Source: Sphyrna mokarran
Lineage: Eukaryota
Assembly: GCA_024679065.1 (NCBI GenBank)
Contig: JAGIQG010000002.1
Span: 78,926,001-78,990,000 of the forward strand
Reading direction: 5' to 3'
Length of the DNA stretch: 64,000 nucleotides
Shown piece after piece: positions 1 to 64,000 of the stretch. The position numbers and the translations under genes are program-made. Under the pieces are notes generated by a model. It was given only the letters and a program-made list of their open reading frames with translations, ran no database searches and was not told where the DNA came from. Each line of letters starts with the position of its first letter. Positions within the stretch are counted from its first letter, which is position 1.

Positions 1-474
1 AGAATCTACCTCTCCCTCCCACCCTCATTCTTTACTGAAGCTATTGTTCATGTGTGAGTGTGAGATACCTCAGGTCATGTGCCAAGGGAATGGGCAAGAG
101 GAATGTAAGAGTGCAGGTTCTCAGCTTTTTTCTCCATAGTGCTTAAAGTACAATTTTAAGCCCAAGCCCAGAAGGTGGGAAATGGGAAGGCAAAGAGAAA
201 GAGTTTGGGATGACAACTTGGCACTCCGCGTCTCGAAATACACCAGCTCTCATTGTTTAACCCGCAAGTCATAATACTGCTGATTTGAAACAAGTTTGAG
301 TCCTCAATGGGTTTTCTGTGCTTTAAGGCATCAAGCAATGGTTTCTAAATTTAAAAAGTTGATTTCTTTAAGATAAGGTTTCACACAAATATATTTATAG
401 GCTTGAAACAGGTGGAGTGAAAGATCGCTGTGCTGGATTTTTCCTGCATTCCAACTGCTTAAATCCTGCATTGC

Positions 475-865
475 AGGGAGAAGGAGGGGAAAGGAGACAG
501 AGCAGGAGGAATGAGAACAGAGAATGAAAAGATGGGATAGCTGCTGAAGCAAGGAAGGGAAGAGGGGATAATGTATCAGAGTTACGATAGGAAAGCAAGG
601 GACAAATTGGCAAAAGGAGGAGGAAGGAGAAGAAGAGTGAGGGGGGAAATTAACCTGATTCCAACTGCTACCACTTCTCCTGCAATCTGACTAATCACCT
701 CTTGTTTTATTTTTAACCTCCTGCTGCTTCCCTCTCCTCCATATCTTCTCTACAGTCTAACTTCATATTCCTGCCCTTTCCTCCTTCTCTCTTCTCCCAA
801 ACACCTCCGCCAGTCCTCTTCTCCCCCCCTTCACCCTGCCATCCTCCATCCTTTCCTCCCAAAAT
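475..865. repeat. Low-complexity purine-rich tract followed by a pyrimidine-rich tract
   Basis: GA-rich about 475-650 and CT-rich about 715-865. Confidence 0.6.
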
Positions 866-934
866 CCATTTCACCTAAAATTTCCATCTGGTATTTACTC
901 AAAGTGAAATACCAAAGGAAATCAACCGCATGTT

Positions 935-975
935 TTCAAATATAACCTAGTGTTGCGAGACTTCTTACTGTGTTT
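935..975 (+). mobile_element. Penelope-like terminal fragment (family A)
   Basis: aacctagtgttgcgagacttcttactgtgttt matches the copy at 29567-29598. Confidence 0.5.
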
Positions 976-1943
976 TCAAATAATCAGGAAGGGTGAATGA
1001 GGCAGGTGCTTTCAGATCAAAACCACTGATGGCCAGGACAAAGGTGCTTAAGGTTCTCTGTTAATGGCAAATTTAGGTTAACAAGCAACTTAATTCAGCA
1101 ACATAGATTTAAAGCAATATCTGTTCTCACCTTGAGATGAGAATAGCACACCCACATTTTTGTTGAGACTGTTTCTCAGTCTCAATCATATCCTACACAT
1201 TCTGTTTATATGAAATTCACTCCTGAATTAAAGTTATGTCTTAAATGCAAATGTAACATCCTTTTGATATCTTCTTTCCTGGAAATTAGACTCTCCCTCC
1301 CCCAATTTATACACCGCAATAAAGAGACACCCATCCCAACTTTGTTAGCTACAACTCATACTGCAGCAACAATTGCCAGGATTCAAGGAGACCGTGTCCT
1401 ACCAAACTGAACATCTCAACAAAATGTCAAAAATGTACAAAGAAATAAGAGTCCACAGGATATCAAAGGCACATTGGAGACATTGGTGTCTTGGAGTTGG
1501 AAGTACACAATTTTGATGATGGCAGTATGGTTTGGCACTCAGTTCAGAGTTGATCAGAGCAGCTAGATTGTGTACCATCTGCCTAGGTTTGAATGGGATC
1601 CAAAAAAAATGGAATAAACTCAGGAACTAGGGCACAGAGTTTCTGTTGGAGGCTGAACAGAATGGCTTTGACCTTGTCAATACTGAGCCACAAGTGTCAG
1701 TCTTCATCTTGCCAGGCTCCTGCTTTGTCCAAAAATCCGATATGAGTAAATGACATATTTTATAAAATGAATATTCATAACCTTCTAAACTAACGCATTC
1801 AATGTAAACAACTGAATCTATTCCATTTTTCAGGATAGTGCCTCATCCTCATTTAAATCCAATGCATCTGTTGCATTCTTGGAGTAGTTTGAGGGATTAT
1901 TTTAACATACTTGCAATATCTTTCATCCATTATATCCACTTAC

Positions 1944-2004
1944 TGTACAAGGGGTCTGCATCCAAGGCTCTCCATCGATTTGCATCGGCAGGAACTTGCT
2001 GGTT
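1944..2004 (-). CDS. DGKB: DGKB penultimate coding exon (61 bp; not in the ORF track)
   Basis: Translates (R)[20 protein letters not shown], with the DGK PMQxDGEPW motif. Acceptor ctttccag| and donor |gtaagt. AG plus A makes AGA (Arg), in frame with the previous exon. Confidence 0.97.
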
Positions 2005-2463
2005 CTGGAAAGGAATAAAGAAATGGAGACATTGCAATAACTGAGAGATTATAAGAACTCACGGCAAAAAATGGACCACAAGTGTTTTACTGTAATTGAT
2101 GGAGCGTTTACAGTTTCAAGGCCACAAAATTTTGTGACTTGTGCGCCAGACATTGAAGTGACAGTGCTCAATTTGACACTTTCAGCAGATTTGAATGAAT
2201 TGTGTTTGCACCAGTAGCTAGCTTAATGGAAAACATGTGCAAAACCTAAAAAGGAGCTTAAATGTAAAGAGATGAATGTACTTAAAGTATTTGAACAATT
2301 ATTGATCTTGCCTTTATAAAGCTTCAAAGCTTGTTTGAATAGTTTGCCAGGGCTGGGGGAAGGATTGGAAAATAACGACAAGCAAAAATGAAGTGAAACA
2401 AAGCCTGAAGTATAGTTGAATTCCAGTTTGATGGCTGGCAGGATGAATGCACGGAGGGTTATC

Positions 2464-2484
2464 ATATATATATATATATATATA
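2464..2484. repeat. (AT)n microsatellite
   Basis: About 10 perfect AT units. Confidence 0.95.
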
Positions 2485-2494
2485 GAACTTCATA

Positions 2495-2849
2495 GTGCCC
2501 TGTGGTGACACAGTGGTTAGCACTGCTTCCTCTCAGCTTCAGGGACCTGGGTTTGATTCCCAGCTTGGGTCACTATCTGTGTGGAGTTTGCACGTTCTCC
2601 CTGTGTCTGCATGGGTTTCCTCTGCATGTCCCAATTTCGTCCCACAGTCTCAAAATAAGGGTTAGCTATTCCAAAGATGTGTGGGTTAGATTGATTGGTT
2701 ATGCTAAATTGCCTTAGTATCCTGGGATGCATGGGTTCACGGGATTACAGAGTAAATATTGTGGAGTTATGGGGATTGGGGTTAGGTGAGATTGTTGTGG
2801 GTGCAGATTCAATGGGCCAAATGTCTTCCTTCTGTACTTTTATGTTTCA
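2495..2849 (+). mobile_element. HE1-type V-SINE with CR1/HER1-like tail
   Basis: tRNA-like head (cagtggttagcact, ggtttgattcc) and V-domain gtggagtttgcacgttctccctgtgtctgcatgggtttcct. Confidence 0.9.
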
Positions 2850-2995
2850 CAGAGGACAGACTGTAACCAGGCTCAACAATATACGCAGTAATGGGTACCA
2901 CCTACACTGTTTGAACCTGTGAAATGTCTTGTCTCCTCCCAACCTTTCTGAAAGTAAAGTAATTAAAACGTTGGTCTTTGCTAACAATTACTACA

Positions 2996-4003
2996 GGGGC
3001 AATTCTCCAGAAAAAATTCTAAGTATCAAATTTGCAGAAAAACTGGAGTAATTCATGCTGGTTTTTTCAGTGAGAGTTTCAAAATAAACCTCCCACACTT
3101 GAAATCTCCCATACACTGACGTGAATCTCATTGAAAATCAGTCAGCTATTCCCGCTGGAGAAGGCAGCAGCATAGTGCTGAGTAGGCCACTGTGCATGTG
3201 CCAATCGTCAGTGCTGTGATCAGCACATAAGCAGTATCCCTGCACTGCTGGCTCCCCAGTTGCTGGTCAGCTCGGTCACTGGCCAGCATTGTGACCCCTG
3301 CATCACTGGCTGTGCGTCCCCCATCATCTGTGCTGACCCCCTGGATGTGTTTGGGCAGGCCCATCCCCACCATACCCCACTCCGACCCCCTCCCCAGCAG
3401 GCTGGCCCTTCCCCACCCTGATGCCCAGCCTAGATTGCTGGCTTCTCTCCTTATGTCACTCAGCCCAAGTACAGGAGCCCCCACAGCCGCCAATCTCCTC
3501 CCTAGAGGCCCTGCCTCATCCATTAGGCCCCACCCACTTGGCACTGCCCGATACCTGATGGCAGTGTCAAGGTGTCCTCCAGCATTGGCACTTTTCTCCT
3601 TGGGCACTGCTAGGGGCTCCAGACTGGCAATGCTCTTCTGATGCCTGACATTCTGGGGGGCCTCAACTGCCCTGCCTCACTCCAGCGGGCGAGGCTGCCA
3701 GCTTTTCACAAGTGGAGAGCTATAGTGCACCCCGCTGGAGCGAACTATTCCTGGCTGGGGTGGTGAGATGCCAGCAGGTCCAGATGATTTCAGTCCCAGG
3801 CCTGCTAATAAGATGGAAATTATATTATAATGAGACTTAACATAATTTATGAAGCTCTGTGCCGATTTCTGGGGTAGAGCTGACAGCACCCTGGAAATCC
3901 GGCTTGTGAAGGACATGGCACCCAGTGGGGGGGGCCCATGAAATAGCCTCTGCTCGAGTCTCCCAGCCTGCCATTCTACAAAAGCACAGTGAGATAGGAG
4001 AAT
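2996..4003. mobile_element. Non-autonomous DNA transposon relic (Harbinger-like)
   Basis: GC-rich block starting ggggcaattctcc and ending ggagaat (partial TIR). Confidence 0.5.
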
Positions 4004-4024
4004 AAATTGATATACATCGCTATT

Positions 4025-4445
4025 GATGTTCAAGAGAATGATCCCAAGAAGAAAAAGTTTGACATTTGAGGAATGCCTGAGGATTGTCTATACTTACTTA
4101 AGTTTAGAGTTTAGAGGGACGGGAGTTGGTCTCATTGAATCTTACACAATATTGAAAGTGCTGGATAAAGTGGATATGGAAAATATTTTTCTATTAATTG
4201 GCGAGATTAGGATCCGAGGGTGCAGCCTCAGAGTAAAGAGTTGAGAAGTTATTTTTTTCAGCTGGAGACTGGGGAATTTATGGAATTTGTTGCCATAGAA
4301 GACTGTGGAAGCCAAGTCACAGAGGTATATAGGTTCTTGATTTGTAAGAGGATTAAAGGTTATTGGAAAAAGGCAGGAAAATTGGGTTGAGATATTTATC
4401 AACCGTGACTGAATGGCCAAATTCTGCTCCAGGCTCTTCTGTATC
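4025..4445 (+). mobile_element. CR1 LINE 3' fragment, decayed
   Basis: FKRMIP..LTFEECLR..LIESYTILKVLDKVD aligns with the CR1 ORF2 C-terminus at 13080-13450. Confidence 0.85.
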
Positions 4446-4749
4446 TCCTGGAGTATTGATAGTGTTGAAAATATACCAGGTGTCATTATATCTGTTTTGG
4501 TGTTTTCTCACAAACTTATCTTCCTCTCTAGATCATGAAGCATCTTCATTCCTCTATCTGATGTTATTTAAATTTTTGATTCTTCTGGATTTTCCCAGAA
4601 TTAATCATCCTAACAGGTCTGTGAATAACCCAGAAGATTATTGGGGTATATGTTTCTCCCATGTCATTTTGGCCAGAGCAGCAACAAATGAATTCTAAAA
4701 GTCTATGTTAAAAACTAACAAGATACAATTCCATTCAATAGCAAGGAAG

Positions 4750-5052
4750 AGGCAGTGGCTAGTAGTATTGTCGCTGGGCTAGTAATCCAGAGACCCAGGT
4801 CAATGTTATGAGGCCCCATCAAGGCAGATGGTGAAATTTGAGCTCAGTAAAACTTTGGAATTAAAAACCTGATGATCATTATCATAAAAATCTATCTGTT
4901 TCATTAATGTCCTTGAGAGAAGGAAATCTGTTGTCCTTACCTGGTCTGGCCTACATGTGACTCCAGATCCACAGCAGTGTGGTTGACTCTTAAAATTCCA
5001 ATAAATGCTGGCCTAGCCAGTGACATCCACATCTCATGAACAAATTAAAAAA
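4750..5052 (+). mobile_element. tRNA-headed SINE, family 2
   Basis: Shares ccttacctggtctggcctacatgtgactccag and the aataaatgctggcc tail with 19887-20256. Confidence 0.8.
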
Positions 5053-5323
5053 TGTATATGTTTAGTTTGTGCTAATGTGAACTACAAAGTTAATTTGAAT
5101 GAATAGTTTGTTTCAACATGAAATGTTGCTGCTTCATTCAAATCCAACTTGGTTTGAATTAGTCAGACTAGTTGAGTTTCCTAAGCTGCTTAGCTTCATC
5201 TTTCTGGAAAAGGGAATTAATTTGTCAAAGATGTCTAACCACTCAAGTTTTTGGCCTCAATGGAATTCATTTACAGGTAATAACAAAAGCAGAGGTGGGT
5301 CAATTCCTCTTGAAACTAATTGC

Positions 5324-5799
5324 TTATCCTCAACAACTCTATGTATTCCTTAAACTACACATTCAAATCAAAAGAGCTCTGAATCCTTGGCCTGGCTAAA
5401 ATTTAATTTGAAAAAATAAGCAGAAAATTTGTAATGTGAAGTGAGACAGAGCTTTGTTCCTGTCCTGTGGTGTTCAACCAAAGCTATGATCGTAGTTATC
5501 AGCTTTCTTCCCAAATCAATCAATCTGTTCTGTAGTCGATTGATCCTTCAGGCTCATTTCCTATTAACTTGAGGATTTCTCTAGGACTTGCACATCACTT
5601 ACTGCCACACAGTACTTAGTCACTTACTGCCACACAGGATGAGCTTCAAGCATTTATTAGTGATATCTTGCACTCTCTAAAATCCAGCAATGAAGTAACA
5701 TTCTAGCTGCAATAATTGTACCTTCAATATGAAATTAGATGTTGTTGCTATCATCTTGACTAGTCTATTCATATAGGCATGGCACATTATATTTTTAAA
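5324..5799 (+). repeat. Long inverted repeat, left arm
   Basis: Reverse complement of 6738-7189, with about 12 substitutions, a 1-nt indel and a 25-nt insertion by manual alignment. Confidence 0.97.
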
Positions 5800-6083
5800 G
5801 TTAAATTTAATAGTCACAAGCAGGCTTACATTAACGTTGCAATGAAGTTACTATGAAAATCCCTGAGTAGCCACACTCCGGCGCCTATTCAGGTACACTG
5901 GGAGAGAATTTAACATGGCCAATGCACCTAATTAGCATGTCTTTTGGACTGTGGGAGGAAACTGGCGTACCAGGAGGAAATCTATGCTTACATGGGGAGA
6001 ACGTGCAGAAGGTGATCCAAGCCGGAAATTGAACCTCGGCCCCTGGAACTGTGGGACAACAATGCTAGCAACTGTGTACCCGT
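5800..6083 (-). mobile_element. V-SINE with alternative tail (actaataaa..ctttaaa type)
   Basis: Reverse complement of the head, V-domain and tail seen at 33950-34258. Confidence 0.88.
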
Positions 6084-6737
6084 CTATTGTAGTGGTAATT
6101 GGGAATTACAATTGAGGATACTGGTGACCTTGTTTATCATTTATTAACTTGTACTTATGTTTTAAGTTGTCCACAGATGATAATACTTTACCCTGCTAAC
6201 CTGGAAAAAATTAAGACAATTATTGATTGATATACAGCTGTACCAAGGTCTATGGATGTGATAATAGAGCTTGTTGATCTCCACTGCAACTAAGAAATAA
6301 TATATTTAAGAAGCTTTAAAATAAGTTTATCTTATGGAGATAAAAATAGGCCCAAATTATTTCTTGAAAAATACTTATTAATATACATTTCAAAAATGTG
6401 CAAAGTGTGCTGTATTAAAAAGGGACTCCAAACATTTCAATAAAATGTACACAACAAAGTCTGTCTGGCCAAGGAAATTTCCTTGCTCCATTCCAAATGG
6501 ACAATTTGGCCCAAGTACTGTGCAAGAATTTAATTTTAATGATTCTGTAATAGATCTGTGATCTAAATGCAGCTCTGGTACAAATGAGCACAATAAGTTC
6601 AACTCAATATATCTAGAAGATATAATAGTAGCCAGAGATAAATGGGCACAGGCTATCACTCTTGACTGAGCATTTCCTCTGCCTGGTTGTAGATCTTCTT
6701 TCCTGGTCCACAGAATAGCTAAATCAGTCCTTGTTAG

Positions 6738-7189
6738 TTTAAAAATATAATGTGCCATACCTATATGAATAGACTAGTCAAGATGATAGCAACAACATCT
6801 AATTTCATATTGAAGGTACAATTATTGCAGGTAGAATGTTACTTCATTGCTGGATTTTAGAAGGTGCAAGATATCACTAATAAATGCTTGAAGCTCATCC
6901 TGTGTGGCAGTAAGTGATGTGCAAGTCCTAGAGAAATCCTCAAGTTAATAGGAAATGAGCCTGAAGAATCGATCAACTACAGAACAGATTGATTGATTTG
7001 GGAAGAAAGCCGATAACTACGATCATAGCTTTGGTTGAACACCACAGGACACGAACAAAGCACTGTCTCACTTCACATTACAAATTTTCTGCTTATTTTT
7101 TCAAATTAAATTTTAGCCAGGCCAAGGATTCGGAAGCTCTTTTGATTTGAATGTGTAGATTAAGGAATACATAGAGTTGTTGAGGATAA
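6738..7189 (-). repeat. Long inverted repeat, right arm
   Basis: Reverse complement of 5324-5799. Confidence 0.97.
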
Positions 7190-7351
7190 CGTCAAGTTGC
7201 ATAGTTTTCACTGACAGCATCCAAACAATATGTTTATTTAGAAACAAAAATGATGGAATTTGCATTGTGAGCATTTAAACCATAATACTGCATGAATAAA
7301 TCAAACCAAATATCATGATATACAATATCCTCTGGTTACTCTGAAACATAC

Positions 7352-7472
7352 CTGATAGTTAGCAAGGAGCATTGCGCTAGCCTTTTCCCTGCACTTTTTA
7401 GCCCTGTGTAGATCTGTCCCATCTCCATGGCCCCTTCCAGGCCAATCACTTCAAATAGCTGATCACTTGCAT
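7352..7472 (-). CDS. DGKB: DGKB internal coding exon (121 bp)
   Basis: Translates (D)[39 protein letters not shown](R). Acceptor ttcttttcag| and donor |gtatgt. The trailing G of the upstream exon plus AT makes GAT (Asp), so phases match. Confidence 0.97.
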
Positions 7473-7767
7473 CTGAAAAGAAAAAAAAACAAGAATAGAA
7501 TGAAATACCATGCTTATGAAATTCAATCTCGTCAAAATATTCTCTTGATTCCCACTCGATATCCAATCTCTTTTTCACAGCACTTTGGAAAGTCCCATTA
7601 GATCAAGTTACAATTTTAAGCTTGAATTTTTGTGCTGTAATATCTACACAGAAAATTGGCATTTCTGTTCCTGTCCACTGACCAGTGGCAGTGGTGTGTT
7701 ACAGATCACTTCGGCAGTCCAAGTTGCTGTGGCAAAATACACTTTGAAATGAATGTTGTAGTCTTGG

Positions 7768-8012
7768 TCTGGAGGGACATTTTTTTTCACACAGAAAGTG
7801 GTGAGTGTCTGGAAGAAGCTGCCAGAAGCAGCAATAGAGGTGGGTACAATTTTGTCTTTTAGAAAGCATTTAGATAGTTGATAGGTAAAATTGGTATGGA
7901 GGGATATGGGCTAAATGGAGCCAATTGAGAGTGGCTTAATGGTTAAAAAAAGGGGCAGCATGGACAAGTTAGGCTGAAAGGCCTGTTTTCATGCTGCAGC
8001 CTCTATTACCTC
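7768..8012 (+). mobile_element. CR1 LINE 3' end
   Basis: FFTQKVVSVW-like coding end, then 3'UTR ggctgaaaggcctgttt and tail. Confidence 0.8.
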
Positions 8013-8063
8013 TTGATGCTGAGTTTGGTTGGTCTTCCTCCTGCTTGACTCTGTCACATTAAG

Positions 8064-8390
8064 TGGGTGGCACAATTGCACAGCGGTTAGCACTGTTGCT
8101 TCACAGCACCAGGGACCCACATTTGATACCCAGGTTGGGTCACCATCTGTATGGAGCTTGCACATTCTCCCTCTGGCTGCATGGGTTTCCTTCGGGTGCC
8201 CCGATTTCCTTCCACAGTCCAAAGGTGTGCAGTTTAGGCAAATTGGCCAAACTAAATTTTCCCTCAGTGTCAATGGGATTAGCTAGGGTAAATGCAGAGG
8301 GTTACGGGGATAGGGAATGGGTAGAATTGTTGTTAGTGTACACTCAATGGTTCGGATGGCCGCCTTCAGCACTGTAGGATTCTATGATTA
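8064..8390 (+). mobile_element. HE1-type V-SINE
   Basis: Head, V-domain and ggattctatgatt tail. Confidence 0.9.
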
Positions 8391-10734
8391 TTAATATGGT
8401 CTCAGTTGTTAGGAACATTAGAAGACTTGACTGAAATAGTTGCAAGAAAAACAAGATTCAGTACATAGAATAGAAAGTTCAGCAATGAGAAAAATGGTAT
8501 AAATAGTTTCTAATGTATATATTGGCAACGAGAAAAAAATAACTGCTAACATAAAACAAGTGGTGACAGAAAAAGCAAGGATGTGGGAGTTAGAATCAGA
8601 CTCCAATAGCATGTTGCGTCCCTTCAGTTAGAATTGCTTGTATAGCTCACAGTTATCTGCTCACATATATTGACAACTTCTAAAACTTAGAAAATATGCA
8701 CTATGAAGGGTTTCAATTTTGATCAATGGACAGATAGCTGGTTAGCAGCAGAGCCAACCAATCTTCAAGTGAAAATCATGGCAGAGAATAACCAGACACA
8801 TATTTTTGCCAGACTTGCTGAGAATCTGTGTGGTTGAGAAAAGAATGGAATTGTACACCAAGATTAGCACAACAGCTGGAAAGATGAGAAAATGGAATTT
8901 AGCTTGTTTCTCTGTTATTGCCATTATGAAAATAATTGCCATTAATGAAACTGTACAACTTTTATATTAATCTTAAAAGTGTAAACTTGTAAAACACTAT
9001 AATTTTTTCATTCATAGCAAATGTACTATTTGTTTATTGTGGCTAATGAGAGCAGCTATTGAGCCACCCAGCTTCTTTGGCATTCTGAGGAACTTTATGT
9101 GGGAGGTTGATGCTTTGATCCAAATATAATGTTTTTGAATACGTATTTGCTGACAGTCTTGTGGTCACCTTTCGAGGTAAGCTGTGTTCCTATGCACTAC
9201 TTTTGAATGCCTGGGGGCAGATTTTCCAGACACCGAAATTGACTTTGGATTGGAACACCATTTCAAATCTTAATGATCCATGAGCCTACTGTTGTGGTCT
9301 TATCTCTCATTTGCTTTTTACTCTCGAAAAGATCATGCCAGAGACAATTGTCTTTTGTTGAAAACACGTTTGTTTGAAATAACTATTGCAAAAGTTCAAT
9401 AAGATAATGGTATAGTTGGAGCTATTCTCTAAGATGCTTCACTCTCAATCTCCTTTCAGTGAGTGACACCATTCTTTACGCACTTGCTCAGTAAATATTA
9501 TTAGAATTGACTCTTTACTCGACAGGGAGCAATGAAATTTCCTGCCCTAGGTCATGTATGAAACTATGAGACACACTCCAGTGACTACATGCCAGGCCTT
9601 GGAGATTCCAACCATAGTGTGCATAGAATCAGAGAATGATAAAGCATGGAAGGAGACCATTTGATCAATTGTTGACAGAGACTGGCAGCAGATTTTGCAT
9701 GGAAGTTCTCCAATGGTCAGGCTTAAGTTGTAAAATCAGTTTCTGCCCTTAAACATTTTAATTCTTATAATTTTATGATCGTTCTTTCCCCAAGATCTTG
9801 CTGGTGACCAGATTTGTTTTCTGGCTGACCTTTATGTTGACCGGTGGGTGGGTGGAATGGTAGTGGTGGTGGTGATGGTGAGGTTGCAGGGCTAAGGGAT
9901 GTTGTTTTCATGACTCTGTCAAGCCCATATGTACTGTGAGTAGCAGCTCAACTCCAGCATCTCAGAAATCCTAGAACTTTCCTCAGGCTATGCAAACTGG
10001 GCACAGACACAATGAACTTACAGGAACAAGGTCAGGAAGATTGGTGATCTGTTTGTTTCCAAAGTAAAAATTTTGCAAATCTATCCTCATGTACAAAAAC
10101 TGGTTTGAAGGAATGTTTACTTGGGAGAAGTAGACAAAGAGCTTACAGCTGTAATGATTCTGACACATGGCACAGTCATTTGAGATTTAAAAAAACTGTG
10201 TGTGTTTTACTGTTCTATATTTCTGGTGCAGAGCATCAGTTGCTAGGGGCTTAGACCAGGAAATAGAATGAAAATTTCAGAGGCTTCCATTGGATTTTAC
10301 ATCCATTCATTTTAATCTTAATTTATCTATAGTTTCACATTGGCAGAATAAAAATACATAAGGTAATCCAAGACCAACAGTTCTAACAAAACTGTAGTCA
10401 AAATATTAGATGTTATTCAAACGTATGCGATTGTGGCAAATTTTCCTGTTCTTGCTTCTTGGATCACTGGATGAAGAGGAATCATACAGATAGATCCCAT
10501 GTTGGTAAATTAAACTATAGATAATTGGACAGACTCTCCTCAGGTTTGAGATTCTTCATACATGACTTTTCTCTGTTCACTGACTGAGCTGCTTCAATAT
10601 ACCCAGATGGAAAAACAGGAAAATTTACCAGATCATTTCACTTATCAATGTTTATTCTACATCTTTAAATAGCAGCAGACATGTTTCTGGCATCTGAGAA
10701 GATTGAAGATCTCCATTAAAATGGTATCTCACAT

Positions 10735-10907
10735 CTTAGTTCACTACTGGCGCAAAGTGATGTCAACAGCATGGGTTCAATTCCCGTACTGACAGAGTTT
10801 ATTCATGAAGGCCCTGCCTTCTTAGCCTGAGCCCTTGCCTGAAGTGTGGTGATCGTCAGGTTAAATCAACCAACCTAAAGTCATTGAGGGCTATGATGAT
10901 TTTACCT
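10735..10907 (+). mobile_element. Short tRNA-derived SINE, third family
   Basis: B-box gggttcaattccc, body, and ctatgatgattttacct tail. Confidence 0.55.
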
Positions 10908-11869
10908 CCTCAATGGGACTCACAAAAGACACAATACGCATTTCAATACATTCTCCAAGTATTCCCAGAAAGAATATTGGTTAATCTATTACCTCATATT
11001 CAATCTCAAGGAAGTTCTAAACTATAAAATATTGGATTTAGTAATTTCCTTGTCTTGATTTTATTTCTTCCTATTTACTCTTAATTAATCTCCTCAATTG
11101 TTGGACCAGATGATGCACCTCACCAGAAGGAGTAATGCCACCTGATGGTTTACCAGCACCCTGACAGAGCTTTGTAATGATAGGGTTGCAGATCAGTGAA
11201 GAACTGTGAAGATTGTGTTGTGCATATTATACCCTGCTATTCTGCTGTTTTTTCTGTGACTTCCCTGCTGCTGGCAAGTTTGGCTCTGCTTTTGGGCCAT
11301 TCTGGCAGGAGCAGCACTCATCACTGAAAGGTAATCCTCATGTATTGAAGCTATTTGTTGATTCTTGCACTGAACGCCACTGTTCCTCTGGCTTTTTGTT
11401 TTACTTTGCTATTGCCTAGCTGACCAAATTGTTCCCCAAACTGGGTTTTGATACCTTTTTCTTGGGCTTCCTTTCATTTGTTTGTTGGTTCTCTGCCCCA
11501 AAGCTGCGTCCAATTCTTTCTCCTCTACTGATCCTGTAAGTGGCAGTAAGCAAATATTCGGGCAAGTACCAGTCTAGAAGTCAGCAGGTAATCAAAACCA
11601 GGTTCAGAGATCCATAGAGGAGAATTACTTGATGTAGAACTAATCAATGGAATAACAGTGAGGCATGCCTATTAGAATTATAAAAACAGTGAGAACATTG
11701 ATACATGCAGCGTGCTGCCAAATCAGTGATGCAATACACAAAGCATCAATCTCAAGTCTTGTATCTAATATTCAAAATAAGTAACCATAACTTGACTTTT
11801 ACTGACTGAGCATGTTCACCTGACCAGGACAACTGCTCAATCTCACTTAAGACACAAAGCTGGCATTGA

Positions 11870-11962
11870 ACAGAGATGGGCACAGTAAGAAATCTCATAA
11901 CATTAGGTTAAAGTCCAACAGTTTAGTATCAGGAGCGTTTGGAGAGCTGCTCCTTCATCGGT
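11870..11962 (-). mobile_element. Penelope-like terminal fragment (family A)
   Basis: cacagtaagaaatctcataacattaggttaaagtccaac plus a decayed hammerhead-like core. Confidence 0.65.
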
Positions 11963-11967
11963 TATTT

Positions 11968-12375
11968 AAAAAAGGATGCACTTGCCCTATAGGAAGTGCA
12001 ACACAGGTTCATTCATCTAATTCTTGGGATGTTGGGATTGTCCTACGGGGAGAGATGAATAGGGTAGTAAGTTATTCCATGGAGTTTAGAAGCATGAGAG
12101 ATCATGTAATTGATACACTTTTTTAAAGGGATTTAACAGCATAGATGCTTAGAAAATGTTTCTACTGGCTGGGGAATCTACAAATTGGGGTCATGAGTCT
12201 CAGAATAAGGGATAGCCATTTAGGATTGAGATAAGAAGAAATTTCTTCATTAAGATAGTTGTGAATCTTTGGAATTCCCTATTCCAGAGAGGTGCCGGAT
12301 GTTCAGACATTGAGAATATTCCAGGCTTGGGTGGATAGATTTTTGGGCACAAAAATAATTAAGGGATATAGATGT
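11968..12375 (+). mobile_element. CR1 LINE 3' fragment, decayed
   Basis: YSMEFRSMRDHVIDT and aatttcttc..gttgtgaatctttggaattc. Confidence 0.8.
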
Positions 12376-12389
12376 TGCGGCTTACTTTA

Positions 12390-12833
12390 AAGTGCTGGCA
12401 AGAGAACATGTCCTAGAAGAGTCAACGGCAGAATCATTACATAATTGGTGTTTTCTATAGGACACCAACTCATAGAAAAAGATAATGAGGAACACGTTTC
12501 CAAGGAAATTGCAGAGAAGTGCAATTTATTTTAGAGTAGCTTTAATATGGGATTTAATTTGTCCTATTATAGACAGAGATGGTAAATAGTTTGAAGGACA
12601 GAGAGGAAGAATTTACAAAATCTGCAGAATTTTCCAGATCATTATGTTTGTGGCCTAATAAAAAAAGGAGGCATCATTGGATCAGGCTCTGGGGAATGAG
12701 ATCAGTCAAACAGATCAAGTGTCAGAAGGAGAGCATTTAAGTGACAATGATCATGGTATTACAAAGTTTAATCTATCTATATAGATAAAGGACAAGGAGC
12801 AGTCTGGAGTAAAATTAGTTAACAGGGAGAAGC
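12390..12833 (+). mobile_element. Old CR1 ORF2 endonuclease-region fragment; continues at 15167-15860
   Basis: Decayed MGDFN-like (atgggatttaat) and SDH-like (gacaatgatcat) motifs. Confidence 0.7.
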
Positions 12834-12993
12834 ATATTATTCATCACATTTTTCCCTCACTTCAGCTCTAAGGAAGAGTCTTACAGATTCAAAATGTTAA
12901 TAAGGAGCAGGATTTTCAAGCTGTTCTCACTGGTTTTCCATTCCTGCTGACTACGACCCCCACTGTGGGTTGTCTGGTAGTCATGATGTAGAG

Positions 12994-14884
12994 ATAGAAC
13001 ATAGAACATTACAGCACAGAACAGGCCCTTCGGCCTTCGATGTTGCGCTGACCAATATAAAAAGCAATGCCCCTCCAAACTAAACCATTCCCTTCTCTTC
13101 CATATACTTATCAACTAACCTCTTAAACGCCACCAAACTTGGCGCATCTACAACTGCTGCAGGCAGGGCATTCCACTCCCGAACCACCCTTTGGGTAAAG
13201 AACCTGCCTCTGATATCCGTCCTATAACTATCACCCCTTAATTTAAAGCTGTGTCCCCTCGTGCTAGCTTTCTCCATCCTAGGAAAAAGGCTATCACTGT
13301 CCACCCTATCTAAACCTCTAATCATCTTATATGTTTCGATAAGGTCCCCTCTTAGCCGCCTCCTTTCTAACGAAAACAACCTCAAATCCCTCAGCCTCTC
13401 TTCATAAGACCTGCCCTCCATACCAGGCAACATCCTGGTAAACCTCCTCTGTACCCTCTCCAATGCCTCCACATCTTTCTTATAATGTGGGGACCAGAAC
13501 TGCACACAATACTCCAAGTGCGGCCGCACTAGAGTTTTGTACAGTTGCAACATGACGTTGTGGCTCCGAAATTCATTCCCTCTACCAATAAAAACCAAGA
13601 TTCCATATGCCTTCCTAACAACCTTCTCGACCTGACTGCCTACTTTCAGGGATCTATGCACATACACACCAAGATCCCTCTGTTCATCTAGACTACTAAG
13701 AATCCTACCATTTGCCCTATACTCTACACATTTATTATTTCTGCCATAGTGCATTACCTCACACTTTTCCACATTAAACTCCATTTGCCACCTCTCGGCC
13801 CAGCTCTGCAACTTGTCCAAGTCTCTCTGCAAACTATAACACCCCTCTTCACTATCTACCACTCCACCGACTTTAGTGTCATCTGCAAATTTACTAATCC
13901 ATCCTTCAATACCCTCATCCAGATCATTTATAAAAATTACAAACAGCAGGGGCCCCAAAACAGACCCCTGAGGTACACCACTTGTCACCGAACTCCAAGA
14001 TGAATATCTCCCATCAACCACCACCCTCTGTCTTCTATCTGCTAGCCAATTCCTAACCCAATTAGCTAAATCACCCTCTATCCCATACATCTGCATTTTC
14101 TGCAGAAGTCTTCCATGGGCCACCTTATCAAACGCCTTACTAAAGTCCATATATACCACATCAACCGCCTTACCCCCATCCACCTCCTTAGTCACTTTTT
14201 CAAAAAACTCAATGAGGTTAGTAAGGTACGACCTACCCTTCACAAAACCATGCTGACTATCTCCAATCAATTCATTACTCTAAATAACTATAAATCCTAT
14301 CCCTAATTATTCTCTCCAACACTTTGCCCACCACAGAAGTAAGACTCACTGGCCTATAATTCCCTGGAAGGTCTCTCTTCCCCTTCTTGAACAACGGGAC
14401 CACATTCGCTATCCTCCAGTCCTCCGGAACCACACCCGTAACCAACGACGACCTGAAGATCAGAGCCAGAGGCTCTGCAATCTCCTCTCTTGCCTCCCAG
14501 AGAATCCTAGGGTAAATCCCGTCCGGCCCAGGGGACTTATCCAACTTCAAACCCTCGAGAATATCTAGCACATCCTCCCTATCTACTTCGATACTTTCCA
14601 GTTTGCTACCCTGTACCTCAGTGTTCTCCATAACTACATTTACATCACCCTGCGTGAATACCGAAGAGAAATATTTATTCAGTACCTCTCCAATCTCCTC
14701 AGGCTCCACGCACAACTTCCCACTGCTGTCTATGACTGGCCCTAATCTTGCCCTAACCAATCTTCTATTCTTAACATATCTAAAGAAAGCTTTAGGATTC
14801 TCCTAATCCTATCAGCCAAAGTCTTCTCGTGTCCTCTCTTCGCTCTCCTCAATTCACTCTTTAGCTCCCTCCTGGCTAATCTAT
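12994..14884 (-). mobile_element. Young 5'-truncated CR1 (HER1-like) LINE
   Basis: Near-intact ORF2 RT (NYRPVSLTS, QHGF, DFSKAFDKV, GVPQGSVLGP, FADD), 3'UTR and (GTTCTAT)n tail. Confidence 0.97.
13080..14884 (-). pseudogene. CR1 ORF2 reverse transcriptase, truncated, two frameshifts
   Basis: ORFs 13080-14270, 14275-14760 and 14742-15107 join through frameshifts near 14275 and 14805; the endonuclease domain is absent. Confidence 0.92.
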
Positions 14885-15050
14885 GCTGGTGTTGGACTGG
14901 GGTAAACTCAGTAAGAGGTCTGACAACACCAATTTTAAATCCAACCAATTTATTTGATAGTAAACTTGCTAGCTTTTGGCCTTCGTAGCCTTCGTCAGGC
15001 GAATGAGGTGTTCTGGTCTGCAATAGCACAGATATCAGCACAGACAGTTT
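14885..15050 (-). mobile_element. Penelope-like terminal fragment (family A), split by the CR1; remainder at 12981-12995
   Basis: tcatgatgtagagat joined to gctggtgttggactggggtaaac rebuilds the terminus seen intact (reverse complement) at 29590-29631. Confidence 0.8.
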
Positions 15051-15166
15051 TGGGATCTGATGGGTGGCCTCTGCTACTCCAAAAGAAAATGGCAAGGACA
15101 TTTCCATCCTTTGTTTCTCTCCTCACGGATGGTGTCAGATGAGTTTGTGAGCATTTTCTGTTTTTA

Positions 15167-15860
15167 CTAACTGGGAGGAAGCCACCTTCAAGAGGTGAGA
15201 ATCAATCTGCCCAACCTAAACTGGAATCTAAGACGTATTTATTTAAAAGAAAAGGCTGCCTTGAAAGAGAAGATAATTTGAGCATAGATACGTATATTCC
15301 CACGAGGAGAAAACATAGGGCCTACAAAGTCAGAGCTTCCTGCACAACAAAAGAGGTAGGGTTTAGATAAATCAGAAAAAGAATGTATGTGGCAGGTGGC
15401 AGGTGGATAAAACAACGGATAGCCAGGCTGAAGAGAAAAAAGTTCAGGGAAATATAAAAATAAAATGAAGAAGCAAAGAGAGAGTATGAGAAGAGACTGA
15501 CAGCTAATATTAAAGGCAATCCAAAAGTCTTTAAAGACATATAAATATAAAACAATGTTAAAAGGAAGTGTTGAACTGATTAAGGACCAGAAAGGAGATT
15601 ATACATAGAGGATTAAGGCATAGCTGAAATATTAAATGAGCTATTAAATCTGTCTTTAGTAAGGAAATGATCCTACCCTAATCACAGTAAAAGAGGTAGT
15701 AGAACTACTGGGTGGGCTAAAAATTGATAATGGTAATGGTATTGGGTGGATTGGCTGTACTTCAAGCTGGTAATCATTAGGGCTACATGAGGTACATCCA
15801 AGAACACTAAGCAAAGTAAGGGTAGAAAATGCATAAGCATTCACCATAATTTTAAAGCCT
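15167..15860 (+). mobile_element. Old CR1 ORF2 fragment (EN-RT linker)
   Basis: REYEKRLTANIKGNPKVF..YINIK and gatgaggtacatccaaga (DxxHPR-like). Confidence 0.8.
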
Positions 15861-16539
15861 ATGTTTGTCTATGAGTGCAGGAAATTTGAAATAGAAGATC
15901 ATTCACGGTCTTGTTGAATGTTGCAGCAGACTGGAGTGAAAACATCTCAAAGTGCAAAGTTGCGTGTTAAACACGTAATTGGTGTAAACACGTAACATGA
16001 TTGTCCCCTCCTGCCATCAGTGGTGGGGCACTATTATCAGGCCTGTGTACTGGAATCATCCCTCCAGTCAGAAAATCTATCTATGGTGGCTTAACAGTAG
16101 AACACTGTGAATCACAACTGGTCTCTGAAGGCATGTACCTGGTGAGCAGGCCTCTCAGAGGAGTGTAGCACTCAGAGTGCAGAAGGTTGTGCCTTGTTAA
16201 TGCCTTGGCACCATCCAGCCTCACTGGCACCGTTCTGGCAATGCTACCTCTCCCCTGGAGCCAGAGATCGTTCCAAAATTAATTAGTTTGCTTCCTGTGA
16301 GCTGAGACTGCCTTTAAATCTGACCCTCCAATTGGCATATTTTCAAGTTGCTGGCAGGATGGACAAATCAGAGGTCTTCTTGCCAGAGATCATGGGACCC
16401 AATCTTTGAAGTTCCCCCACTCCCCCTTTTCCTCAAGTTGTTGCTCAGTACCGCAGAGAAAGCTGGCACTGCTGTTGGCAGCATCAACACTGCTTTTCCC
16501 GCCTGCCATCAATCTTTACTGATTTCTGGGAATATCTCA

Positions 16540-16803
16540 CTATGCTACTGGACTAGCCTGGGGATTAATAACCTGGTAGCATGAGTTCAAGTCCCATTAA
16601 GACAGCTGGGGAAATTTGAGTTCAATTAATTAAATAAATCTTAATTTTTGAAAATGAATACCAATATAAGTAATAATGTCAATGTAATGAATAAATTATC
16701 ATTTAAAAAAAATCTACTTTCTATTAACATTGCACAAAATAAATCTATTGTCCTTCCCATCCCCAGTCTGGTCTTTTTGGGATTCCTGACCCCACAGCAT
16801 GTA
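16540..16803 (+). mobile_element. SINE family 2, decayed
   Basis: actggactag, gagttcaagtccca, gaaatttgagttcaatt, cagtctggtc. Confidence 0.55.
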
Positions 16804-16804
16804 G

Positions 16805-17090
16805 AATAGAATCATAAATTGGTTATGGCACAGAAGGAAGATCATTTAACAGGTGAAGAAGTTTTTCTGTTTATTGCCATTGCTTCTTCTGCCAATTACC
16901 TGAAATCTATGCCCTCTGGTTCTTGACCCTTCCATCAATGGGTTGTGCCTCTTTACTCTGTCCAGTATCCTCACAATTTTGAATACCTCAATTCAATCTC
17001 CTCCCTGAGTTAGTGCCTGGGTGCAATTGTTGTCAGTGTAAGCTCAATGAGCAGGATGGCCTCCTTTGCACTGTAGAGATTCTATATCTA
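16805..17090. mobile_element. CR1 3' end (minus) abutting an HE1 SINE 3' part (plus)
   Basis: agaatagaatcata tail, ctatgccctctggttcttgac, then ggcctcctttgcactgtagagattctat. Confidence 0.6.
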
Positions 17091-17886
17091 TGGAGACTGA
17101 GTGGGTGAGAAATCTTACATTTCTGATTTTTAAGAATGTTACATATCTTGGTCATATTTTGCCTTAAACAATAATTCCAAAGTCTGTGTCAAGACATTTC
17201 TTCAATTCATAGATTTAGGAAAACAAGTATATCTGCTGCTCCCATTAGGAGTGGCACTTGTGTGAAGTACATCTTGATAAGCGCAGGAGACAGGAATGTG
17301 GCTCTTTGATAATTCTTTTTAAAATTCATGCATTAAAAACAGTTTATTTGGATGTTCACTCAGAAGTAATAGCAACAAACACAAAAACTTCTTCACCTAC
17401 AAATAAAATGGGCCCCTTTGATAGGGGACTGGTAGAATTATTAAAGAAACACAGACAGAAGCTTACTTTCTCCTGAGTGGAAGAATTAAGATGGATTAAA
17501 TGTCTTCTCCCAACTCATAACGAAGTTGCCTTTCAAACCCATTCTCAAATGAATGAGAAAGCAATGCTTCATGTGAAGTTGAGCAAGTCTCATTGGTTGA
17601 TTAAATTACATGTATCTTTTCAGAACATTTCAGTTCCCACATTGTGCAATGTCTGGACGGAAACAGATTGGAGCTAAACCAGGACATTAATGTATATAAA
17701 AATCATCCTGAGTTATGAAAGCAAATTCAGAGCAGACTTCCTCTCGAAGCCAGTTGAGCTTCTTCAATATTGATTTAGTGCCACGCTACTGTGTTAGTTC
17801 CCAACGTGCAGTCTGTTAACCCCAAAGCAAATCTTGTGGATTTGCAGTGGCTGGCTGCCAACTAGAGGCAATTTCATCTGAAGGCT

Positions 17887-18020
17887 AAAAGCAAAATACT
17901 GCAGATGCTGCAATCTGAAACCAAAACTGAAAATGCTGGAAAATTTCAGCAGGTCTAACGGCATCTGTGGAGAGAGAAAGAGCCAGCTAGTTTTGAGTCT
18001 AAATGATTCCTTGTCAGAGC
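17887..18020 (-). mobile_element. Penelope-like terminal fragment (family B)
   Basis: aaaagcaaaatactgcagatgctg..aaaatgctgg..cagcagg..gcatctgtggagagag; same family as 19335-19572. Confidence 0.7.
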
Positions 18021-19334
18021 GTGTGGCAGTGGTTCTTCTTAGGCTGATGTACATTCAGTTTAGGGGCTGCTAGGTTTGAAGTTCATAATGTAAAGGTTTC
18101 AAAAGATGGTAACAACTGGATTGCTGTTGCTATGGGAAACTTGTGCATCAGGAGAGTTAAGCCCAACATGAAAACAATAAAAATGAATATAGTCAGACAA
18201 AAAAATTTCACCAGTGATCCAGAATGGAACCCTACGTAATGATCTGTTGAAATTACAAGAGGAGGATCCTTATTGTGAACCTGACAATGTACTTTCCTAT
18301 TCAAGCTAAGCATTACGAAGCAATCAATCACAAGGCTGGAACACGGAAATAAAATAGACTTTGCAGATCAGAATCAAATGGGGCTAATAATCAATAAACT
18401 AGCAATAGCTGACCTAATAGGCTGAATTTTGCTTCCAAGCTTGGAATCCTAGCATTGGCACAACCTCTAGCCCCATTGCCATTCAATACTGCTGCACGAT
18501 GCCCAAATGCATTTGGAAAGAGACAACCAATTAGTAGCCTTCTGGTGTGTTTGCCATCCTATTATGGGTGCTGGCTGGATCGAGGAAGTTGGATGGCAAC
18601 ATGCTGGGCATGTTACAAAGTGCACCTGTCAGCTGTGATTGTGGATGCTGGTGTCCTGGGAGACAGCAAAGTTCAGATGGCAATGGAGCAGTAGTTCGTA
18701 ACATTGGAATCATCAACATTACATGTGAGTGAGCAGCAGGAAAGCAGTGAAAGAGTGAATAATAATCTGAATTCCTTCACTCTTGGCTCAGCAGGAATAA
18801 CGGGCGCGTAACTCAAGAGGTGGTTTCATAGTGGTGTTGCACTTCCCAATACAGTGATGACTATGGAGGAGGACAAACACCTCAAGAGAAAGGGCGCAGA
18901 AAGGGTGGCATTTCTTACCACACTGACAGCCATGAAGGAGGAGGTACAATTTGAGGGAAAGGGATCAGTGCGATGGTGGGGTGACACTTCACACTGCAGT
19001 GATAGTCATGGAGGAGGAAGGTCTGAATGGTGTTCAGCATGAAGCCAACCAGGAGGAGATGAGTGTCCAGCTGAGAGAGGGTGAGAGAATGTTACTATTT
19101 CCACATGAAGAAGCATTGCGCTTGTTTGTCTAGTGCAGGGTAGTCCATAAGCTGTTATGAGATGTTGCTGACCCAAAACAGTTTTCTCACCAAATTGCTC
19201 GTACTGCAAAGATGAATGGAAATGCAAGATGCCCCCAGTTGCTGCTTTCCTCAGATGCTTGCGTACACCATGAAAGGGCTCTGGCAGGCAGGGATGCCAT
19301 CTAGCATGGGTGCCAGATGGGTTCAGTCTATCTA

Positions 19335-19572
19335 TAAAAGCAAATTATTGTGGATGCTGGAATCTGAAACCAAAAGAGAAAATACTGCAAAATCTCAGCA
19401 GGCCTTGCAGCAGCTATAAGGAGACAGCTTTTCTCTCTGATAGGATTCCTGTATCTCTGTGCATTTTAGCTTTGACAAAGGGTCATCTGGACTCCAAATG
19501 TCAGTTCTTTTCTCTCCTTACAGATGATGCCAAACCTGCTGAGATTTTCCAGAGTTTTTTCTTTTGGTTTCA
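19335..19572. mobile_element. Penelope family B fragment with inverted arms
   Basis: 19365-19424 is approximately the reverse complement of 19513-19572. Confidence 0.75.
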
Positions 19573-19886
19573 CTCCACCTCACACTTAAGGAGTGTCATG
19601 AAGTTAAAGCACACAGCCCTCTCGACTTGAGTGGCCTCATCAATTTGAAACTCAATGTACTCTGAAGCTCTCTCATACACAAGACCCAGTGCCTGCCTGA
19701 TGCAGTGACGGGTAGTCACTTGCGAAATGCCACTCAATCTGCTGCCACTCTCTCAGATGACCCAGAGATATAGACTTGAGCAGTCACTGTCACTTTAAGG
19801 GTTACTGGCAGAATGAGCCCATACAACTTGTAAGGCCTGAGATCCTCTGCCATGATGGTATACAAATCAGCAATATTAGGCAAAAT

Positions 19887-20256
19887 GATGGCCAAGTGGT
19901 ATTGTCGCTGGACTAATGAGCCAGAAACTCGCGTTCCAGGGATTCAGGTTTGAATAATGCGAAAGCAGATGGTGGAATTTGAACTAAATAAAAGATATCT
20001 GGACTTTAGAATCTACTAATGATCATGAAACCATTGTCGATTGTCATGAAAACCCATCTCGTTTATTAGTGTCCTTCAGGGAAGGAAAACTGTTGTTCTT
20101 ACCTAGTCTGGCCTATTTGTGACTCCAGAGCCACAGCAATGTATCGACTCTTAAATGCCTTTTGACGTGGTCTAGTAAGCCACTCGGTTCAAGGGCAACT
20201 TGGTGGGCAATAAATGCTGGCCAGCCAGCAATGCACATCTCCCATGGACAAATAAA
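19887..20256 (+). mobile_element. Full-length SINE family 2 with 9-bp TSD
   Basis: AGGCAAAAT at 19878-19886 and 20257-20265; interrupts the Harbinger transposase relic. Confidence 0.88.
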
Positions 20257-22412
20257 AGGCAAAATCTGAAGTGGCAACGCTGCTCTAACATGCCCAGGAA
20301 GCTGAGTCTTTGGCCCCATGGTGAGTGTAGAATCTTTGTGCTCTCTCTGTGCCCTCAGACAACATCTTTTCTTCGCTCTACACCAAGTGACTGGATTTGT
20401 GGCTGGCATAGCTGCTCCTCAAAGCCAGCTCAGAGTAGCTCAACCCCACTTCCAGAGGTGGCCCCATTTCCCACCAGCCGCACAGGAACAGCTGTCTGGA
20501 TCTGCCCCATTGATCAACGTGGGTGCACATCCCCTGAAACTGCCCCACTGCCTCCACCTGAAACACTTTGCGGATTCTGTTTCTGCAATGGCCACCGTGT
20601 CAAGGCAGAAGCTCCTCTCCGTGTATTATACAGTGTTAGCAATGTCTCTTCAATCTCTGAATGACTCCCCACTCTGCAGCCACCTCTTTTTTTAGGACCT
20701 GCTGTTCACCAATGTGTTTCCCATGCATCACATTGAAAATCTCTCACAGCCCTGTGACAAATTCTCAAGCGGCTGGTTAATTGTTTGAACTGATAGTCTG
20801 CCACTTCTGGGTAGATGCCATGACCACCTCCCCACCTTCAACCCCAAAGAGAATCTGTCCACCAAAATTGATGGGAGGTGGGAAACTATTGGGAGCCGGT
20901 TTGTCACTTGGCACTGCAATTTTCCCAACATGCCCACTTCCAAACTTGGCTTTGCCTTGTGATGAAATTTCAGCCCAAAACTCCAAAGAAACTGGAACAG
21001 TTAGTTTGGGAACTCGAAACACAACAGCCCCAAGCTTCTTCTAATATGTGAAAACAAGTAGTTGCATGGAAAGTGCAATGCAATGTAACTAATGCAAAAG
21101 GATAATCCTGGGGCAATGTTATGGAATAGTTTATACTCTAAATTATGATCCAGCAATAGCTGATGGAGAGTCAAGTATTTCATGCTGTTTCTTTCTCTCT
21201 CTGCGCAGTTTAGTTTTTCATACTGTGTAGTGTATTTCTGCACTATGTTCTTTTGTGCTTTGCCATTTTGCTCTCTCTCCCCTACCAATGCAACACACTC
21301 TCTCTATTATTCTCACATCATTTTGTCTTTCCCAAATATTTTTTACTCTTGCTCGCTATTTTTGTTGTTTCTTTTTATCTCTGCTGTTTCATTCTCTCAC
21401 AGGGTTGTCTGGTTAAAAGCTAGCCTGCCTTTAGGGCCTCAGACAGCTTGCTTGCAGTGGCAAGTTTTTGAGCCCCATTATCAAATCAAATGCTGCTCCA
21501 AGTGAAAGATAACATTGATGGTCCGATCCCATGCCAGGTGTGATGGGAATGCCAGGATCTACTCTGCCTCTTGTTCCTCAGATGAGTACCTAAGGGCCTT
21601 ACTGGGAGTGGTAAATGTCCGACTGTTATGTATTTAACTGGTTGCATGATTGCCTTAGGAATGATCACATGATTTGAAGGTGATGTCACTGGGGTGTTTC
21701 ACAGGCTCCTGTTTAGTTTCAGTTAGCACTCTGTACAGGCAACAGCTCCGACAAAAAATCTCTAATTTTGAATCTACGTGCACAAACCATGTCTTTGTCT
21801 AAGCACTGCCTGTAAACTCTGCCTGCTGAGTAATAGTGCCTTCTCTGGACCCTTCTGCCTTGTACTTCCTCCTGTCCTGCACCCCATCCAGCTGCAGCTC
21901 TTGGCCATAGGTCTGGTCGGTTGTGTTTTTGGCCTTCTGCTGACGTTTCCTGTCTCGTTATGTTCGTTGACCAGCATTGGGGATGGCAGGTGGAAAGGTA
22001 GTGGCAGGAAAATCACACCCAACATCACATAATCTGAAATGTAAAAAGAAAATCCTGCTGGAAAGTTTGAATTTGGAAGTCTATTGATATCTGTTACTCA
22101 AGACAATCTAGCTACATTTGTTAAAAATGCCTGTTCCGTGATAAGCAGAGTATAACGCACACAACTCCACAATTCAGTTTCTTTTACTGATCAACGTGAG
22201 TTGTGTCTGGACTGTACGTATTATGCTTGGCAATGAGATGAGCTGACAGAGAAGGCGTTTCACAATGATTCATTAACCTTATGCTTTCAATGAGACAATA
22301 AGCTTTCATGACATTGCCTGTCATTTCAAATGAGCAATATTGAATGTGTTATGTTAAGTATGAAAGGAAACATACATTTCTTGCAAAGTTATATAAACAG
22401 TTATAACAGTAT

Positions 22413-22570
22413 CGCACACTTTTAGACTGTGGGAAGAAACCAGACCGCTGGGAAGAAACTTACGCAGACATGGGGAGAATGTGCAAACTCCATCTAGTCA
22501 GTCAGTCACCTGAGGCCAGAATTGAACCCTAGTCCCTGGCTCTGCAAGGCAGCATTACTAATCACTATAT
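22413..22570 (-). mobile_element. V-SINE 5' half
   Basis: gcagacatggggagaatgtgcaaactcca and aattgaaccc. Confidence 0.85.
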
Positions 22571-23103
22571 TGTACAACAAAAAAAACAGTTTTAATGTGC
22601 TGTGAAACCCAGTACTCAGGGTTTAAAAAAAAAGTACAGTTAACCCCAACTATCTATGGACTGACACAAAATTATAACACTACAAAATAAAGGCAGCTCT
22701 TTTCTGTTTAAAATCTCTCAGTATAATCTGGCAAGTGTCAACTATGGCAAGTACATTTAATGCCTGCACGCTAAATATCAAGCAGGGACAAATGGGAATC
22801 CTCTTCAATTTGTCTTTATTATGAGTTTATGGGTTTCCTCCGGGTGCTTCACTGTTTCCTGCCACTGTCCAAATCTTCAGCAAAAACGATAGTGAATTCT
22901 GGGGTTACAGAGCTCTTTAACTCTCATGTTTCCGTAATAACAGAAACTTGGCAGCTCGGCATGGAAGGAAAACACAGGCAGGTTGGGATCTTCCTGAGAA
23001 TTACTGTCACATGTCAAACAAATTGGCTTCACCAAGGAAATGTAACATCCCCACTCTCTGCTGGCACTGCTGACAGGTTCTACTGTTCTAAATTGCATCA
23101 TTT

Positions 23104-23435
23104 GGGCAGCACGGTAGCATAGTGGTTAGCACTGCAGCCTTGCAGCGCTTAGGACTCAGGTTCAATTCTGGCCTCAGGTAACTGACTGTCTGGCAGTTTG
23201 CACGTTCTCCCCATGTCTGCATGGGTTTCCTCCGGGTGCTTCACTGTTTCCTCCCACTGTCCAAATATGTTCCGGTTGGATTGAATGGTCATGGTCAATT
23301 GTCACTTTATGTCTGATTCGATATGTGTTGTTCCGGGGATAGGTCCTAGGATTGCTGTCGGTACAGCTTGATGGGCTCAATGGCCTCTTTCTGCACAGTA
23401 GCAATTCTATGATTCTATTCCATTCTATGATTCTA
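23104..23435 (+). mobile_element. HE1-type V-SINE, full length
   Basis: gggcagcacggtagcatagtggttagcact head and (ATTCTATG)n tail. Confidence 0.93.
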
Positions 23436-26400
23436 GTTCTTTTGCTCATTTGGTGAATTCTTTCTCTCTGAAAGATACATTATCGCCTGTGGTACTTGAA
23501 ATCCTCACAGCATCATATTGCATCAACTACTGAATGCTTTTTACCCACACTTGTTAGTAAAAATCAAATCTGAAAATCAATTTCACAGACAGCACATTTC
23601 ACAAATGTTAAGACACAGTTTGCAGTTCAATGCCCCTCAACAAATATTCAAAATCTGTTGCAGAAAATTTAAAACTTTTGTCACTTTTCTACTAAACAGT
23701 GTGTTGAAAGAAAACCCATGACTAATTTTTCTTCTCTCAATTGGCAAACGACAGAACACAAACTAAAATGGAACCCAGCACTCCAAATGTCCACAAAGTG
23801 TCTGCTGTGTATCAGCAAGATTATGTTTTGAAAGTGGTTGTTTTTTTTCCCTCCTCTGTGCTTATTTTCAATGTGAATAAGCTTGCAGGCTGTGTGGGAA
23901 TGTGTACACAGCACACAGCAGCTCCTGCCCTTTTCTATAAACTCAACTGCTTCACGTGTCTGTTCGCATTACTGCAGTCTGAAAACAAGGGCCAGTCTCA
24001 TGAATGAGTGCTGATGTCAGCAATTTGTGAATGGCACCCAGAGGGGGCTGACCTGTTACGCTCATTCCTAATGGTGGGATGCAATCACTAGGGAGACACC
24101 CTGTTCAATTAACTTTAGAAAGCTTCACAAGACTGCAGCAGTACAAAAATTATTTTGAGGCGCTGAACGCGAGAGAACTGATTTTGGCCCGCACAGATAT
24201 AAAGAACAAAGAACAGGAACAGGCCCTTCGGCCCACCAAGTCTGTGCCGAAGGCACTTGTTAAAGAGACAGTACTGTTTTCATTGGCTTCTAAAGGCTAA
24301 ACCTGTAACCTACATAATATGCTCTTTCATTTATTTTCCTCAGGCTTGTTGAACTATCCAAATATACAGTTAGCCAAGTAAGATTCCAATTGCAGAGTGT
24401 ACAGCAAATAAACCTCTGCTTAGAACTCCTTTTGCATATTGTTTAACATATGAATGCATTTTCAAATGAAAGATAAATGGTCTAGTATGAAATGTTCCAG
24501 CTGGTTTTTAATGCAGCTGGAGGGAATTCATTCCTGTACTTGCTCCACTTCCCCTCAAAACGTTGGAAGTCTGGACAGGAATCTTGTCACCATGTGACTC
24601 TCTGCCTTTCCTTTCTGTGTGGTTTTAATGATAACACATAGCAAATGCTACCTTGCAAACACTTGTCCATATTAACTAATAGCTGTTCAGTACAAAGGAA
24701 TACTATTCAAGATACAGTACAGGTTTATGGAATGATTGCACTTTACGGATATAATTCTGATGTACAAGATGCAAACTTTCTCCAAATGAAAGGAATGCTA
24801 TTAGCTACTGGCTGCATAACTTGATAACTGTTAATGCCTATTCATCCTACTTTTGGCAATCAGCTGAGAAGATTCTTGATTTTTTCTTTCTGAATAGTTA
24901 TGTTATGTATCTTGGCAAACTGACAATCCTTCAGGAATTATTGGATGATTTGCAAGAAAATTCACAGATCATTAACAAAAAATTGCAGTTAGACTCCAGA
25001 CATATTTTAAGATCATTATTTGAAAATGGTGGTTTCCATTATTTAATTGGACAATAAATCAAATTTTTTGATATTACGACAATGTGCATCCTTTGCCAAA
25101 ATAAAACTGAACAAGTTCAGAAAAAGGAACTCATTCTATAGAATGAGAAATTGTCTTACTATTCTAGCCAGCAATACCAGTCACTTGTTAGGCTATATTT
25201 TGGATCAGTCTTTATTTTTTTCATTCTTCCTTTGAATCCAATGATTCTTGTTATCATACAATTCCATACAAGGGTATTATAGCTGATGTTAATCCTAAAC
25301 AGATCCTTTCACATGCAAACAGTGCCTATCATGAGTCTAAAGGCATTAATGAAAAGCTGATCGCTCCTCACACTGTATTTGTCTTGGTTCAGTGAGGCCA
25401 AACTGTACTGCTGCAACTGTCATTCCACTGCAATGAATTCAGCACAGGCTGTGGATTATATGTGGATTTCTTGTGGTCATTATCACCTAATAACTATAAC
25501 TGCACTGCATTTACACAGTAAGCCAACAGAAGATTCTTAAAGCAGGCTTCATTTGTACAGTCTCAGAATTAATTAAGACTCTTATCATTAAGATGCTGAA
25601 CACTAAATGAATGGTAAAATGTTAAATGCTCTTTCAGTTTACTTTCATGTCATTTGCTGTTGTGCTGAATTGGTGATGCAGTAATGAGTTCACATAACCC
25701 TGGTGATTTTGGGTTTCTTTAACATGTGCACCACATCCACTCCCCTTTCCTCCACTACCCGCAAGAAAGTAGGATATGTTGGGAAATGGGGACGGGACTT
25801 TTGGATCTGGGGTCCTGACACCATATTTGATAAGGTGCGAGTTCCCCATGACTCAACGTAAATACGGGCCAATAGATCAGACACTGTCAGGGTAATTTTC
25901 CAACTATCAGCAGAGAAGTTCACTTATCAAAGGAGCAAATTGTGCTGTACTGTGATTCACCAAGCATTAGAAAGAAGCCATTAAATCGTGAGCAGGTCAA
26001 ATGGATGCCTAAATTATCAAGATTCATTCTCAGCATACAAGGCTTTCGATTAGGATTTAAAAGTTAACAAAAAGCAGACCTCTTAATATTTGATGGGCTC
26101 CGCATGGAACACCATCGCTGTGATCTTTTGCAGACACATTATTAGGCGTCTTGAATGGAAGTCTGGTGCACTTACACAAAAAAAAGAATTTATGTGGCCT
26201 ATTCCCATCATCATTAAGTTATGTTAGATTGAAAAGTAAAATTGATATTATTGAACAATTGGTGAATATGCTATTTTGATGGAAGCATTAATTTATTTAT
26301 TATGGTTTAACAATCCCTTTAAAGGAATAGCAAGATGTTTTTGTATAGAACTCCATTAGTTATTCAGATGGTGACATTGTCAATAGGTAGTTCCAAACTT

Positions 26401-26489
26401 TTATTGACAAGTTAAACTGCATGCACAGCATTAAACTCATTATTAATGAATATTACTAAAAATCTATTGTGTTAAAACTTCTTATCTTG

Positions 26490-29405
26490 ATTCTTCTTCT
26501 GAGACAGTTCCTCAGAGTTAAGGATGATTTACTTCCATACTAAAAATGAGTTCTCAGGTGACTGAGAAGTCTAATGTGGGATTTATAGTTTCTGTCACAG
26601 ATGGGCAGATGGTGGTTGATGGTTGAGTGCCCAGGTTGCCATGCACTCCTGTTACTGTTCACATTTGCTTTTGGCGATGAAACCTGAAGTGTTCAGCTAC
26701 TTGCCAGATGCTTTTCCTCCACTTTGGGTGGCCTTGGACCAGGAATTCCCAGGTGGCAGTGAGGATGATGCACTTTTTCAAAGAAGCTTTGGGGGTGTCC
26801 AAGAAGCCTTTCTACTGTCCTCCTGGGACATATTAAAGTTCTGACTAGAGTTTTAGTTTTGACCTGCCCACAAAGCTATTGAGCATAGTCAATGCCTCAG
26901 CGCTGGGGATGTTGGCCTGAGCGAGAATACTGATGTCAGGTATGCCAGTCCTGCCAATGGATGTAGTGCTTGTTTGTGATCTTTCTCCAGGATTTTGAGG
27001 TGTTTGGTCTACATAGTTCATATCTTTCAGCCATTCAGGGGGGCAAATATCACTACTATTCTGTTGGCCATGTGCTGCCTCTGAGGTCCTGAACTTCAAA
27101 CACACATCCTCAGCTGACTGAAAGCTACACCGGCGCAGTGAAGGCAGTGTTCAACCATGTCATTGATGTTCACCCTTGTTGACAGTAGGTACCTAAGGCA
27201 TGGAAAAGTTCCATTTTGTCCTTGTACAAAATTTGGATTTTGATATCCAAAATAGCAAAATCATTTTGGATTTTGATAACCAGGTGCAGGGCAGTGCTGA
27301 AGGGTGAGAGGCAGGTAAGTAGAGGACCTTCTTCTACAGATGTTCAGTATAAGATCCATGCTTTTGTATGTTTCAAGGTATTGCTGATGACTTGGAGCAA
27401 GCGTGTGCAGATACAAGCATCATCTATTCAATAACAAAGCATGGGGTGACCTTGGATGTAGTCTACAGACAGTGGAGTTTGAACAGATTCCTGTTTGTTT
27501 TATAATTTAGCCCCAATCCAGTGGGAAGCTTTTTAAGAGTTAGATAGGAGCATTGCAGCCAGAAAGATCAAGAAGACCATCAGCGTGATGACACAGTCTT
27601 GCTTGAACCCTGTCCAAATACAAATTGGGTCCATGGTGGATCCATTATTTAGGATCACAGCTTGCATGTCATCATGGAGCATGAGGATGGTGACAAATAT
27701 TTGGGGGCAGCTGAAAGAGTGGAGGACACTCTGTAATCCCTCAGGATTGACTATGTTGAAGGACTTTGTGAGGTCAAAGAAAGCCATGTAGAAGGATTGG
27801 TTGCTGTGTGGTGAAGATCATGTTCATTGAGTGTCCCTTAGTGGGCAAAATCCACACTGCAACTCTGGAAGGAACTCTTCAGCCACAGGGTGAAGGTGAG
27901 TAATAGGAAAATACTTGTGATGGTCTTCTCTGTGGCCAACAACAGGGAAATTCCTCTGTAGTTACTGCAATCGGACCTGTCATCTTTCTTGAAGATGGTC
28001 ATGAGTGTGGCATTTCTGACATCTTCTGTCATCTCCTTCTTTCAGACAAGGGAAATAAGATCTTGAATTTGCACCAATTGTGTTTCTCCCCATGTTTTAG
28101 TGCTTCAGTGGGGATTCCACTTGCTCCCGATGATGTAGTTCTTTATCTGTTGGATTGCCTTTATTACCTTCTGCTGGGTTGGAGTTATGCTGAGATGATG
28201 GTGGGTAGCATGCTGTGGGATGGAGTGAAGGATTCTCAAATTGAAGAAAGGAGTTTTCAAAATATACCTTCCAAGGCTGCTGACTGCCTCTCTTTTCTTG
28301 ACAGCAGCGGGTGGGAGCCTTGGGTACCTGTTATAGGTGGTCTTGATTGTATTAAAGAAACCTCATGTATCATGGTTGCTGCTAACTGCTGGATCTCCTG
28401 CTCTTTCTCGACTGATCACCTATTTTTAGGCCCCAAGTTTCTTACTGGATTTCAGCCTTCAGTGGAGCTGTTTTCTTGTTCTCGAGCAGGATTGCTGTTT
28501 CAGATACAATAAAGCTTTGTGCTTGCAGCTTATCAGCTCCTGGTCTCTTGATCGTTCTCATCAAACCAGTCATGATGTTTTCAGATCGAGTGACCAAGCA
28601 GGTGCTGGTTTTGGGCGAGGGTGAGCCAAAGGGTCAAGAAGAGTTGGTTTATCCCATAAAGGGAATCTCTGGGTTGGCCATCTAGTTCCTTTTTAATAGT
28701 AAAACCAATCCTTTGGAAGTAGTGATCTTCTGTTTTACCTTTCTAGCAGGTGCAACTGCCCCCTTTTTCTTTGAGCTGGTCTTCCCCTCCCAATGGGATT
28801 CATTTAGTGTGGCAATATTAATGTTGAAGTGCCTAAGTTCCTGGACTCTGAGAGCAGTACACTATTCCGGTCTGTTGTTGGCATTGTCCATAAGGGTTCT
28901 GACATTCCAGGTCCCAAACTTCATTTGTACGGATAGAAATTGCCTGTGTCCAGGTCTTTTAATGTGTGCTGACCATTACACATCAGCTACTACATAGGTT
29001 TGATGGAAGAAGACCTTGTTCCCAGTGGCAAGAGGGTCAAAAAATGACTGAATCCAGGCTCTGCTGCATGGACCAAGGATTTTCAAATACACATATTCCT
29101 AATGTCCTCTTCTCTGCTTCCACCAGGACCTCTCACACCGGGATTCACAAAGCATAGTGTCAGCCTCATGAGGATTGCACTAACCTCTCGCTACTGCTGG
29201 TCCTATAGCTCCATTGTTCCCCTCTTACTCTGAAAAACCCCTATGCTCCTTCCCACTGTTAATGGTCACACTGCTTCTCTCTCACTGTGAATGGCCCTGC
29301 TGCTCCTCTCTCAGTCTTCTAGGAGATGGTTACCGCCTCAAGATACCCTTCTCACCCACTTTTCTTATAACCACTGATGTGGTTGAAAATCCACTGCTCC
29401 TCTGG
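26490..29405 (-). mobile_element. RTE-clade LINE, near full length, decayed
   Basis: TIFKKDDRSDCSNYRGISLL, FFDLTKSFNIV, TGFKQDCVI and ADDACI-like motifs; (GAA)n tail (ttcttcttc on plus at ~26492). Confidence 0.9.
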
Positions 29406-29419
29406 TGCACACAATTCTG

Positions 29420-29629
29420 TAAGAAGTCTGACAATACCAGGTTTAAGTTCAACCGATTTATTTGATAATAAACTCACAAGCTTTCAAAGCTATCCTCTTT
29501 GTTAGGTGAATGAGGTATTCTGGTCTCAAACAACACATAACAGCACAGACTGTTTGATTGGACTTAAACCTGGTGTTGTCAGACTTCTTACTGTGTTTAC
29601 CCTCGTGCAATGCTGGCATCTCTACATCA
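29420..29629. mobile_element. Penelope family A mini-insertion with inverted termini and 14-bp TSD
   Basis: TGCACACAATTCTG at 29406-29419 and 29630-29643; 29420-29452 versus the reverse complement of 29558-29590 is 31/33. Confidence 0.85.
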
Positions 29630-32600
29630 TGCACACAATTCTGCCATTAACTCTTGTAGAAGCATGCTGACGTAGCTCACAATGTAGGCTAGAACCAAGA
29701 TATGTGGACTTCTGAATTTATGTTGGGTATACCTTAGGGCCCAATAAGGGGAAATCATATACTCATTTGGACAAGGCAAGTGATACAGAAGGCAGTGAAG
29801 CCAGGGGCAGGGATTCTAATGCTAGGAGTTCCTATGTCTCTCAAATACAGCTGTATTTTCTACATTGCTACACTAGGCATGCCAGGCTGTCACCTGGTGA
29901 TAAAGAGCACCCAACGCTCAATAAAGAAAAAAGCTTAAACATTTCAAAAGAAAAAAAATACCCTCCCATCGCCTCAACCGGGGTGGGGGCGGGGGGGAGG
30001 ATACATGAGTGAACATCAACTTCCTGTTCAGAGGTGACAACGACTGTTCTCCCTACAACCTCTTGAAACAAGATGCTGCCTGAGATCGGCCCCTCTTGGC
30101 AACTGCATCTCCCATTGAGAGGAATGTGAGGAAGCATCTCCTCAACTCTGTAAAACCTCTGGGGTTATTGGCAGAGGCATTCTGCCATCTCCTGCTCTAA
30201 TGTGCACACTGTGGACTTTTTAGCTGTTGTATATTTATAAACCTGAAAATCAAAAACTATCATAATCACAGTACTACAAATGAAGTTGGACGTTTGACAC
30301 CCTATAAAACCCTTCAGGATCAAGTTCCCTGTCAGCATTATAAACAATTTTGTAATTTTGCCCTTGTCCACCACAAGAATCTGAGGCAGAAGAGGGGCAA
30401 AGGCTCATTGATCTCGGATGGGTATTTACATTTTAGGGATGAGTGAGGCCAGAATATCCTGCCTGTTAAGTTAGACAAATACTTTGTTATTTCCTCTCTT
30501 TTAACTTGTATTAAATCTTAATGTGCAACATTTTTAACGCTTCTGGGGAGAAATGCAAAGTCTTCATTTCAGCAAGTTTTATGCAATGTTTATTTGGATC
30601 TGGGAGTTAGCAAGATTAAGTCTCAAGGCTTGCATTGACCCACCTTTATCTCATTAAACAAAATTTCCTTTTACTTTTACAGTGCAGTGCTACAATAAAG
30701 AATGGAATGCGGTGAGACTATACTGCATTTTGCTATTTGTGTTAATTAGCCATTACCCATTTCTCCTCTTATAATGCTGCTTTCTTTTTCTTTGCTCTGT
30801 TTTTATTCATTACAAATGTCTTGCTTGAATTCAATAAATTGGTCATTAAGGGTCCACCTTTCCCTTTTTGAGGTAGAATATTGCAGCAGTTAGAGAAAGC
30901 AGCATTGAAGCCCAAATGGTAGCTTTCTCTGCCATATTGTTCGTAAGTAGGTAAAATAGGTGAAGGGTGAGTTGCACAACATCACCCCGGCCTACCCTCC
31001 TAGCAACTTAGTTTTTTAAAGATCAGGGTGCCATTTTTAAAGGCTGCTCGGAACACAAAATAAGATCAGAACCTCCACACAGACACCATCCTGGCACTGC
31101 CCAGGCACTGCTCCCACAGGAGGCATAAGGGAAGCAGCACAGGGATGGATTACAAAGCTAAATGCTACTTTTAGCAGATGGAGTTATGAGGATCTCTTTG
31201 TAGAACTCAGCTTTTGTCACCCTTAGAAGGAAGTGAATGGAATAAGATCCTGATAGTGACATGCAAGACAGCAGGTGAAATAAGATTCATGAGCATTTCT
31301 TTGAACTAAACCACAACTAAAGCACAGGGGCCCAAAAGTACAAACTGAATAGAACTGATGCCAATATATAGTTCTCCATGTAAAAAGTGACCAAGCAATA
31401 ATGCCTCAGGTTTAACGCAAAGCTATCTCTGACATTTCGACATCAATCAGGTACACAATGTAGGTTTTGAAATAGCTGTGCCAATACCTAGAGGTAAATT
31501 CTGCAAATTCAAAAGGCAGATTCAAATTTTCATCCTCAGCATTTGGGCCATGATTCTTTTAATGTGGGAAATTGAAGATGGATGATTGAACTAAACTTCA
31601 TCACGTCTTTCTTTCACATTCTGTCCTTCCTCCCAATTTTTAAACAAAAAACCAGAAGCTGCAGGAAAGTACTTTCTCATTGGAGTGATAGCACTAAACC
31701 AAAGAAAACAGTAGAACTATTTTTATGCTGTTTAGCACAGTTGCAATAGCACAGAAGTCAACTGACTGAGCTTTTCTATTTTATGTCTGCAAAACAGAAA
31801 ATGATTCTTTTTCATCATTGGTCTCTAATGGACTTTCAGATTTAGATTGAGTGGCTGCTCCATCCATTCCTTTTGCATCTCCTGAGTTGGGACACTGATT
31901 CTCCAAAGGTCAAGCTGTTGTCACGGCAGTTCTAGGTTTTCCTGTTCCTAATGAATGTCTTTTTTCATTATTGCAGCTGCTCACATTGGAACACTAACCC
32001 AAATGTCTGCATTTAGCACACCACTGGCCAGTGTCCAGAACTCAAGCAGCGTGTGCATACTGCCCACATTGTATTTATTTTGCGGATAGTAAACGTGCTG
32101 AGGGAATATGCAAAGGGTAGATTGCATGTTAACTGTAAGCCCTGTATGTCAGGAGATGGTAAATTTCAGTTCATTCAAAATCAGCTGCCGATCCAAATGA
32201 AAGGGCTGTGCTGTAATGGGATCTTGTCGTCATGGATTTCTGGCTCACCAAGAAAAGCTTTCTTTCCCTGAATGTGGCACGCTCGAGTCTGTTCAAAAGT
32301 GTCTTCATTGTAAAAGTTGCCGCAGATGCAAATCCCCACATCTTTGATTCTCTGAACTGTTCATTTGCAACAATGCTGACAATGCCCTTTCTAATTGGTG
32401 CAAATTAACTTTCAGACTCTTTACAAATTGAATTAAAATTTGTTTCTTTTCACCCAAATATGGAATGAAAATGGCTTGAGTTGGGAGAAGGCAAATGAAA
32501 AGTCTGCCCATGCAAATCTGATGTGCTGCAATACAGAATGCTCACTGTTTCAGAGAAGAAATGATAACGTGATATTGAAAGACTTAAATGGTATCTTTAT

Positions 32601-33834
32601 ATGATTGATGTTATTTCGACAGCAATGAAAGGGGGAAAAATAAGGTTATCCTGTCAGCAGCGTAAATCACTTTAGAGGGGGCTGAGTCTCACAGTCCCAT
32701 GACTAGCTATTGTGTATTAGTATCTTAATGCATGGACGTGTTAACATGACATTCTGCAATGATAGCCACAGTCGGTGTACTTTGTGGAGTTATACTGAAG
32801 TAATTGCACAGCGCAATTGACACAAATCCACCTCTAGCTACATTCAGTGACAAATGTTATGACGATTCACACTGCAAGATTGCAAGTATAATCAGACTGT
32901 TGCAAAGTAGTTTTATTTGGTACTATTGTTAAGAAACTGTAATGTAAATCTGGAATCAAATTATGAATTAACTGGTGGGAAGTAGCATGAGAATTTTACC
33001 TCCAATTATTGTAATGTAAATTCACTTTAAAACACACTGAAAAATTGCACACATTAAGTCGGACAAAAAAATGACCAAATACAAAATAATACATTTAGAG
33101 AAGGAATAAAGTACATTATCGTAAGAATAAAATTGACGAAAGCACAAGCATATAATAAAATTTGTGGCTGAAGAACTAGTAAGCTAAAACAGGGAGTGGA
33201 ACTCAGCACAAGTACATTTTCAAAGATTACAGCACACTATGAAAGAGCAAATGGTCTCTTCTTCTGTGCTGTAAGATCCTATGATTTGAATTGCACATTG
33301 AACAGCTATAGGCTTAAAATGTTAGCATTTTATTGTCTAATATTTGCCGTCATAAAAATATGCAATCCACTATGTAAGTCCTATAGTAGACAAAGCTCTG
33401 GGAACAGAAATAGAATGGGCTAGTATAGAATCAAAGGTTGCTGCACAAACATTCTAATGTAGTTTTCTGAGTACATTTTACTAATGAACACTCAGCCTAA
33501 TGACCCAAGGCCTTTGTCATTATAGAGGGATAGAAAGGACATGGCATATTTCTATATCAGGACAGTATAACTAGCTATCATTCATTTCATAGGGCTGTTG
33601 ATTATGATGTCCCTTCCAGAATGATGCCATTTTACAATTGGGATTGAGAAAGATCATAATAAAAGCCATTTTGTTTTGCTCACCCTTTGAGAAAATCATG
33701 GTAATGAAGAGATTGATAGTGTCAAAACAGTCCAGTATTTTGGCATGTTGATTGTATGAGGCTCGTAGCTTCATTCTCTGACCTCAATTAAATCTAGAAA
33801 CAGCACGCTTCCATCTGAAAACCAAGTTCTCAAC

Positions 33835-34330
33835 TTTAGGAAGCTGTCGAGGCTTAGTCTGTGAACATTTTCAAGGCTGAGATTGATAGGTTTTTAATCA
33901 GTGAGGGAATTAAGAATTACAGAGATAAGGTAGGATAATGGACTTACACATAACACAGTGGTTAGCACTGCTGCTTCACAGCTCCAGGGATCCAGGTTTG
34001 ATTCCCAGCTTGAGTACTGTCTGTATGGAGTTTGCACATTCTCTCCATGTCTGTGTGGGTTTCCTCTAGGTGCTCCGGTTTCCTCCCACAATCTATTAGT
34101 TGTGCTGGTTAGATGCATTAGCATTCTAAATTCTCAGTGTACCTGAACAGGCGATGAAGTGAGGGGACTAGGGGATTTTCACAGCAACTTCACTGCAGCG
34201 TTAATGTAAGCCTACTTGTGACACTAATAAATAAGCTTTAAACTTAAAAAGTTTAAAGGTCTACTATGATCTTATTAAATGGTGGAGCAGGCTCGAAGGG
34301 CTGAAAGCCTACTCCTGTTTCTATTTCTCA
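33835..34330 (+). mobile_element. CR1 3' end interrupted by a V-SINE
   Basis: ttcaaggctgagattgatagg then gatcttattaaatggtggagcaggctcgaagggctgaa. Confidence 0.75.
33950..34258 (+). mobile_element. V-SINE with alternative tail
   Basis: Head and V-domain, then ggattttcacagcaacttcactgcagcgttaatgtaagcctacttgtgacactaataaataagctttaaac. Confidence 0.92.
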
Positions 34331-36009
34331 CAGCCTTACAGTCTTAACTCTCTTTGTAGGTTAAAATTCCTCCCATTGAATCTTTTTACACATTCATTGG
34401 AACCAATTTAACTTCCTTTGTCACAATGAACAAATGATAATCAACTGACCATTTTACAATGGACCCAATATTCTGTCACATGGAATATAAAACTTGATGA
34501 GGTGTGGTGCTGAAATCTATTGTCTGATTTTTGCCTGCAGATAAAAAATTAAAATGGTATCAATAAGCTCTAAGATTGTGAGATTCAGCTCCCCATTGGA
34601 GCCCTGCTGGGTCAGGTGTAGAGCTTGTTGTTACAATGTTCTCCACTAAGCTGTATGGGTGCCCAGCAATCTGGAACAGACTACACAGTGCAGGAAACAG
34701 GCTGCGCACTGCTATTGTTCCACTGAAGATGAGTACATGCTTGGCTGTGCAGCAGTGATTAAAGTCCTGTGCAACAAACATATTACGCACAAGGAAAACT
34801 TAAAACATTGTACATAACAGTTCTAATGATCTGTCTATTGGCTTTAATGATTAAAAAATTGGTAACATCATGAATTGGGTATCCAAATGTTTCAACTGAT
34901 TCACTGCTCAGTTCAATGGAAGTCTACACTATGTGTAGAGTTGCCCAACTTTAAGACTTTTAACTAAATTGGCATATTACTTACATAAATAGATTGTACC
35001 TTTAAGACAGTAAAATTTTAGACAGAGAATTTCTGCTAAAATGAATTCTTCCTTTGGTTTATGCTGACTTGCGTATCTAACTTAGTTCTCACCAAAATCT
35101 ATTAAAAAAAATCTATTCTAATTTTCACCTAGACTCTTTTTTAACCACCTCTCAAATAATGATTATGGCAATATGAATGGTTACAGCTACAGATATTTTA
35201 TATTATCTTTTATTTTTTGCAAGCAAACATTAGTCAACCTGTCATACAGTTTCCCTTTCAAAACTTGGAAAAAACAATATTTTAGGGGTCTATAGAGAAA
35301 ATACCTGGGCCCTGATTTTTGCACAGTTGTGCAGTCTGTGCCTTATTTGGGTGAAAACAAGTAGAGTAGTTTAACTGTAAGTAAGGACCCTGAATCTGAC
35401 CCATTTCTAACAGATCAGTTTGGGAAAATGAGGCAGGATATTATTCACACATAGGGGAAACCCAAATCAAGAAGGGCTATTTGAACTCAGCGCTAGCGTG
35501 AAGTCCATAGCGTGTGACTTAGGATTCTTAAGACTTAGGATTTTGAAGATTAAATATGTATGTGTGTCAAAAATGGATTAGGTCTGTGGAACTTTCAAGC
35601 TGCCAAGTTATTTTGAAAAAAAGCCCTGCTTGTCGCTGAGTTGACAAAAAAAACCAGTGCTTAAAATTTCAATCTCTGTTTGTTGACATTAATGCAAACA
35701 CGTGGCCCTTAAACTTAACATGGAATTCTATTGTACTATGATCACTTTTCCTAACAGGATCTTAGACTGAGGTTACTCACTAATCCAACCTCATACCGCA
35801 ATATTGCCCATTAAATCGTCCTATCTCAGTTGTATTAACTCAGGGATTGTCCAAGGAAATGGTCATGAATGAATTCTCATCATCTCATCTTGCAAGCTTT
35901 TTTTTGCTAATTTGATTTTGCCCTTCTTACTAGCTACATTTTCTACTTCCTATTCTATTCAACACCTTATAGGCCCCTGTCAGTTTCTACTGTTAGGGGC
36001 CTATAAGAA

Positions 36010-36690
36010 TACAGTGATCCGAATACTCTGTCTTGATATTTCTAATTTCCACCCATATTCATTCTGCTTCTTGATCTTCTGAGCCAAGATCTTTTTATTA
36101 TCATGTCTTAATCCTTGTCATCCTTTATTATTAAGATTATTGCACCTCCTCCTTTTGTATTTGGCCTGTCTTACCAACATGTCAAGTATCTTAGAATAAT
36201 TTATCCAACCTTGGTCTCCTTGCAACCATATCTCTGTAATGTGATATATCAATCCCATTTGTCGCTATTTCTGCTGGTAGTTCTATTATACAAGAAATGC
36301 TTTGTGAATTCAGATCAAGAGCCCTTAATTATTTTTTAAAATCATTATTCTTTATATATTCTTTTTTACTTACAGTTAAACTACTCTACTTGTTTTCATC
36401 CAAACCACTGCACCTAGATTTCTAATTTTTTCTTTACTCAATTCCTCCCTCTTCTTCAAGTTTAAAACCCTATTCATTGTCCCTGGTTATACAATCCACC
36501 AGGATACTTATCCCAGCCTGGTGAAAGTGGAACCCATCTCAGTGGAACAACTCTCTATTCCCCCTCATATTGATGCTAGTGCCTCATGAATTGAGCCTCT
36601 GACTTCCCAGATCACTCTTCTAGCCATGCATTTAATTCTCTAATCCGCTTGATCCTATGCCAATTTATAAATATCTCAAGTAGTAATCCA
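36010..36690 (-). mobile_element. Old CR1 fragment (ORF1 end to ORF2 endonuclease start)
   Basis: ccttggtctccttgcaaccatatctctgtaat (ITEIWLQGDQG-like) and gtggaacccatctcagtggaac (esterase ORF1-like). Confidence 0.6.
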
Positions 36691-38359
36691 GATATCGTGG
36701 TTGGAGTTGTCCAGCCATTCATGCCCTGTCACTGCCGCTGTGAGAATGGAGAATTTGGTTCTCGCTCAAATCTCCATTCGCTGCAGCAAAATAAGAGAAT
36801 ATCGATTACGAGCGCAATTGGACAATTGGGCCCTTTTACTCTTGTTATTGATTTAGACATTCCTCTGCAGAAATTCATTCTTAATTGCATCTATATTATT
36901 GGTTCCTATGCATACCATGACAACTGGATCCTTCTTTCTAGCCCTGCATTCACCAAATATGAGAAGATGTGTTTAACCCTGACACTGAGTTGGGAGAATG
37001 ACCTTTGGAACTTTAAGTTGCACCTACAGAGAAAATTATCTATTTCCCTGACTATACTATTTGCTATCTTTGTTTTGCATTCCTTTTTCACTTACAGCCT
37101 TGAATGGTCTCCTACCCCGTGATGCCATGGGCAGTTTGCCCATCCATCCCACAGTTCCCATACATAGCTGAATTGTAGTAACACACTTCTATTCTTGGCC
37201 ATTGATCAACTTGCTTAATTTAGAAGGGATGTAGTAGTCACCTGAACAAGATATCCAGGTTAGTCTCCCCCTCTCTTGGAATCCAGCCCCACAATTTAGC
37301 ATTGAAATTCTTTGAGCAAAGATATGATGGTTTAAGATCAAATGCCCACCATAATCTCCTACATGCTGCATTTATGGAGTTGAACTGCAATCAAATCACA
37401 TCCAGCAAGAACTATCCTGCGGTTCATATTCAACAGTGTCTCAATACATATAGTAGAGCATTCCATCCTCTGCTATAATTTCTCATCTAATTTTTCATTA
37501 TTCTGGTGATAACCCTAAATTTGTAATCTCTTGTACTGATTCACCAACTACTGGAATTGACCTTTCAGTACTTAAAACTTTCCGAATTTTAAAAGCCTTA
37601 ATTAGATGCTCAGTTGAAGCTCAAAGGACATACATAGAATTGTACATCAGCGTGAGTCACAGGCAATTATTTTGGATAGCCTTTGAGATTGGTGATTGTA
37701 ATGCACAAAAATCATGGAGGAGATATTATGCCAGCAAGATTTCCCCTTCAGGATGTCCCCAACCCCTTCTAGTGATGTAATGAGATTCCTGCCATAAAAA
37801 GTCAGGAACTCCTTCAGTATAACTTCACGTTATTAGTAGGCCTCGCTGCTGTATCATCCCAACCCCACATCCCCAGTAGGAATATGGTTCCCATTTCACG
37901 CTCCCAAGATGATGTCTCATCAGTGGGATTTACAAAAGGTCTTGAAAAATGGGGGATCTGGCAAACAGAAACTGCTGGGGGAGCACAGATAACTGCAGTT
38001 CTCAAAGGGGAAGGTGGGTCATGCCTGGGCACAGCCACCTGGCACTATCCGGGCACCTCTGGGGGGGGGGGACTCCCATTATGGAGGTTTGGACTGGGGG
38101 GGTGGTTTCTGTGTCTGTGGGTGGCAGTAGGGAGGAGGTTTCTTTTAATTTTTTCCTGATTGGGCTGATCTTTTTAAAGGGGTCAGGTAGGGTTTGCTGG
38201 TAGGGTGGGCTCATTCAGAGCTCTGCCATGATGTCATGGGACCTTTCTCCATGATTTTATTTTTCAGTGTTTTTAAAAATTCAGTGGGAAAAACTGGCAG
38301 CACAACCTACAGGCAACACACTGCTTATCCCAACCAAGTTGACACTGAAAAAAAAATGA

Positions 38360-38697
38360 ATGGTGGCACAGTGGTTAGCACTGTTGCCTCACAGGCCTAG
38401 GGACCCAGGTTCAATTCTAGCCTGGGATGACTGTGTGGAGATTGCACATTCTCCTTGTGTCAGTGTGGCTTTCCTTCAGATGCTCCGGTTTCTTCCCATG
38501 GTCCACAGATGTGCAGGTTAGGTGGACTGACCCTGCTAAATTGTCCCTTAGCATTCCAAGATGTGTGGGTTATGGGAATTAGGAGGTAAGTAAATGGGGT
38601 AATGGGGATAGGACGTGGATGAGATGCACTGTTGGAGAGTCACCGCAGACTCAATAGGCTGAATGAACTTCTGCACCATAAGGATTCTATTATTCTG
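38360..38697 (+). mobile_element. HE1-type V-SINE
   Basis: Head, V-domain and ggattctat tail. Confidence 0.9.
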
Positions 38698-38721
38698 AGT
38701 GCTCTTATTTCCATAGGACAC

Positions 38722-39087
38722 CAGGCGGCATGGTAGCACAGTGGTCAGCACTACCGCTTCACAGCTCCAGGGACCTGGGTTCGATTCCTGGCTCTGGTAT
38801 ATGAGGAATTTGCATTTCTCCTTGTGTCTGTATGGGTTTCCTCTGGGTACTCCGGTTTCCTCCTGCAGTCCAAAGATGTGTGGGTTAGATTGATTGGCCA
38901 TGCTGAATTGACCATAGATGCATAGGTTAGAGAGAAAGCTTATCCCAGAATTCAGCTGCTTCCTTTACTCATGTGATTCGCTGTAAAAAACGTATGGATT
39001 GGGGGTAGGGCCTGGGTGGGATTGTGGTTGGTGCAGACTTGATGGGCTGAAGGGCCTCTTTCTGTACTTTAAGGCTTCTATGATTTT
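38722..39087 (+). mobile_element. HE1-type V-SINE carrying a 57-bp non-SINE insert
   Basis: Head, V-domain and gggctgaagggcctctttctgt tail; insert at 38932-38988. Confidence 0.9.
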
Positions 39088-42004
39088 ACTCCAATTAAGT
39101 TCATGGTGGGAAAACCTGTGGATGGCCTTTCCGACCCAACATGAATTGAAGTCTTTAGGTGGGTAATTAACACCCAATTTAGGACCTCATCTCACTGCTG
39201 CTGGTATTAACTCAACAGTGGGCTTATCACGCAAGATGTGTGACAAGCAAAATCTGACGTACAGGGGTAAGTCCCTCATCCAAAGGCGCTCGGTGTCTGA
39301 TCAAAGGACCTAGCATCAGCTGAGAGAAACAACACCCAGCGCTTGTAGCTGAGGTCTCTCCGCTGCAATCACTCAAATGCCTGGGCAGTAGCCACCACCT
39401 CCCCACTGGCATTACTAAGTATAGAGGAACTGCCAGTCTCAGTTTGGCTGGACCTTCTCAATTGACAGGACTTCTACCACTACTGGGTTTCTTAATTCTC
39501 GGGAAAAGCCCACAGCTGGCATGTTAAGTATCCAAATGGCATAGGATGTGGGGAGCCTTCCCAAAAAGAGGCAACATGTCCATCTTGCTGGCTCTGTAGC
39601 CAGCAACTGAGTTCCTTATCGTCTCCAAAAAATGCTGTCCTAATTCCTGAGAAGGGGAAAAAATAGTTGGTGCTATGTAGAAATAATAAAGCTGAATCAG
39701 TAGTTCTTCTGCATGTACTGGTACTAAATCTAAATCTCCACCATAAGGACTGACAATCAGGTGGTGATAAGCCTATGCTGACATTGCTTTTCATATGGTT
39801 CATTTACTCTGCCCCCGAGTCTTCATGCTGTCAGTTACTGGTGCCATGGCATGTTCCCACAATAAAATTTCCCATGCTAATTATTTAGAAGTAGACCCAG
39901 TTCTTTCATGGCTGCAGGTTTTAGATTAAACATTCCCAATCGAAGACAATTAGATCTCTTTACGTCTTTTGTAAATTAGAGAAAAGGGGGAATAGTATTC
40001 AAGTTCATTTTTAAAATAGTTATAAAGAAAACAATTTGGTTTACACTGTCATGAACTATGTACGGGTCCAATGCTCACGTACAAGAATCCAAACATTAAA
40101 CTTAAAGATCATTTGTTTTTCTTTGTGCATTAATTTCTTCTTATTAACCTCAATGTGTTAATCACATGGTAAGTTTTACTTTCCATTTATTGCAAACCGT
40201 CTGTTCAACTTTACTCAGTCATCTTTCTATGAGTTCAGATGTGTTACAATTAACACACAATGGAAAAGCCAACTGGAACATATGACCAAAATGTTGTTTA
40301 GTCTATCACTATGCTTCTAAACATGAAATTTATGGGCAAAAAACCTATTATTACTTTCTAATGGTGCTACATATCTTTTTTTTTAGTGATATTTGATCTA
40401 AATGGCTCAAATAAAAGTGTGGGTAACTTAATGCATACAGCCATAGTCATAATCACAGCAATCCCTGTTTTATACTTATCAAATATTGAGACCCATGTTG
40501 AAATAATCATCTGTAAGAGTGTTCCTTCTGTTTTTCATGCAGCTCCTCAAATAGCAAAAAACAATACATCAATATCTATGATCAAACAATATGACTTGGA
40601 GTTTTGCAAAGATGGAAAAGGTTTCCATTATTGCAAAAATGGCGTAAAAATGCCCAAATCCAGAAGTTCAGTTGCCAAAATTGCCCATTTTCAGTGAGGC
40701 TGGGAATGTGCCCAGGTAAGGGTTCATGCATCTACGTGTCATGGAGAAAGCTTACCCTGGAAATCAGCTGCTTCCTCTACTCATTTGATTTGCTGTCAAA
40801 GTTACCTGCAACTCAATGTACACAGATTAGATCTGCTAGGAGCATGGCCAAACTTTGTGGATTCATTTGGAAAACCAGGGTATTCTTTTGAAAAGATTTG
40901 GTACATACTTGATTGGTAAAGGGAGGATCAGAAGTTGCCCTTTGGGGAAGTCAGGTGTCTTTTGGATTACTAATAGTAAGCACAGATGAATGTGAAGAAT
41001 GTATAAATTCATTGGAACTATGAAGTTAATTGGAACCATTAAAAACAATTGTCACATATCAAGTTGAACTATCAAGAGGAGCTGTCACAAGCAACTTCAA
41101 AAATGTGAATGCATTCAAAACCTCTGCCCTTTAACTGTTTGAAAATCTACCTGAACTATTAAAAATGATTGCTTACTATTAGACACTCTCTGTCCTTAGT
41201 CATTACTAGATTAGTGTTGCATGAATGATTTCACAACTGCTCTTTATCACAGTAGGGTGCCTAGTATTTCACAGTTGACAGACAGCTTCTAATGACAATG
41301 GCCTGTTTGAAGTCAGATTATTAATCATAATTCTCATTTCTATAAGGGATTATGCAATTGAATGAAATGTTTGCAGTGTAGGGAATAATGTAGTTGACAG
41401 ACTGTAAACGTAGTAAGTCTATTTTTTTGAATGAGGTTAGTCTGCAATCGACACTATTTTGTTTAATCTCATCATGGGTCCTGAAGTTTTCCTGCAGTGG
41501 ACACTGCTCAATTTGGTCCCCATGCCTCCAATTTTCATCCTGAGGTAAAATCAGCCCTGCTCCTCTGAGCTCCACATGCAATTTTTGTTTTAAAACTGCT
41601 ACCTTTTCAGTGATGACAACTTGTTGGGCCACAGCTATGATGAAACTGAGTGAATCTGACCTGGTGTTCAGGGCAGTCCAGTTTTGGGAATTTGTCATTT
41701 GAAATATGACAAGAGAATTTACAGCTGGCTAAAATAAACAAAGTTATTGCTTGGGGAAACCTTAAAAGCCTTTCAATTCTTGAAGCTGCCATTATATTTT
41801 GAATAATTCTGTCAACAATTATGTTCCAAATGTAGCATTATTCTCAACTTGCAAATTTGAAAATTGGACTCAGCAATAAATTATTGAAATCATTAAGTTA
41901 GAAGAAAGTGGTCAGTTTACAAACCTTTGCATGAAAGTCATAAAGCTTGAAGAAAGATGACTGTTGACGTAAAGTAGCATTGAGGGCAACACAGTGGGGG
42001 ACAG

Positions 42005-42282
42005 TACAATAGCACAGTGGTTAGCACTGCTGCCTCATAGCGCCAAGGACATAGCTTGGGTCACTGTCTGTGTGGAGTTTGCATAATCTCCCCATGTCTG
42101 CATGGGTTTCCTTTGGGAGCTCTGGTTCTTCCCACAGTCAAAAGATGTGCAGGTTAGGTGAATTGGCCATGCTAAATTCTTCCTCAGTGTACCCAAACAG
42201 GCATTGGAATGTGGCGACAGAGGCTATTCACAATAACTTCATTGCGTTGCTGATATAAACCTACTTGTGACTAATAAATAAT
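42005..42282 (+). mobile_element. V-SINE with alternative tail
   Basis: gcacagtggttagcactgctgcctca head and cctacttgtgactaataaata tail. Confidence 0.9.
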
Positions 42283-42779
42283 TTTTTGTAGTCTGCAAAC
42301 AGAACCAAGAGAATGAATAAGGATGAACATGAAGTTTATTTAATTGACAAGATAATAAGATTTGCTCCAGTAAAATGATGAAAATAAACAAGGAAGGAAA
42401 GAACCATAGGGAATAATAGTACTTTATTGCTGGATGTAAAATGGGTAATTGTGAACCGGCAGCCCAATAATGCATACTGGGTCAAGTATTAAAAGAACCA
42501 TAGGTTTATTATCCAATTTTTGCTGGTAATAGAAATTAAAATTACTGCCATAGAGTAAGGGAGGAAAGGCCGACAATGTGTCCTTCTGAAAAACTGATCT
42601 GGTCAACAGCACTCTACTCATTAAAATGACAGCATTGCCAAATAGTCTTTCCATAAGGAATGAAAGAAATTATCATTTGCATGTGGAAAAAGAATAAGTG
42701 AGGGGAAAAAAAAATTAACACTGCAATGAAGTTACTGTGAAATTCTTCTAGTTGCCACAGTCTGGCGTGTATTCGGGTC

Positions 42780-43685
42780 AAACAGTTGCATTTATATAGC
42801 GCTTTTCATGATGACTAGATGTCTCAAAGTGTATTCAAGCCAACAAAGTGCTCTCATAATGTAGGAGAGTTGGCAGCTAATATGCAGTCAACAAACTCCC
42901 ACGAACAGCAATGTGATAATAACCAAAAAATCTGTTTTTGTGAAGCTGACTGAGAGATAACTATTGGCCAGAGGTAATTTCCCTGCTCTTCTTTAGCATG
43001 GAGTCATGGGATCAATTACATTCACCCAAATAGGAACTGGAGTTTGGGTTTATTGTTTCATTTGAAATATGGCATCTTTCCACACTCCCTCGTCGGATTG
43101 CCAGCTTTGATTTTTATGCTCATTCTGGTGCATGGCAGGATGGTGGTGGGGGGAGGCATAAAACAGTATAGTGGCATGGATGGAATTCCCTCTGAGATCC
43201 TACCCACCCTAGATATTGTTATATAATGGGGCAGACAGGGCGCCGGCCAAGAAGACCACCCATGCCCCAATTAAAGCCCTTAAATGTCCACTTACGGTCC
43301 AGTGAAGTTGGCTCCTACTGTGGGTTTCCCAATGGTCGCAACAGAAGCAAGGAATGTAAAATGCCATTGACTCTAACAGTACAGGGAAAACCTGCTGCCT
43401 GTGAGAACTGGGGCTGGTGAATTCCGCCTTTAGTTCTGAGGCACAGGGGTGCAGTATCTCTTCTGGTCAGTGCTGTGCCTCGACGGGCTGAAGAGCAGCT
43501 GGCCAAGGGCAGACACAAGTCCCAACTGTTGCGATTAAATGCCCATTACAGTGTGAAAAGGCAGCAGGACTATCAGAGTTGGTGGGATGATGGGTATCAT
43601 CCTGAAAATTCAGGCCCTGGAGAACGTACTTGAAGCTGGAACCTTGTGACTCAGAGGCAAAGGTGCTACCAATTGAGTCACTAGA
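42780..43685 (-). mobile_element. Deu-domain SINE (SacSINE1/AmnSINE1-like) split by a Harbinger-like MITE (~43130-43617)
   Basis: L2-like tail ttgcatttatatagcgcttt, Deu-like ggtttattgtttcatttgaaatatggcatct, head tgactcagaggcaaaggtgctacc; MITE ends aaaattcaggccc. Confidence 0.75.
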
Positions 43686-43747
43686 GCAAAGTTGTCTTTT
43701 CCTTCATAGAAACTCTGCCAAATCAATCCTTTACAAGTCTGATGTCT

Positions 43748-43823
43748 GGGGAGAGAGGAGAGGGTGGAGGGAGGCAGAGAGGGAGGGGGGCAGGGAGAGA
43801 GGGGGAGTGGAGAGAGAGAGGGA
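43748..43823. repeat. GA-rich simple repeat
   Basis: G/A tract of about 75 nt. Confidence 0.8.
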
Positions 43824-44180
43824 ATATATGTATGTGTGTATATATTTGTTTACATATGAGACTCATATGCACTAAGTAGGAAATTATGTCGAAAAAATGA
43901 CTGCAAAAAATTGGTAACATAGTTATCCAAAGTTCTTTCTCATGGTTCCACATATAAAATATACTGAGAGGTTAGTGGTCAGAATTGCAAGCTACACCTT
44001 ATCTTAATTATATAGATGTGATTGGAAGAAGCAAGGTTCCTGACTCTCCTGACAATTGTGTACCTTCTTTTAAACTGGAAGCGTAACTGTTTGTTGATGA
44101 AAAAGATATTCAACATAACAATCGGCATCAAATATTGTCATGAGTGTTGTTAAACAGCCCATTCCAGGACAGCGTCCTAC

Positions 44181-44376
44181 CTTGAACACAGAATTTCAGC
44201 TCTTTGGCGTCGATAACTGTTGGTCGTTTATCCGGCACCTTTTTACTGGCTCGATGATAACTTCGTCTTTTTTTGCTCTCTCCCCAAAGATTTGATCCAC
44301 CATGTATGCTTGGTATATTCAAAACAGCTATTCCTTCCAATGGCATATTGCTCAAGTCCAGCAGGATTCCATTGCA
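44181..44376 (-). CDS. DGKB: Diacylglycerol kinase beta, internal coding exon (196 bp, accessory domain)
   Basis: Translates [65 protein letters not shown] plus 1 nt. Acceptor ttattccag| and donor |gtagga. The [13 protein letters not shown]...KELKF segment matches DGKB as I recall it, rather than DGKA or DGKG. Confidence 0.96.
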
Positions 44377-45639
44377 CTGGAATAAAAATAAAAAATAAAA
44401 ATAAAAAATAATCACTCAATTTGATTTATGTTGAGCTATTATTTGCCATTTTAATGACAAAAATGCCAAGAAAGACTTGCCAGTAATCATGCAGATGGCA
44501 GCCAAGGAGGCTGATGAACAACGTAGCCTTCCCAAGTCTTATTTGCTTTGGCAACTTTAGTTCCATTCCCGGACAGCTTTGTCTGCAAGTGATTATTGAT
44601 ACAATCTAAGAATGTTTGCATTTGAGCTTAACTTCTAATTAAGTAATGTATTGGTCCACGGCTGTTGTCGATATTGCAAATGATGTACCATTCTAATGCA
44701 ACATCATGCAATGGGACATAGGTTAATACAGTGGGGACACTGGTCTTGGGTGTTGTGCAAAATGGCTGATAGTGTGTTGACAGCCCATTGATTTGAATTG
44801 AAAAGCAAGTCAAACATAGGTATGTCTGACCAGCTGGCGACTTATAATCACTTGTTTTACACTGCTACATAGGACCAATTTCACCCCCACAATTCCTAAA
44901 GTATCAATTTCAATTAAGTTTCAGCGGAGATGTCCAGGTGCAAGACTTCCTCTGTCTTGAACTGCAGCAAAACTTCTAACTCATTTACAAAGAATATGCT
45001 TACAATTCCACTACACGTAGCACCTAACATTGGATCCAGTGATACTATATTGTAATCCTCACACTATGTAAAGTTAAATATACCAGTTGTGAACAGGTGT
45101 TTTTCTCTGTACTTAGAAATATGAGACAAGGAAGTATAATCCTTAAAATTCTAAAGACAAAAAGGGGCATCAAAAATCAAGATTATATTTATTTGTGTTT
45201 GTTCATAAAGGGAGGCAGTGGGAGGAGAACCTTCCAAAATGTAGGGACTAAAGAATTGCATTGAAAGAATCAGCTTCAAAGGGCATCAAGAACTGGCTTT
45301 GACACTTTACTGACCCTAAAGCACAGCACTGAAATGGAGAAGCTTGCAGGTGGCTGATCCAAGCATGTATTGTTGAAAATTGTTTCAAGGCTAAGTGCAA
45401 GCTCAGGAGGCCAACACACCCAACAAGCGTGGGTCAACACTTTGTCTTCAAACAAGCAGCAGTGCAACCTTAAACTGAACTTAAACTTTAACATTTTTAA
45501 ACCATAGAGCAGAAGTACACTGCTCCAGATAAATTTGGATTCATCCCAGACACAGATCAGCCAGAGATTCCTTAGATACATGACTGCTTCAGGTTTGGAT
45601 AAAAGAGAGAAACTCAGCAAGTTAACATACGACTTTACT

Positions 45640-46990
45640 TAGTAAGCCCAATAGTGGACAACATTATTGCTAGTTGAGGAATCAACAAACGATTTGCTAA
45701 ATTTGAAAAAACACTAAAATCGATTGGTGATTATTTTAAGCCAGAAAATAAGAAAAATCAGCAGCAGTTAGAAGAATCTGTTTACTCATTCATTAATGAG
45801 CTGCACAAGATGGCTGAAGAGTATGAATATGGAGGCCTAGGCCAGAATTTTACTTGCCACGAGAATCGGAGCAGACAAGCGGCAAACCATGGAAAGGTCA
45901 ATTGATCTAAGGTGGGATTTTACAGTTTTGGGACAAGAGAGGACATAAAATTCCACTCCTAAAATCTGAACTTATCGGGGCTAGGACTTTTGTAGGAGTA
46001 CCGGACAAAATGTTCTCAGACATGCTACAAACAAAGGAAGATATAACCCTCGAGAAAATGATCCAGATTGTTAGGAAATCGGAATTCCATGTGTAGCACA
46101 GGTATATTTTAATTTTGAGAAAGTAAACCCCACAGTCCAGTTAGTTACACAGCACAGAAATAGAGGCCAAGTGCAGCAGTGTTATGACCAACCAGTGGAG
46201 TGACCATGGCAGTGCTGTAGAGCAAAGCTCCCCAGAGATGAGATCACTATCCTATAATTTCAGCCTAATGTTTTCAATCAAATAGAATTGGACATTGTGA
46301 CAAACTATGTAAGACCAAAAAACCTCAGGGCACTGAAAACCCAAAGATGATTCATGGGGTCAAGATCGCACATAGCAGTGCTTCTTGGGATGAGGTCAAA
46401 GATCTTGGATTTTAATTTTGGAACATGAATATTTTGGTTAACAGCTATCTCTCAAACACTAAATTCAATACAGAGGCCAGTGTAATGGGCCTATTGGATA
46501 AAGAACCATGGCTGTTGACCCAAAGGCTGAAGCAACCCATGATACACCTGTATGGAGCAGAATATATAAAGATCCTGGTGAAAGACACTCTACAAATGAC
46601 ACTGAAGTATATTAAGGTCATCTACGTATCTCCAAGTGCAAGGCACGGGCCCAATCCAGTCTCTGGTGGCTAGGCATTTCCAGGGCGATTGAGGACATTG
46701 TAGTAAACTATCAAGTATATGCGCTGCATGGACCAAAGAGAGCCCCTAATTTCCACATAGTTCCCTACCAGACCACAGTAGAATGTGGCCATCAATCTAT
46801 TTGTCCTTAACAGCAAATTATTTTTTATAGCGGTGGAAGACTTTTTCAGATGGATTGAGAAGAAGAAATTATATATGACGATCACCATAATTAAGGAAGT
46901 AAAAGAGATGTTCATCAGTCATGGCATCCCGGATGAGATAGTGTCTGATAAAGGCCCACAGTTTCCACATGAGTACTTCACATACTTGCC
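45640..46990 (+). mobile_element. Decayed Gypsy LTR retrotransposon fragments (gag, protease, integrase)
   Basis: QQLEESVYSFINELHKMAEEYEYGGL (gag), TKFNTEASV (protease DTGA relic), HGIPDEIVSDKGPQF (integrase core). Confidence 0.8.
45840..45958. mobile_element. 119-bp Harbinger-type MITE with CTA TSD
   Basis: CTA at 45837-45839 and 45959-45961; termini ggccagaatttt and aaaattccactc; removal restores the gag frame YEYGGLKSELI. Confidence 0.75.
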
Positions 46991-47029
46991 ACCATATCCA
47001 GCTTCTACAGCTATACTAGCTCCTCGAGA

Positions 47030-48835
47030 TACCCTAGAGGAATATAATATATGCAAACTTAACAAGGAAATTAGGAGAGCAAAGAGGGGCAATAAAAGAA
47101 TACTGGCAGGTAAAATAAAGGAAAAAAATCCGAAGTTGTTTTGCAAGTACATCAAGGGCAAAAGGATAACTAGAGAAAGAGTGACCAGAGTGGTAATTTG
47201 TTTGTGAAGTCAGGAAGTGTTGATAGCGTTAAATTTTGTGTCGGTGCTCACTAATGAAAGATACAAGGTGGTCATAGAAATCAGGGAGAAGGGCTGTAAT
47301 AATGTTGAAGAAATTGATATAGATAAGAGGAGGTTCTAAGTGGTCTGGGAGATGTAAAAATAGATAAATCTCCAGGGCGAATGAAATGTATTCCAGGTTG
47401 TTGGGTGAGAAAACAGCAAGGGCGCTGGCAATAATTTTCAATTACTCTCTGGCCACAGGAGAGATGCCAAAGGACTGGGGAACAGCCAATGTGCACCATT
47501 ATTCAAAAAGGGAGAAAGGGATAAACCAGGGTACTACAAGCCAGTCAGTCTAACCTTAGAAGTGGGGAAGGTATTGGAAGCAATTCTGAGAAACAGAATT
47601 AATCTGCATTTGGAGAGATAAGGATTAATCAAGAACAGTCAGCATGGTTTTAGGGAGGGATCATGTCTGACCAACTCGATTGAATTTTTTGAAGAGCTGA
47701 TCAGGGGTATGGATGAGGACAATGTAACTGATATAGCCTTTCAGAACTTTAGTGAGGCTTTTGGTAAGGTCCCACATAGAAGATTGGTAGCAAAGGTTAA
47801 AGCCCATGGGATCTATGGAAATTTAGCAAATTGGATGCAGAATTGACTCAGTGGCAGGAATCAGAAGTAATGGTCAAGGGGTGGTTCTCTGATTGGGAAC
47901 CTGTGTCCAGTGGGGTCCTGCAGGGTCAATGTTGGGGTCTTTGCTGTTTGTGGTTTATACAAATGATTTAGACTTGAACGTAGGAGGGTTGATTAATAAT
48001 TTTGTGGATGATACAAAAATTGGTGGGGTGGTAAATAATGAGGAACATACCTTAGATTAAGGAGGATCAGTGGCAAGTGGAATTCAATCCAGATAAGAAT
48101 GAGGTGATCCACTTGGGCAGGATAAACAAGGCAAGGGAATACATAATGAATGACAAGTCTCCGGGAAGCACTGAGAATTAGCAGGACTGTAGTATGCATG
48201 TACACTAGTCCGTTAAGGTAGTAGGACAGGTGAATACAGTGGTTAAGAAGGCATATGGTATACTTACTTTTATTAGCTGAAACACAGAATTAAGAGCAGG
48301 GAGGTGATACTGGCACTATACAAAATGTTGGTTAGGCCACAGCCAGAGTATGTGCCATTCTGGAATCCAAATTGTAGGTAGGATGTATAAATCTCCTTGT
48401 GTTATCAGGTTGTTCCTGGCTGGAGAGATTGGATAGACTGAGTTGTTTTCCTTGGAGCAGAGAATGAGAGGGAACATGATTGAGATGTATAAAATTATGA
48501 GCGGCATAAATAGATAGGAAAAAAGATTTCCTCTTGGTGGAGGGATCAATAACCAAGGACATAGGTTTAGATAAGGGTCAGGAGGTTCACAAGGAATGTG
48601 AAGAAGAACTTGTTCATCCAAAGGGTGGTGGGAATCTGGAACTCACTGCCTGAAAGGATGGTGGAGACAGAGATGCTCCTAACATTTAGAAGTATTTAAA
48701 AGTGCACTTGCAATGCCAAGGCATACAAATGCTGGAAAATGGGATTAAAATAATTTGGTGGTTTGTATTTGACTGAAGAAGACATGATGGGCTGAAGGGC
48801 CTTTTTCTGTGCTGTTGACCTCTATGACTATGACT
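47030..48835 (+). mobile_element. 5'-truncated CR1 LINE, decayed
   Basis: EIRRAKRG..NPKLFCKYIKGK, decayed RT motifs, (CTATGA)n tail. Confidence 0.93.
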
Positions 48836-50619
48836 TGCCATAACCATGAAAGGATAACAAGATTTGAATTAAAGATTAAAGATCTTGAGAAAGAGAAAGA
48901 GAGAGAATAATATCATTAGGAAAGACAATAATCAATACTGGTCCTAACTGGTTGGCATCCCAGAAAATACAGTCAGGAGAAATAGGATGAGTTTCCTCTT
49001 CAACCCTAGACTGCCCATTCCCACAGAGCAATGGAGGGACATTAAGGAGGATATTCAGATGCCAGAACCACTTTAATATCAACAATTTACCTGAAGCAAC
49101 AAAGCCTCCTACTCCTCTGATGTTTGTAGAAACAGGATATGGAAAGGTTACAAGGCTTACTGCTTAAATCTAGGAACTCAGTAAGTTGGGGGTGGAGGAG
49201 GAAAATGGGTTGCAATAACAAAGTAAACGTAAGGGGTAAATTAGAATAACTTGAAATACATTGGATAAAGACTTGGGGGAGGCACATTGATGTGAAACTG
49301 AGTATAGTACACATTGATGGAAGGTAAAACATGACTTGCAGCTGGGGATCAGTTTGATGTTGAAAAGAGCATGTGCAAAGGCAAAAATGGAGATAGCTCC
49401 TAGCTTGAACCTTTTACTGTTTATGTGTACATAGTTCTTGTAATTAATAAATACATACAGTTGACCTACTTAAGACTATGAAGACTTCAGTAAGAGCAAT
49501 TGAAAAGTATTCAATATCCTGCAGCAATATACTCTTTGTGGATCTGCAAGAGTGAGGTAATTTATATATTTGTACACAGCAACTACAATTTGCAATGATT
49601 TGGTTCTTAAGAAGGTTAACTCCAAAGCTGTTCCATTAGACAATGCAAAGACCCTCTCTAGGCTGAGGCTGAAAACAAGTCAAGAAATCTTTGGTTCCAG
49701 AGGGCACATGTCAGTGTAGATTTTAAGATGATCGATTTGTTTTACCTTCGCACATGCAAAGTCTGGGGCCTTTTCTGGGAACTGGAACCTATGTCAGCCT
49801 TCATGTGCCAAATGTTCAGAGGCATTTCAGAACGTCACATTGCACCCAAAAAGGGATCGTTTTCTTTTGGAAATGATTTTGCTCCGAATGTCTTGCCACT
49901 ACCCTCACGAGATCCATGGGAGTTGTATTAATCAAAAATTCTCAACTCTAGATCTCTTGGAAGTATGATACACTGCAATTGTTCCTGAATTAATTCATTC
50001 ATTTCTGAATCTCTATAACTGTAATTAAAGTTAACATGCTGTGTTTAATCTTTAAGTGAAGGGTAATCCTGCTAAATAGAAGATCCACAGGGGTTTTTAA
50101 ATTTGCTTTACTTTACAGCTGAGGAGCTGAGGCCAGCTGTAGCTCAGAGGGACAGGTGCAGGGAATAGCATTTCACAATCAATAATACCACACTCGATGG
50201 GGTGATGCTGCAAGAATCATAAAACAAAGAAAAAAATGATTTGATTTTACCAATGCTCACTTAGCTGAAAGTAGTTTTGAAATTTCTAATAGAAGAGTCA
50301 AATTTTCTCTAAAATATATGACCGTATAATTCAATTACTGCTACAAACTTGCACTTTTATGAGTACCCATACTTTAACGAGACTTCTTAAATAAAAAGGA
50401 ATTTGACCAGAAGTTGATATCTTGAACTGATCTTTGTGTTTTCAAATAGCCCAATTGGTCTTGAACCTACCTAACATTCATTTCAATTTTAATAGGATGA
50501 TTACCCATTGGGTTCTATGTTCAGCATCTGACCCAACAAAGAAAAGGATAATTTAATCCATTATTTTCACTCTACTCGAATTTGTTTTATTCTTTAGTTC
50601 TCTTCCTACTCCCAATGGC

Positions 50620-50890
50620 ATATGAGGCAGGCAAAGCATGTGCTTACATCTGATTCCATGGCTAGTTTTTCCTGGGATAGGTTGCTAGCAAGAGGTTACT
50701 GCTTGATAGGCATCACTCCATCCCAACATGGCTGACCAGAAGACTCTCCCATTCTTATTATCTGCCATAGGCATATCGGAAGGATTAATAGGTTGATGAT
50801 CAGTATGTTTGGTCACCCTCTTTGGCCATCAAGTACCAGAGCAGGACCTAAACTCAGAGCTTCTGATTCACAGGCAGAGATCACTACATT
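50620..50890 (-). mobile_element. Old tRNA-derived SINE
   Basis: Reverse complement head gtagtgatctctgcctgtgaatcagaagctctgagtttaggtcc. Confidence 0.45.
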
Positions 50891-51229
50891 TCAAGTTTTG
50901 TTTACATTTTTGAACATTCTATCTTGAATGGAACACTAAAACATTTGAAAGAATTAAACAAGCATGAAGGACTTGGCAACATAATGTGGAGAAACAGTTA
51001 TTCTTTTTAAATTGATTAAAAGAAAATGAGGGTGAGGCAAATTCAATTGTTTAAATACTCAGAGACATAGATATTGGTGGTGTTGCCATGATTGCTCTTT
51101 ATTTCTGCAAAACTGCTGACTGATATCAAAACCCCAGATCTGAAACATCAGCACCTTGAAGCTTACCTGTTTTTTCAATGCTTTCATTGCTAACCTGTCA
51201 ACATAGCTGCTCATAAATTACAATTCACA

Positions 51230-51710
51230 TAATATGCCCAGTCTTTTCTCTAATTCCATAATCCAAATCTACTCAGCCCCTCCAAATATCATTGGTTTTC
51301 TTTCCAGTAAAATTACTTTAGAATTCCCATTCTTACTTTCAACTTATCCCATAGTCCTACCCCATATCTGCAGTTTCCATCAGCCCTACATCCCCACATG
51401 CTTTGTGCTACTTTAATGCAAAGCTGTTCTTTGTGTCTTCCTTACTTTACATCACTGCTTGGCACTCATTCAACAATGATGTCTGCTGTACTCTCAAACT
51501 CCCTGTCTAGTTTGGACAGCCTTACCACCAGGTCCATTGCTTTCAAAACTAGCCTTCATAATCTTTCCTCCAAAGTCTCTTTCCCAAATTTAAATTTTTC
51601 CATTTCCTATTTCCTGCTTGCTCAACACTTAGCTTTCTTGTTTGTTGATGAGAAGCTCTTCAAATATTCTCAACATGAAGGAAACGTTTTGTGCAAATTC
51701 AAGTTGTATT
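51230..51710 (+). mobile_element. L2-like LINE 3' end, highly decayed
   Basis: Pyrimidine-rich 3' region ending aaattcaagttgt. Confidence 0.45.
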
Positions 51711-53159
51711 TTATTATTGTCCTGCAAGATGAAATGTTTCTATTTGTCTTAAAAGGCAATTTGACTTTTAAAATACCAAAATGAATGAGAAAATAAAAAT
51801 ACCTCAATTAGATCAATCCACACTTCTCAGGAAAGAGGAGATTTCTTTGAGGTAAGAACAGAAAATTTGCTGAATGAAGCCTTATACGTTCTGAGACTCA
51901 TTCAGTTTCAATATATTTAGGACAATATACACAGGCAAAAGCAATGACTCATAGGAACTCGATTGCACCAACAGGGTCATTGTTTGTCCTTGCTTTGAGA
52001 GATTCAGGAACAAAAGCTACGCAACTTGTTGGCAAGTACCCTGCCAAATTCAAGCATGTGCAGGATTTATACAGCGTTGGCACAAGGGGGAAGTGGCACT
52101 GTAATGCCAAATTGGAAGGGAATGCCTCCAAATCTTTGATAGGAAAGTAAGAACAGGGGAAGTAATCTTACTGCTGTCAACTTCCACTCTTGTGTCGTAA
52201 AGGGGAATATAAAGGAGGCACAGATGTACTGCTCAACTACTAAAGGAAGGGTTGTTGACACAGGTCACAGGAAGAAGGCAACGGGGGATAGCATTTTGGA
52301 ATCAAAATATATCATCAACAACAATTGTCACATGAATGAAATCAGCAAAATTGACCAGCTGGCAGGTAATCATTATCATGCATACTAAATATTGAAAATT
52401 TGGCAAAAAAGTCAAGTTTCCACCTGCTTTACCATTGCTGCAGGGGTCCGTCACGGACGAGTGGCAGAAGGAAACTGAAGCACTATGATTTCCAACTGTT
52501 TTGGCAAAGTCCCTGATTATATCATCCAGGGGTTACACCTACTTGACTTGTGGCAAGGCACTCCTACCCTTTTATCTTCAGAACAGAAACAGCTGATAAA
52601 AACTAAATTGTGTGGAAAGAAAGTGGCATGGTGCAAACCTTGCAAAACAGTCCTGTGCACATTTTCCTCTTGTTTGTTATCTTAAGTACCTTTGTGCACA
52701 TTTATATTGTGGGATTTCAGTTTCCAACAAATGTCACAGTGGGCGCTGATTGATAATTTGTGAATTCTAATCATGTATAGATTATTGGCTTGCAAATGCT
52801 TTACATTCTTTTCTCTATTTGCCCGAACTGCCTGTTATGAACCCAGTCCCAATGTATTAATTTTGGACCAAAGGAGATGAATCAGCTGGTAAAAGAAACA
52901 GTTACCTAGTCATAAAAATAAAAGGCAAATAGTGCACAGTTTACTAAAGAGCGTTGCCAATTATAGTCCTCTCCATATCAGCACAAGTAGCACCATGCAA
53001 TCTTTTTTAATACTATAATTAATCTTTTTCCTGGCAATAGCAAGATTGCATAAATAATCAGGTCGCATTAAAAAACAGAAGGAAACATTGGCTACGAAAA
53101 GATTTTACCCTTGATATGAAAAGTAGTGGCCTTAAATGTTCATGATATTAGACAGTGAA

Positions 53160-54530
53160 GCATTGTGGTCACTAACTGGAATAGTAGCACAGTGCTTCGG
53201 TTGCTAGACTGCCTGCACAAATGATTGAGATTCATTAGTTCAAATCCCATTGATTAAGTTAACTTAAGTAAATGAATCTGGACTAAAAGGTTCTTATCTC
53301 TAATAGTGGCCATGCAGTGACTAGATTGCCCTAAAAAAACATTTTGTCCCCAAATATCCCTTAGAGAAGAGAACCTGTTTTGTTGCTTGGCCTACATGTC
53401 ATTCCAGATCCATAGAAGTCCATTTGAGGTTTAACCATTTTAATAGTCCATTTGATGGTTTAACAAGCTACTCAGTTGTGTCAAATCATAACAAATAAGT
53501 AATAAAAATAAAACTTATCAGACCTCTAGTATCAACCTAGGCACAGGATTTGGATGTGACAAAGGAAGCCCATTTGATTTGCAAAGATCTAGTTAGTAAC
53601 ATCTGGGATTTGTGCAAACATTGAGAGAGGTTTTCCAAAGGTTAGTCCAACAACAACTCTTCTGTTATACTCATAGAATTAGACCTTTTGGACTCAGCTA
53701 CAGACTCCCATCTCTTTCAAGGCCTCCCAAAACATTGCAGCATAGTGACATACAGTCAGGATAGAGTGGTCCTGGAATGGAATGGAAGTCCTCAACATTG
53801 ACTCTGTATGCCAGGAAGTCTCAGGCATCAAGTTAAACATGGTTGAAGAAGTCTCCTGCTGATTACCAACTCCATTCTCCTTGATCTGATGAATGAATAT
53901 TCATCATTGAGAAGAAGCACTGAGAGTGGCAAGGACATAGTGTGTAGTTTGGGAAAGAACTTCAATGTACATTGCCAAGAGTGATTTGCTAGCACAACAA
54001 TGCAGAGACCATGCCAGGGGCAGCAACAGCCAAATCTAAAAATGAGATGCCATTCTATTAAAGCAGGACTACATTAGTGCAGTGGTTAGCATGGCTGCCT
54101 CACAGTGCCTAGGTTCGATTCCTGGTTTGGCTCACTGTCTATGTGAAGTTTGCACATTCTCCGTGTCTGCATAGGTTTCCTCTGGGTGGTCTGGTTTCAT
54201 CCCACAGTTCAAAGATGTGCAAGTTAGGTGCATTGGCCATGCTAAATTCTTCGTCAGTGTACCCGAACAGGCACTGAGTGTGGCGACTAGGAGATTTTCA
54301 CAGTAACTTCATTACATTGTGAAAGGAAGCCTATTTTTGACTAATGAAATAAACTGTCAGTTTAAACAGAGAAAGCAGCAAGTTTTAGACAGAACTAAGT
54401 GATACCATAAGGAATGGATAAAAAAAATCAAAGCCCTGCAATCCTGCCACATCCAATTGTGAATATTAGTGGACAATTAAATAATTAAGAGGAGGAGGAG
54501 ATTTCAATGGCATCTTTATCTCCAATGATT
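53160..54530 (+). mobile_element. APE-endonuclease LINE relic whose 5' end matches SINE family 2
   Basis: SINE-2-like 53160-53475, then SNIW..RLVQQQ..VILIE and FNVHCQE (GDFN-like) motifs; continues after the SINE at 54355. Confidence 0.6.
54075..54355 (+). mobile_element. V-SINE with alternative tail
   Basis: Head, V-domain and gattttcacagtaacttcatt tail. Confidence 0.9.
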
Positions 54531-54909
54531 TCAGCACATGGGTACAAAAGAAAAGGCCAATGGGGGCAGGGCCTAAGGCTGACTTCATAGCAGGGGGCTT
54601 GCTTCATGTGGGCAGGAGAGGACAATGGGAAGTGGGGGTGGGGATGCTGGTAAATGTAGAGGGAGGGGGTTGGGTGCATCTGATGCTGGCAATTAGAGGG
54701 TGAGATCTTTAATGCTGATTTGAGATCAGCGTGCTCTTAAAGGTGCTGGTGATGTTATTAAGCTGCACTTCTCACAATGACTTCACAAAACATGCCCCAC
54801 TGCTTTAAAACGACAAGGTGTGGGAAAATTTGGACGCAAAACCTGCCTGTTAATCTGATTTTCAGTCTAAACCTGACACCATGCCATTTTCTGGGAAGAT
54901 TCCATCCTA

Positions 54910-55075
54910 AGTGGTAAATGTTGAAAGTGTATTGGAAGAATACTTTGTAAAGAAAAGATTTTATGGCTTTGGGAAAGAGCAAGGGAATAGATCTAATTGG
55001 GTAGCTTTTTCAAAGAGTCAGCATTGTTACGATGGACTGAATGATCTCCTTCTATGCTGTATAATTCAATGACAG
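54910..55075 (+). mobile_element. CR1 3'UTR fragment
   Basis: gggtagctttttcaaagag then gatggactgaatgatctccttctatgctgta. Confidence 0.6.
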
Positions 55076-58000
55076 GTAAATTGTGAAGCATAAGGTCCTA
55101 CTAGCAGCAAATAGAAAGATGACAATTTGTCTTGTTTTGGTAAGCTAGTTAATGGAGTTCAGTTGGCGAGATTGTGGAAGAATTCTTTTCTCATAATTAA
55201 ATAATGCTTTGGCTCTTTTAAGTCCTCAACAGTGCTTCGATTTAGCAAAGCATACAAAAAAAAGGCACCTTCTACTATGCAATACACTCTTGGTATTGCA
55301 TTGAAGGGTTTTTGGGGATTAATTTTGTAATATTCTAACACTGAGGCAAGATTGGCTTCAGCTGACACTGGTAAACAAGCAGAAAGAGAATTGTTAGAAT
55401 TATTTGCAGCACTCTGAAACCAAATATTTTCAATTAAAATTATGGCTATGCTTGCAGTTTGGAAATTTAATCTTTATTGCGTAAACACAGTTAGAATGAT
55501 ATTTCCACTTCTGTGTATATTATTTGCTTATTACCAAACCATCTATTTAGCCTACTCAAAATTGAAAAGGAAATGTATTTCTTTGCAAAGCATAGAGATA
55601 TTTGTTATCTGAATATATCACTGAAATATATTACTAACTGGGTTAGTTTCAAAAATTTAATAATGCATAGTTTTAAAAAGTAGCTCCCATCAGTTCAATG
55701 AAATATTTAATCATTGTGCACAGTTGCTAACAACATGGCCTGAGACCAGCATTAATTTCTTTGTCACAAGAATCTTATAGCACATAGGACGACCATTTGG
55801 CCCTTCAAAACTACACTTAGTTAAAAATACACAGTGGTCTTAGCAAATGAAATGTCAGGACTCCTACTGTCTTAATGTGAAGGATTTGGGCAAGAAAAGA
55901 CTCAGCAATTGGAAACACACACAGTTTTAACCTTATTTGCATACATATTATATCTTTTACATTGACAAGTAGCAGGAACAACGAAAGTTGATTGACCATA
56001 GGGAATTCCCAGAAAGCAGCCATAACATCATATAATTTACAAGCTAAATTAAAATAATTTGATCTTTGACAGGAAGAAATGTCAAACAGTAGGCAGTCCA
56101 CTACAAAATATGGTACACAGCATCTGAATTCGAACTAATTCATGTCAGTCATATCTTTATACATATTTTAAGTACGTTTCATGCAAGGTATGATAAATAT
56201 GCAATCTAATGCCTCCTGTGGTTAAGTTAAAAGGGTCTGGGGTCTCCTAAACTAACTGAGATTACTTAAATAAGAAGAAAAAATAGTGTGGGATAGCAGC
56301 GACTGGGTAGGACTTCCATTAACACCCACTATTGAACTCAGCAGGTAATTTTCTGCTGTAATTATTTGACTAAGCCTCGGTTTCTCAAAATCTACTTTAC
56401 TGGATTAAAAAAAATCTAAATGCATCACTGCATTATTAAAGTTAAAAGAAGCAGTAATATTTTTATAACATTTATGAGTATGTTGGAAATACAAATATTC
56501 ACATTTGTCAAAGCCTTCAACCTGCTCTTTAGAATTTCTGGATGACAATTTGTTGTTGGGTTGCTGCAGGCATTTTCCACTCATACTGATAAGAAATAAC
56601 ACTTTTCTATAGTATTAGTTGTCCCCATTGCTTTGCTGCTTCTGACGCTCTGAAGTGATAATAAATGTTGAAATGGCTTCATTTGTTGTATGGTTTCGTA
56701 AAGTTTATTTGAAATCTTTTAAATCATTCCATTTTCGTAGTCTTTGATGGTTCCTGAAAGGTAACTTGGCCATTCCTCTGAGATTTCCTCAGCATTCAAA
56801 ATAGACATATTTCCTTTAAATTAATTCAGGCAAATATATACAAATGAAAAAAAAACTTCTTTTCTACATGGACATAAATAACAGGCCAAATGGGGAGCAA
56901 AGACAAAAATCAGTCCAGATGAATATTGTTACAATCCCTGTAGGGTCCAATAACTTTTTGACAAGAAAGGAATTCCACACACCAATGGAAAGAAACTTTC
57001 TGGACTAGATTTGGCTTAATTTTTTTTACTGTAATAGCCCAACTAAAGTCAACATAATTCAAACATTAATTAATAGCTGAAGGATATTTCAAATAAAAAG
57101 ATAAATTTTATTTTGAAGTATCGATACAACAAAGATATGCCTCATGTAGTTACAAGCACTCGTATTAGTTTTTGCACCTGTGTGGAACACACAGCCTCCA
57201 CAACTTAGCCTCCACGACATAAGGTCTCTCACTTTCCACTCAATCATTTCAACCCTTGATTTCATCTTCACCATTCCAACTCAACTTCCAGGATATGATT
57301 ACCACTGACAAGGCACACATCTATTCCATAAATCTTTATCACTCAGGTCACAACTGTCCCGACGATATAGAGACTCCTTTTTCCGATCTGTTTAGATGAT
57401 CTGCTTGGTTCTCGCAACACTGAAAGAGCAGCAATGGGCCCTATCCAATCCACAATCTACTGCTCTTTGTGTCTTTAGTGCTCTGCTCTTTCTAATTGTA
57501 CAATACAGAGTAACATAGTCTCTACACTATTCTCAGGGACCTGCTACATCACCCGGATATGTTCAAAGACTGCCAAACAGAAAACTGTTCCATTTGGAGA
57601 GAATCTTGCTTATTTCTGCTTTACACAAATTCTCAGTGAATTCTGAACTGCCAAACAGAAAACATTTTGAGACCCAACCTTACTGCAATTAGTTTTCTAT
57701 TAGTCTTTTGCTTTTTAGCTGCTCAACCCCATGGCAACCTGAGGTCACATGGGCATTTCTTGGAATCTAATCATGTTATAATAAGGAAACCAATGAATTC
57801 TCTTCCAGAATACAGCCATACCCATTCTAGTTTTAAGAGACATTGTACATAAGAAAATAAAGGCTTTCCCTATTTTATATGTCTGCGATGATACATCACT
57901 TCCAATAATGGAGACTGCCTGATTATTGGTTAACTTAAATACATTGAAAAATAAATCAGGCAAACTTCTGTTATGCCTGATTTTCTCTGTGAGATCCACC

Positions 58001-58404
58001 AAGACAATTACTTGTGTCTCAGAACAAAAATGTAAAATCTGCTGTATTTTGTGGAAGCATTTGGGTTTGATTATTCTTTGCAAAAAAAAGCCTGTAAAAA
58101 GTAACCTGGATAGAATTTGCTTGAAGTTACACACACTCCCAGGTCACAGCACCAACGTAGCAATAAATTGCACAGCCAGCTAATTTAAATACTCAGAGTA
58201 AGTGTAGGCAGTTTAAATAGAGTCCACAAAGCTCAAAAGCAGGGCTAGAGAGGGAAGTTGAAGAGGCCCGAGACATGGGGAGGAGAAGTGGCACAATGTA
58301 AAACTATGTAGACAAAAGAGATTTGATGCAGCTGCAGAAGATTAAGTCACTGATTCCTGTGAGGTGTATGATAAAATTACATGGCAACACCAGAGCAGCC
58401 AAAT

Positions 58405-58882
58405 GAAGTTAAGAGCATAAGTAGAAGTAAGCCATTCGGCCCATTGATCTGCTCTGTTGTTCAATGAGACTATGACTGATTTGATGTGATAATCCTTATC
58501 CCCACTTTCCTGCCACATCCCCATAACCCTTGATTCTTTCACAGATAAAATTTTTTTTTATCTCAGCCTCCAACATGCATTATGACCTAGGCTCTACAGT
58601 CTCTGCAGTAAAGAATTTCTGCAGAGGAATTCACTACCCTCTGAGAGAAGGGATGCATCTGCATTTTGTTCTTAAATGGGCTACCCCTTACTCGAGATTG
58701 CACAGCCAGCTAATTTAAATACTCAGAGTAAGTGTAGGCAGTTTAAGAGAAAACAACCTGGCAGCATGTATCTTGTCAAGCCACCTGTGAATCCTACATG
58801 TCTCAGTAAGTTCACCTCTCATTCTTTTAAACTCCAATGTGTACAGGCCCAACCTACTCAACCCGTTCTCAGAAGAAAATTT
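58405..58882 (-). mobile_element. CR1 3' fragment containing a 50-bp locally copied insert
   Basis: agaagtaagccattcggcccattga, gaattcactaccctctgagagaag, ttctcagaagaaaa. Confidence 0.85.
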
Positions 58883-59364
58883 GACAAATTTGGGGAGCTA
58901 TTGGGAGCAGGCCTGCATTGTTGTGCAAATTCTTTATTTGTAAATAGCTGCTTCTCATTGAATAAATCTTCTCGTTTTATACCTGCCATATCAAGTCGAC
59001 TCAAGTTATTACACTGACAATGAGGACAAACTAGATCAGTCATTGAAAGCCTGCAGTGCAGAGTTAGAGAGGGAAGGGAGTGATCACTCAAAGTATAAAG
59101 GAGAAAAGGAACAGACTCTGTTTCAAAAATGCCAATATTCAGGAAAATAGTGCCATGCAATCCTGCAGTTGAAAGTTGAAGGGGAAGTGAATTGAGAAGC
59201 TGCGTTTATTTAGTGGAAAACAAAATAACAACTAAGGTAAAACTAAGCGTGATACTGCTCACCATCTGTGGTTCACAAACGTACCGTCTAGTGAGGAGTT
59301 CGATGTCACCCAAAGCTCCAGCCACAAGAAATTTGACCAGCTAGTCAGTTTAGTTAAGGATCAT

Positions 59365-59633
59365 GGGGGTGGCATGGTAGCACAGGATGCTGCACAGCAC
59401 CAGGGATTCGGGTTCAATTCCCGGCTTACGTCACTATCTGCATGGAGTTTGCACATTCTCCCCTTGTTGGTGTGGGTTTCCTCCGGATGCTCCAGTTTCC
59501 TCCAACATTCTGAAAGACGTGGGCATTGACCCGAACAGGTGTGGACTGTGACTACTAGGGGAATTTCACAGTAACTTCATTGCAGTGTTAATGTAAGCCT
59601 TACTTATGACTAATAGATAAACTTTAAAAACTT
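59365..59633 (+). mobile_element. V-SINE with alternative tail, inserted in Gypsy gag
   Basis: Removal restores gtt aag gat cat tat aac cct (VKDHYNP). Confidence 0.9.
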
Positions 59634-62600
59634 TATAACCCTTGACCTTTGTTTATCATGCAGAGATGCAAATTTCCTGCTGCCGTTAGGGAAACAGTCC
59701 TCAGCTTCATGGCCAAACTTTGATGACTGGTTGAGCACTGAGAGTTTGCGCCTTCCTGGGGAAATATGCTGAGGGCTGGTTTGGTTTTGGGATCTAAAAC
59801 CTCAACAATCAAAAGAAACTGCTTGCTGAAACTACAATTCCACTAGAAAAAAAATGGTCTAAATGACTGAGTGCACTGAGGAAGGTGTTTGCGAGCTGCA
59901 AGGCATGCAGACTGCAGTTGTGGCGGGAAATGGCTGCTTCTAGGAACAGCCTGAGTGAGGGCGCAGTGGGGCCTGAGGAGATAAAGATGAATCATTCAGC
60001 ACCAGGGTCTGAGGCATGGTTTTGGTGTAGAGGAGACCACCCCCAAGAGACATGCCAACGCAATGGAAAATGGAGAGTGAAGCAAGCTGCACAGAACATT
60101 CCAAAACGAAAGGGAACAATGAATAAAACCCAAGTGGATAAGCTGGTGGAGGAACCAAAGGACGGATCCAAGGCTTACACATTCAACAAGATTCCTACTT
60201 GGCTAGAAACCATGAAGGTTGTTTTAATGGTCAATGACTGGACCCTGAAAATAGAAGTCGATACGGTGCAGCAGCCACTATCATAGGAAAAAACATGTAC
60301 AAAAGGGTCTGCAATCCTTAAGTCTTGGCCATTCTGGTGACATCCTCTTGAGACATGCTGAAATAGTGGGAACAATGTCGGTGCCTGTATCCTATATGAA
60401 TCAATCAACTTAGCTCTCCATCATGAAGATTGAAGGACAGATGTCTGGTCTTATGGGACAGGATCATTAAAACAAATAAAACTGAACTGGCTGGAAATAC
60501 TTAAAGTTCAGAGTGGGCCATTCCAAAAGCTCCTATGCAAATATCAGGGGGTGTTCCAGACAGAATTTGGTCAGATAAAAGGGGTCTCCCCCACTGAACA
60601 CTGAACCATTTACCTAAACACTGAAGTCACATTACGTTTTTCTGAGCTTGTCCAGTGCCCAGAAAGTGAAGGTTGAACTGAAGAGACTGAAAGACTTGGG
60701 TATTATTAAGCTTGTGCAGTTTTCCAGATGGGCATGTACATTGTTCCTGTCCTGAAACTGGACCACACAATGAGAATCTATGGGGACCAAAAACTAACAG
60801 TAAGCTCAGCTGAATCATTATCACATTCCAAGGACAGAAAGATCTCTATGCTAGTCAGTAGGGAGCCTCAGATATTCAAAGCCAGACCCAAGTCTTGCTT
60901 ATTAACAGCTTGGAAAAAGACCCCAGGAAGTTCATTACAATAAATAACCACAAGGGTTTAAGTCAGTACAATCATTTTCCATTTGATGTTTCATAAGTTT
61001 GCACCATTTTTCAATGCAACATGGACAGTCTGTTACAAGGAATACCCAAAGCGGTAGTATACTTGGACAATGTCTTTGTTACGGATGTTTGACCTGAAGA
61101 ATATGCTGCAAATATGGAGGAGATCCTCAAGAGGCAGCAGTGCTAACCACTGTGCCACTACGCTGCCAAAAGGTTAGGTTCCTGGTTTCAAATTGGATGC
61201 AAAGACATTGCAGCCCCTCAAAGACAAGTTCAAAGTTATTAAAGGAGTGCCTGCACCTCGGAATGTGACAGAACTGAAGTCCTTCCTAGGAATAGTCATT
61301 TACTATGGGAGGTTCCTGCTGAATGCATCAACAAATCTGGCCTCCCTAAATCATCTTTCAAATAAAACATCAACACTGTAATTGGGGAGAAATGCATAAA
61401 GAGGCTTTGTCCAAGTAAAACAAGCTTTACAGTCATTGACATTGCTCACTCACTTCAACCCACTTAGTAGTTAGTTGTGATGCTTCACCATACAAAACTG
61501 GAGTAGCTTTATCCCATAGAATGGCAGATGGAATGGACAGACCATTTGTCAGATGCTAAGGAAGATACTCACAAATTGTTAAAGAAAGCCTATCGCTTAT
61601 CTTTGCTATGAATAAATTTCATCAGTACATCTATGGATGCCACTTCACAATCATGTCAGACCATAAGCCATTGTTGGGGGTTATCCGTGAGGATAAATCA
61701 ATGCACCCTATTGCCTCAGCCAGGGTACAGAGATGGGTCTTGCTGCTGGCAGCATACAGCTATACCTTCCAGCATAGGTAGAAAACACAGATCTCAGATG
61801 AAGATGCACTTAGCTGCCTCCCACTGACCATACCTTCACCATCTATTCTGCCAGAGATAGTCCAAGTATCAGTCAGCACCTTTTGCTTGACCTTTGACAA
61901 CAATGGGGCCCTAATTGTCCACGACTTAATTGCTTTGCACTTCCTGGACACTTAGCCTGCCTCGGCAGCCCACATTAAGTTGTGGACAGATAGGGACACA
62001 TTATTACCAAAGGTCAATAAAATGGTGTTGGCAGGATGCCCACTTTGAAAAGGCAGAGCACATGAAGCTGTATTTGCCATGCAGGGTCAAGATAACCTTT
62101 GAAAATGGAGTGCTATTGTGGAAGGCTTGTGTCATCATGCTACCTCCAGTATGATTGCACCCACCCCCACCAAGAGCTAAAATATTAACCAGTTGCTACC
62201 TACATATAGTGACCTGGTATTGATAGAGAAATTGAACAAATCGTGGGGCACTGTGAAAGTTTTCAGACCCAGCAAATGTTACCACCAATGGTGATCTTGC
62301 ACAACCTGGGAATGGCTGCACTGTCTGTAGTGCTGGCTTCAGACAGATATAATTGGGCCTTTTTTGGGGCATGTTCTTGACTCTAGTAGATGCTCATTCC
62401 AAGTGACTGGATGTTCAGCCCTTGCTACATCTACTATTGATAAATTGGGGAAGATTTTCATTATCCATGATCTTCCCAAAGTATTGGCATCAGACAATGG
62501 AACAGCTTTCACAGCTGACAAATTTTAGACTTTTGTCAAGTCCGATGGCATTCATCATGTCAGGTCAGCTTCTTACTATTTGGCCTCAAATGGGTTGGCA

Positions 62601-63324
62601 GAGTGAGTTGTGCAAACATTCAAGACTTCTGTGAAGAAGCAGGCTCATTGGTCATTGCCATTGTAATTGGCAAGATTTTTGCTATCCTACAACACTATTC
62701 CATATGCCACTAGAGGGATCATGCCTGCAGAATTGCTAATGGACCAATGCCTGCATAACCATTTAGACTTGGTGTTCCCAAATTTACTAGGGAGCATTAG
62801 GGCTAAAAAGCACACTATGACTCTCAGAAAGTGGACAACCTAGTTTTGGCAAGGAATTTTGATGCTAGGGAAGATAGTGGTGAAAACAGGGCCAGTTTTG
62901 TAGGTGGTGGAGGCACAGGGTTGTCAAGTGAAGAAGCATGTTGACAAATGTACAAAAGGGTAGACGCAGCTCCAGGAGACAAGCAAGTAGGTCTTGTATT
63001 TGTTTCAGGTTCTGACCTTGAAGTCTCAACACCCAGAGTTAGACTAAGGGAGCCTCTGATTTTGGTTGCAAGGCAGAATGGGCCAACAACAGAAATAGCT
63101 AATTCATCTGCTCCTTTAATGGATTCTGTTTCTTTGACTGCTGAGCAGACACTGGCAGAGTCGCTGGGTTCCACAAGGGTCCAAAAGTCTCCGAACAGAT
63201 TGACATTATAAACTAACCTCTCCCTGGTGTTCCCACTGCAATATTGTCGTCTGCACATCTATGTGTATAACTATTCTTCTCTTTGATTGCATTGGTGTTG
63301 CTCAAAGACTTAAGGAGGAAGAAG

Positions 63325-63590
63325 TGTGGTAGCGTGGCCCCTTTAAGAGATGATCTTTTGCAGCCACATGACTCGACTGGAACCAATAGAGCACGAGTGC
63401 CCAAACCTCAGCCGATCGAGAATGTGGCCCACATATCTCCGGGGTTGGAAGTCAGCAGAGCAAGTTGGGGAATTGTTGGGTGCAGAGCTGTGTTACTATG
63501 TTGCAAATCCTTTAGTTGTAAATAGTTGCTTCGCATTGAATAGATCTTGTTTTACAGCTGCCATATCAAGTCGCCTAGAGTTATCTGACA
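63325..63590 (+). repeat. 3' LTR of the Gypsy element
   Basis: TG...CA after the PPT; 63465-63585 is similar to 58890-59013. Confidence 0.85.
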
Positions 63591-64000
63591 ACCATCCTAT
63601 TCCTCTTGCTGAAATCACTCTCACTTTTGCTTCTGCCGCACAAATTAGACTCCAGAACAAATGATCACAGCCAATATATCTCATGCAGTTTTTTTTTTGA
63701 CTTTACAATTTTCCAACACATTATTTTCAGTACTATTTACTACATACTAATTCGGTAAAATGAAAATTAATCATATTCCATTTGCTTCTGTCCTGTGTAA
63801 GTTCCTTATAGTTTTATCATATGAATGATTACATTTCGAAATCAGTTACACAGACATTAGAAAATCAGAAATTTGCTCTAAACGTTATTGGTTTCATTTA
63901 TATTGGTTTTAATTCATTTATATCCTTGAAGTCCATTGTCAGCATTTGGCCTGGATTTTCCTGTTCGCAGCAAAGCAGTGGTGTCCACCTCTGATTGCAC

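Follow-up and report, generated by a model that had tools for sequence, protein, structure and literature searches.

Several described classes of sequence resemble the inverted repeat analysed in this study. According to the available portions of Pace 2009 (PMC2671141), 824 repair-mediated duplications (RDs) are present in the human genome; they are up to 619 bp long, their donors are at most 5 kb away, most often near 1.2 kb, and they are characterised by microhomology, a deletion or filler at the junctions, no poly-A, empty sites in relatives and neutral divergence. The same portions place 295 of the 824 acceptors in introns, assign 9 of 39 proximal cases to 'MH+Del', and give densities of 0.08-0.65 RDs per Mb of TE DNA in ten vertebrates, sharks not included. 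A related class, 'Inverted Dup', accounts for 54% of 229 sequenced inversion sites in the sections at hand of the 1000 Genomes phase 3 study (Sudmant 2015, PMC4617611). As outlined in the accessible text of Loytynoja and Goldman 2017 (PMC5453318), template switches of type 1-4-3-2 or 3-2-1-4 create an inverted repeat in one event and leave the spacer unflipped.

The inverted repeat studied here lies in a window of 64 kb, the whole stretch of shark DNA that was analysed. Its left arm (5324..5799, 476 nt) is single-copy intronic DNA and represents the ancestral donor segment, and its right arm is 452 nt long as aligned (6738..7189), of which 6738..7186 (449 nt) constitutes the inserted, lineage-specific, inverted part. 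The spacer between them (5800..6737, 938 nt) is ancestral and unchanged in orientation. Alignment of the arms yielded 439 matches and 12 substitutions over 451 columns, or 97.3% identity, which falls to 92% once gaps (a 1-nt and a 25-nt indel) are counted. The near-perfect inverted arms and 938-nt spacer of the original prediction were therefore confirmed, with the addition of two indels that it had not mentioned. The 25-nt segment (5595..5619, plus strand) is flanked by two 18-nt direct repeats, is ancestral and is missing from the right arm. The longest open frame overlapping the feature is 127 aa from stop to stop, and an Rfam search of the feature matched no family. An old SINE on the minus strand (5792..6085, ends approximate) adjoins the left arm, and its tail repeat overlaps the last ~8 nt of that arm; these nucleotides (5792-5799) match the tails of SINE copies near 34.2 and 59.6 kb. 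This tail alignment, together with the 67-81% likeness of the SINE to other copies in the window, bears out the earlier statement that the inner end of the left arm meets the tail of a decayed SINE.

Both arms are located within one intron (2005..7351, minus strand, 5,347 nt), as defined by splice signals and the exon map, because the neighbouring exons were found at 7472-7352 and 2004-1944. The first of these is a 121-nt exon (7352..7472, minus strand) encoding part of a DAGK_acc domain, with its donor GT at 7351-7350, and the second has 61 nt (1944..2004, minus strand). The donor at 7351 is 162 nt from the right arm, in agreement with the predicted distance of ~160 nt from a DGKB donor site. 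Pfam DAGK_acc was matched both by the 121-nt exon and by the exon upstream of it, and the best match of the latter was a shark diacylglycerol kinase beta (92%). This shark DGK beta protein could be mapped to six exons at the locus with 82-100% identity, compared with 59-90% at a paralogue on contig C113. The assignment of the host gene as DGKB is thus supported by the best hit. Synteny did not distinguish the diacylglycerol kinases, since a PEA3-type ETS gene is located downstream of the host gene and of the paralogue alike; PF04116, used as a synteny marker, had no match on the host contig, and comparison with the PDB for gene naming returned no match. The upstream introns of DGKB are very long, with exons at ~44.3, ~67.5 and ~177 kb in window coordinates (span 44182-177052), and the last DGKB coding exon is located ~53 kb before the start of the window.

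A genome-wide search, which the original prediction had proposed as the means of separating a local duplication from a high-copy repeat, was carried out with the right arm against its own 2.77-Gb genome. Exactly two matches were obtained, namely the two arms themselves (E 2.9e-234 for the self match and 1.5e-200 for the other arm), a count that is a lower bound but that indicates a local duplication. As a positive control, a query containing an old repeat returned 919 candidates, with matches at 71-86% identity; a similarly diverged family related to the arms would therefore probably have surfaced. Self-comparison of the 64-kb window revealed no further match to the arms either, as had been claimed from the letters alone. 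The absence of a target-site duplication (TSD) likewise held: no TSD of at least 4 nt was present within 3 nt of the outer ends, where the outer flanks differ, and comparison with the empty site revealed none around the right arm. As in the RDs of Pace 2009, the insertion is at least 50 bp long (449 nt), remains below ~620 bp, has only one other copy in the genome (by the lower-bound search), and its donor is 50 bp to 5 kb away (938 nt). To the extent that the two sources describe their cases, the locus also shares with the 'Inverted Dup' sites of Sudmant 2015 a length of <1 kb, inverted orientation, a position within 5 kb of the other copy and no link to retrotransposition, and it differs from the RDs of Pace 2009 in that the DGKB acceptor is non-repeat DNA; every RD found there, whether in primates, other mammals, chicken or zebrafish, interrupts an annotated TE. 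The word 'inverted' is absent from the available Pace 2009 text, yet one case in opposite orientation is described there; the DGKB copy is inverted.

The history of the locus was reconstructed from sequencing runs of related organisms. Matches to the locus were found in 22 DNA or unclassified sequencing runs, one containing 0.91 of the words and the others 0.04-0.17, and seven of the 22 were compared with the locus: X1, from the same species, and X2, X6, X8, X11, X13 and X20. Over 5800-7900 the comparison covered X2, X6 and X11, which represent organisms B, C and D. In all three relatives the site is empty: one contig in each runs from 6737 to 7187 with a single letter between them and at least 255 letters on either side, so that 449 nt are absent. 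In each of these relatives the arm sequence is on another contig; it differs by 21-29 substitutions and includes the 25-nt segment. In X2 and X8, one contig runs from the left flank through the left arm into the SINE tail over 5210-5805 (ends loose; 5210-5812 compared), which makes two of two relatives with cover in this left-arm test; the low-coverage runs X13 and X20 yielded no record. In addition, 6078-6737 is collinear with, and on the same strand as, 7187-7795 within one contig of X2 and one of X6. These contigs indicate that the ancestor had the left arm, the SINE and the spacer but not the right arm, which was newly inserted in inverted orientation in place of one base; judged by the same comparison, the SINE predates the duplication. 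Both an empty site in relatives (three of three) and a donor in place (two of two with cover) are features shared with the RDs of Pace 2009.

The same contigs bear on two other proposals about the history of the repeat. A later gain of the 25-nt segment in the left arm was rejected because X2, X6 and X11 all carry it, and flipping of the spacer was likewise dismissed, as far as the compared species go, because it is collinear and on the same strand in them. The counts of differences in spacer and flank were 50/660 versus 30/609 for X2 (p 0.064, or p 0.030 versus pooled flanks) and 49/660 versus 34/600 for X6 (p 0.21), and faster change in the spacer was not convincing on these counts. Most of the differences listed at 6078-6737 are T/A in the host genome and C/G in relatives, with 3 of 35 spacer differences at CpG; this AT drift is lineage-wide and not specific to the repeat.

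Several aspects of the event were shown: donor 5326-5799, acceptor 6737|7187, one base lost, no TSD, spacer unchanged, and both arms diverging. At the outer junction, the target-site bases TAA (7187..7189, plus strand) are complementary to the donor outer end 5324-5326, giving 3 nt of microhomology in the present sequence and 1 nt in the relatives. Both X2 and X8 have a C at 5325, so the ancestral microhomology was 1 nt unless a C-to-T change preceded the event. The inner junction shows no microhomology, with agreement at just 2 of the last 5 bases, and neither a poly-A nor a tail repeat at the 3' end of the copy was found at the junctions. Because the inner junction is without microhomology, priming by a hairpin fold-back at the SINE tail is unsupported. 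The prediction of a recent fold-back or template switch consequently stood in part: the empty site supports a lineage-specific local inverted duplication made by a template switch or repair copy, whereas the literal fold-back at the SINE tail was not upheld.

We consider it highly probable that the right arm arose in this lineage when intronic DNA from close by was inserted in inverted orientation, most likely through one template switch during repair or replication, and that the copy is likely functionless. The event would have begun at 6737|7187 with a stalled fork or a break. The 3' end on the exon side could then have annealed, via 1-3 nt of microhomology, to the donor outer end ~1.4 kb away, and synthesis from it would have run for ~474 nt in the direction of the break and into the SINE tail, after which the copied strand would have come off and been joined bluntly to the other end without homology. 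Such a route would correspond to one-ended SDSA-like capture, and in the four-point notation to a template switch of type 1-4-3-2. Slippage at the 18-nt repeats, either in the course of copying or later, likely caused the 25-nt loss. Against this main reading, the microhomology is weak: it measures 3 nt only if 5325 had already changed from C to T, and otherwise 1 nt, below the 2-9 nt range of Pace 2009. The locus nevertheless has, like the RDs, a 1-nt deletion (range 1-15 nt) and no tail, with microhomology of 1-3 nt at one end only. The SDSA-like repair of a double-strand break that characterises RDs would fit the product seen in DGKB, and a fork template switch yields the same structure. 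The switch-point order is like that of the four-point template switches described in the accessible text of PMC5453318, in which the events are mutation clusters of a few tens of bases, in contrast to the ~474 nt copied from 0.9-1.4 kb away in DGKB.

Divergence between the arms since copying was polarised with the relatives as outgroup. Derived states in the left arm comprise substitutions at 5380, 5501, 5537, 5541, 5674 and 5675 and a 1-nt loss. In the right arm, derived states were directly shown at 5450 and 5460, in addition to the 25-nt loss, and three more (5354, 5706 and 5778) were deduced partly from their absence among the differences listed (40 of 47); position 5545 is ambiguous in polarity. 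The result, six substitutions on the left versus up to five on the right and one ambiguous, fits about equal decay of the two sequences. CpG transitions account for four of the 12 arm differences, and none of the 12 is compensatory. The differences are spread evenly, the longest identical gap being 72 nt, a value equalled by 92% of random placements; a gene-conversion tract between the arms was considered, but none was seen and the differences are not clustered. At least nine further substitutions, among the differences listed, are common to both arms versus both X2 and X8. These shared substitutions suggest that the copy postdates most of the divergence from X2 and X8, and that it was made ~40% back along the path if there was no conversion. 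A relative with both arms was not found among those compared. In the available Sudmant 2015 text the cases are human polymorphisms, and the DGKB copy differs in being old enough for 12 substitutions. From the decay of the arms and the commonness of such pairs, we infer that the arms follow the pattern of two neutral copies.

During transcription of the gene, a stem of this kind is likely to serve as a substrate for ADAR. The long dsRNA stem that had been proposed for the pre-mRNA was recovered as a prediction, with 444 arm-arm pairs in the fold and a predicted duplex energy of -772 kcal/mol, versus -218 and -189 for neighbouring inverted SINE pairs. The stem would begin 162 nt past the donor and would loop out 1.87 of the 5.35 kb of intron, and the donor is predicted to pair locally with the exon only and with neither arm. 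On this model, a ~440-bp stem would form inside one intron, may be edited in passing, and would likely be neutral and discarded with the intron. The predicted structure is like that of IRAlus, as described in the part of PMC11263572 that was available, in placing a long intramolecular dsRNA within an intron of a pre-mRNA; unlike IRAlus, the DGKB arms are unique DNA, 97% alike and with a single partner. Two SINE copies in opposite orientation (5800-6077 and 8079-8270) flank the 121-nt exon and are 67% alike over 193 nt; they constitute a weak pairing across that exon, which could compete with, or lose to, other stems.

Four other explanations were weighed against the insertion of a repair-made copy. 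An assembly artefact, with only one arm real, would be compatible with the finding that no single listed contig or long read covers both arms, and X1 may be the sample from which the assembly came. Contigs of X1 nevertheless cross both junctions, the inner one over 5943-6789 and the outer one over 7135-7810, with 0 differences, reaching 52-55 letters into the arm, and a third X1 contig has left-arm letters plus the 25 nt. The bridging of both junctions by contigs of the same species argues against misassembly, and an artefact is also rejected because each arm carries derived changes of its own, polarised with relatives; we regard it as extremely unlikely. The original prediction had named a foldback transposon as its alternative, and a foldback or long-TIR DNA transposon spanning 5324-7189 would account for a non-coding spacer enclosed by long inverted arms that are nearly identical. 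Such an element is barely credible here, since only one arm is new: the relatives miss the right arm alone, so that arms and interior were not inserted as a unit, and the spacer consists of the old SINE and orthologous intron DNA with no long frame. A TSD at the outer ends and a dispersed family, the other two features tested, were absent as well, with only two matches in the genome.

An RNA template is another possibility, either because a free 3' end primed reverse transcription on the DGKB pre-mRNA or because SINE read-through carried its 3' flank (transduction). The strand to be extended from the microhomology is indeed complementary to the minus-strand DGKB pre-mRNA, and the start of the donor falls precisely within the 3' tail of a SINE located on that strand. 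The copy, on the other hand, is without a TSD, poly-A or tail repeat at its 3' end; the SINE was already old, being present in relatives and 67-81% alike to other copies; and an insertion 938 nt from the donor is unexpected for retrotransposition. In the portions of Pace 2009 (PMC2671141) available, 0 of 39 proximal duplications had a poly-A/T tract. Nothing in the evidence requires an RNA template, which we judge highly improbable, and break repair, a fork template switch and RNA-templated repair are not distinguishable by their product. It is also conceivable that the origin was the same but that the stem works in DGKB RNA, through heavy ADAR editing, small RNAs or altered splicing of the 121-nt exon or the 5.3-kb intron. 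The length and predicted stability of the stem, its proximity to the donor and the portion of intron that it would loop out are in favour of such a role, and splicing can be shifted by intronic inverted Alu pairs according to the consulted part of PMC11263572. The same part indicates that pairing within an intron favours ordinary linear splicing, and here the arms share one intron, the stem does not flank an exon and the donor is predicted to pair with neither arm. Furthermore, the exon region is kept in relatives without the insertion, the 12 differences without compensatory change and the 25-nt bulge show no sign of maintenance, and such pairs are common in the sampled DNA (~14 per Mb). A working stem would therefore seem very unlikely, and a repair-made, likely functionless copy is the reading retained. 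The DGKB inverted repeat shows every testable feature of the Pace 2009 and Sudmant 2015 classes, and it is ordinary.

A scan for other local two-copy pairs covered six blocks from three contigs, 1.464 Mb in total, of which 464 kb were centred on the window. The first strict filter was swamped by minisatellites and was replaced by a strict two-copy filter for pairs of at least 60 nt, which returned 68 pairs, 33 within 20 kb and 35 distant. Spacers of 50-5000 nt were found in 22 of the 33 near pairs, and merging of one nested pair left 21 events, 12 inverted and 9 direct. Excluding the DGKB locus, there were 20 pairs, or ~14 per Mb; when the block with the window is set aside, the density is 11 per Mb. 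Because sequence changes slowly in sharks, old pairs would remain visible. The density of ~14 per Mb is not comparable with those of Pace 2009, in which only TE-interrupting insertions were counted under strict filters. Five of the 20 pairs were checked genome-wide; four had exactly two matches, and one was a local pair at 98-99% with an old repeat over part of the arm. Some of these other pairs, which for 15 of the 20 were defined from the scanned blocks and for all 20 without an outgroup, may be remnants of low-copy elements. A flanking 4-5 nt repeat was present in 2 of 13 inverted hits, for which the chance rate is 19%.

Of all 22 hits, 13 were inverted (p 0.52); among the 17 hits within 1.5 kb the count was 13 (p 0.049), but it became 12 of 16 after merging of the nested pair (~p 0.08) and 11 of 15 also without the DGKB locus (~p 0.12). 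An inversion bias among local pairs was thus not established after merging and dropping of the selected DGKB locus. Enrichment of inverted pairs around DGKB was not retained either, with 7 of 11 in 36% of the low-copy DNA (p 0.06). Two inverted pairs within 220 kb have a geometry nearly that of the DGKB pair, each with two matches in the genome: C771:78785667-78787368 (452 nt, 93%, spacer 814), in the region of a PEA3-type ETS gene, and C771:79146760-79148052 (260 nt, 95%, spacer 775), upstream in the DGKB region. A young inverted pair at C771:120138045-120139593 (98-99%, arm 530 nt, spacer 124) has a partner that is interrupted by 365 nt of other DNA, and part of its arm is an old repeat. The scan also detected a self-complementary stretch at C771:50075204-50075976 (~770 nt, 87%), a palindrome without spacer, and a direct two-copy pair at C113:3634846-3638423 (462 nt, 95%, spacer 2660) in an intron of the DGK paralogue, with two matches in the genome. 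A separate young repeat occupies 12992-14884 of the window and has at least 10 copies at 93-100% within 464 kb; its copies mostly end at one shared position, as in 5'-truncated LINE copies.

These pairs raise the possibility that the DGKB locus exemplifies a dense and so far uncatalogued set of local duplications that repair has produced in shark genomes, leaning towards inversion at spacers <1.5 kb, with a stem that is possibly heavily edited or splicing-altering; we hold this broader proposal to be tentative and rather unlikely. If it is true, shark introns with thousands of unique, near-perfect, single-partner dsRNA stems would be a natural test set for ADAR editing and splicing.

Alone, the locus is of little weight, being one further repair-made local duplication in an intron. 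A limited literature search found no paper on the repair-mediated duplication class in sharks, and the value of the locus is as a clean, outgroup-resolved example from sharks, which are outside the Pace 2009 survey. If the apparent density of such pairs holds up when like is compared with like, it would be relevant to the way in which shark genomes, which evolve slowly, acquire sequence and dsRNA in introns.
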